From positions 1-5,636 of IMG/VR virus record IMGVR_UViG_3300045988_033297: a stretch of DNA of 5,636 bases; one strand, written 5' to 3'. The position numbers and the translations under genes are program-made. This document shows, piece by piece, positions 1 through 5,636 of this stretch. Below the pieces are notes generated by a model. The model was not told the DNA's origin and did not search any database. It saw only the letters and a program-made list of their open reading frames with translations. Positions within the stretch are counted from its first letter, which is position 1; the number at the start of each line of letters is the position of its first letter. Origin of the DNA: a virus.

Positions 1-99
1 GTTTTTTTTTTTTTGGTAAAATTGAACAAAAAGGAGGCGATATTGTGGACAACCGCTTTTAATCCGAACAGAAAAGAAATCATAAGAGTATACGTAGGA
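1..99. repeat. Terminal direct repeat, copy 1 (assembly overlap of a circular genome)
   Basis: Read by eye, 1-99 (G, T13, GGTAAAATTGAAC...GTATACGTAGGA) is identical to 5538-5636. The offset of 5,537 nt is the unit genome length. Confidence 0.9.
14..22 (+). promoter_or_regulatory. Possible extended -10 promoter element (TGGTAAAAT) for the 43-240 ORF
   Basis: TGGTAAAAT fits TGnTAnAAT and lies directly after the T13 tract, about 9 nt before the AAGGAGG RBS at 31-37. No convincing -35 is present in circular coordinates (TTGTGT at 5534-5539 leaves only a 14-nt spacer). Confidence 0.25.
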
Positions 100-240
100 G
101 TCGTAGAGATATGGGCGATCGAAGAACTGGCACAGGAGTACTTTGTAACGCAGGGACGAGTTATCCGGGACGCTATCAAAGTTGCTCTGAGGCACAAAGA
201 AGAGCTATACGAGCTGTTAAAGATGGATACAGAGATCTGA
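43..240 (+). CDS. Small ribbon-helix-helix-like DNA-binding protein (65 aa, TTG start)
   Basis: The ORF-track frame 13-240 has an in-frame TTG at 43, placed 5 nt after a strong AAGGAGG (31-37). The upstream TTG codons at 13 and 22 lie in or just after the terminator T-run and have no RBS. The sequence KEIIRVYVGVVEIWAIEELAQEYFVTQGRVIRDAIKVALRH fits a beta-strand/helix/turn/helix RHH pattern (ELA...G..IR.AI...L). Confidence 0.5.
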   Translation: MWTTAFNPNRKEIIRVYVGVVEIWAIEELAQEYFVTQGRVIRDAIKVALRHKEELYELLKMDTEI

Positions 241-347
241 AAAAAGCCAGAACACTCGGAGAAGCTGAAGCGATCATCCGTGAGATCTACGAAGCCAAAG
301 CAATCATCAACGAGGAGGAGCTAAAATGGCTAAAAGAGTCAAAATGA
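111..347 (+). CDS. Hypothetical protein (78 aa), possibly overprinted on the 43-240 ORF
   Basis: ATG at 111 follows AGGAG (96-100) with a 10-nt spacer. The C-terminal half (KKARTLGEAEAIIREIYEAKAIINEEELKWLKESK, nt 240-344) looks like a helical protein and covers 241-325, which no other frame explains. The N-terminal half (MGDRRTGTGVLCNAGTSYPGRYQSC) looks poor. Long chance alternative-frame ORFs do occur elsewhere in this genome. Confidence 0.25.
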   Translation: MGDRRTGTGVLCNAGTSYPGRYQSCSEAQRRAIRAVKDGYRDLKKARTLGEAEAIIREIYEAKAIINEEELKWLKESK

Positions 348-445
348 AGCCAAGGAAAGACCAGAAAGTCTTTTCCAACACAGCAAAGAAGACCAAATCC
401 ATCAACATCACGCCAAAAATCATGCGTGGTGGTACGAGACTGTAA
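326..445 (+). CDS. Small highly basic DNA-binding/packaging protein (gokushovirus ORF8-type, phiX174 J analogue), 39 aa
   Basis: Absent from the ORF track because it is too short. ATG at 326 lies 5 nt after GAGGAGGAG (312-320). The product is MAKRVKMKPRKDQKVFSNTAKKTKSINITPKIMRGGTRL, with 13 K/R and 1 acidic residue. The C-terminal MRGGxRL matches the conserved end of these proteins as I recall it. Stop TAA is at 443-445. Confidence 0.75.
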   Translation: MAKRVKMKPRKDQKVFSNTAKKTKSINITPKIMRGGTRL

Positions 446-458
446 AGGAGAAAAAACT

Positions 459-737
459 ATGATCCTGGAATACTATGCCATCAAAGACACCAAAGTCGCC
501 TTTATGAATCCGTTCATGCAGCACAACAAGGCAGAAGCCATCCGATCTTTCCGCAGCGTCCTGGCAGATGAACGCAGCGAGGCAGCCAAAAACCCGGCAG
601 ATTATGAACTCTGGTACGTTGGACAGTGGGACGACGCAACGGGCATCATGATGGGCGGTCAGCCGCAGTTTATCGAAAACGGAGTGGAGGGTTTGAAAAA
701 TGCCGAAAACCGAAGTGCACATCTGGAGTCGATTTGA
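459..737 (+). CDS. VP5: VP5-like nonstructural protein of Gokushovirinae (92 aa)
   Basis: This is ORF-track frame 426-737, but the ATG at 459 has AAGGAG (445-450) 8 nt upstream. The pattern Y.IKD.K...F..PF...N..EAIRSF......E.S....NP.DYELW.VG.WDD.TG matches the VP5 family pattern as I recall it. Confidence 0.8.
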   Translation: MILEYYAIKDTKVAFMNPFMQHNKAEAIRSFRSVLADERSEAAKNPADYELWYVGQWDDATGIMMGGQPQFIENGVEGLKNAENRSAHLESI

Positions 738-1206
738 TCGACCGGACACGATCCCAGCGCCAGAGGGCACCGGCACAGAGCCGGAGTACATGGAAGCGAT
801 CGACGAAAACGGTCACAAAACACTGAAAAAAACCGGAGAAACCGACACTTACGCCATGATCCAGGCGAGTCTGGAAGAAACCAAGATCGAGAACATCATC
901 AAACGAGCCACGCTGGGCGATCCGACCGCACTCACGCAGACAATGGGCGCATATATGGACACCACAGACATGCCAACAAGCCTGGCCGAGATGCAGAACG
1001 CCATTATCACGATCGAAAACGAATTCAACAAGCTGCCTCTCGAAACTCGTCTCAAGTTTAACCAAAGTGCAGAAAAATATATCTCTATGTACGGCTCTGA
1101 AGAATGGGCCAAAATCATGGGATATGAAAAAATTCAGCAAAATGCACAAACAAAAGCCTCAGCTGAGGCAGAGGAGATTGTGCAGAAAGGAGAAAATAAA
1201 GAATGA
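700..1206 (+). CDS. VP3: VP3 internal scaffolding protein (168 aa)
   Basis: GGAGG (686-690) lies 9 nt before the ATG. It sits immediately upstream of VP1. The sequence ...IENIIKR...GAYMDTTDMPTSLAEMQNAIITIENEFNKLPLETRLKFNQSAEKYISM... resembles the gokushovirus scaffold family. It overlaps VP5 by 38 nt and VP1 by ATGA. Confidence 0.85.
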   Translation: MPKTEVHIWSRFDRPDTIPAPEGTGTEPEYMEAIDENGHKTLKKTGETDTYAMIQASLEETKIENIIKRATLGDPTALTQTMGAYMDTTDMPTSLAEMQNAIITIENEFNKLPLETRLKFNQSAEKYISMYGSEEWAKIMGYEKIQQNAQTKASAEAEEIVQKGENKE

Positions 1207-2924
1207 ACCGAAATTCTGAAAGCCATTTCGCACAAATTCCACATGCAGACATCAGCCGATCGAAGTTCTACCGAAACTCAGACCATAAGACAACGTTCAA
1301 CGCCGGGCAGCTCATCCCGATCTACTGCGACGAAGTTCTGCCGGGAGACACACATCAGATGGACATGAGCGCACTGATCCGGATGAGCACACCGATCTTT
1401 CCGACCATGGACAATCTTTACTGCGATTTTTACTTTTTCTTCGTCCCAAACCGTCTCACCTGGATTCACTGGAAAGAATTCATGGGCGAAAACACACAGA
1501 GCTACTGGACACAACCGACTGAATACCAAATACCAGTCATTGACACAACAAAAAACAAAGAATCAAAAACAAATGGAATCGCAAACGGAAGCACCCTCGA
1601 CTACTTCGGAATACCAACCAAAACCAATGGGCTAAAAATCAATGCACTTCCACAAAGAGCATACCAACTGATCTGGAACGAATGGTTCAGAGATCAAAAC
1701 ATACAGCAGCCATGCGAAATCCCATTAGATGAAACAACAGTACATCAAGATGGAACAAGTACAGAAAAACATAACTCTGGACAACCATACAAATACTTCA
1801 TAACAGAATACGTCACATTAGCAAAAAGCGGATATGCATGCTTACCTGTCAACAAATATCACGACTACTTCACCAGCTGCCTGCCGCAACCGCAGAAAGG
1901 CGCAGCCGTTCTGCTGCCGATGAGCGGAAATGCAATCATAGGTTATGGAAACGCCGGAACCGGAAAGCTATACAACAACGAAGACTTTAATACACTCGGC
2001 TGGACCAGCACGGCAACCGGATGGAAACACGACATAAACGGAATGTCAGCAAACACAACAGCAACAAAAAACGACGGAAATATCGCATCAATCGGAACCT
2101 ATCCGACAGGAAGCGGAACAACAGAAGCAGTCAGCCTAATCGCAGACCTGGGCAAAGTCACAGGCGCAACGATCAATCAGCTCCGTCAGGCATTCCAGAT
2201 TCAGAAACTTCTGGAACGGGATGCACGAGGCGGCACAAGATACACCGAAATTCTGAAAGCACACTTCAACGTGACTTCTCCGGACTCTCGCCAGCAGCGA
2301 CCAGAGTATCTTGGTGGCTACAGAATGCCGATCAACATCACGCAGGTGGTACAGAACTCTGAAACCACAGCAACGAGTCCGCAGGGCAACACCGCAGCAT
2401 TTTCAGTAAGTGGCATGAACAAGTCAATGTTCACAAAAAGCTTTACTGAGCACGGATATATCATCGGTCTGGCAGCCGTCAGAACCGAGCATACTTACCA
2501 ACAGGGCATTGAACGCATGTGGAGCCGAAAAGGCAGATATGACTTCTACTGGCCGGAACTTGCGAATATCGGAGAACAAGCAGTGCTCAACAAAGAAATT
2601 TATGCACAGGGCACAGCGGCAGACGAAGAAGCGTTCGGCTACCAGGAGGCCTGGGCAGACTATCGGTACAAGCCGAGCCGAGTGTCAGGCGATATGCGGT
2701 CAAACTACAACCAGACGCTGGACAGCTGGCACTATGCCGACAACTACACAGAGCAACCAAAACTGTCGAGCACCTGGATGATGGAGACCATGAACAACAT
2801 CGACCGGACTCTTGCAGTTCAAAGCAGCGTAGAAGACCAGTTCATTGCAGACTTCTATTTCAAAGCACAGACCACAAGGCCGATGCCTGTCTACAGTGTA
2901 CCGGGCCTTATCGACCATCACTAA
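1203..2924 (+). CDS. VP1: VP1 major capsid protein (Microviridae F-protein family), 573 aa
   Basis: Hallmark N-terminus SHFAQIPHADISRSKF...HKTTFNAGQLIPIYCDEVLPGDT...MSTPIFPTMDNLYCDFYFFFVPNRL. Internal TINQLRQAFQIQKLLERDARGGTRYTEILKAHFNV. C-terminal RPMPVYSVPGLIDHH. Confidence 0.97.
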   Translation: MNRNSESHFAQIPHADISRSKFYRNSDHKTTFNAGQLIPIYCDEVLPGDTHQMDMSALIRMSTPIFPTMDNLYCDFYFFFVPNRLTWIHWKEFMGENTQSYWTQPTEYQIPVIDTTKNKESKTNGIANGSTLDYFGIPTKTNGLKINALPQRAYQLIWNEWFRDQNIQQPCEIPLDETTVHQDGTSTEKHNSGQPYKYFITEYVTLAKSGYACLPVNKYHDYFTSCLPQPQKGAAVLLPMSGNAIIGYGNAGTGKLYNNEDFNTLGWTSTATGWKHDINGMSANTTATKNDGNIASIGTYPTGSGTTEAVSLIADLGKVTGATINQLRQAFQIQKLLERDARGGTRYTEILKAHFNVTSPDSRQQRPEYLGGYRMPINITQVVQNSETTATSPQGNTAAFSVSGMNKSMFTKSFTEHGYIIGLAAVRTEHTYQQGIERMWSRKGRYDFYWPELANIGEQAVLNKEIYAQGTAADEEAFGYQEAWADYRYKPSRVSGDMRSNYNQTLDSWHYADNYTEQPKLSSTWMMETMNNIDRTLAVQSSVEDQFIADFYFKAQTTRPMPVYSVPGLIDHH

Positions 2925-2935
2925 TCGCCACAGAG

Positions 2936-2967
2936 GCGGCTCAGAGGCTCTCTGAGCCGCTTTTCTT
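2936..2967 (+). terminator. Rho-independent terminator after VP1
   Basis: GCGGCTCAGAG (2936-2946) pairs perfectly with CTCTGAGCCGC (2950-2960): an 11-bp GC-rich stem with a 3-nt loop, followed by TTTTCTT (2961-2967). Confidence 0.8.
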
Positions 2968-2984
2968 ATCAGGAGGAAAACTAT

Positions 2985-3821
2985 ATGGGACTCTTAGGAA
3001 CAATCGCCGGAATGGTGCTCCCAAACGTCATAAACTGGGGATTAGGACAAATCTTCGGAGGAGGAGCAAACAGCACAACCCAAGGAGCAAGCCATAGCCA
3101 GGGCGGCAGCACAACACAGAGCCAGAGCGGCACAAACGACCAATTCAATGCACAGCAAGCACAGCTCAACCGAGACTATCAGACCATGAGCCAGGCGATC
3201 CAGGGCAATTACAACATGAAAAGCATGATCATGAATATGGGCTACAACACCATGGGAGCCATCATGCAAGGCGTGTACAACGGAATCAGCCAAAAAGCAG
3301 CCATGAACTACAACTCAGCTGAAGCAGCAGCAAACAGAGCTTGGCAAACCGAAATGAGCAACACAGCCTATCAGAGAGCTGTGCAAGACTTAAAAGCCGC
3401 AGGACTTAACCCGATCTTAGCAGCACTTCACGGAGGAGCCGTCACAGGATCAGGAGCATACGGCAGCTCAGGAGCCAGCACGATCGGAGCACCAAGCACA
3501 AGCGCAGCAAGCATCTCAGCCATGCCAGGCACAGCAACACCAAGCAGCCAATGGAGCTGGTCAAAGGGTTCCAGCTGGAACGAAAGCACGGCCTATAACA
3601 TGGGCGAATCCGTAATGCGATACTATGCCGATCCAAACAACAGCGCAAAAAACCTCAAAGAAACAGGAGACAAAGTTGTAAAAGCCGGCAAAGAAGCAGG
3701 CGAGCAAATCAAAGACGCATACAAATACTCAAGCCCGGCAAACAAAATGAATCGCAACTCAGCAAACATCAACGGCAAAGGATATACAAGCCCAGGCAAC
3801 GGAGCAGGCAGAACAAAGTAA
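2985..3821 (+). CDS. VP2: VP2 DNA pilot / minor capsid protein (278 aa)
   Basis: AGGAGG (2971-2976) lies 8 nt before the ATG. It has a hydrophobic N-terminus (LLGTIAGMVLPNVINWGLGQIFGG), S/T/G/Q/N-rich low-complexity tracts, and the pilot-protein signature AWQTEMSNTAYQRAVQDLKAAGLNPILAA (nt 3339-3425). Confidence 0.9.
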   Translation: MGLLGTIAGMVLPNVINWGLGQIFGGGANSTTQGASHSQGGSTTQSQSGTNDQFNAQQAQLNRDYQTMSQAIQGNYNMKSMIMNMGYNTMGAIMQGVYNGISQKAAMNYNSAEAAANRAWQTEMSNTAYQRAVQDLKAAGLNPILAALHGGAVTGSGAYGSSGASTIGAPSTSAASISAMPGTATPSSQWSWSKGSSWNESTAYNMGESVMRYYADPNNSAKNLKETGDKVVKAGKEAGEQIKDAYKYSSPANKMNRNSANINGKGYTSPGNGAGRTK

Positions 3822-3850
3822 TTGACATACATCAAATAAAAGTGTATAAT
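3822..3850 (+). promoter_or_regulatory. Consensus sigma70/sigmaA promoter P1 (TTGACA-17 nt-TATAAT) for the RHH-rep unit
   Basis: TTGACA at 3822-3827, an exact 17-nt spacer, TATAAT at 3845-3850, with TG immediately 5' of the -10. It starts the nucleotide after the VP2 stop and is nearly identical to the block at 5286-5315. Confidence 0.8.
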
Positions 3851-3871
3851 AACGCATAGGAGGTGTATGTT

Positions 3872-4039
3872 ATGAAATGCACAGTAAGAAGAATCAATGT
3901 GAATCTCACAGAGAAAGAAAACGAAGCTCTCAAACGAACGGCAAAAGCCATGGGTGAAAAAGAAAGCGAGATCGTACGCAAAGCAATCATGAGTTTTACC
4001 AGCAATGGTAAAGATTTACAGGGAAATAATGGTCAGTAA
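3872..4039 (+). CDS. CopG/Arc/MetJ-type ribbon-helix-helix transcriptional regulator (55 aa)
   Basis: Absent from the ORF track. AGGAGG (3858-3863) lies 8 nt before the ATG at 3872; stop TAA is at 4037-4039. The product is MKCTVRRINVNLTEKENEALKRTAKAMGEKESEIVRKAIMSFTSNGKDLQGNNGQ. RINVNL (strand), EKENEALKRTAKAMG (helix A) and EKESEIVRKAIMSF (helix B) form a textbook RHH pattern. Confidence 0.75.
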   Translation: MKCTVRRINVNLTEKENEALKRTAKAMGEKESEIVRKAIMSFTSNGKDLQGNNGQ

Positions 4040-4065
4040 ATAGGAACCGTTCGCGGCATCGCTGT

Positions 4066-4107
4066 CACCTAGCCCCCTTACATCAAGTAGGGCTCGGGGG
4101 CTAGGTG
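4066..4107 (+). other. Perfect 12-bp GC-rich stem-loop between the RHH gene and rep (candidate origin or regulatory hairpin)
   Basis: CACCTAGCCCCC (4066-4077) is the exact reverse complement of GGGGGCTAGGTG (4096-4107). The 18-nt loop TTACATCAAGTAGGGCTC contains TACATCAA (4079-4086). There is no T-tract afterwards, so it is not a canonical terminator. The rep RBS begins 4 nt downstream. Confidence 0.7.
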
Positions 4108-4120
4108 CCAGGGGGAGGAG

Positions 4121-5161
4121 GTGAAGACCGATTTGGGCTGTAAATTTCCAATTGTGCAAGACACAAAAACAGGCAGATTTTTGAAAGAGTACGAGGGAAA
4201 ACTTTACTACAAGTGGAACGACTATGACGGTAAATCGACAAACGCAATCATCACAGATGAACGCTACCGTCTCATACCGTGCGGTAGGTGTACCGAGTGC
4301 CGATTAGCGTACTCGAGAGAGTGGGCAAACCGCTGTGTACTCGAATCACTACTCTACAAGTCGAACTGGTTCATAACACTGACTTACAACCCTGAGCAGA
4401 TTCCAACACTAAGGCTCGATACAGGTGAACTGTACAGAGGAGGTGTGCAAGAAGTACAAAATGGTAAAGTGTTAGTGTCTAACACACTGTTCCATGACGA
4501 TGTGCAAAAATTCCTCAAAAAACTGAGATTCCACCTCGCAAAGGCTGGAGAACCAGAAATCCGATACTACATGTGCGGAGAGTATGGCAGCACAACACAA
4601 CGGCCACACTACCACATGATCGTCTACAATCTGAATGTGCCTGATCTTGAGTTCTACAAGCTTAACGAACTACATCAACCTTACTTTCAAAGCGAATGGC
4701 TTGAAAAAATGTGGGGACATGGGTTTGTAACACTCGGAGAAGTAAACTGGAATACCTGCGCATACGTGGCAAGGTACATCATGAAAAAAGTGAAAGGAGA
4801 TAAAGCAGAAGAATTTTATAAAAGCATCGGAAAAACACCAGAATATACAAGAATGAGTTTAAAACCAGGAATAGGAGCAAAATACTATGAACTGAATAAA
4901 GAACAAATCTATAAATTTGATCAAATCATCATACCAGGAAAACAAGCAAAAAAAGTACAGCCATCAAAATATTTCGACAAGCTGTATGATATAGACAATC
5001 CAGAAAGGATGCAGGAAATCAAAAAAGCACGTGAAAAAAATGCACGCCTTGCTCAGCAGCTCAAATTAAGCAAAACCACAAAGGAACTGTGGGAACAGCT
5101 TAAAATAGAGCACGAAGCCAAACAAGACGCATACAAAAAACTTATAAGACCGCTAGAATAG
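4121..5161 (+). CDS. VP4: VP4 replication initiator, HUH rolling-circle endonuclease (346 aa from GTG 4121; alternative TTG start at 4133)
   Basis: RCR motif 1 is FITLTY (aa 84-89). HUH motif 2 is RPHYHMIVY (nt 4601-4627). Motif 3 is AYVARYIMKK with Tyr215 and Tyr219 (nt 4763-4777). A Cys cluster CGRCTEC lies at aa 54-60. The G-rich RBS GGGGGAGGAGG (4111-4121) abuts the GTG. A TTG at 4133 would give MGCKFP..., resembling the typical M.C..P N-terminus of VP4. Confidence 0.93.
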   Translation: MKTDLGCKFPIVQDTKTGRFLKEYEGKLYYKWNDYDGKSTNAIITDERYRLIPCGRCTECRLAYSREWANRCVLESLLYKSNWFITLTYNPEQIPTLRLDTGELYRGGVQEVQNGKVLVSNTLFHDDVQKFLKKLRFHLAKAGEPEIRYYMCGEYGSTTQRPHYHMIVYNLNVPDLEFYKLNELHQPYFQSEWLEKMWGHGFVTLGEVNWNTCAYVARYIMKKVKGDKAEEFYKSIGKTPEYTRMSLKPGIGAKYYELNKEQIYKFDQIIIPGKQAKKVQPSKYFDKLYDIDNPERMQEIKKAREKNARLAQQLKLSKTTKELWEQLKIEHEAKQDAYKKLIRPLE

Positions 5162-5168
5162 CTGAATA

Positions 5169-5212
5169 AGGGCGCAACACGGAATCTGACCTCCACGTTG
5201 CGCCCTGCTTTT
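5169..5212 (+). terminator. Probable terminator after rep (10-bp stem, large loop, short T-tract)
   Basis: AGGGCGCAAC (5169-5178) pairs with GTTGCGCCCT (5197-5206). The loop is 18 nt, followed by GCTTTT (5207-5212). The large loop and short T-run lower confidence. Confidence 0.45.
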
Positions 5213-5214
5213 CA

Positions 5215-5231
5215 TCGGCATCCAATGCCGA
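5215..5231 (+). other. Small perfect hairpin TCGGCAT-CCA-ATGCCGA
   Basis: 7-bp stem (5215-5221 with 5225-5231) and a 3-nt loop. It is nested inside an alternative pairing GCCCTGC (5202-5208) with GCAGGGC (5234-5240). Confidence 0.6.
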
Positions 5232-5246
5232 GCGCAGGGCCTACAG

Positions 5247-5263
5247 ATAAAATAGCATAAAAT
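5247..5263 (+). repeat. Tandem ATAAAAT-AGC-ATAAAAT (10-nt phase), UP-element-like A/T block upstream of P2
   Basis: ATAAAAT occurs at 5247-5253 and 5257-5263, one helical turn apart, 23-39 nt upstream of the -35 box at 5286. Confidence 0.4.
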
Positions 5264-5285
5264 GATGTATATTTCAAGAAAACAG

Positions 5286-5314
5286 TTGACATACATCAAA
5301 TCTAGATGTATAAT
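5286..5314 (+). promoter_or_regulatory. Consensus sigma70/sigmaA promoter P2 (TTGACA-17 nt-TATAAT) for the acidic small ORF
   Basis: TTGACA at 5286-5291, a 17-nt spacer, TATAAT at 5309-5314. The perfect 7-nt inverted repeat ATACATC (5291-5297) / GATGTAT (5305-5311) bridges the -35 and -10 boxes. Confidence 0.8.
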
Positions 5315-5340
5315 AGAATCAGAAAGAAAGGAGAATAACA

Positions 5341-5502
5341 ATGAAAAGTTACTATGAAGAACATGTAAAAGATTGTGCAGCAGCTCTTTACGACGGCGGA
5401 TGGAGAAGCACAGACAGAAACGAAATACAAAAAGAATACAACATGGACGATGAGTGGACAGATGCAATCTGCGAAGAACTAAAAAAATACGAACAACAAT
5501 AA
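5341..5502 (+). CDS. Acidic small protein of unknown function (53 aa)
   Basis: Absent from the ORF track. AAGGAG (5328-5333) lies 7 nt before the ATG at 5341; stop TAA is at 5500-5502. The product is MKSYYEEHVKDCAAALYDGGWRSTDRNEIQKEYNMDDEWTDAICEELKKYEQQ, with 14 D/E versus 7 K/R. It is flanked by its own consensus promoter and a strong terminator. Confidence 0.65.
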   Translation: MKSYYEEHVKDCAAALYDGGWRSTDRNEIQKEYNMDDEWTDAICEELKKYEQQ

Positions 5503-5511
5503 GAATACTAC

Positions 5512-5551
5512 AAAACACAGGACAAAAAAAGTCTTGTGTTTTTTTTTTTTT
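5512..5551 (+). terminator. Strong rho-independent terminator (stem, A7 loop, T13 tail)
   Basis: CACAGGAC (5516-5523) pairs with GTCTTGTG (5531-5538): 8 bp with one G-U. The loop is A7 (5524-5530). The flanking A-run (5512-5515) can extend the stem. T13 lies at 5539-5551 and is duplicated at 2-14. Confidence 0.85.
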
Positions 5552-5636
5552 GGTAAAATTGAACAAAAAGGAGGCGATATTGTGGACAACCGCTTTTAAT
5601 CCGAACAGAAAAGAAATCATAAGAGTATACGTAGGA
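5538..5636. repeat. Terminal direct repeat, copy 2 (same sequence as 1-99)
   Basis: Identical to 1-99 by eye. It contains a duplicate of the RBS and the first 19 codons of the 43-240 ORF (5580-5636), which is an artefact of linearisation and not a second gene. Confidence 0.9.

Follow-up and report, generated by a model that had tools for sequence, protein, structure and literature searches.

A ribbon-helix-helix gene and a conserved hairpin upstream of the replication initiator of a gokushovirus-like microvirus

Microviruses are the textbook minimal phages, and they are thought to depend wholly on the transcription signals of their hosts and to lack a regulator of their own. The described systems that come closest to the locus we report here belong to other elements. 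Arc and Mnt, the ribbon-helix-helix (RHH) proteins of Salmonella phage P22, come from the immunity region of a temperate dsDNA phage, and the RHH accessory proteins of HUH relaxases (for example NikA of R64, TraY of F, and TrwA of R388) often autoregulate their own operon. In the copG-repB operon of pMV158/pLS1, CopG contacts about 50 bp that include the -35 and -10 boxes, with a symmetric element of 13 bp (PMC2724298), and the initiator RepB is assigned to the family Rep_2 (PF01719) (PMC5714925).

The window, by which we mean the whole stretch of 5,636 nt that was analysed, holds a complete circular genome of 5,537 bp with a terminal redundancy of 99 nt. By its gene content and circularity, this is a gokushovirus-like member of the Microviridae: it encodes an F-type major capsid protein (PF02305 at 7e-172), a Chlamydia-phage-type scaffold protein (PF09675 at 3e-33), VP5/ORF5 (PF20577 at 4e-24), the pilot protein VP2 (a phrog_8742 match), and the VP4 Rep, on a circle in the range of ~4.5-6 kb. 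A megablast of the genome against GenBank phages matched VP1 fragments only, and single-protein searches for the locus recovered the nearest relative alone. The initial annotation of this DNA had proposed that a promoter, an RHH gene, a hairpin, and an HUH Rep follow one another here, and each of these elements is present. The features that we discuss are as follows.

3822-3850, + strand: P1, a sigma-70/sigma-A consensus promoter (TTGACA at 3822-3827, a 17-nt spacer, and TATAAT at 3845-3850; 12/12)
3827-3868, strand not assigned: candidate operator boxes of P1 (ATACATC at 3827-3833, inverted; AGTGTAT at 3841-3847; GGTGTAT at 3862-3868)
3872-4039, + strand: 55-aa protein with a predicted RHH fold, starting MKCTVRRINVNLTEKE..., with the Shine-Dalgarno (SD) sequence AGGAGG at 3858-3863
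4062-4111, strand not assigned: stem-loop with arms at 4062-4077 and 4096-4111 and an 18-nt loop at 4078-4095 (TTACATCAAGTAGGGCTC; repeat I6)
4133-5161, + strand: Rep/VP4, HUH rolling-circle initiator, with the SD sequence GGAGGTGA at 4117-4124 and an alternative start, GTG, at 4121
5169-5215, + strand: terminator-like hairpin 3' of rep (inverted repeat I15; AGGGCGCAAC...GTTGCGCCCT, then GCTTTTC)
5286-5314, + strand: P2, a twin 12/12 promoter with the palindrome ATACATC-N7-GATGTAT (arms at 5291-5297 and 5305-5311)
5512-5552, + strand: strong intrinsic terminator closing the P2 unit (12-bp stem and T-run)
5551-5559, and again 14-22, + strand: extended -10 promoter for the structural-gene block (TGGTAAAAT), directly after the terminator

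Like copG-repB, this locus has a gene for an RHH protein of about 50 aa directly upstream of an HUH initiator, with which it would be co-transcribed from one strong promoter; repeats overlap the core promoter, and a putative hairpin origin lies close to the operon. The differences are also clear. Rep is a VP4 protein (PF23343, with a YxxxY motif) instead of a Rep_2/PF01719 initiator, antisense RNA II is lacking, and the hairpin follows the RHH gene and precedes rep, where pMV158 has it upstream of the promoter. Furthermore, the boxes are of the GTGTA type with a spacing of 13-21 bp, the genome is that of a lytic-type virus with capsid genes, and sequence homology to CopG is undetectable beyond the RHH fold. 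Because Rep belongs to PF23343 and not to the RepB/Rep_2 family, we view the resemblance to pMV158 as analogy rather than membership. So the likeness to copG-repB that was originally proposed holds for the logic of an RHH-rep operon behind a repeat-bearing promoter, but not for the Rep itself.

The other comparisons are similarly partial. As with Arc and Mnt of P22 and with Cro-type shut-off, a small phage RHH protein would damp strong early promoters after a burst; unlike for Arc and Mnt, the target operon would encode the replication initiator of a 5.5-kb ssDNA phage, and the sequence similarity is not significant. As with NikA, TraY, and TrwA, the RHH gene lies beside an HUH endonuclease and its hairpin/nick region, but conjugation machinery is absent and the hairpin occurs in many relatives that have no RHH gene.

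The 55-aa protein and the initiator

The 55-aa ORF is a real gene under purifying selection, judging from dN/dS values of 0.12-0.69 against four relatives. An RHH fold is supported by its AF2 model (pLDDT of 77.7 overall and ~90 in the helices), which has strands at residues 2-5 and 8-11 and helices at residues 14-27 and 31-44. A sequence-profile search of the PDB with the RHH alignment gave no meaningful match, so a comparison of folds was needed. When Foldseek was run against the PDB with the AF2 model as the query, the best ~50 matches were all RHH proteins, with E-values above 0.3, as expected with a 55-aa query. CopG and Arc, with which the initial annotation had suggested a comparison, are both among them. 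CopG (1ea4, 2cpg, and 1b01) matched with target-normalised TM scores of 0.74-0.76 and 23-25% identity over about 42 residues. Among viral structural matches, those that carry a name are RHH, Arc, or CopG repressors, and one carries the name NikA. Also, R7, N9, and N11, which are predicted to lie on the strand and to face the DNA, are invariant across 12 diverse members of the family. Together with the repeat boxes that are conserved in its own promoter, these residues hint indirectly that the protein may bind specific DNA sequences, as a homodimer with its two-stranded sheet in the major groove.

Profile matches to the protein itself fall below threshold: Pfam RHH_1 scores 15.8 bits (gathering cut-off 20.5), DUF6290 scores 21.4 bits (cut-off 27; E = 2.8e-4), and the NCBIfam RelB antitoxin scores 18.8 bits (cut-off 50; E = 0.0015). 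There are also weak sub-threshold PHROG matches named "transcriptional repressor" and "Arc-like." Other members of the family match RHH_1 at 6.4e-6 (one member) and RHH_3 at 2e-4 (another), and one homologue has been named an Arc/MetJ-type regulator by JGI. Given that DUF6290 and RelB, the top profile matches, are of antitoxin type and that the best structural match is the TacA2 antitoxin, the protein might instead be antitoxin-like (RelB/ParD-type) or counter host defences, or it might regulate host genes rather than phage promoters. We consider this very unlikely. Every profile match is far under its cut-off; no toxin gene is adjacent (VP2 and Rep flank the gene); the protein consists of a DNA-binding domain alone, with only ~10 residues beyond helix B and no toxin-binding tail; and the repeat boxes that are conserved in its own promoter favour autoregulation.

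Rep matches PF23343 (REP_ORF2-G2P) at 3e-21 and phrog_942 at 1e-108, and no other families. It contains the HUH motif HYHMIVY at 4607-4627 and the two-tyrosine (YxxxY) motif YVARYIMKK at 4763-4789, and by these sequence matches it belongs to the microvirus VP4 family and not to the RepB/Rep_2 family. The most likely start codon, preceded by the SD sequence at 4117-4124, is TTG at 4133 rather than GTG at 4121. In the relatives, the codons upstream of the ATG chosen by the gene caller are conserved with synonymous changes.

The RHH protein is not peculiar to this genome. It has at least 140 clusters of homologues, almost all of them on contigs no longer than 5.9 kb, and it is encoded but unannotated in three GenBank microvirus records. 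The order VP2 - promoter - RHH - hairpin - Rep holds in every locus whose context was read (~35 loci). On the other hand, no RHH regulator is annotated in Chp2 or phiMH2K, none was found in the 74 gokushoviruses of classical orientation that we scanned, and we found no description of a microvirus transcription factor in the literature that we searched. This agrees with the earlier statement that canonical microviruses are not known to encode a transcriptional regulator. The RHH gene was found only inside a group of genomes in which the putative origin is inverted, as discussed below.

Another small ORF of the genome, at 43-240, keeps its frame by synonymous changes relative to the related genome L003, and its sequence looks RHH-like. 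It might be a second RHH protein, but it had no Pfam or NCBIfam match, and hhalign against the RHH family gave a probability of only 24%. Single-sequence AF2 gave a two-helix model with low confidence.

Two promoters, their repeat boxes, and a proposed operon

The genome contains only two perfect 12/12 promoter sites, P1 and P2; by our own estimate, about 0.002 such sites would be expected by chance per genome. P1, whose -35 box adjoins the stop codon of VP2 (3819-3821), is kept at 10-12/12 in ~30 related genomes. P2 is 80% identical to P1 over 40 nt (repeat D4) and has a 53-aa ORF (5341-5502) behind it. P2 is present in the related genomes L010/L014 and L007 and absent in L003-L006.

The initial annotation described an inverted repeat that bridges the -35 and -10 boxes. 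There is a repeat at this position, but in P1 of the window its arms are just 5 bp (ATACA at 3827-3831 and TGTAT at 3843-3847). The perfect 7-bp repeat, ATACATC-N7-GATGTAT, is found in P1 of the relatives L001 and L007 and in P2 of the window. In P2 of L007 the arms are intact and the spacer differs, and across the relatives the arms are constant and the spacers variable. Of the eight RTGTAT sites in the genome, six are at P1 and P2. In P1, the box AGTGTAT (3841-3847) overlaps the -10 box, and GGTGTAT (3862-3868) overlaps the SD sequence and the region from +5 to +12.

The boxes are also conserved over longer distances. In a comparison of 23 distinct promoters, conservation covers a block that runs from about -17 to +22. 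Within it, GGTGTATA, TATG, GTGTA, and ACAC never change and the intervening positions do, and the substitutions have no codon-like pattern. In a distant clade, boxes of the GTGTA type recur every ~12-13 bp across the promoter. The location of the boxes depends on the lineage: they lie between -35 and -10 in the window's lineage and downstream of -10 in the sister clade. Their spacing of 13-21 bp differs from the one-helical-turn spacing of classical RHH operators. Our best reading of these alignments is that the GTGTA/ATACA-type boxes at P1 and P2 are a candidate operator to which the RHH protein would bind. We considered two other explanations for parts of the block and rejected them. The sister-clade block has TGTATATTATG in common with E. 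coli dif, but its flanking arms do not match, so we do not regard it as a XerCD dif-like site. And the conserved ATGrGTGTA after the -10 box is not a mini-ORF: it has no codon pattern and no SD sequence, and it is too near the -10 box for a P1 transcript.

Our scan for promoters and terminators found neither between the RHH gene and rep, which makes an autoregulated RHH-rep operon that works like copG-repB the best reading. Transcription might also read through from VP2 into this operon, in which case rep mRNA would not come from P1 alone. The operon probably ends at the hairpin at 5169-5215, which is kept in L003 and L007, although our strict terminator scan did not call it. P2 is probably co-regulated with P1. 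L003 and L007 retain TGnTAAAAT at the extended -10 promoter of the structural-gene block, and the contig L017 has TGGTAAAAT as well.

On balance, we favour the view that 3822-5215 is an early replication operon, with the RHH protein as an autorepressor at P1 and P2 and with the hairpin as an origin that lies outside the control circuit. Host RNA polymerase would start at P1, and the 55-aa RHH protein would be the first product. A dimer or higher oligomer of the protein would then bind the boxes that cover the -35/-10 spacer, the -10 box, and the transcript start. P2 has the same boxes, and binding would shut off RHH, Rep, and the accessory ORF behind P2. The outcome would be a burst of initiator followed by negative feedback, much as in CopG-RepB control or in early shut-off of the Cro kind.

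The hairpin and its orientation

The hairpin between the RHH gene and rep has a stem of 12-16 bp, with a predicted folding energy of -20.1 kcal/mol on the + strand and -17.2 kcal/mol on the - strand (z = -4.99). Within the lineage it is invariant while its flanks diverge. The sister clade shows covariation at 10 of 18 stem pairs, with 93.9% of cells paired; none of 500 shuffles equalled the observed values. The loop is conserved as ATCAAG(A/T)(A/G)G. Read on the minus strand, the loop is GAGCCCTACTTG|ATGTAA, with the nick motif CTACTTG|AT, and so includes the phiX174-type Rep cleavage motif ACTTG|AT.

This loop resembles the origin of phiX174 (CAACTTG|ATATTAATAAC, or with its flanks cccccaacttg|atatt): the minus-strand loop CTACTTGATGTAA and the phiX174 sequence CAACTTGATATTA are identical at 10 of 13 positions, with CTACTTG|ATGTAA on one strand of our loop. 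As in CRESS-DNA viruses, the motif is at the apex of a stem-loop and rep adjoins it. Unlike this one, the phiX174 origin is within gene A, has no hairpin, and is on a viral strand that is coding-sense. By analogy with phiX174, the minus strand would be nicked between the complements of 4084 and 4083, and the strand that the hairpin would present to Rep with the phiX174-like CTACTTG|AT is the one complementary to the genes.

Chp2, SpV4, and phiMH2K have this element too, in the opposite orientation, and in each it ranks as the strongest hairpin or close to it. It is also present in L144, which has no RHH gene; it is upstream of VP2 in L143; and it is downstream of Rep in a clade that bears a peptidase gene. 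So the hairpin is a pan-gokushovirus cis element and not a regulatory RNA. It is most likely the origin of rolling-circle replication, as judged from its sequence and from the analogy with phiX174, and Rep would nick it at the loop. We rejected the idea that the hairpin is an intrinsic terminator or attenuator: there is no U-run or T-run on either strand (after the stem come GGGGGAGGAGG on the + strand and CAGCGATGCC on the - strand), and it was not among the calls of the terminator scan.

These results also bear on whether the locus is a pMV158-type module in the literal sense, that is, a CopG-like repressor with an antisense RNA and an attenuating hairpin in a plasmid-like carrier replicon. 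The order of RHH gene and rep behind one operator-bearing promoter does resemble copG-repB (PMC2724298), and CopG is among the best structural matches. However, 4040-4130 contains no antisense promoter or terminator, the hairpin lacks a U-run on both strands, no Rfam family matches it, and the initiator is of PF23343 and not of Rep_2/PF01719. The antisense RNA of pMV158 that the initial annotation cited finds no counterpart here, and the hairpin, which also occurs without the RHH gene and away from Rep, is not a target for one. The suggestion in that annotation of persistent or carrier-state replication fares no better: two scans of 185,579 species genomes found no copies, the genes that we examined included no integrase or partition genes, and the genome has a full lytic structural gene set. 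In the sole long contig, the 48-kb L016, the phage is connected with bacterial or plasmid genes, but the contig terminates in the Illumina adapter AGATCGGAAGAGCACACGT, so it is probably a chimera and not evidence of integration. We give the literal pMV158 module hardly any credence.

It is more plausible, but still unlikely, that the RHH protein is mainly an accessory factor of the origin that, like NikA, TraY, and TrwA, would bind beside the hairpin and help or gate nicking by Rep, with repression secondary or absent. The distance from the RHH gene to the hairpin downstream of it is always within ~250 nt, and L143, in which VP2 separates the hairpin from rep, is no exception. There is a weak NikA-like Pfam match (E = 0.013) as well as the viral structural match that is named NikA. 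And in the window's lineage, P1, P2, and the hairpin loop have the 8-mer TACATCAA in common, which occurs five times on the + strand against 0.16 expected. But promoter and loop do not share this 8-mer in the sister clade; the hairpin is kept without the RHH gene in L144, in the peptidase-bearing clade, and in 74 of 74 classical gokushoviruses; and the conserved boxes coincide with core promoter elements, as is usual for repressors.

We also doubt that the hairpin is a complementary-strand origin (sso/primosome-type), a packaging signal, or some other element that is read in ssDNA, rather than a nick site. There is precedent for this: in other microvirus clades, conserved hairpins near Rep with compensatory changes have been tentatively tied to negative-strand synthesis (PMC9865509). 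The strongly conserved structure and the sequence-specific loop would fit as well. Nevertheless, the loop matches the sequence cleaved by gpA of phiX174, and the hairpin adjoins rep in most genomes. Furthermore, even with a function in ssDNA, this clade would have to package the opposite strand.

In the window, as in 31 of 31 related genomes, the non-coding strand carries the motif; in Chp2, SpV4, phiMH2K, and 74 other genomes, the coding strand does. In other words, in a large animal-gut clade of gokushoviruses that includes the window's genome, the origin loop is inverted relative to all genes, unlike in phiX174, Chp2, SpV4, and phiMH2K. We know of no characterised microvirus with a phiX-like motif on the non-coding strand. 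If the hairpin is the origin, this orientation requires either that the antisense strand is packaged or that a different strand is cleaved. AT skew separates the two orientation classes. GC skew and phiMH2K fit no simple model of deamination, so we take base composition as support only and not as proof of which strand is packaged.

Could the antisense strand be nicked and packaged, which would make this the first negative-sense lineage of microviruses, with the RHH protein clearing P1 for replication? We regard this as possible but somewhat doubtful. Rep would nick the template strand, and rolling-circle replication would run head-on to transcription. P1 would fire straight through the origin, and its shut-off by the RHH protein would let replication begin.

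What the locus would mean for microviruses

If our favoured reading of an autorepressed early operon is correct, then a virus-encoded RHH regulator adds temporal or dosage control of Rep to the microviruses. The promoter, operator, and repressor parts are compact and are suited to direct testing. The pan-gokushovirus origin-type hairpin, with its lineage-specific orientation, is a landmark by which metagenomic microvirus genomes can be oriented and annotated. And if antisense packaging is true of a major gut clade, then it would affect the strand-specific quantification of viromes and models of mutation bias in ssDNA.

A predicted ribbon-helix-helix protein and its family

The genome is that of a gokushovirus-like microvirus. 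It is circular and complete at 5,537 bp (a terminal redundancy of 99 nt accounts for the window's 5,636 bases), and its nearest GenBank records resemble it at the DNA level only in fragments of VP1. All of its recognisable genes are on the + strand:

39-aa basic protein, + strand
VP5/ORF5, + strand, PF20577
Scaffold protein VP3, + strand, PF09675
Major capsid protein VP1, + strand, PF02305 (7e-172)
Pilot protein VP2, + strand, phrog_8742
55-aa ORF, predicted ribbon-helix-helix (RHH) protein, 3872-4039, + strand
Rep/VP4, + strand, PF23343 and phrog_942
53-aa acidic ORF, + strand, no family match

Rep has an HUH motif (HYHMIVY) and a YxxxY motif, and most probably starts at TTG 4133. Strong GGAGG Shine-Dalgarno (SD) sites precede nearly every gene; because of these and the sigma-A-type consensus promoters, the sequence suggests a Firmicutes-type host rather than Bacteroidetes. 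Genome scans gave no host match for the window.

The initial annotation saw an RHH pattern in the 55-aa protein, and structure prediction agrees. An AlphaFold2 model built from four sequences has a strand-helix-helix topology, with pLDDT of about 90 in the helices. When Foldseek is run against the PDB, each of the top 50 or so matches is an RHH protein, with E-values above 0.3, as expected at 55 residues. These include the TacA and VapB antitoxins, CopG (target-normalised TM 0.74-0.76), PutA, ParG, Arc, NikA, and AmrZ. Those viral structure matches that have names all belong to tailed phages and are of CopG, Arc, or repressor type; none is from a microvirus. Sequence profiles also agree with RHH, yet score under the cut-offs; one family member matches RHH_1 at 6.4e-6. 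So the model indicates that this is an RHH protein. The ORF has a good SD site and is under purifying selection (dN/dS of 0.12-0.69 against four relatives).

The gene belongs to a family. A direct search found four close homologues, all on human-gut contigs of 5.3-5.7 kb, and tblastn of GenBank phages gave three weak matches, all in pig-gut Microviridae, each unannotated and between VP2 and VP4. A profile search found at least 140 clusters with lengths of 53-125 aa. Almost all of them lie on contigs no longer than 5.9 kb, and one carries the JGI name of an Arc/MetJ-type regulator. Wherever we read the context, the order was VP2, consensus promoter, RHH, hairpin, Rep. Residues R7, N9, and N11 of the beta-strand, whose predicted position is towards the DNA, are invariant. 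Divergent RHH-like ORFs, hypothetical or unannotated, adjoin the same hairpin in other GenBank gokushoviruses:

OM869663 (L143), 1828-2267, two tandem RHH-like ORFs, followed by hairpin, VP2, and Rep
KT264797 (L142), 2653-3090, RHH-like ORFs; the annotated VP4 start falls within the hairpin and is probably wrong

As the initial annotation supposed, a regulator would be unusual for microviruses: we found no open-access full text that ties Microviridae to RHH, CopG, or a transcription regulator (subscription journals may hold earlier descriptions). In a global survey of microviruses, the only accessory genes listed are those for methyltransferase and lysis/peptidase (PMC9239249). Neither an RHH regulator nor the hairpin is mentioned in papers on PhiCA82, Bacteroidetes proviruses, and the resurrected E. 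coli gokushovirus.

Two ORFs near the start of the window, 43-240 (65 aa) and 111-347 (78 aa), overlap one another. Judging from synonymous changes relative to L003, a related genome, it is the 65-aa frame that is kept where the two overlap; the 78-aa frame is kept only beyond position 240. The relatives' gene callers annotate just the 78-aa ORF; another relative, L007, has neither. An RHH-like pattern is visible in the sequence of the 65-aa product, but profile searches found no match and its AF2 model is two-helix and low-confidence.

Promoters and operator-like boxes

The promoter, RHH ORF, hairpin, and HUH Rep of the initial annotation are all present. P1 (3822-3850), the promoter of the RHH gene, matches the sigma-70 consensus at 12/12 positions. 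The only other perfect site in the genome is P2 (5286-5314), which shares 80% identity with P1 across 40 nt. An inverted repeat does bridge the -35 and -10 boxes, but in the window's P1 its arms are just 5 bp; a perfect 7-bp palindrome, ATACATC-N7-GATGTAT, is found in P2 and in relatives' P1. Members of the window lineage keep both arms, ATACATC and (G/A)(A/G)TGTAT, and vary in the 7-8 nt between them. For example, P2 of L007 has both arms intact and a spacer changed at 4/7 bases. A third box, GGTGTAT, overlaps the SD, and six of the eight RTGTAT sites in the genome lie within P1 and P2.

A conserved block, GGTGTATAnTATGrGTGTAnnAAyCryACACyT, spans about -17 to +22 in 23 distinct promoters of the sister clade; within it GGTGTATA, TATG, GTGTA, and ACAC are invariant and the remaining positions vary. 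The substitutions have no codon pattern, so conservation acts at the DNA level. GTGTA-type boxes recur every 12-13 bp or so over some 50 bp, which recalls CopG at Pcr, where four dimers cover about 50 bp (PMC2724298).

P2 drives the 53-aa acidic ORF. L010/L014 carry this cassette (5286-5502), as does L007, where the ORF is a 48-aa homologue, but L003-L006 lack it, so it is an accessory unit, recently gained or lost, and it seems to share the control of P1. An extended -10 promoter, TGGTAAAAT, at 14-22 and repeated at 5551-5559, sits directly on the T-run of a strong terminator (5512-5552) and lacks a -35 box. L003 and L007 keep TGnTAAAAT, and TGGTAAAAT is also found in L017. It is likely the constitutive promoter of the structural-gene block. 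Separately, a terminator-like hairpin between VP1 and VP2 (2936-2965; GGCTCAGAGGCTCTCTGAGCC then GCTTTTCTT) is a possible attenuator that sets the ratio of capsid to pilot protein.

The hairpin as a putative, inverted origin

The hairpin between the RHH gene and Rep (4062-4111) folds stably on either strand. The sister clade's stem is wholly unlike the window's in sequence, and the apical loop ATCAAG(A/T)(A/G)G is retained; 10 of its 18 pairs have changes on both sides and 93.9% of cells are paired, values that 0 of 500 shuffles reached. The element is found in other settings too: L144, an RHH-less human-gut gokushovirus, has it directly between VP2 and VP4, L143 has it upstream of VP2, and in a peptidase-bearing clade it comes just downstream of Rep. 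For other clades of microviruses, conserved hairpins close to Rep are on record, with no function assigned (PMC9865509).

In Chp2, SpV4, and phiMH2K, the strongest or near-strongest perfect-stem hairpin is the same element (phiMH2K minus strand TTACAACAAGTAGGGTCC, window plus strand TTACATCAAGTAGGGCTC). Their coding-strand loop, CTACTTGAT or TTACTTGTT, is the phiX174 gpA cleavage sequence (cccccaacttg|atatt; rep_origin annotated at 4306). Because the loop carries this sequence and the element is family-wide, the hairpin is most likely the rolling-circle origin. In pMV158-family plasmids, as the initial annotation noted, an antisense RNA targets the region just before repB. The hairpin here is neither such a target nor an attenuator: it lacks a U-run and an antisense promoter, and nothing in Rfam matches it.

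The inverted orientation of this putative origin is the most surprising result of our analysis. Chp2, SpV4, and phiMH2K have the nick motif on the coding strand, while the window's loop (4078-4095) has the phiX-like motif on the minus strand, complementary to all genes. In the records compared with the window, the element lies at these positions:

L146, 2904-2941
L147, 512-544
L148, 3296-3335

Among 105 microvirus-size contigs carrying GTCACCTAG-N-ATCAAG, 31 have the window's orientation (4.0-6.2 kb, mean 5.2; coding-strand AT skew +0.28 to +0.49) and 74 the classical one (about 4.5 kb; -0.30 to +0.28); AT skew separates the classes. As orientation is fixed within each class, it is functionally important. 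The RHH family was seen only in the inverted group and in 0/74 classical genomes, in a biased sample.

This clade could package the antisense strand, provided that the loop serves as the nick site or as some other element that is read on ssDNA. The coding strand is extremely rich in A (36.6% A and 17.3% T across the window; 46% and 11% at four-fold degenerate sites of VP1), and such asymmetry is common to all sampled relatives with this hairpin orientation. This fits a T-rich packaged strand, but it is only suggestive, because neither GC skew nor phiMH2K is in line with a simple model of deamination.

Proposed feedback on the initiator

For the promoter, the RHH protein, and rep, the comparison with copG-repB of pMV158 stands; for the hairpin, the antisense RNA, and the carrier state it does not. 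The module would work like copG-repB without belonging to that family: its Rep is VP4-type rather than Rep_2, its hairpin is in a different position, and RNA II has no counterpart. Carrier-state replication finds no support, as we saw no integrase or partition genes among the genes examined and no copy turned up when 185,579 species genomes were scanned twice. A 48-kb metagenome contig (L016) joins a single, near-complete related microvirus (6174-11856) to bacterial/plasmid genes (FtsX/ABC transporter, HTH_3, ParM-like). We do not consider it a prophage: the contig ends in an Illumina adapter, AGATCGGAAGAGCACACGT, so it is probably an assembly chimera.

As a secondary reading, the RHH protein may have a part at the origin as well. 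The 8-mer TACATCAA has five + strand copies (0.16 expected) and none on the - strand:

1741, + strand, VP1 (window only)
3828, + strand, P1
4079, + strand, hairpin loop
4671, + strand, rep gene (kept in L003, L004, and L010)
5292, + strand, P2

In the window lineage, P1, P2, and the hairpin loop share this 8-mer. Also, in L143 the RHH genes stay beside the hairpin, not beside rep.

Action at the promoters remains our main proposal. The initial observation is real and more general than first described. Our analysis shows that the elements are present, that the model has the RHH fold, that the gene is under purifying selection, and that the gene order and the boxes are conserved; we infer that the RHH protein binds DNA and represses, and that RHH and rep are co-transcribed. 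P1 would fire strongly; the RHH protein would build up and then bind the boxes on P1 and P2, so that the RHH gene itself, rep, and the P2 ORF were shut off. The extended -10 promoter after the terminator would keep the structural genes running. The outcome would be negative feedback on initiator dosage.

Follow-up and report, generated by a model that had tools for sequence, protein, structure and literature searches.

Two consensus promoters of a gokushovirus-like microvirus share phased putative operator units, with a ribbon-helix-helix protein as candidate repressor

A 30-nt promoter block occurs twice in the stretch of DNA analysed here (the window, 5,636 nt), and the two copies agree well beyond the hexamers contacted at -35 and -10. 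What keeps these additional bases alike? The sequence-only reading of the window had taken them for a shared operator that joins two transcription units, one with a ribbon-helix-helix (RHH) gene and rep, the other with a short acidic open reading frame (ORF), into one small regulon, and had added that they might also record a promoter duplication or a recombination event. The first 99 nt of the window are repeated at 5538-5636, and because of this terminal redundancy the window is taken as a circular genome of 5,537 nt. All window genes lie on the plus strand, to which every feature below refers. A small RHH-like ORF (43-240), overlapping a second ORF (111-347), is followed by a gene for a basic 39-aa protein (326-445), ORF5 (459-737), and the genes of the VP3 scaffold (700-1206), the VP1 capsid (1203-2924) and the VP2 pilot protein (2985-3821). 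Then come a gene for a 55-aa RHH protein (3872-4039), the gene of the replication initiator Rep or VP4 (4121-5161; Pfam REP_ORF2-G2P, 3e-21; PHROG 942, 1e-108) and the acidic ORF (5341-5502), which encodes a 53-aa three-helix protein of the AAALYDGGWR family. The genome is that of a gokushovirus-like microvirus, and identical or near-identical genomes of the phage have human-gut metagenomes as their source. A megablast of the whole genome against GenBank phages returned short VP1 and VP3 matches only, so the phage has no annotated close relative there. Homologues of the acidic protein in genomes point loosely to Clostridia and other Firmicutes MAGs as the host.

The two blocks, P1 (3822-3851, TTGACATACATCAAATAAAAGTGTATAATA) and P2 (5286-5315, TTGACATACATCAAATCTAGATGTATAATA), are identical at 26 of 30 positions, exactly as had been noted: mismatches are confined to four of the five central bases, between a 16-nt run at the start and a 9-nt run at the end that agree in full. 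Each scores 12/12 against TTGACA-17-TATAAT, and they are the sole such sites in the window; the next best promoter sites score 9/12, and a scan of the minus strand yields weak sites only. P1 and P2 are thereby predicted to be the two sigma-70/sigma-A consensus promoters of this microvirus. A search with the 25-base pattern at up to three mismatches finds just P1 and P2 in the window and nothing in 200 dinucleotide shuffles. Outside the 12 hexamer positions, 14 of 18 positions are identical between the blocks (P ~1e-5 under the base composition of the window), and in a repeat search the similarity reaches over 40 nt with 80% identity (3812-3851 versus 5276-5315). P1 is situated directly 3' of the VP2 stop codon and 21 nt 5' of the RHH start codon, P2 3' of the Rep terminator and 26 nt 5' of the acidic ORF. 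The probable terminator that divides the P1 operon from P2 is a GC-rich hairpin with a short T tract (5169-5215); the P2 unit is ended by an intrinsic terminator with a 12-bp stem and a run of 13 T (5512-5551). No second consensus promoter is present between the RHH gene and Rep, and we infer that the two are co-transcribed from P1, with Rep as the second gene of the operon.

The bases shared by P1 and P2 beyond the hexamers resolve into two putative 6-bp operator units, the starts of which are 13 bp apart. In P1 the -35 hexamer TTGACA (3822-3827) is followed by unit 1, TACATC (3828-3833), which is the reverse complement of GATGTA, then by a variable 7-nt linker (3834-3840) and by unit 2, AGTGTA (3841-3846), which overlaps the -10 hexamer TATAAT (3845-3850). 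P2 repeats this order, with the -35 hexamer at 5286-5291, unit 1 TACATC at 5292-5297, the linker, unit 2 GATGTA at 5305-5310 and the overlapping -10 TATAAT at 5309-5314; its two units form a perfect inverted repeat, ATACATC-N7-GATGTAT. The arrangement unit-N7-unit has exactly two occurrences in the window, at 3828 and 5292, that is at P1 and P2, against 0.018 expected. Of the shared element as first described, TACATC stands, with the correction that RRTGTA at the -10 pairs with it as a second unit. An extra copy of GATGTAT (5264-5270), 16 nt upstream of the P2 -35, is kept in one close relative (L013) and absent in another (L074). A further GGTGTA unit, out of the 13-bp phase, is located in the ribosome-binding region of the RHH gene (3862-3867) and is invariant in all five P1 variants; its role is ambiguous because GGTG also belongs to the extended Shine-Dalgarno sequence (AGGAGGTG), and it may simply be a piece of the latter. 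A canonical extended -10 or -16 element was considered as the cause of the shared TG and rejected, as the TG stands at -14/-13 and not in the TGn register.

Since RHH and Rep searches of viral contigs gave L013 as the single close relative, further ones were traced from protein clusters to the encoding contigs; the clusters of the RHH-gene protein yielded contigs L013 and L065-L078. An exact search for the 16-mer TTGACATACATCAAAT in viral contigs returned 42 loci, all of them chance matches but L013. The promoter set of the window lineage comprises seven sequences (P1 of the window, L013, L070, L074 and L077; P2 of the window and L074), and all seven keep TTGAMA-TACATC...TG-TAKAAT. Heavy substitution is seen in the 40 nt upstream, which form the end of VP2, in 6-7 central spacer bases and in the 7 nt after the -10. 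Conservation in the relatives is thus not confined to the hexamers: TACATC and TG are kept amid a varying spacer and varying flanks. The spacer-proximal conservation proposed from the two window copies holds for TACATC, with AA in most copies, but not for the whole of ACATACATCAAAT, the AAAT of which relatives do not preserve. P2 of the window, both promoters of L074 and P1 of L077 have ATACATC-N7-GATGTAT as a perfect inverted repeat, from which the remaining three P1 sequences of the lineage differ by one or two mismatches. L074 is without the second RHH-like ORF (the counterpart of 43-240), yet has perfect inverted repeats in P1 and P2. In L070-73 and L077-78 the P2 promoter, the ORF and the terminator stem are missing as one block, and L013 has a 140-nt deletion that begins right after TACATCAAAT. 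A hand comparison of the variable spacer gave no signal of concerted evolution between P1 and P2: the two promoters of one genome resemble each other no more than each resembles the equivalent promoter of the other genome.

Distant microviruses, found by way of acidic-ORF and RHH-protein homologues (L043-L054, L079-L089, L156, L157, L183, L185), place the units in a wider frame. Most of these genomes have a consensus promoter just 5' of an RHH gene, itself followed by Rep, and in many another such promoter lies 3' of Rep; P1 thus precedes the RHH gene and P2 the cargo ORF at the same positions in both lineages. Promoters of related microviruses and of a plasmid-like element, 42 distinct sequences in all, were aligned on the first base of the -35. 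RTGTA occurs at offsets 7, 20 and 33 only (plus 41 in the window lineage), and the inverted form is seen at offset 6 in the window lineage and at ~43-46; the offsets therefore define 6-bp units, RRTGTA or the inverse YACACY, at 6, 19, 32 and 45 with a 13-bp period. P2 of L050 reads TTGACA AGTGTA tgtttta GGTGTA taataaa GGTGTA agaagag CACACC. The filter behind the 42 promoters demanded TG at -14/-13, which partly forces unit 2 and leaves units 1, 3 and 4 unforced. The sequences are phylogenetically related, so that counts among them overstate independence, the independent contexts being only two microvirus lineages and one plasmid-like element. The non-hexamer bases shared in the window fall on units 1 and 2. 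The window lineage keeps just these two in-phase units, the first of them in the opposite orientation to that seen in P2 of the other lineage. Genomes of the distant lineage have 4-9 plus-strand copies of GTGTA each, of which typically 4-5 fall within the ~3% of the genome around the two promoters.

A third candidate promoter of the window, P3, follows directly on the T run of the P2 terminator with an extended -10, TGGTAAAAT (5551-5559, also 14-22), and heads the structural-gene operon; in both lineages the T run is followed by TGGTAAAAT, TGTTAAAAT or TGATAGAAT. P3 has neither a -35 hexamer nor RRTGTA units, and P1 and P2 for this reason form a class apart from it.

These comparisons bear on the possibility that there is no operator at all, and that P2 is a copy of the P1 core in which the shared bases are kept by descent and by selection for promoter strength acting on the spacer context and on the TG adjoining the -10. 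The perfect consensus of both promoters makes strong selection on promoter function certain, the P2 promoter with its ORF acts as an insertion/deletion cassette, the AAAT portion of the shared run has not been conserved in relatives, and the independent lineages are few; all of this is in keeping with such an origin. Promoter strength is, however, a poor account of a TACATC that is invariant in 7/7 promoters with the neighbouring spacer and both flanks substituted, of a TG one base off the canonical extended -10 register, and of units that recur in 13-bp phase downstream of the -10, where RNA polymerase needs no sequence. P3 of the same genomes, moreover, does without the units. We therefore consider descent and promoter strength unlikely to be the whole explanation.

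If the units are an operator, the most likely binder would be the 55-aa RHH protein of the phage itself, the candidate repressor of P1 and P2. Its gene is located 3' of P1 in every relative examined, and the order P1-RHH-hairpin-Rep is constant in all relatives. None of the 325 clusters in the family has an annotation, and almost every one comes from contigs of 5.3-5.9 kb. For the window protein, Pfam matches to RHH_1 and DUF6290 are weak (RHH_1 at 15.8 bits, below the curated cut-off of 20.5), and the PHROG match is named 'transcriptional repressor'; among 14 relatives, five have an RHH_1 match with E no higher than 0.1 (best 6.4e-6). A profile of 14 members has its best matches among solved structures, weak ones at E 0.16-0.4, in ORF56 of pRN1 and CopG. 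The AlphaFold2 model (pLDDT 80) is extended over residues 1-13 and has helices at 14-27 and 31-46. Foldseek matches to it in the PDB are RHH proteins in all 50 cases listed, ParG, TacA, CopG (rmsd 1.2 A), Arc, AmrZ, NikA and Reg576 being among them, and the protein as modelled has the ribbon-helix-helix (beta-alpha-alpha) fold. Ten positions are invariant in 51 homologues: M1, R7, N9, N11, L12, T13, L20, S32, R36 and A38. Three of these, all on the beta strand, are R7, N9 and N11; they correspond in alignment to the DNA-reading residues R4, T6 and T8 of CopG. Most genomes also have a second RHH-like gene, which counts against the protein encoded at 3872-4039 as the sole candidate binder; L074, which is without that gene and still has both inverted repeats, speaks for this protein. 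Arrays of RHH dimers are spaced by ~11 bp in Arc, 8 in MetJ and 7 in omega; the 13-bp spacing of the units is unusual for such arrays and counts against an RHH protein, as does the presence in the window lineage of two in-phase units only, with unit 1 inverted.

The link of the RHH protein to the units is one of genetic linkage, and this linkage extends outside microviruses. An identical 67-aa RHH protein (P0115) is encoded by the microviruses L183 and L185 and by L184, an element with Rep_1 and integrase genes. L184 and L185 share 290 nt at 94.5% identity, spanning exactly the promoter and the RHH gene. In three of four Rep_1/integrase contigs (L158, L159, L182), a P1-type promoter (TTGACA..aaaagaGGTGTATAATataGGTGTAagaatcgTACACC, also given as TTGACA..GGTGTATAATATAGGTGTA-N7-TACACC) drives a 61-aa homologue of AcrIC5 (Pfam 1.2e-24, 86.6 bits) and then the RHH gene, and the layout reads as that of an acr-aca operon. 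Because they are shared by microviruses and Rep_1/integrase elements, the RHH gene and the promoter that contains the units are seen to move as one module. Other AcrIC5 homologues in viral contigs belong to phages of ~17 kb and 58 kb, none of them microviruses, and no RHH gene or GGTGTA promoter adjoins them. The proposal of a shared operator gains from these comparisons, in that the positions kept coincide with the family-wide units and the units appear to travel with the RHH gene.

The binder might instead be supplied by the host. The palindrome ATACATC-N7-GATGTAT could serve as the operator of a host repressor, of the winged-helix PadR family or of a small XRE-family type, in which case host physiology would gate the early promoters of the phage, or the phage would titrate a host factor. 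A metagenome scan for TTGAMATACATC-N8-RTGTAKAAT gave 61 loci (46 distinct 29-mers), none of them microviral, and their palindrome exceeds the bases that the pattern required: a G completes the C:G pair in 30 of the 46, and 23 of the 46 have at least two extra pairs. Many of the loci contain the extended palindrome ATACATCA-N5-TGATGTAT. Eight of ten downstream regulator-like ORFs, which were picked by eye from the hits and submitted to a Pfam scan, belong to the PadR family, and an XRE-type gene of ~80 aa lies divergent to the promoter in L109, L097 and L151, which are human-gut contigs. The operator of cdPadR1 from C. difficile, TACT-N11-12-AGTA with an AT-rich spacer, overlaps the -35 and -10 (PMC5050560), and TACA-N11-TGTA in P1 and P2 has the same geometry. 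The window promoters resemble PadR operators in having a palindrome between the -35 and the -10, its 4-bp cores separated by 11 nt with an AT-rich spacer. The phage, unlike PadR systems, has no PadR gene; it encodes no PadR or XRE protein, and of ten window ORFs tested not one resembles PadR. The palindrome is also limited to the window lineage, whereas other lineages hold direct RRTGTA units at the same positions and have no such palindrome. Furthermore, the units accompany the RHH gene into another replicon. A host repressor is, on balance, an improbable owner of these sites.

The 8-mer shared by both promoters, TACATCAA, could also be a motif related to Rep or to the origin, by which Rep or an origin-binding factor would bind the promoters for feedback. 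It occurs five times in the window, always on the plus strand (1741, 3828, 4079, 4671, 5292), against 0.27 expected. One copy is in the loop of a conserved hairpin upstream of rep, in which 12 of 18 pairs show compensatory changes and the loop ACATCAAG is conserved, and the hairpin-loop and P1 copies are present in every genome of the window lineage. A role of this kind is very improbable, since the 8-mer was picked after the data were seen, two of its five copies fall within coding sequence, one of them unconserved, P2 of L074 has TACATCGC in its place, and the other lineage retains ACATCAAG in the loop with promoters that are free of the motif, so that there is no family-wide link. The family-wide link between origin motif and promoter was accordingly rejected: the loop motif does not covary with the promoter spacer in the other lineage.

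The second promoter raises the question of what it serves. The acidic ORF belongs to a family of 1,172 clusters found in microviruses and tailed phages. Its protein is modelled as three helices (pLDDT 94.6), and the model has no informative structural match in the PDB or BFVD, nor does the sequence have a Pfam, PHROG or PADLOC match; no known anti-defence function was found for this P2 cargo, and no known anti-CRISPR gene was found in the window. The best nucleotide match between the window and the distant genome L044 is the acidic ORF alone (5337-5502, 88%), the best VP1 segment reaching 66%. This similarity starts 4 nt before the ATG and stops at the stop codon. Upstream of the ORF, P2 is of the TACATC type in the window and of the AGTGTA/GGTGTA type in L044, each P2 bearing the unit-array type of its own lineage, as its P1 does. 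Such matching of P2 to the P1 of the same lineage is the closest to covariation that the data allow, and by this evidence P2 appears to belong to the resident lineage and not to the cargo. Unrelated small ORFs stand behind P2 in L083, L087, L088/L089 and L157, and members of the AAALYDGGWR family in others; in tailed phages, the acidic ORF has its own unrelated promoter and terminator. The earlier suggestion of a recombination event gains support in two forms: the acidic ORF has been exchanged between lineages as an ORF-only unit, and P2 and its ORF come and go together as a cassette.

The reading that we prefer is repression by the RHH protein of both P1, for RHH-Rep, and P2, for the cargo; it is probable, though well short of assured. 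Once the incoming strand has been made double-stranded, P1 and P2 would fire strongly. As the RHH protein built up, it would occupy the units across the -35 and -10 of both promoters and, lying over the core promoter, keep RNA polymerase off P1 and P2. The RHH-Rep operon would in this way be autoregulated and the cargo gene at P2 co-repressed, P2 acting as a lineage-resident promoter slot from which exchangeable small cargo genes are expressed. Three steps of this scheme, namely binding of the units by the RHH protein, repression as its result and firing of both promoters, we infer from sequence and linkage. The small regulon of an RHH-Rep unit and an acidic-ORF unit, as first proposed, is consistent with the comparative evidence, with the extent of its operator corrected. 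More speculative is a miniature circuit in the acr-aca style, in which one RHH repressor would throttle Rep together with a swappable slot for anti-defence or host-takeover cargo; we put it forward tentatively, as a possibility more doubtful than probable.

Expression in microviruses is taught from phiX174, with constitutive promoters and leaky terminators, and to our knowledge this teaching includes no phage-encoded repressor in microviruses. Our literature search found no RHH regulator, operator or regulated cargo slot described in Microviridae. If repression of P1 and P2 by the RHH protein is correct, a large human-gut gokushovirus-like clade of 325 RHH clusters autoregulates Rep as rolling-circle plasmids do, one operator also controls an exchangeable accessory gene, and the clade has its regulatory module in common with plasmid-like elements that contain an anti-CRISPR homologue, all three of which would be new for the family. 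Among operators of RHH proteins, an RRTGTA array in 13-bp phase would likewise be a novel design. The circuit would provide handles, directly testable, on early/late and copy-number control, with implications for carrier states that ssDNA phages may adopt and for the search for their anti-defence genes. If the acr-aca-style version were true as well, these would be the smallest known phages with regulated counter-defence cargo, and the phiX174-based view of microviruses as lacking dedicated transcriptional regulators would be overturned.

Among known systems, the nearest parallel is the copG-repB operon of the rolling-circle plasmid pMV158, where the RHH repressor CopG acts on the promoter Pcr in copy control; the ORF56-ORF904 operon of the archaeal plasmid pRN1 follows a similar logic. 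As in copG-repB, a small RHH gene lies directly 5' of a rolling-circle/HUH initiator gene under a single promoter, and the putative operator overlaps the core promoter, the window units overlapping the -10 and abutting the -35. The CopG operator is a 13-bp pseudo-symmetric element at the -35, in contrast to the phased 6-bp units with a 13-bp period seen here; unlike copG-repB, a second promoter, P2, bears the same units, and unlike pMV158 the replicon is a lytic-type microvirus and not a plasmid. RHH dimers on repeated short units in the core promoter are also the theme of Arc and Mnt of P22, of omega of pSM19035 and of Reg576 of the pLS20 family, to which the window promoters may be likened by analogy; the RRTGTA unit and the 13-bp period differ from all four, and the fold is the only homology seen. 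Omega accepts units in direct or inverted orientation. Reg576 is described as governing establishment genes on DNA that enters the cell single-stranded (PMC8708921). The RHH protein Aca14 represses its own and a neighbouring operon through an inverted repeat that overlaps the -10 (bioRxiv 10.64898/2026.07.27.740549), and unit 2 overlaps the -10 likewise at P1 and at P2. By analogy with Aca proteins, a small repressor would here damp a very strong early promoter of its own and of a neighbouring accessory operon, and homologues of the window RHH protein do occur in the aca position behind the AcrIC5 homologue (L158, L159, L182). Unlike aca genes, the microvirus RHH gene comes first in its operon, followed by Rep, with no anti-CRISPR gene. 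The kind of circuit, an RHH autorepressor of a rep or an anti-defence operon, is a known one; what would be new is its setting in microviruses, the 13-bp phased array of units and the resident cargo slot.

The interval separating the RHH gene from rep contains a GC-rich hairpin (window 4062-4111, loop 4078-4095) that is found in all related genomes. Its stem shows compensatory changes at 12 of 18 pairs among the 14 sequences compared, whose loop core (ACATCAAG) and left flank (TTGTGTCA) are conserved. As no T tract follows the hairpin on its 3' side, a terminator is less likely here than the replication origin, with the Rep nick site. Five copies of the 8-mer TACATCAA are present in the window, every one in plus-strand orientation (0.27 expected): in VP1 (1741), in the promoter P1 upstream of the RHH gene (3828), in the hairpin loop (4079), in rep (4671) and in the promoter P2 upstream of the acidic ORF (5292). 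The copies in P1 and in the hairpin loop are retained throughout the genomes of the window lineage. The hairpin-loop motif also overlaps in sequence with putative operator unit 1, the TACATC directly after the -35 box of both promoters.

Two other hairpins are apparent in the window. One is terminator-like and follows VP1 (2931-2960); the other, the smaller GGCATCCAATGCC, is located downstream of the Rep terminator (5218-5231) and displays stem co-variation among relatives, with GGCGCACCGCGCC as the version in L074, a member of the same lineage. An extended -10 element, TGGTAAAAT, heads the structural operon at 14-22 and 5551-5559, immediately 3' of a 13-T terminator tail, and is kept in both microvirus lineages. 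This site is likely a third promoter, in which the upstream T run would also serve as the terminator tail.

The close relative L013 carries a 140-nt deletion relative to the window (its positions 38-55, corresponding to window 5302-5442). The deletion starts directly after TACATCAAAT of P2 and stops within the acidic ORF, leaving P2 without its -10 hexamer and the ORF without its start codon; it could represent a natural defective variant or a product of recombination at the motif. The family of the acidic 53-aa protein (5341-5502; L056-L064) comprises 1,172 clusters and is common to microviruses and to tailed phages 30-72 kb in size. In the tailed phages its gene is self-contained, having a promoter and a terminator of its own. 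Comparison of its confident three-helix model with PDB and BFVD gave no informative structural match.

Two overlapping ORFs occupy window 43-347, a region entirely absent from L074. Gene callers choose the ORF at 111-347, the apparent conservation of which is limited to the C-terminal half, past position 240. The ORF at 43-240 is RHH-like, has a TTG start preceded by AGGAGG, and differs from its counterpart in L070, of the same lineage, by conservative substitutions. Counterparts in the other lineage show weak matches to RHH_3 and RHH_1. The region may encode an additional regulator, or the two genes may be an overprinted pair.

The microvirus promoter-RHH module is also present in L158, L159, L182 and L184, ~5 kb elements that combine a Rep_1 rolling-circle initiator with a phage-type integrase. 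In the first three an inserted AcrIC5 homologue separates the promoter from the RHH gene, and L184 still possesses a VP2-end-like remnant upstream of the promoter. Among the non-microviral metagenome loci (L095-L155), bacterial loci from soil and other metagenomes display TTGACATACATCA-N5-TGATGTATAAT promoters adjoining PadR genes, and in human-gut contigs such a promoter is divergent from a ~80-aa XRE gene, with the XRE motif QQQYSRFENGVFELNYQQI. Examples are L109 1980-2280, L097 4907-5180 and L151 6452-6725. The arrangement looks like an uncharacterised operator family in which a palindrome is fused to consensus -35 and -10 hexamers.

Follow-up and report, generated by a model that had tools for sequence, protein, structure and literature searches.

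A widespread gokushovirus hairpin as a candidate rolling-circle replication origin, inverted relative to the genes in the window lineage and several others

The DNA analysed here, IMG/VR record IMGVR_UViG_3300045988_033297 (hereafter the window, meaning the whole stretch of 5,636 nucleotides), is a seemingly complete gokushovirus genome in which a GC-rich hairpin lies between a small gene and the replication gene rep. The features of this region are the following.

3822-3850, plus strand: sigma-70 promoter of the RHH-rep unit, perfect consensus (12/12 hexamer matches)
3872-4039, plus strand: small ribbon-helix-helix (RHH)-like gene, directly upstream of the hairpin and rep
4061-4067, minus strand: conserved box, proposed Rep binding ("key") site
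4066-4077, strand not applicable: 5' arm of the stem, CACCTAGCCCCC
4078-4095, minus strand: loop of 18 nt, TTACATCAAGTAGGGCTC (GAGCCCTACTTGATGTAA on the minus strand)
4083-4084, minus strand: predicted site of the Rep nick, CTTG^ATG, which would fall between the bases opposite 4084 and 4083, by analogy with phiX174
4096-4107, strand not applicable: 3' arm of the stem, GGGGGCTAGGTG
4116-4135, plus strand: rep translation signals, with the Shine-Dalgarno sequence (SD) at 4116-4123, a 9-nt spacer, and TTG at 4133-4135
4133-5161, plus strand: VP4 replication initiator, a two-tyrosine HUH endonuclease

VP4, the presumed enzyme acting on the hairpin, matches the profile PF23343 (E = 3e-21, 76 bits) and the replication initiation protein family phrog_942, and 45 homologues all share its residues H163, H165, Y215, and Y219. 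Its segments RPHYHMIVYN and AYVARYIMKK align (hhalign) with RLHFHAVHF and FYVAKYVNKK of the phiX174 A protein, which likewise matches PF23343, and the Reps of gokushoviruses and bullaviruses are monophyletic (PMC6668415). N-terminal homology (MGCKFP/LSCKFP) places the start of rep at TTG 4133 and not at GTG 4121, as seen in the homologues L011 (ATG, MGCKFPIV), L003, and L012 (both TTG, LSCKFP). The stem ends 8 nt before the SD (AGGAGGTG, 4116-4123), not 3 nt before it as had been proposed. The product of the small upstream gene has a weak match to DUF6290 (E = 3e-4, below the cut-off) and one to phrog_876, a transcriptional repressor; a small gene occupies this position in all clade relatives, and the RHH-like gene is specific to the window clade and lies outside the conserved element described below. 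The promoter of the RHH-rep unit bears an operator-like inverted repeat (ATACATC...GTGTAT), and TTGACATACATCAA is kept in the clade relatives; in L011 and L012 it is a perfect palindrome of 10 bp. With at most one mismatch, TTGACATACATCAA also turns up at eight sites in long phage contigs that look like chance matches and within the VP1 match of L028, and none of these other sites is followed by a -10 hexamer. A terminator-like hairpin follows rep at 5169-5206, and neither an antisense RNA nor a promoter was found opposite the intergenic region.

The perfect 12-bp stem with an 18-nt loop is confirmed, CACCTAGCCCCC being fully complementary to GGGGGCTAGGTG, and the inverted repeat can be extended to 16 nt per arm (4062-4077/4096-4111) with a single mismatch. 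It is the longest perfect inverted repeat of the window, and when the window was simulated 1500 times with a first-order Markov model, a repeat of at least 12 bp with a loop of 3-40 nt arose in only 0.9% of the runs; the hairpin is real, and a chance origin is unlikely. Folding, which had been suggested as a check, yields a hairpin that is stable on both DNA strands: the plus strand folds at -18.9 kcal/mol (z = -2.9) and the minus strand at -19.7 kcal/mol (z = -3.7, with none of 200 shuffles as good), leaving the loop entirely unpaired on the minus strand, while the RNA fold of the region reaches -37 kcal/mol (z = -2.1). No T-tract follows the stem on either strand (downstream sequences CCAGGGGGAGG on the plus and ACAGCGATGCC on the minus strand), in agreement with the original prediction, and the hairpin is absent from the list produced by a terminator scan of the window. 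An intrinsic terminator was rejected on account of the 18-nt loop, the missing T-run, and the absence from this list. The Rfam 15 covariance models gave no match at 4040-4125, even at E <= 1. The inner pairing AGCCC/GGGCT that had been pointed out is present in the window; its 3' partner, nevertheless, is altered in relatives (G4090A in L002, GGGTG in L003, AGGTG in L011), and the pairing in this register was rejected as an alternative structure for this reason.

Relatives of the window were reached through homologues of the Rep protein; a GenBank megablast of the whole window returned only short VP1 matches, and a distant GenBank blastn of 3840-4180 returned none. In all close relatives (Rep 60-94% identical), a hairpin precedes rep, with an invariant loop core and compensatory changes in the stem, as in L011, where C>T is accompanied by G>A, and in L012, where CACCTAG is replaced by CAGTCAG and the 3' arm is changed to match. 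Beyond the clade, the 15-mer TTACATCAAGTARGG matched more than 120 IMG/VR contigs, and most of the microvirus-sized ones present it in a GGTGTCA-stem-loop-stem context; a 50-nt consensus matches 433 GenBank phage records. In samples selected by Rep, about 70 of the 77 viral contigs and about 60 of the 80 metagenome contigs have a copy that the covariance model R1 finds, and several of the remaining loci carry diverged copies, as does SpV4. Usually, the start of the VP4 match follows the element at a distance of 250-350 nt, and in some genomes the element is found after VP4. The isolates that have it include SpV4 (Spiroplasma) and phiMH2K (Bdellovibrio), whereas no recognisable copy was detected in Chp2 by fuzzy motif, covariance model, or regular expression. 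Judging from these matches, the hairpin of the window is one copy of a widespread gokushovirus element and not a local oddity.

The conserved element comprises a box, a loop core, and a stem whose arms covary. The box reads GCTGTCA in the window and GGTGTCA in the consensus (TGACAGC and TGACACC, respectively, on the proposed nick strand), and GGTGTCA is present in 46 of the 52 distinct elements of the Rep-selected set. The loop core TTACATCAAG (4078-4087) is exact in 37 of these 52 unbiased elements and differs by one to three bases in the others, and box and core are 18 nt apart in 46 of them and 19 nt apart in the other 6. Towards its 3' side, the loop differs among elements in both sequence and length. 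The sample used at the beginning had been chosen by motif, which produced part of its loop invariance, and this was corrected with the Rep-selected sets. The covariation of the stem in relatives, a check that had been recommended, is borne out: among 90 distinct elements, 86% of the cells are paired and 10 of 11 pairs show changes on both sides, against 0 of 500 shuffles that match and 27-42% pairing in slid controls, with the caveat, valid for shuffles and slid controls as well, that the pair counts derive from a covariance-model alignment (A5), which favours the structure of the model. A MAFFT alignment (A2) was not used, as the right arms of the window clade were one column out of register.

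The wide distribution bears on the proposal that the hairpin acts at the RNA level and controls rep by attenuation, by stabilising the mRNA, as the target of an antisense RNA, or by modulating translation from its place before the SD. Such a control would fit the position of the hairpin within a transcription unit that extends from the promoter at 3822-3850 to the terminator-like hairpin at 5169-5206, its distance of 8 nt from a perfect SD serving a weak TTG start, and its stable RNA fold. The order of the genes also resembles copG-repB of pMV158, in which a small RHH-like gene stands directly before rep behind a strong palindrome-bearing promoter, a likeness that concerns the neighbouring gene and not the hairpin and that we treat as a lead only. 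Conversely, the T-tract is missing and the terminator scan does not call the hairpin, the SD is free in the minimum free energy (MFE) structure, the z-score of the RNA fold is only -2.1, and the element occurs in both orientations, well ahead of VP4 or behind it, and also in genomes that lack the RHH gene. Because the element varies in orientation, position, and RHH presence, local control of the rep mRNA does not explain the invariance of the loop. Specifically, the suggested attenuator between the RHH gene and rep is contradicted by the lack of a T-tract and by the presence of the element in either orientation, and the suggested antisense-RNA target or translational control by the unsequestered SD of the MFE structure and by the elements that lie 250-350 nt away from or after VP4 elsewhere. 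Altogether, control at the RNA level appears very improbable, and a secondary effect of the hairpin on rep expression in the window clade is still conceivable.

The same data weigh on a protein-binding site on double-stranded DNA with no relation to nicking, either an operator for the RHH protein or a dif-like XerC/D site for lysogeny. Inverted repeats are typical of operators, the presumed RHH operator of both promoters (ATACATCAA...TTGATGTAT) shares ACATCAA with the loop, and independence of orientation would fit a site of this kind. Hundreds of genomes, on the other hand, have the element without an RHH gene or promoter palindrome, the arms covary freely instead of being conserved in sequence, and the orientation of the element tracks strand composition (see below), which such a site leaves unexplained. 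The RHH operator was rejected as the cause of loop conservation since the element is common in genomes without the RHH gene. A dif site is about 28 bp long and consists of two conserved 11-bp arms and a centre of 6-8 bp; a dif site was rejected here because the spacer measures 10-18 nt instead of 6-8 nt, the arms covary freely, and no similarity to dif was seen. Although dif motifs are present in some gokushoviruses (PMC7062461), a double-stranded site with no role in nicking is an extremely unlikely explanation of the element.

The closest counterpart of the element is the viral-strand origin of phiX174 (nt 4299-4328), cut by the gene A protein. The strand opposite to the genes of the window reads CTTG^ATGTAA...(+18)GACACC in the element, and the phiX174 origin reads CAACTTG^ATA...(+18)GACCACC, the sequence used in the comparison being CAACTTG^ATATTAATAACACTATAGACCACC and the annotated rep_origin falling at 4306 within CAACTTG^ATATTAATAAC. 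The minus strand of the window loop reads CCCTACTTGATGTAA, and ACTTGAT is identical to phiX174 4300-4306 plus T4307, so that the two share the nick word ACTTG^AT. Moreover, the window, 46 of 52 elements, SpV4, and phiX174 all have GAC at +18 to +20 past the putative nick (in phiX174 as part of GACCACC, a stretch that we take to be the binding domain), and in SpV4 the nick word and the box are arranged in this way on the coding strand as deposited. The two origins, therefore, have in common the spacing between the nick and a GAC(C)ACC-type box and a bipartite organisation into nick and binding sites, the latter being that of the double-strand origin of phiX174 (PMC5714925), as well as homologous initiators with HUH and YVA(K/R)Y motifs that match PF23343. 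They differ in that the phiX174 origin lies inside gene A and has no hairpin, with an AT-rich spacer where the window, whose element is intergenic, has one arm of a covarying GC-rich stem. Of the features of a phiX174-type origin, the window presents an initiator with HUH and YxxxY, the nick word, and the box at a fixed distance, while the nick word is not on the gene-sense strand: unlike in phiX174, it is antisense to the genes, CTTGAT being opposite to all of them. Since the element matches the phiX174 origin and VP4 shares the motifs of protein A, the reading as a rolling-circle origin is supported; among the functions proposed for the hairpin, it is the one best sustained by the invariant core, the covarying stem, the box at a fixed distance, the phiX174-like nick word and spacing, and the orientation that tracks strand composition.

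Origins of the complementary strand, such as the n' site of phiX174, the G4 origin, and the sso elements of plasmids, start the conversion of single-stranded DNA into the double-stranded replicative form, and the hairpin might similarly recruit the host primosome, primase, or RNA polymerase on the packaged strand. It is stable as single-stranded DNA on either strand, and an sso would also need one orientation on the packaged strand, so that a link between orientation and composition would be equally expected. A role of this type has been proposed, and is unconfirmed, for hairpins that other microvirus clades conserve ahead of Rep: the reekeekee- and roodoodooviruses (Microviridae) have an intergenic hairpin beside Rep, with a loop that is identical in divergent genomes and compensatory changes in the stem, and a complementary-strand role was the only one considered, with no report of a phiX174-like nick and binding pattern or of a change in orientation (PMC9865509). 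The likeness of these hairpins to that of the window is drawn at the level of description. Nevertheless, a near-invariant 10-nt core and a 7-nt box at a fixed spacing are unexpected for a signal read by host factors, particularly as their conservation spans very different hosts (Spiroplasma, Bdellovibrio) and gut and other metagenomes; the conserved words and their spacing fit the viral-strand origin of phiX174 and not its n' site, and a non-systematic look noticed no second conserved non-coding element that could be the Rep origin. A complementary-strand origin is, overall, an unlikely but serious alternative.

With respect to other rolling-circle systems, the original prediction had likened the locus to CRESS-DNA virus origins and to the double-strand origin of pMV158, and part of this likeness stands: a covarying GC-rich stem would present the nick sequence in its loop, and a conserved loop lies beside rep. 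The nick words of these systems, conversely, are missing. The CRESS nonanucleotide NANTATTAC (NANTATT^AC) was rejected because neither loop strand (TTACATCAAGTAGGGCTC or GAGCCCTACTTGATGTAA) contains TATTAC. The pMV158 nick word, TACTACG/AC, is absent from the window element too. Further differences are the Rep of the window, a two-tyrosine member of the phiX174 A family, and the box, which keeps a fixed distance from the stem-loop core and is not part of it. The double-strand origins of the pC194/pUB110 type (Rep_1) also combine a CTTG^ATA-type nick core with an HUH Rep; their Rep belongs to another family, PF01446, the flanking sequences are not comparable, and no membership in this group is claimed.

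The hairpin is thus best read as a viral-strand rolling-circle origin that is inverted with respect to the genes, such that the strand displaced and encapsidated would be the complement of the mRNA, an interpretation drawn by analogy with phiX174 that we consider rather probable. The inverted repeat would extrude or melt on the supercoiled DNA of the replicative form, and VP4, a two-tyrosine HUH homologue of the phiX174 A protein, would contact the box TGACAGC (consensus TGACACC) and cut the loop at the putative site CTTG^ATG, located on the same strand 18 nt upstream of the box. VP4 would remain linked to the 5' end, the 3'-OH would prime displacement synthesis, and the regenerated site would be cut after one round, with circularisation of the strand. 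The predicted nick site is on the minus strand, which is non-coding; in most gokushoviruses, the origin faces the opposite way with respect to the genes. The strand that is displaced and encapsidated would accordingly be the one complementary to the mRNA-sense strand; from this arrangement, we infer minus-strand packaging in the window lineage.

The orientation of the element is mirrored by the composition of the strands. CTTGAT lies on the coding strand in about 85% of gokushoviruses, and the element is inverted in the window lineage and in at least nine other lineages. In genomes with the orientation of the window, A exceeds T at the fourfold sites of the coding strand (VP1, VP4) in 37 of 38 cases (mean AT4 +0.51), compared with 27 of 174 genomes with the usual orientation (mean -0.40), and a replicate sample gave 9/9 and 3/50, respectively. 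The skew had initially been tested on contigs selected by motif, a biased set, and the test was repeated on two Rep-selected samples and, separately, lineage by lineage; a strong shift in composition relative to the nearest non-inverted relative is seen in 8 of the at least 10 inverted lineages. The fourfold-site frequencies of A, C, G, and T are 0.39, 0.23, 0.24, and 0.13 in the window clade and 0.11, 0.22, 0.13, and 0.55 in its sister clade, nearly a mirror image, and the plus strand of the window contains 17.5% T and 36.6% A. Exceptions exist in both directions: L107 and L026 are inverted but not A-rich, and 27 of the 174 genomes with the usual orientation, including the isolate phiMH2K, are A-rich. 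In single-stranded DNA phages, the packaged strand is T-rich through C>T deamination (PMC3278643, PMC4032129), and the composition accordingly points to the minus strand as the one packaged by the window lineage, insofar as base frequencies can indicate it. GC3 skew, by contrast, does not separate the orientation classes (about -0.2 in both; -0.08 versus -0.18 in a second comparison), and the explanation by deamination is incomplete because only the A/T asymmetry distinguishes the orientations. With these data, it is an evenly balanced question whether the window and at least nine further lineages are negative-sense microviruses, with an inverted Rep origin, antisense encapsidation, and a T-richness of the non-coding strand driven by deamination.

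The genes of microviruses are at present all assumed to have the sense of the viral strand (PMC9239249), in keeping with an origin of unchanged polarity, in which VP4 would nick the loop on the plus strand (near TTAC/ATCAAG), the plus strand would be packaged, and the likeness of the minus strand to phiX174 would be a coincidence. The nick strand is not fixed by experiment, and phiMH2K pairs an A-rich coding strand with the usual orientation, as this reading would allow. It would require, however, that most gokushoviruses, including SpV4 and phiMH2K, nick the non-coding strand, or alternatively that the enzyme reads opposite strands in different lineages; moreover, it leaves the mirrored composition of the fourfold sites unexplained and runs against the match of ACTTGAT and GAC (+18) to phiX174 on the other strand. 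An origin with unchanged polarity is, for these reasons, distinctly unlikely. The analysis also leads to a definition of the gokushovirus origin as a loop with CTTG^ATGTAA and TGACACC at +17 to +23 (GAC at +18 to +20), which, taken jointly with the negative-sense reading, has about an even chance of being correct. In a full-text search of the literature, neither a description of the motif, nor a named gokushovirus origin, nor a mapped gokushovirus replication origin was found; the element appears to be previously undescribed, and the proposal would be the first definition of a gokushovirus origin at the sequence level.

This definition supplies a concrete model of the origin that can be tested by nicking, with a nick word, a binding box, and a fixed spacing in common with phiX174, together with a covarying stem, and the element offers a consistent landmark for linearising, orienting, and annotating thousands of metagenomic microvirus genomes. 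The orientation finding also calls into question the assumption that microvirus genes always have the sense of the viral strand. If antisense packaging proves true, strand-specific virome libraries and studies of codon usage and mutation bias would be read differently, replication would run head-on against transcription in the inverted phages, and microviruses would provide a natural experiment on the effect of single-strandedness on genome composition.

Lastly, the palindromic character of the stem suggests how the inversion could have occurred. The box region is repeated in inverted form (CTAGGTGCCAG) by the 3' arm of the window together with 4108-4111, and in L003, L005, and L011 the 3' arm is CTAGGTGACA, the perfect complement of the box. 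On the branch of the window, the inversion would probably have been a flip of the loop only, through a 20-bp palindromic stem with the binding box on both arms; a long palindromic stem is common to the window and L085, and the loop of L085 is oriented oppositely.

The window carries a complete-looking gokushovirus genome whose genes all lie on the + strand, with the hairpin under study between a small gene resembling ribbon-helix-helix (RHH) genes and the replication gene rep:

426-737, + strand, VP5
700-1206, + strand, VP3
1203-2924, + strand, VP1
2985-3821, + strand, VP2
3872-4039, + strand, small RHH-like gene, between VP2 and the hairpin
4066-4107, hairpin
4116-4123, + strand, Shine-Dalgarno sequence of rep, AGGAGGTG
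4133-5161, + strand, VP4/Rep, start TTG 4133 assigned by homology with relatives

In the hairpin, CACCTAGCCCCC (4066-4077) is fully complementary to GGGGGCTAGGTG (4096-4107) around an 18-nt loop, and, if one mismatch is allowed, the arms of the inverted repeat lengthen to 16 nt. Among perfect inverted repeats of the window, the 12-bp stem is the longest, and a length of at least 12 bp is reached in 0.9% of 1500 Markov simulations. As DNA, it folds stably on both the + strand (-18.9 kcal/mol, z = -2.9) and the - strand (-19.7 kcal/mol, z = -3.7), with the loop wholly open on the latter. Sequence, fold and simulations thus bear out the perfect 12-bp stem, 18-nt loop and missing T-tract of the original prediction. 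Conversely, the ribosome-binding site, formerly placed 3 nt after the stem, is instead the Shine-Dalgarno sequence 8 nt beyond the stem end, and the proposed inner alternative pairing, AGCCC with GGGCT, loses its 3' partner in relatives. Rfam returns no matches at the hairpin region.

GenBank phage nucleotide searches yield no close match to the window, and relatives were gathered as contigs encoding the nearest Rep homologues, 94 to 60% identical. All of these keep the order small gene, hairpin, rep, and every loop starts with TTACATCAAGTA. The stem covariation that the original prediction had named as a check is present, with C>T accompanied by G>A in contig L011 and CACCTAG>CAGTCAG accompanied by a matching 3' arm in L012. 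Among the matches listed in an IMG/VR search with TTACATCAAGTARGG, many are microvirus contigs of 4-5.5 kb, and their common context consists of the box GGTGTCA, five semi-conserved bases, a variable stem, (G/A)TTAC-ATCAAGTA(A/G)GG and the complementary arm; 433 GenBank phage records contain a match to a 50-nt consensus. Since contigs found with TTACATCAAGTARGG are motif-selected and therefore biased, a covariance model of the element was run on two Rep-selected samples, where it matches about 70 of 77 viral contigs and about 60 of 80 metagenome contigs. Diverged copies occur in several model-negative loci and in the isolate SpV4, the core of phiMH2K has one mismatch, and no recognisable copy is found in Chp2. 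In 90 distinct elements, stem pairing amounts to 86% and both sides change in 10 of 11 pairs, a level reached by none of 500 shuffles and compared with 27-42% in slid controls, on an alignment whose fitting to the model biases it towards structure.

Of the 52 elements in the Rep-selected set, 46 have GGTGTCA as the box and 37 have TTACATCAAG as the core, the other cores differing by one to three bases; box and core are 18 nt apart in 46 elements and 19 nt apart in six, while the loop is freely variable, in sequence as well as in length, over its 3' half. Two conserved words at a constant distance around freely covarying sequence are to be expected if a single protein contacts both. Moreover, the element is invariant in Spiroplasma and Bdellovibrio isolates and in metagenomes from the gut and elsewhere, and its reader is therefore probably encoded by the virus rather than by the host. 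Control of rep at the RNA level, by attenuation or as an antisense target, is very improbable as the function of the element, although a perfect Shine-Dalgarno sequence with a TTG start follows 8 nt after the stem, and for this reason a local side effect of the hairpin on rep translation is possible. Such control leaves unexplained why the element is conserved whichever way it points, when its distance from VP4 differs and where the RHH gene is missing, which tells against both the antisense target and the translational control once proposed. The attenuator is further disfavoured by the lack of a T-run 3' of the stem and the absence of the hairpin from the calls of a terminator scan. Neither an RHH operator nor a dif site fits as the identity of the hairpin.

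The opposite strand of the element reads 5'-stem-...ACTTGATGTAA-stem-(CTAGG)TGACACC-3'. The phiX174 origin (NC_001422, rep_origin feature at A4306) reads CAACTTG^ATATTAATAACACTATAGACCACC and is alike in the word ACTTGAT around the cleavage site, putative here, and in a GAC(C)ACC-type box with GAC at +18 to +20 after the nick, likewise putative here; the deposited coding strand of SpV4 is arranged in the same way, TTACTTG^TTATAATATGCCCCATTGACGAC. The GACCAC stretch of phiX174 is, according to Baas and Jansz, reportedly the binding 'key'. In a profile alignment, the VP4 motifs RPHYHMIVYN and AYVARYIMKK align to RLHFHAVHF and FYVAKYVNKK of phiX174 protein A, and both proteins match PF23343. The Reps of gokushoviruses and of the phiX174 group are considered monophyletic (PMC6668415), and published work divides the phiX174 double-strand origin into a nick site and a bind site (PMC5714925). 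In its nick word, the spacing of its box and the family of its enzyme, the element appears to follow phiX174; the display on a hairpin is an addition, typical of origins in CRESS-DNA viruses and plasmids. Other microvirus clades have conserved pre-Rep hairpins with invariant loops, their function unassigned (PMC9865509).

The evidence, all of it comparative, suggests the following cycle. VP4 would bind the box on RF DNA, the palindrome would extrude or melt, and VP4 would cut the minus-strand loop at CTTG^ATG, between the complements of 4084 and 4083, remaining joined to the 5' end. The 3'-OH would prime synthesis towards lower window coordinates, opposite to transcription; after one round, the second tyrosine would cut the regenerated site, and the minus strand would be circularised and packaged. 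The rolling-circle origin of the original prediction is thus favoured by the phiX174-like nick word, the box spacing, the Rep family and the covarying stem, but the putative nick strand in the window is opposite to the genes, whereas in phiX174 it is the gene-sense strand.

This departure is a matter of orientation. In Rep-oriented samples, CTTGAT lies on the coding strand in roughly 85% of elements, as it also does in SpV4 and phiMH2K, and elements in this usual orientation are mostly 250-350 nt upstream of the start of the VP4 match. The window and its entire clade are inverted, with TTACATCAAG on the coding strand and CTTGAT on the minus strand. The same inversion is found in KX513877 (L133), the L152-159 clade, L190, L149, L055, L021/L037, L043/L115, L035/L026 and L107, as well as in L217, L218, L222, L226, L230 and L266, and diverged non-coding-strand copies are present in L153, L159, L270, L272 and L273. 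Counted conservatively, the separate inverted lineages number at least ten, as delimited by quick NJ or nearest-neighbour analyses. In KX513877 (956-1014) and in L152-L158, the inverted element lies directly after the VP4 stop and not upstream of VP4, so its position relative to rep is not fixed.

Since any role played by single-stranded DNA is tied to one strand, other features flipping with the element were sought, and base composition does so:

Composition at fourfold sites of VP1 and VP4
Window clade (inverted): A 0.39, C 0.23, G 0.24, T 0.13
Window sister clade (usual): A 0.11, C 0.22, G 0.13, T 0.55
L055 (inverted): A 0.49, C 0.31, G 0.14, T 0.06
L055 neighbours (usual): A 0.07, C 0.21, G 0.22, T 0.51

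These inverted and usual pairs are near mirror images, and KX513877 is similar. With all samples pooled, A exceeds T on the coding strand in 37/38 inverted genomes versus 27/174 usual ones, and in an independent metagenome sample in 9/9 versus 3/50. Compared with the nearest non-inverted relative, the A-T skew is higher by 0.5 to 1.4 in eight of ten inverted lineages, the exceptions being L107 and L026, which are inverted without A-richness. The opposite exception is phiMH2K (~3290-3340), with the usual orientation and an A-rich coding strand (AT3 +0.33), whose element is diverged (box TGTGAGT, core TTACAACAAG). GC skew does not separate the two orientation classes. Single-stranded DNA phages are T-rich on the packaged strand, especially at third positions, with a mean of 30% T, a bias ascribed to C>T deamination of single-stranded DNA (PMC3278643, PMC4032129). 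The window coding strand (A 36.6%, T 17.5%, fourfold-site A-T skew about +0.5) has the opposite composition, the typical T excess being on its complement. As a rule, the strand bearing CTTGAT is the T-rich one whichever way the genes face, as expected if the element defines the displaced and packaged strand.

A complementary-strand origin would account equally well for the hairpin and for the way composition follows orientation; it is made unlikely by the resemblance to the phiX174 viral-strand origin and by the constancy of the element regardless of host. An origin with unchanged polarity, under which most gokushoviruses would have to nick the non-coding strand, is less probable still. A viral-strand origin is more likely than not, and chances are about even, judging from sequence, that the window lineage nicks and packages the strand complementary to mRNA sense. 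Curation practice assumes a single gene direction, implicitly the viral-strand sense (PMC9239249), and the searchable literature (subscription-journal papers on Chp2, SpV4 and phiMH2K fall outside it) contains no definition, motif or orientation change of a gokushovirus origin.

The stem of the window clade and of its sister clade from the gut extends over the box, which is therefore on both arms, GTCACCTAG...CTAGGTGAC. L085 (129-187, usual) and L005 (3733-3791, window orientation) have identical 20-nt palindromic arms, GTCACCTAGCCCCATTAC/GTAATGGGGCTAGGTGAC on the coding strand, and their elements differ only by inversion of the loop, CCTTACTTGAT versus ATCAAGTAGGG; their VP1 matches to the window are 49% and 76% identical, respectively. 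This pattern suggests a loop flip through the inverted repeat or an exchange of origin modules. Inversion of a segment between inverted repeats would be a simple event and would automatically give the new nick strand its box at +18. L055 and L021 are among the other inverted lineages, where the box is on one side only and hence the whole module is inverted.

The RHH-like gene starts at ATG 3872, not GTG 3863, after a Shine-Dalgarno sequence AGGAGGTG at 3858-3865. Its N-terminus, KRINVNLTEKENEALKRTA..., looks like a ribbon-helix-helix, with weak matches only, to DUF6290 (E = 3e-4, below the cut-off) and to the phrog_876 repressor; its counterparts in relatives have 55-72 aa, and L012 has two small genes. 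Two perfect sigma-70 consensus promoters (12/12), at 3822-3850 and 5286-5314, have TTGACATACATCAAAT in common and, in the gap between -35 and -10, an inverted repeat ATACATC...G(A/T)GTAT, a perfect 10-bp palindrome in L011 and L012, that is probably the RHH operator. In promoter context, the palindrome is confined to the RHH-bearing window clade; at up to one mismatch, eight chance-like sites in long phage contigs and one inside the VP1 match of L028 are found, none followed by a -10 hexamer. The operator-like half-site ACATCAA, a word also present in the origin loop core, has six + strand copies in the window (including 1742-1750, 3766 and 4672) and none on the - strand. The copy at 1742, within VP1, is part of a 9-mer, TACATCAAG, that matches the origin core exactly (minus strand CTTGATGTA); it may be a secondary site recognised by Rep or, the genome being A-rich, have arisen by chance.

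A hairpin with 15-nt arms directly after the rep stop (5169-5206), followed by GCTTTTC, looks like the terminator of the RHH-rep unit. Further hairpins are located after VP1 (2936-2960, perfect 11-bp stem, 3-nt loop, then TTTTC) and downstream of a 53-aa ORF at 5341-5502 (5512-5555, AT-rich stem, then a 13-T run). A minus-strand ORF of 155 aa (5153-5620) overlaps the second promoter, where short + strand genes are called in relatives; it has no Pfam or PHROG matches and, stop codons being scarce on the T-rich strand, is probably an artefact of composition. Nine contigs (L166, L208, L187, L205, L048, L050, L130, L237, L264) have two identical element copies about one genome length apart and are likely concatemeric assemblies of circular genomes, not real duplications. 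Lastly, a second GC-rich hairpin with a T-run, e.g. CGGCCTATTCGGCCG CCTTTT, often lies 3' of the element in model orientation (L023, L029, L047 and many other contigs of the usual orientation), resembling a terminator on the strand opposite to the genes. The inverted L021 and L055 also have a GC hairpin on this side of the element. The second hairpin may be part of the replication module too, for example as a complementary-strand origin.

Follow-up and report, generated by a model that had tools for sequence, protein, structure and literature searches.

Two promoters of a gokushovirus-type phage carry repeated heptamers, G(A/G)TGTAT, which are probably the operators of a small autorepressor, RHH2, that would control both the replication initiator Rep and a small accessory gene. 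The original prediction had read the heptamers as candidate RHH operators and had put forward two phage proteins as possible binders, the products of 43-240 and 3872-4039; the most likely binder is the latter, RHH2, alone.

The window, i.e., the whole stretch of DNA analyzed here, comprises 5,636 nt (positions 1 to 5,636 of the IMG/VR record IMGVR_UViG_3300045988_033297). Its first 99 nt are identical to its last 99 nt and, given this terminal redundancy, the window represents a complete genome, circular and 5537 nt long. The window is a gokushovirus-type member of the Microviridae, the family of phiX174: VP1 capsid, VP2 pilot, VP3 scaffold, VP4 Rep, and VP5 are all encoded on a circular genome of about 5.5 kb, with Pfam matches to Phage_F (6.8e-172), Chlamy_scaf (3.4e-33), Phage_ORF5 (4.1e-24), and REP_ORF2-G2P (3e-21), a PHROG match for the pilot protein (1.4e-67), and all real genes on the + strand. 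Human gut metagenomes supplied near-identical as well as related genomes; at the DNA level, no more than 29% of the window is covered by relatives in the INPHARED phage collection, and a search of JGI metagenomes with Rep returned nothing useful. The true start of Rep is probably the TTG at 4133, since the related microvirus L085 has an ATG at the equivalent position. The features of the window are as follows:

43-347, + strand: region with overlapping small ORFs
326-445, + strand: 39-aa basic protein
459-737, + strand: VP5
700-1206, + strand: VP3 scaffold
1203-2924, + strand: VP1 capsid
2985-3821, + strand: VP2 pilot
3822-3850, + strand: promoter P1 (TTGACA 3822-3827, TATAAT 3845-3850; 12/12 consensus)
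3827-3833, - strand: P1 half-site 1, ATACATC, an exact match that adjoins and overlaps the -35 box
3841-3847, + strand: P1 half-site 2, AGTGTAT, a 5/7 match that overlaps the -10 box
3862-3868, + strand: P1 site 3, GGTGTAT, over the ribosome-binding site of the 55-aa ORF
3872-4039, + strand: RHH2, 55-aa candidate repressor gene (AF2 model, Foldseek, weak Pfam)
4062-4111, + strand: conserved stem-loop, candidate replication origin, between the RHH gene and Rep
4121-5161, + strand: Rep (VP4), rolling-circle replication initiator (Pfam REP_ORF2-G2P, 3e-21; phrog_942, 1e-108)
5264-5270, + strand: P2 upstream GATGTAT, an exact match of doubtful function
5286-5314, + strand: promoter P2 (TTGACA 5286-5291, TATAAT 5309-5314; 12/12 consensus)
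5291-5311: P2 perfect 21-bp palindrome ATACATC-N7-GATGTAT, with half-sites at 5291-5297 and 5305-5311
5341-5502, + strand: 53-aa acidic ORF of the P2 unit, without family matches
5512-5550, + strand: intrinsic terminator ending the P2 unit (12-bp stem plus T13)

The heptamers are concentrated at the only two promoters of their kind in the genome. P1 and P2 are the sole sigma-70 promoters with 12/12 consensus positions; both have 17-nt spacers, and together they form a 40-nt direct repeat that is 80% identical. GATGTAT occurs in four exact copies on either strand (3827-3833 on the - strand, 5264-5270 on the + strand, 5291-5297 on the - strand, and 5305-5311 on the + strand) versus 0.59 expected, and none of 200 dinucleotide-preserving shuffles contained at least four. 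The relaxed word GRTGTAT has six matches (1.03 expected; shuffle maximum, 3), five of which fall in the P1 and P2 promoter regions. At both promoters the -35 box ends in the A that begins ATACATC, the second heptamer (AGTGTAT at P1, GATGTAT at P2) shares its TAT with the -10 box, and the half-sites lie 14 bp apart, center to center, with P1 site 3 at roughly +6 to +12 relative to the inferred start of transcription. Re-checking thus bore out every coordinate and sequence of the original prediction. An exact search recovered its identical or reverse-complementary copies of GATGTAT/ATACATC at P2, of which the inner pair forms a perfect 7-nt inverted repeat with a 7-nt spacer over the -35 and -10 boxes, and the degenerate P1 layout (ATACATC, AGTGTAT, and GGTGTAT over the ribosome-binding site) has the same 14-nt spacing. 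Judged from the sequence, the heptamers are real and non-random and occupy positions at which a bound repressor would obstruct RNA polymerase. A 7-bp register of the sites was also considered; the P1 sites fit it at 14 and 21 bp, whereas the upstream site at P2 lies at 27 bp, and the register was not relied on.

The half-sites at P1 are conserved beyond what the promoter and the ribosome-binding site account for. Every lineage of the window's clade has P1 in front of the RHH gene, and seven lineages of the clade were aligned; the more distant L070 lies outside the alignment. TACATC following the -35 box is invariant in the seven lineages, L067 with its divergent -35 box (TTGAAA) included, while the spacer after it varies. 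The TG preceding the -10 box is also invariant, with the second half-site reading GGTGTAT, GGTGTAG, GGTGTAC, or GATGTAT in relatives, as is the TGTAT after the Shine-Dalgarno sequence AGGAGG, although the next 3 nt vary. Mean pairwise identity is 0.59 in the 7-nt spacer, 0.44 in the 6 nt after the -10 box, and 0.40 in the 3 nt before the ATG. Invariant columns make up 13 of the 15 half-site positions unexplained by the -35 box, the -10 box, or the ribosome-binding site, versus 2 of 16 spacer and flank positions (Fisher p = 5e-5, a value that is only rough because the lineages are related). In L064, L067, L085, and L070, P1 is a perfect ATACATC-N7-GATGTAT palindrome, which indicates that the degenerate P1 of the window is a peculiarity of its lineage. 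The differential repression that had been proposed, with a weak operator at P1 and a perfect one at P2, is therefore a lineage-specific design at most, and its strong P2 is missing or broken in most lineages.

This patchy distribution applies to the P2 module as a whole. In L064, the P2 arms are identical to those of the window around a different spacer (GCATTTA), and a homologue of the small ORF is present; in L001, a deletion has taken the P2 -10 box and the 5' part of the small ORF; and in L060, L067, and L069 the module is wholly absent. The upstream GATGTAT (5264-5270) is kept only in L001, the closest relative, and is replaced in L064. P2-like promoters with heptamers are found in L071, L074, and L075, and the post-Rep promoter of L075 precedes an ORF beginning MKSYYEEH, identical to the first eight residues of the window's 53-aa ORF, which suggests that P2 plus the small ORF is an old accessory module of the group. 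P2, as read from the DNA, drives this 53-aa accessory ORF, whose product is acidic (14 D+E vs 7 K+R) and gave no match in family searches.

The candidate repressor is predicted to have the RHH fold. The AF2 model of RHH2, built from a four-sequence alignment (pLDDT 77.7), is beta-alpha-alpha, with strands at residues 2-5 and 8-11 followed by two helices at 14-27 and 31-44. A Foldseek search of the PDB listed only RHH-type or RHH-related matches, including TacA, CopG, VapB, ParG, PutA, and Arc, with TM up to 0.8 (0.74-0.76 for CopG) and E-values of 0.49 or higher, weak values that are expected for only 55 residues. In Pfam, the window's RHH2 scores below the cut-offs for both RHH_1 (15.8 vs 20.5 bits) and DUF6290 (21.4 vs 27), while 4 of 13 RHH2 homologues match RHH_1 (best E-value 6.4e-6); RHH2 also matches the PHROG transcriptional repressor family phrog_876 (5.4e-5), and searching the PDB by sequence gave nothing useful. 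R7, N9, N11, L12, and T13 are invariant in the 13 homologues, giving a strand of the form x-R-x-N-x-N-L-T. In RHH proteins, alternate strand residues face the DNA, and the invariant, alternating R7, N9, N11, and T13 are consistent with a putative DNA-facing reading head that would fit the conserved TGTA core of the heptamers.

The other protein proposed as a binder, the 43-240 product, fared differently. It has no Pfam or NCBIfam match, its single-sequence AF2 model consists of two long helices at low confidence (pTM 0.37), hhalign against the RHH2 family gives a probability of 20%, and its PDB match to the RHH protein ORF56 is weak (E 0.64); its reading frame has no conserved canonical start codon. 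Lineage L064 lacks the whole 43-347 region, yet has perfect operators at both P1 and P2, and RHH2 is thus the only phage DNA-binding candidate common to all lineages. Because of this absence and the unsupported RHH fold, the 43-240 product was rejected as the binder. The operator reading of the original prediction accordingly stands for the 3872-4039 product, which is RHH-like by model and fold search and tracks the heptamers across genomes, and is neither supported nor needed for the 43-240 product; a host PadR repressor, considered below, had been overlooked.

RHH2 has few relatives in the collections searched. Among 5.8 billion proteins it forms only four clusters at 90% identity, all on microvirus-sized contigs; a profile search of 1.84 billion representative proteins gave 17 matches, and a search of GTDB genomes with the RHH2 profile found nothing useful. 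Unannotated homologues were detected by tblastn in the pig and human gut gokushoviruses MG945186, MG945797, MG945569, KX513873, MT135351, and MG945373. Thirteen genomes encode an RHH2 homologue; they have 18 near-consensus promoters, of which 17 place RRTGTAx directly against the -10 box and most add a second heptamer beside the -35 box. Equivalent promoter positions can hold this second heptamer in either orientation: inverted (ATACATC, 14 bp) in the window's clade, L070, and L085, and direct (GATGTAT, AGTGTAT, or GATGTAG; 13 bp) at P2 of L071, the post-Rep promoters of L074 and L075, and P1 of L077. Direct pairs fit independent recognition of each heptamer rather than a hairpin or a single dimer of two-fold symmetry. 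Additional copies, among them the reverse-oriented GTACACC, are present in L072 and L077, and GTACACC lies over the ribosome-binding site in L072. By contrast, seven relatives without RHH2 (L084, MG945746, MG945157, PQ006683, MG945135, KT264798, and OM869663) have extended -10 promoters (TGnTAnAAT) or no consensus promoter, and no promoter heptamers; in L084, the stem-loop before Rep is kept and the RHH gene and P1 are both absent. The co-occurrence of P1 with the RHH gene is partly trivial, since P1 is that gene's own promoter. Overall, at the level of sequence, conservation of the RHH2 cassette extends across a clade of gokushoviruses from human and animal guts, and it is unannotated in the GenBank records examined.

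Several other explanations for the heptamers were weighed against an RHH2 operator. P1 and P2 could be two copies of one strong promoter without any dedicated regulator, the words being promoter-intrinsic or inherited, as the 40-nt direct repeat itself might suggest; moreover, the outer ATA/TAT of the palindrome follow from the -10 TAT plus symmetry, and unrelated phages also have TTGACATACATC-N9-TGTATAAT promoters. This is very unlikely, as the spacers diverge while the half-site bases stay constant in lineages whose Rep identity is as low as 60%, the promoters of RHH-less relatives are of a different, TGn type, and a TG abutting TATAAT is not in the extended -10 register. In IMG/VR, the real pattern was found in 13 stretches of about 7 sequence families versus 5 and 6 matches for permuted control patterns, and this similar frequency indicates that TACATC is not a general promoter feature, an idea that was ruled out on these grounds, the non-microvirus matches being unrelated phages. 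It is extremely unlikely that the binder is another phage product (that of 43-240, a 78-aa overlapping ORF, or Rep) or that the repeats act as a single-stranded DNA hairpin. The operators persist in L064 without 43-347. The P2 arms can pair, but weakly (-3.8 kcal/mol, z -1.59, a stability matched by 17 of 200 shuffles), no hairpin arises at P1, and the direct repeats of relatives are unable to form one, for which reasons the hairpin was discarded. What favors Rep is an 8-mer, TACATCAA, common to P1, P2, and the loop of the stem-loop at 4062-4111. This stem-loop is itself well supported (DNA fold -16.4 kcal/mol, z -3.75; compensatory changes in 8 of 14 pairs across 10 lineages; conserved loop core ACATCAAG); it has no T-tract, and an Rfam search gave nothing useful. 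The loop motif also occurs in relatives and prophages in which RHH2 and promoter heptamers are both lacking, and is therefore independent of the latter; it belongs to something other than the heptamer system, probably Rep, and the heptamers were rejected as iterons or origin copies for Rep on this basis.

A host repressor of the winged-helix PadR family is a serious though unlikely alternative. It would bind the 21-bp palindrome, the phage promoters being copies of a host operator, and a host stress or toxin sensor would then gate Rep and the accessory gene, alone or together with RHH2; PadR involvement and the RHH reading are not mutually exclusive. A metagenome scan for TTGACATACATC-N7-GATGTAT returned 63 stretches (47 distinct), and a host PadR could be the binder because 24 of the 47 lie directly upstream of PadR genes, whose products are about 105-121 aa long and match Pfam PF03551 with E-values of 1e-19 to 1e-25 in the four tested. 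In many of these loci, the identical palindrome occupies the same position in a TTGACA/TATAAT promoter, and at the soil PadR locus L113 the 29-mer promoter is identical to P1 of microvirus L085. A half-site spacing of 14 bp is better suited to one winged-helix dimer than to known RHH arrays, and the geometry of TACA-N11-TGTA is that of TACT-N11-12-AGTA, the 21-bp operator of C. difficile PadR1 (PMC5050560). The autoregulatory operators of the PadR-s2 type (e.g., C. difficile PadR1 and LmrR; PMC5050560, PMC3506622) are likewise promoter palindromes of about 21 bp. Unlike in PadR-s2 systems, no padR gene is present in the phage, which has the palindrome at P2 and a degenerate form at P1. The phage arms are 7 nt rather than 8 nt long, the eighth arm base being complementary in 21 of 24 PadR operators vs 2 of 5 phage operators (p = 0.046), and the right arm drifts to GGTGTAx or AGTGTAT in four phage lineages. 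More distant RHH2 phages use the heptamers as direct repeats, which are unsuited to a two-fold symmetric dimer, and have extra single heptamers over the ribosome-binding site. The heptamers follow the presence of the RHH gene, not the palindrome. None of the prophage-bearing host contigs that were inspected contained the palindrome, and searching the literature for the heptamer in combination with PadR gave nothing useful.

Under the preferred reading, in which RHH2 binds the heptamers, one RHH2 dimer would occupy each heptamer via its beta-ribbon. The site pair brackets the 17-nt spacer, one site touching the -35 box and the other covering the start of the -10 box, and protein bound at such paired sites would exclude RNA polymerase; RHH2 bound at P1 site 3 would also block the ribosome-binding site and the early transcribed region. 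P1 is predicted to drive the RHH gene and probably Rep as well, with a transcript that would contain the RHH2 gene, then the conserved stem-loop, and then Rep, co-transcription being expected from the lack of a T-tract in the stem-loop. The order of P1 (3822-3850), RHH gene (3872-4039), and Rep (4121-5161) is kept in all RHH2-bearing relatives. By negative autoregulation, the amount of rolling-circle initiator would be kept below a ceiling, in the way that CopG limits RepB in pMV158, and RHH2 would also repress P2 and hence the small acidic accessory gene.

The proposed circuit has precedents among RHH repressors, although its site geometry differs from that of every RHH system considered here. 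Arc and Mnt of phage P22 are autoregulated RHH repressors with a 21-bp operator between and over the promoter hexamers; Arc recognizes TAGA boxes, its dimers lie about 11 bp apart, and it controls the antirepressor in a temperate dsDNA phage. RHH2 would likewise be a phage-encoded, autoregulated RHH protein acting on a 21-bp operator over promoter hexamers; unlike for Arc, the words and spacing are different and the proposed target is the replication gene of an ssDNA phage. In plasmid pMV158, the 45-aa RHH repressor CopG covers the -35 and -10 boxes of the promoter Pcr and limits the rolling-circle initiator RepB (PMC2724298). The phage resembles this system in that a very small RHH gene lies directly upstream of a rolling-circle initiator, in the same orientation and behind one strong sigma-70 promoter (assuming co-transcription), with a candidate operator positioned over the -35 and -10 boxes, and CopG structures are among the best fold matches of RHH2. 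The operator of CopG is a pseudosymmetric element of 13 bp whose inverted TGCA boxes are 5 bp apart, and Arc and CopG both use 4-bp boxes spaced by 5 bp (PMC2724298). No such element with TGCA boxes is present in the phage, where the sites are instead 7-bp words at a distance of 13-14 bp, with an additional one over the ribosome-binding site; in addition, RHH2 shares no detectable sequence homology with CopG beyond the fold, the antisense RNA partner of CopG-RepB was not found in the phage, and the replicon is a virus rather than a plasmid. The RHH protein omega (ParB-pSM) of pSM19035 binds one non-palindromic 7-bp heptad per dimer, and its heptads, WATCACW, must be contiguous, 7-10 in a row, function direct or inverted, and overlap promoters (PMC9499535). 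The phage heptamers occur in both orientations among relatives, and tolerance of both would resemble omega; unlike omega heptads, they are a different word and are conserved sites separated by 6-7 variable bases, with no contiguous WATCACW repeats.

As far as we are aware, Microviridae are thought to have no transcriptional regulation at all, and in textbook members such as phiX174 we know only of expression controlled by fixed promoter and terminator strengths; in searching the literature, we came across no account of an RHH regulator or of a circuit of repressor and operator in this family. In kind, the predicted module would be an ordinary RHH autorepressor with its operator; the unreported aspect is the setting, a gut Microviridae clade in which the replication initiator would be controlled. 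Given the overlap with PadR operators, cross-talk with regulators of the host may also occur. It is conceivable, although we regard it as quite unlikely, that the phage promoters work as copies of a PadR-type operator of the host and that a host repressor sensing small molecules or stress, jointly with RHH2, times replication and the accessory gene; such joint control would amount to an environment-sensing switch, e.g., into a carrier or quiescent state. If RHH2 acts as proposed, such phages would carry accessory genes under regulation, the 55-aa protein and its 21-bp site would offer a simple, testable protein-DNA pair, and some microviruses would throttle their own replication initiator, much as rolling-circle plasmids do.

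Besides the heptamers (GATGTAT/ATACATC words) on promoters P1 and P2, we identified the following features in the genome and in two prophage-bearing contigs, L080 and L082:

14-24 (= 5551-5561): extended -10 type element (TGnTAAAAT), TGGTAAAATTG, immediately 3' of the terminator T13 tract
45-62: mini-ORF of 5 codons, GTG GAC AAC CGC TTT TAA (MDNRF and stop), directly after a strong ribosome-binding site
111-347: 78-aa ORF called by gene finders, overlapping 43-240
4062-4111: 16-bp stem-loop separating the RHH gene from Rep, with a z of -3.75 for its DNA fold
5169-5206 and 5214-5232: two strong hairpins after the Rep stop codon (z -4.14 for both together)
5277-5249, minus strand: divergent, weakly promoter-like site with TTGAAA and TATTTT 17 nt apart, plus TG
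L080 3375-8017 and L082 3308-8497: gokushovirus prophages within large bacterial contigs

The stem-loop at 4062-4111 is a candidate for the replication origin or the Rep nick site. Across the 10 lineages compared, compensatory changes were found at 8 of 14 pairs, with conservation of ACATCAAG at the core of the loop. No T-tract follows the stem-loop on its 3' side, and a gap of 3-4 nt separates its end from the Rep ribosome-binding site. A stem-loop of this type is also carried by relatives and prophages that lack the RHH gene, and in the L082 prophage the loop sequence sits on the opposite strand. Rep itself probably starts at TTG 4133, not at GTG 4121: the TTG is preceded by AGGAGGTG 10 nt upstream, and the equivalent position is ATG in the related microvirus genome L085 and TTG in L070 and L072. 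The two hairpins after Rep are maintained in relatives with differing stem sequences, and possible roles for them are a terminator or a complementary-strand origin.

The element at 14-24 is likely a promoter of the structural genes. It is kept as TGnTAAAAT in five related genomes (L060, L064, L067, L069 and L072) and present as TAGTAAAAT in L001. It carries no heptamers and is therefore probably outside the proposed heptamer-linked control of P1 and P2. The minus-strand site at 5277-5249, with heptamer 5264-5270 just downstream of its -35 box, would yield RNA antisense to the Rep 3' end; its 9/12 matches are within chance expectation. L001 is the closest relative, with a Rep 94% identical, and comparison of its positions 38-70 with 5286-5445 reveals a deletion from just past TTGACATACATCAAAT into the acidic 53-aa ORF behind P2, through which 34 codons are lost, as are the -10 box of P2 and the ribosome-binding site. 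Therefore, P2 and its 53-aa ORF are dispensable.

The start of the mini-ORF at 45-62 is retained in relatives as GTG or ATG, and its changes are solely synonymous (GAT AAT CGT TTT TAG in L060 and L069). The supposed start codon of the overlapping 43-240 frame is TTG, ATA or CTG, and purifying selection acts on this frame over about 60-174. A +1 slip into it would be possible at the T-TTT-TAA/TAG junction that ends the mini-ORF, and L067 differs in having an ATG 2 nt past the mini-ORF stop. The arrangement is a candidate for programmed +1 frameshifting or for termination-reinitiation. For the 78-aa ORF, AGGAG and ATG 111 are conserved; its C-terminal part (241-325) is under purifying selection, with 25 synonymous vs 16 non-synonymous changes, and its N-terminal overlap with 43-240 is not (3 vs 29). 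The DNA of 175-240 is almost invariant, as expected for dual coding.

In the L080 and L082 prophages, Rep is 48% identical and the RHH gene is absent; L082 carries instead an HTH_3 repressor gene, located after Rep on the opposite strand. Both prophages are integrated beside serS and a tyrosine recombinase gene, with SpoIVB peptidase, LexA and PadR-domain genes among their neighbours, and their host is probably a spore-forming Firmicute.

Among the metagenome loci with the P2-type palindrome (L097-L159), ATACATC(G/A)-N5-(C/T)GATGTAT sits exactly between TTGACA and TATAAT. It is apparently the autoregulatory operator of a widespread small-PadR subfamily, found in soil, peat, rumen and gut. A Phd antitoxin gene (L130) and two RHH genes (L116 and L146) likewise stand behind it. 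The literature searched did not yield any account of this word as an operator.

Follow-up and report, generated by a model that had tools for sequence, protein, structure and literature searches.

The window, the whole stretch of 5,636 nucleotides that was analysed, is a circular genome of 5537 bp in which positions 1-99 recur as 5538-5636; the phage is a gut ssDNA, gokushovirus-like microvirus. Between two conserved modules of this genome, Rep and the late operon, lies a short cassette composed of a consensus promoter, a gene encoding an acidic protein of 53 aa and an intrinsic terminator, while a twin of this promoter precedes the RHH-Rep operon. The features of the two regions are as follows.

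3822-3850, + strand: twin promoter of the RHH-Rep operon (12/12), with ATACAT and GTGTAT half-sites as at the 53-aa gene.
3872-4039, + strand: gene of an RHH protein (55 aa, pI 9.65) with Pfam and PHROG matches, the presumed trans repressor of both promoters.
5265-5270, + strand: ATGTAT half-site, the third RTGTAT/ATACAY copy at the promoter of the 53-aa gene, on its upstream side.
5286-5314, + strand: sigma-70 promoter (12/12), with TTGACA at 5286-5291, a 17-nt spacer and TATAAT at 5309-5314.
5291-5311, no strand assigned: putative operator, a perfect palindrome (ATACATC-N7-GATGTAT) that fills the spacer and overlaps the -10.
5327-5333, + strand: RBS AAAGGAG, 7 nt before the ATG.
5337-5593, + strand: top block of nucleotide conservation against divergent microviruses, covering the ORF, the terminator and the leader of the next operon.
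5341-5502, + strand: gene of the 53-aa acidic protein of the AAALYDGGWR family, defined by its ORF, homologues, dN/dS and three-helix-bundle model.
5512-5551, + strand: intrinsic terminator, with a 12-bp stem (5512-5542), a 7-nt loop and T13 at 5539-5551.
5551-5559, + strand: extended -10-like element TGGTAAAAT, directly 3′ of the T-run, with the same bases as 14-22.

An earlier note on this DNA had described a perfect promoter carrying an operator palindrome, a good RBS and the strongest terminator of the window, and all of these elements are present. Only two 12/12 sigma-70 sites occur in the window, at 5286-5314 and 3822-3850, and the remaining candidates reach 9/12, which is not above shuffled sequence. 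Most relatives have exactly these two consensus promoters, and a consensus or near-consensus promoter is found at the position matching that of the 53-aa gene in the related genomes L001-L020 (12/12 in most). The first 16 bases of the putative operator, TTGACATACATCAAAT, are identical to bases in the RHH promoter at 3822 (repeat D4), and six of the eight RTGTAT/ATACAY sites of the genome lie within the two consensus promoters (at 3827, 3842 and 3863 for the first and at 5265, 5291 and 5306 for the second). The terminator exceeds every other terminator-like site found in the window in stem length, with a predicted RNA fold of -14.4 kcal/mol (z = -3.1), and its hairpin is kept with compensatory changes in 11 genomes, four pairs being changed on both sides. 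The TGGTAAAAT element that follows it, in the right part of the conserved block, is probably the promoter of the late operon, since most relatives have TGGTAAAAT, TGATAAAAT or TGATAGAAT 3′ of the T-run, the exceptions being L002 and L019.

The 53-aa protein contains 14 D/E and 7 K/R residues (pI 4.42, GRAVY -1.39, net charge -7), in agreement with the acidic composition and the absence of a hydrophobic segment that had been claimed for it: it is predicted to be soluble, with no membrane segment. It has the dense negative charge that is a trait of DNA mimics, and the median net charge in its family is -10. The earlier note had made the reality of the gene dependent on its conservation as an ORF in relatives. 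About 20 microvirus genomes carry a homologue at this position, together with the full cassette arrangement, and the median dN/dS is 0.22 in frame versus 0.54 and 0.79 out of frame, indicating that the ORF is under purifying selection. Because the arrangement recurs in this way and the ORF is so constrained, the cassette is more than a chance assembly of signals. In the AlphaFold2 model (pLDDT 95.2), the protein is confidently predicted to be a three-helix bundle, with helices at residues 2-18, 23-33 and 37-52. The AAALYDGGWR motif, invariant in the family, is located at a helix-turn-helix junction of the model. The invariant residues A13, L16, Y17, W21, Y33, C44 and L47 may, however, represent the fold core of a tiny protein and not necessarily a binding site.

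The gene had been taken for an orphan, a description that does not survive comparison with other phages: the family comprises at least 1288 clusters at 90% identity and at least 589 at 50%, mostly on contigs of tailed phages (25-113 kb), where its members are unannotated. Protein identity between the window protein and tailed-phage members reaches about 66%. Longer members are fused to unannotated acidic domains and, in one case, to a GGACT domain. Only two GenBank phage records match the family, both from Microviridae, and no match was found in plasmids. In representative bacterial genomes, five loci were identified: two in Clostridia, one in Pradoshia, a weak partial match in Comamonas and one on a Babeliales-binned contig. 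The latter contig resembles a phage fragment.

The profile and structure searches that the earlier note had proposed found family members and no functional homology. Scans of the 53-aa protein and of 14 to 74 relatives against Pfam, PHROGs, NCBIfam and PADLOC gave nothing significant, as did a PDB profile search with the family, and a Foldseek comparison of the pLDDT-95 model with PDB and BFVD returned only uncharacterised phage proteins, none significantly. The protein has no similarity to a known Acr or anti-defence family, and a literature search for the AAALYDGGWR motif or DUF5053 was negative. Several candidate assignments were considered and rejected. Of 74 members, 15 had WXG100/ESAT-6-like matches, all sub-threshold (NCBIfam, E = 6.8e-4 at best; Pfam, 4.7e-4 for one member). 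The window protein had none, and its model, a bundle of three helices in 53 aa that carries G-G-W-R at the turn, differs from the helical hairpin of about 100 aa with a W-x-G turn that defines this group. DUF5053 (PF16476), the public label of one relative, matched 1 of 14 members at E = 0.09 and not the window protein, while matches to DUF7683 and Emfourin were weak, sub-threshold and inconsistent with the fold. Finally, a type II toxin-antitoxin system does not agree with a single gene between promoter and terminator, nor with a family that has no consistent partner gene.

The distribution and divergence of the cassette differ from those of the genome around it. Against L001-L018, nucleotide identity is 74-82% over about 230-270 nt, the best match in the genome, the best parts of VP1 being at about 66% and most of the genome unalignable. 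In the same genome pairs, pS is 0.24-0.28 in the cassette versus 0.65-0.75 in the core genes, which are saturated, and amino acid identity is 79% for the 53-aa protein versus 55% for VP1 and 37% for Rep. The GC content is 34.5% in the cassette versus 46.1% in the genome, and GC3 is 33% versus 54-61% in the structural genes, with RHH and Rep also lower (39-41%). Of the 80 genomes nearest by VP1, 79 are without the cassette. L110, with 88-94% identity across the genome, has a 141-bp deletion that removes the -10, the RBS and codons 1-34; it was seen on one metagenomic contig, which ends at the junction. The hairpin and leader are retained, hence the gene and the hairpin/leader are separable. The distant microvirus MG945868 has a tandem version after VP1 with greater similarity to the variants of tailed phages, suggestive of an independent capture. 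On these comparisons the cassette is accessory and mobile, with 5337-5593 as the apparent unit of exchange. The proposal of a self-contained, moron-like cassette is thus upheld by its own promoter and terminator, its low GC and its presence or absence among relatives, and we regard it as a real, independently transcribed accessory unit, the promoter being recognised at the sequence level.

Part of the low synonymous divergence could reflect DNA or RNA constraint rather than recent transfer. Carried to its end, this would make the cassette a cis-acting element (i.e., a complementary-strand origin, a packaging signal or a transcription insulator) with an ORF that is incidental in microviruses. 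The nucleotide conservation, the highest in the genome, does reach through the non-coding hairpin, T-run and leader, and synonymous divergence is unusually low. However, the protein is conserved in tailed phages with which nucleotide similarity is absent, the dN/dS of 0.22 is confined to the reading frame, the fold prediction is confident and L110 has kept the hairpin and leader without the 5′ part of the gene, all of which make a purely cis-acting role highly improbable.

Two genes of the window were considered as regulators of the cassette. The RHH protein encoded at 3872-4039 matches DUF6290 (2.8e-4), NikA-like (0.013) and RHH_1 (0.014) in Pfam and repressor (5.4e-5) and Arc-like (0.056) families in PHROG, and is kept at the same place in relatives with about 33-48% identity. 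It heads the Rep operon, 1.3 kb from the 53-aa gene and in a separate operon. Because its promoter shares 16 identical bases and the half-sites with that of the 53-aa gene, it appears a likelier regulator than ORF 43-240, which had been described as an RHH-like DNA-binding partner. That role finds no support: ORF 43-240 has no Pfam or PHROG match and no DNA-binding signature, its product is acidic (pI 5.3), its single-sequence model is of low confidence (pLDDT 65) with two helices, and a strong terminator separates it from the 53-aa gene. With no homologue outside its own genome and the close relative L110, it is a real orphan.

The contexts of family members in tailed phages, examined on the basis of database gene calls, give further indications. 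In L029, L096 and L105, the member lies behind a 12/12 promoter whose spacer is wholly or partly palindromic, and near-consensus promoters are found in L094, L086 and L103. The earlier note had suggested that homologues might co-occur with RHH or HTH genes, and they do in independent contexts. Neighbouring genes encode an HTH_3 protein in L021 (9e-10), Arc-like RHH proteins of two sequence-unrelated types in L094, L087 and L107 (L087 and L107 sharing phrog_13890), excisionase-type HTH proteins in L105 and L022, with a homologue of the L105 gene in L096, and AP2-like proteins in L087 and L103. The AP2 assignment of these neighbours of 247 and 252 aa is unconfirmed by Pfam, the PDB match to AP2/ERF has E = 0.21 and their C-terminal 70 residues match only PHROG ‘HNH endonuclease’ families. 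The window RHH protein and the tailed-phage Arc-like proteins have no alignable sequence, and about half of the tailed-phage contexts are without a DNA-binding neighbour. L108 contains the member most similar to the microvirus proteins. Its gene comes second in an operon bounded by a promoter and a terminator, 27 nt downstream of a first gene for a putative inhibitor homologous to AcrIC5 (Pfam E = 7.7e-11, 42 bits for a cutoff of 27). According to hhalign, the family and this AcrIC5 homologue are unrelated. L108 is the only one of the fetched loci in which a known Acr family stands beside a member. The acr-aca type of architecture that had been put forward for the cassette therefore holds in part: operator-bearing promoters, DNA-binding neighbours and the AcrIC5 homologue speak for it, but the window regulator lies outside the operon. 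A downstream HTH or RHH gene in the same operon, absent in the window, is found in L094 (RHH), L096 (HTH-like) and L021 (HTH_3).

The same neighbourhoods could be read as those of a regulatory partner, the 53-aa protein being an antirepressor or co-regulator of an RHH, HTH or other phage repressor, comparable to P22 immI or RstC of CTX-phi, that tunes the expression of Rep or the switch between lysis and lysogeny in temperate tailed phages. Members recur beside Arc-like RHH and HTH genes, and those of L021, L103 and L107 adjoin lysogeny modules. Those of the most abundant group, the P0059 type, have no strong promoter of their own and come last in an operon with antirepressor-domain genes. In L091-L093, the member ends an operon with genes for ANT/AntA/pRha domains. 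Nevertheless, the neighbouring regulators belong to unrelated folds (HTH_3, excisionase-type HTH, two RHH types and AP2-like) while the motif is invariant, which is hard to reconcile with co-evolving pairs. In addition, no lysogeny gene was seen among the microvirus ORFs examined and the protein has no Ant-family similarity, so that we consider a regulatory partner quite unlikely.

In temperate tailed phages, members are located after the lysis genes, beside the integrase or in an opposite-strand island within the head genes. Such positions are typical of morons and would suit the classic role in which a protein made from a resident phage genome guards the infected or lysogenic cell against other phages, or brings the host another benefit. 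This role is improbable for the 53-aa protein, which is soluble and acidic without a membrane segment, all the more as no lysogeny genes were seen in the carrier microviruses and the operator in its promoter suggests that expression is transient and not constitutive.

The reading that we favour, at slightly less than even confidence, is that the 53-aa protein is an inhibitor of a conserved host protein, probably with an anti-defence function, expressed in an early burst and shut off in trans by the RHH protein of 3872-4039. After conversion of the incoming single strand into double-stranded DNA, the host RNA polymerase would fire both consensus promoters, giving transcripts of the RHH-Rep operon and of the 53-aa gene, and the hairpin and T13 would halt transcription of the cassette before the late operon, which would begin at the extended -10-like element. 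The RHH protein would then accumulate, bind the RTGTAT/ATACAY half-sites and repress both promoters; the early burst is proposed as the consequence of this shut-off. Meanwhile, the acidic bundle would most likely bind and block a conserved host protein. That the motif is invariant despite unrelated regulators and lifestyles suggests that the partner belongs to the host and is conserved, and is not specific to a phage. Our best guess for this target is a protein that belongs to an anti-phage defence system and is possibly inhibited through charge or DNA mimicry as by anti-CRISPR and anti-restriction proteins.

The conserved partner could instead be a housekeeping protein. Phages are well known to make small early proteins that block the replication or transcription of the host, and an early acidic protein could bind a DNA- or RNA-handling protein of the host (e.g., RNA polymerase, a sigma factor, a replication initiator, a helicase loader or a nucleoid protein) and redirect resources to rolling-circle replication. 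Such a takeover would explain why the 53-aa gene is co-regulated with Rep, the promoter design and the operator half-sites being common to both operons, and is consistent with a tiny, very acidic protein and with a motif that is invariant across unrelated phages and implies a conserved host partner. However, the gene is dispensable and patchy, as would be expected of a benefit limited to some host strains more than of a core step of takeover, an AcrIC5 homologue and Aca-like genes are found as neighbours, and Foldseek against PDB matched the model to none of the known inhibitors of this type. We judge host takeover unlikely.

Extended to the whole family, the anti-defence reading becomes more doubtful, although we retain it as a possibility: the AAALYDGGWR proteins would form a new and widespread anti-defence family of gut Clostridia phages, possibly minimal mimics of DNA or charge, and the cassette would be a mobile anti-defence unit that derives from tailed dsDNA phages, is passed between divergent microvirus lineages and is regulated in trans by the RHH protein, which would also control the replication gene. 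Our literature searches found no description of a mobile anti-defence unit in Microviridae. Microviruses have been described as having very limited sets of accessory genes and as genetically isolated from other phages (PMC9239249). The cassette departs from this picture in that it is common to tailed phages, exchanged among microviruses whose core genes are saturated and apparently captured more than once. As about 5% of a 5.5-kb genome is devoted to it, a substantial gain must follow. Should the family block defence, it would provide a new class of inhibitors for gut Clostridia, and operator-bearing consensus promoters would offer a search route for more of them. If the proposal for gut Clostridia is true, it would also indicate Clostridia as the hosts of an uncultured microvirus clade. 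With only about 50 residues, the family is easy to synthesise and test, and the window and L110 constitute a natural pair of wild type and deletion.

Among known systems, the immI region of P22 (Arc, Mnt and Ant), to which the earlier note had likened the locus, resembles it by strong promoters under small RHH repressors and by a regulated gene that is presumably harmful when over-expressed. The analogy goes no further, as there is no Ant homologue (no ANT/AntA/pRha match in Pfam or PHROG), no divergent Pant/Pmnt and no indication of lysogeny, neither an integrase nor any further lysogeny gene being seen among the examined ORFs, and the product is 53 aa versus about 300 aa.

Morons, a concept from lambdoid phages, are promoter-gene-terminator units inserted between conserved genes. 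The cassette is like them in its own promoter and terminator, its atypical base composition, its presence or absence among close relatives and its location between conserved modules. Classic morons, in contrast, are found in dsDNA temperate phages and expressed from the prophage, whereas the cassette is carried by a small, tightly size-limited ssDNA genome, has a promoter that bears an operator and appears to move between divergent microviruses.

With DNA mimics such as Ocr, ArdA, Ugi, phi29 p56, AcrIIA4 and AcrIB2, the 53-aa protein would share a small size, a large negative charge, carriage by phages and probably early expression. It differs from them in having no sequence or structural match, and its 53-residue bundle is smaller than most known mimics. 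AcrIB2 is itself a proposed acidic DNA-mimic inhibitor (bioRxiv 10.1101/2023.05.22.541795).

The acr-aca loci (e.g., those of Aca14 and Aca1/Aca2) offer a comparison that concerns gene layout, the protein having no similarity to a known Acr. Experiments have shown that Aca14, which is of the RHH type, acts through inverted repeats that cover the -10 to repress both its own operon and an anti-defence operon next to it (PMC13551039). The presumed regulator in the window is, unlike these, not co-transcribed with its target and heads the Rep operon 1.3 kb away, and the carrier is a 5.5-kb ssDNA microvirus. Similar to acr-aca loci, however, the cassette has a small, strongly acidic product and a very strong promoter with an inverted repeat overlapping the -10, the gene for a small repressor of the RHH or HTH type lies not far away, whose product may, like Aca14, act on more than a single operon, and the genes appear to have spread horizontally among unrelated mobile elements, one relative being in an operon with an AcrIC5 homologue.

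The window is a circular genome of 5537 bp whose terminal overlap of 99 bases (1-99 = 5538-5636) brings it to 5636 bases, and it belongs to a gokushovirus-like microvirus. Its genes are on the + strand throughout and include the following:

+ strand, J/VP8-like protein, 39 aa (phrog_10695)
+ strand, Phage_ORF5
+ strand, scaffold protein (Chlamy_scaf)
+ strand, VP1 major capsid protein, 573 aa
+ strand, VP2
3872-4039, + strand, small ribbon-helix-helix (RHH) protein
+ strand, Rep protein (Pfam REP_ORF2-G2P)

GC3 is 33-42% in the early region (3822-5537; RHH, Rep and a 53-aa gene) vs 54-61% in the structural genes (459-3821), a contrast from which the whole genome, beyond the cassette alone, may be a two-source mosaic.

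The promoter TTGACA-17-TATAAT occurs at 12/12 at only two sites, 5′ of the RHH gene (3822-3850) and 5′ of the 53-aa ORF (5286-5314), and the remaining candidates all score 9/12, the level reached by shuffled sequence. The second site opens a segment (5286-5551) that the earlier note had proposed as a moron-like cassette, all elements of which were found in place. The perfect palindrome ATACATC-N7-GATGTAT (5291-5311) lies inside the promoter spacer, the RBS AAAGGAG is 7 nt 5′ of the ATG, and the ORF (5341-5502) encodes 53 residues (14 D/E, 7 K/R, pI 4.42). The gene is terminated by a 12-bp hairpin followed by T13 (5512-5551), whose stem is the longest among the terminator-like sites found and whose fold reaches -14.4 kcal/mol (z = -3.1). 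The GC content is 34.5% for the cassette vs 46.1% for the genome, and by every sequence-level test the cassette appears to be a moron.

The ORF matches 19 protein clusters, nearly all from 5-6 kb contigs. Throughout the microvirus loci L001-L020, the gene has a constant position, 3′ of Rep and 5′ of small ORFs, the J-like gene, ORF5, the scaffold gene and VP1. It is preceded by a consensus or near-consensus promoter in nearly all of these genomes and followed by a hairpin with T12-15 in all except L019, then usually by GGTAAAAT or GATAAAAT. The hairpin sequence is lineage-specific with pairing retained, including both-sided change in 4 pairs. The earlier note had held that dN/dS near 1 or frame disruptions would speak against the ORF; the pairwise median dN/dS is 0.22 in frame vs 0.54 and 0.79 for the two other frames, and frameshifts, all in the 3′ half, affect three clusters, each single-contig, which are errors or rare pseudogenes. 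The 53-aa gene is thus real, and a mainly cis-acting element is an extremely improbable reading. A sub-lineage, L019 (3302-3478) and L099 (MZ821031, 63-239), carries the small gene with a TTGAAA-16-TATAAT promoter and TG extension, without a terminator. In both, the gene runs directly into one resembling, by eye only, an M15-type cell-wall peptidase, and neither genome yielded an RHH homologue.

Immediately after the terminator T-run lies an extended -10-like element (TGGTAAAAT, 5551-5559 = 14-22), for which no -35 match was found. Because this element abuts the T-run and is retained in most relatives as TGGTAAAAT, TGATAAAAT or TGATAGAAT (exceptions L002 and L019), the T13 tract may double as terminator tail and A/T-rich upstream element of a late-operon promoter. 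The RBS AAGGAGG (31-37) then precedes a 5-codon mini-ORF (45-62), GTG GAC AAC CGC TTT TAA (VDNRF). In L110 (170-212), a close relative, the mini-ORF starts with ATG, and the TTG at 43, the would-be start of ORF 43-240, is ATA. The overlapping ORFs 43-240 (65 aa) and 111-347 (78 aa) are confined to the window genome and L110, between which two substitutions altering the 111-347 product are silent for the 43-240 product; these two substitutions only hint that 43-240 may be the coding frame in the overlap.

The result that we rank as most informative is that the cassette is both accessory and mobile. Between the window and the L001-type genomes, core protein identity is 55% for VP1, 62% for J, 37% for Rep, 34% for VP3 and 27% for ORF5, with synonymous sites of core genes saturated (pS 0.65-0.75). 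For the 53-aa protein, identity is 79%, pS 0.24-0.28 and dS ~0.3. The best DNA match of the entire genome (74-82% over ~230-270 nt to L001-L018) is 5337-5593, a block spanning the ORF, the terminator and the initial 40 bases of the next leader, and the promoter 5286-5314 is unconserved outside its hexamers in the same comparison. Of the 80 IMG/VR genomes closest by capsid (VP1 identity 46-81%), at least 79 lack a cassette copy. L110, the single close relative (88-94% identity genome-wide), has lost 141 bp that hold the -10, the RBS and the motif-bearing codons 1-34, whereas TTGACATACATCAAAT is retained together with the final 19 codons, the terminator and the leader (compared at L110 1-111 and 5420-5483). 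The deletion is seen in a single contig that ends at the junction, which may reflect a mixed population in the sample. If real, it makes L110 a natural knock-out with the rest of the genome intact. The gene could also encode an exclusion or fitness factor, which we consider highly unlikely.

Microviruses are described as rarely exchanging genes with other elements (PMC9239249), and the cassette is an exception. A distant microvirus from fox faeces (L100, MG945868, 3610-3939) carries a tandem two-domain version directly 3′ of VP1, with a degenerate second domain and a G+C-rich terminator-like hairpin 3′ of the gene. Its closest relatives are tailed-phage variants, suggesting a separate capture.

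The 53-aa protein, previously labelled an orphan, belongs to a large family recovered by IMG/VR, profile and HMM searches. The IMG/VR scan with the family alignment returned 85 loci, of which the first 14 are microviruses and nearly all others are on 25-113 kb viral contigs, taken to be tailed phages. The profile search gave at least 1288 clusters at 90% identity; the exhaustive HMM search, at 50% identity, gave at least 589 representatives, including 282 at <1e-10. Its unit is a protein or domain of ~47-55 aa with the core AAALYDGGWR invariant in all, followed by D-x-x-x-L-x-x-EY-x-L-[TS]-E-x-E-A-x-x-I-C-x-x-L. Variants include tandem two-domain forms and N- or C-end fusions with other acidic, unannotated domains, and the family is very acidic (median net charge -10). 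AlphaFold2 (74 sequences) predicted a three-helix bundle (pLDDT 95.2; helices 2-18, 23-33 and 37-52) and placed D-G-G-W-R at its first turn. The profile and structure searches proposed in the earlier note yielded no function: Pfam, PHROGs, NCBIfam and PADLOC do not recognise the family, and Foldseek gave no significant match in the PDB and, in BFVD, uncharacterised phage proteins only. Among cultured or GenBank phages, the family is in two records only, both Microviridae; it was not found in plasmids, and in representative bacterial genomes it occurs in a Clostridia MAG and Candidatus Gallacutalibacter (class Clostridia), besides a few doubtful matches.

The co-occurrence with RHH/HTH genes that the earlier note proposed to look for was found in part: a DNA-binding neighbour is present in ~half of ~20 independent contexts, but in none of the P0059 type, the most abundant tailed-phage group. 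The neighbours differ from locus to locus, in keeping with a small gene that moves, yet some types recur.

Neighbours of the family gene, and 12/12 promoters, in tailed-phage loci
L021: HTH_3 protein
L094: Arc-like RHH, directly downstream
L087/L029: Arc-like RHH with a copy of the whole cassette on each side
L107/L109: Arc-like RHH, divergent
L105 and L022: excisionase-type HTH; L096 with a homologue of the L105 gene
L087 and L103: protein with AP2-like C-terminal module
L029: 12/12 promoter, TTGACAATATACTTCCGTAAGTATATAAT
L096: 12/12 promoter, TTGACAATACCACGATATCGTGGTATAAT
L105: 12/12 promoter, TTGACAATTCATCTCAAAAGATGTATAAT

The 12/12 promoters, from three unrelated contexts, lie 60-80 nt upstream of the gene, most with palindromic spacers; palindromes also accompany the near-consensus promoters of L094, L086 and L103. 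The RHH neighbours of L087 and L107 belong to the same PHROG. AP2 proteins reportedly feature often in acr loci (bioRxiv 10.1101/2023.05.22.541795); Pfam did not confirm the AP2 assignment in L087 and L103. The tailed-phage member that most resembles the microvirus proteins, that of L108, is gene 2 of a two-gene operon between promoter and terminator, gene 1 of which matches Pfam AcrIC5 (E = 7.7e-11, above the curated cutoff), whose orthologues are known from Firmicutes (PMC7913775). The L101 copy sits among six small genes that form an opposite-strand island within the head module. In L029, the duplicate cassette (promoter, palindrome and gene; 5901-6123 and 6853-7075) flanks the Arc-like RHH gene, with ~480 nt free of ORFs (6124-6607) between the first copy and that gene. 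In the P0059 type, the gene is last in an operon containing antirepressor-domain genes, followed by a strong hairpin. In this group (L091 6157-8091, also L038-L080), the strong hairpin after the family gene is followed by ~2 kb without a called gene, conserved enough for similar spurious ORFs in many contigs, which may be a non-coding RNA, origin or repeat region.

In most related microvirus genomes, there are just two consensus promoters, 5′ of the RHH-Rep operon and 5′ of the small gene, with short repeats common to both within a genome: L001-type genomes have GGTGTA, and the window has ATACAT / RTGTAT. Across TTGACATACATCAAAT, the two window promoters are identical, and 6 of the 8 RTGTAT/ATACAY sites in the genome fall within them. 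The RHH protein is basic (pI 9.65) and kept at the same position in relatives, and its RHH, Arc and repressor matches, though weak, are consistent; the simplest reading is that it would repress both promoters. ORF 43-240, which the earlier note took for the DNA-binding neighbour, finds no support in that role: its product is acidic, with no family match and a poor two-helix model, it lies 3′ of the terminator, and no homologue was found beyond the window genome and L110. The 53-aa protein could instead be a partner of the phage's own regulators, which is unlikely. L135 (3986-4186) has the RHH gene and consensus promoter without the small acidic gene, indicating that the RHH-Rep circuit exists without the cassette. 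A G+C-rich inverted repeat (4062-4111; 16-nt arms, 94% complementary, 18-nt loop, without a T-run) separates the RHH stop codon from the RBS and GTG start (4121) of Rep; it could act as an attenuator or in translational control, or be the nicking origin for Rep. Immediately 3′ of the Rep stop, the hairpin AGGGCGCAACACGGA...TCCACGTTGCGCCCT then GCTTTTCATC (5169-5215) probably terminates the RHH-Rep operon; it is missing from the terminator scan list, probably owing to its short T-run.

Together, the sequence features and comparisons are consistent with an inhibitor protein made in an early burst. The very strong promoter would fire once double-stranded DNA exists, the operator would allow shut-off by a phage repressor, the strong terminator would shield the late operon, and the tiny, very acidic protein with its invariant motif would bind something common to hosts of very different phages. 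The protein could also be a non-immune host-takeover factor, which we find doubtful. The early-burst scheme follows the logic of acr-aca loci, and an RHH-type Aca was demonstrated to repress its own and a neighbouring anti-defence operon via repeats over the -10 (PMC13551039), so an anti-defence role is tentatively favoured, at somewhat less than even chances. The window differs from a strict acr-aca locus because it has no co-transcribed regulator. The kind is already known, a moron-like accessory gene regulated Aca-style. What is new is the AAALYDGGWR family, which none of the libraries tested annotates, the occurrence of this family in ssDNA microviruses, a predicted regulator that would act in trans from the replication operon, and the evidence that the cassette has been exchanged with tailed phages as well as between divergent microviruses.
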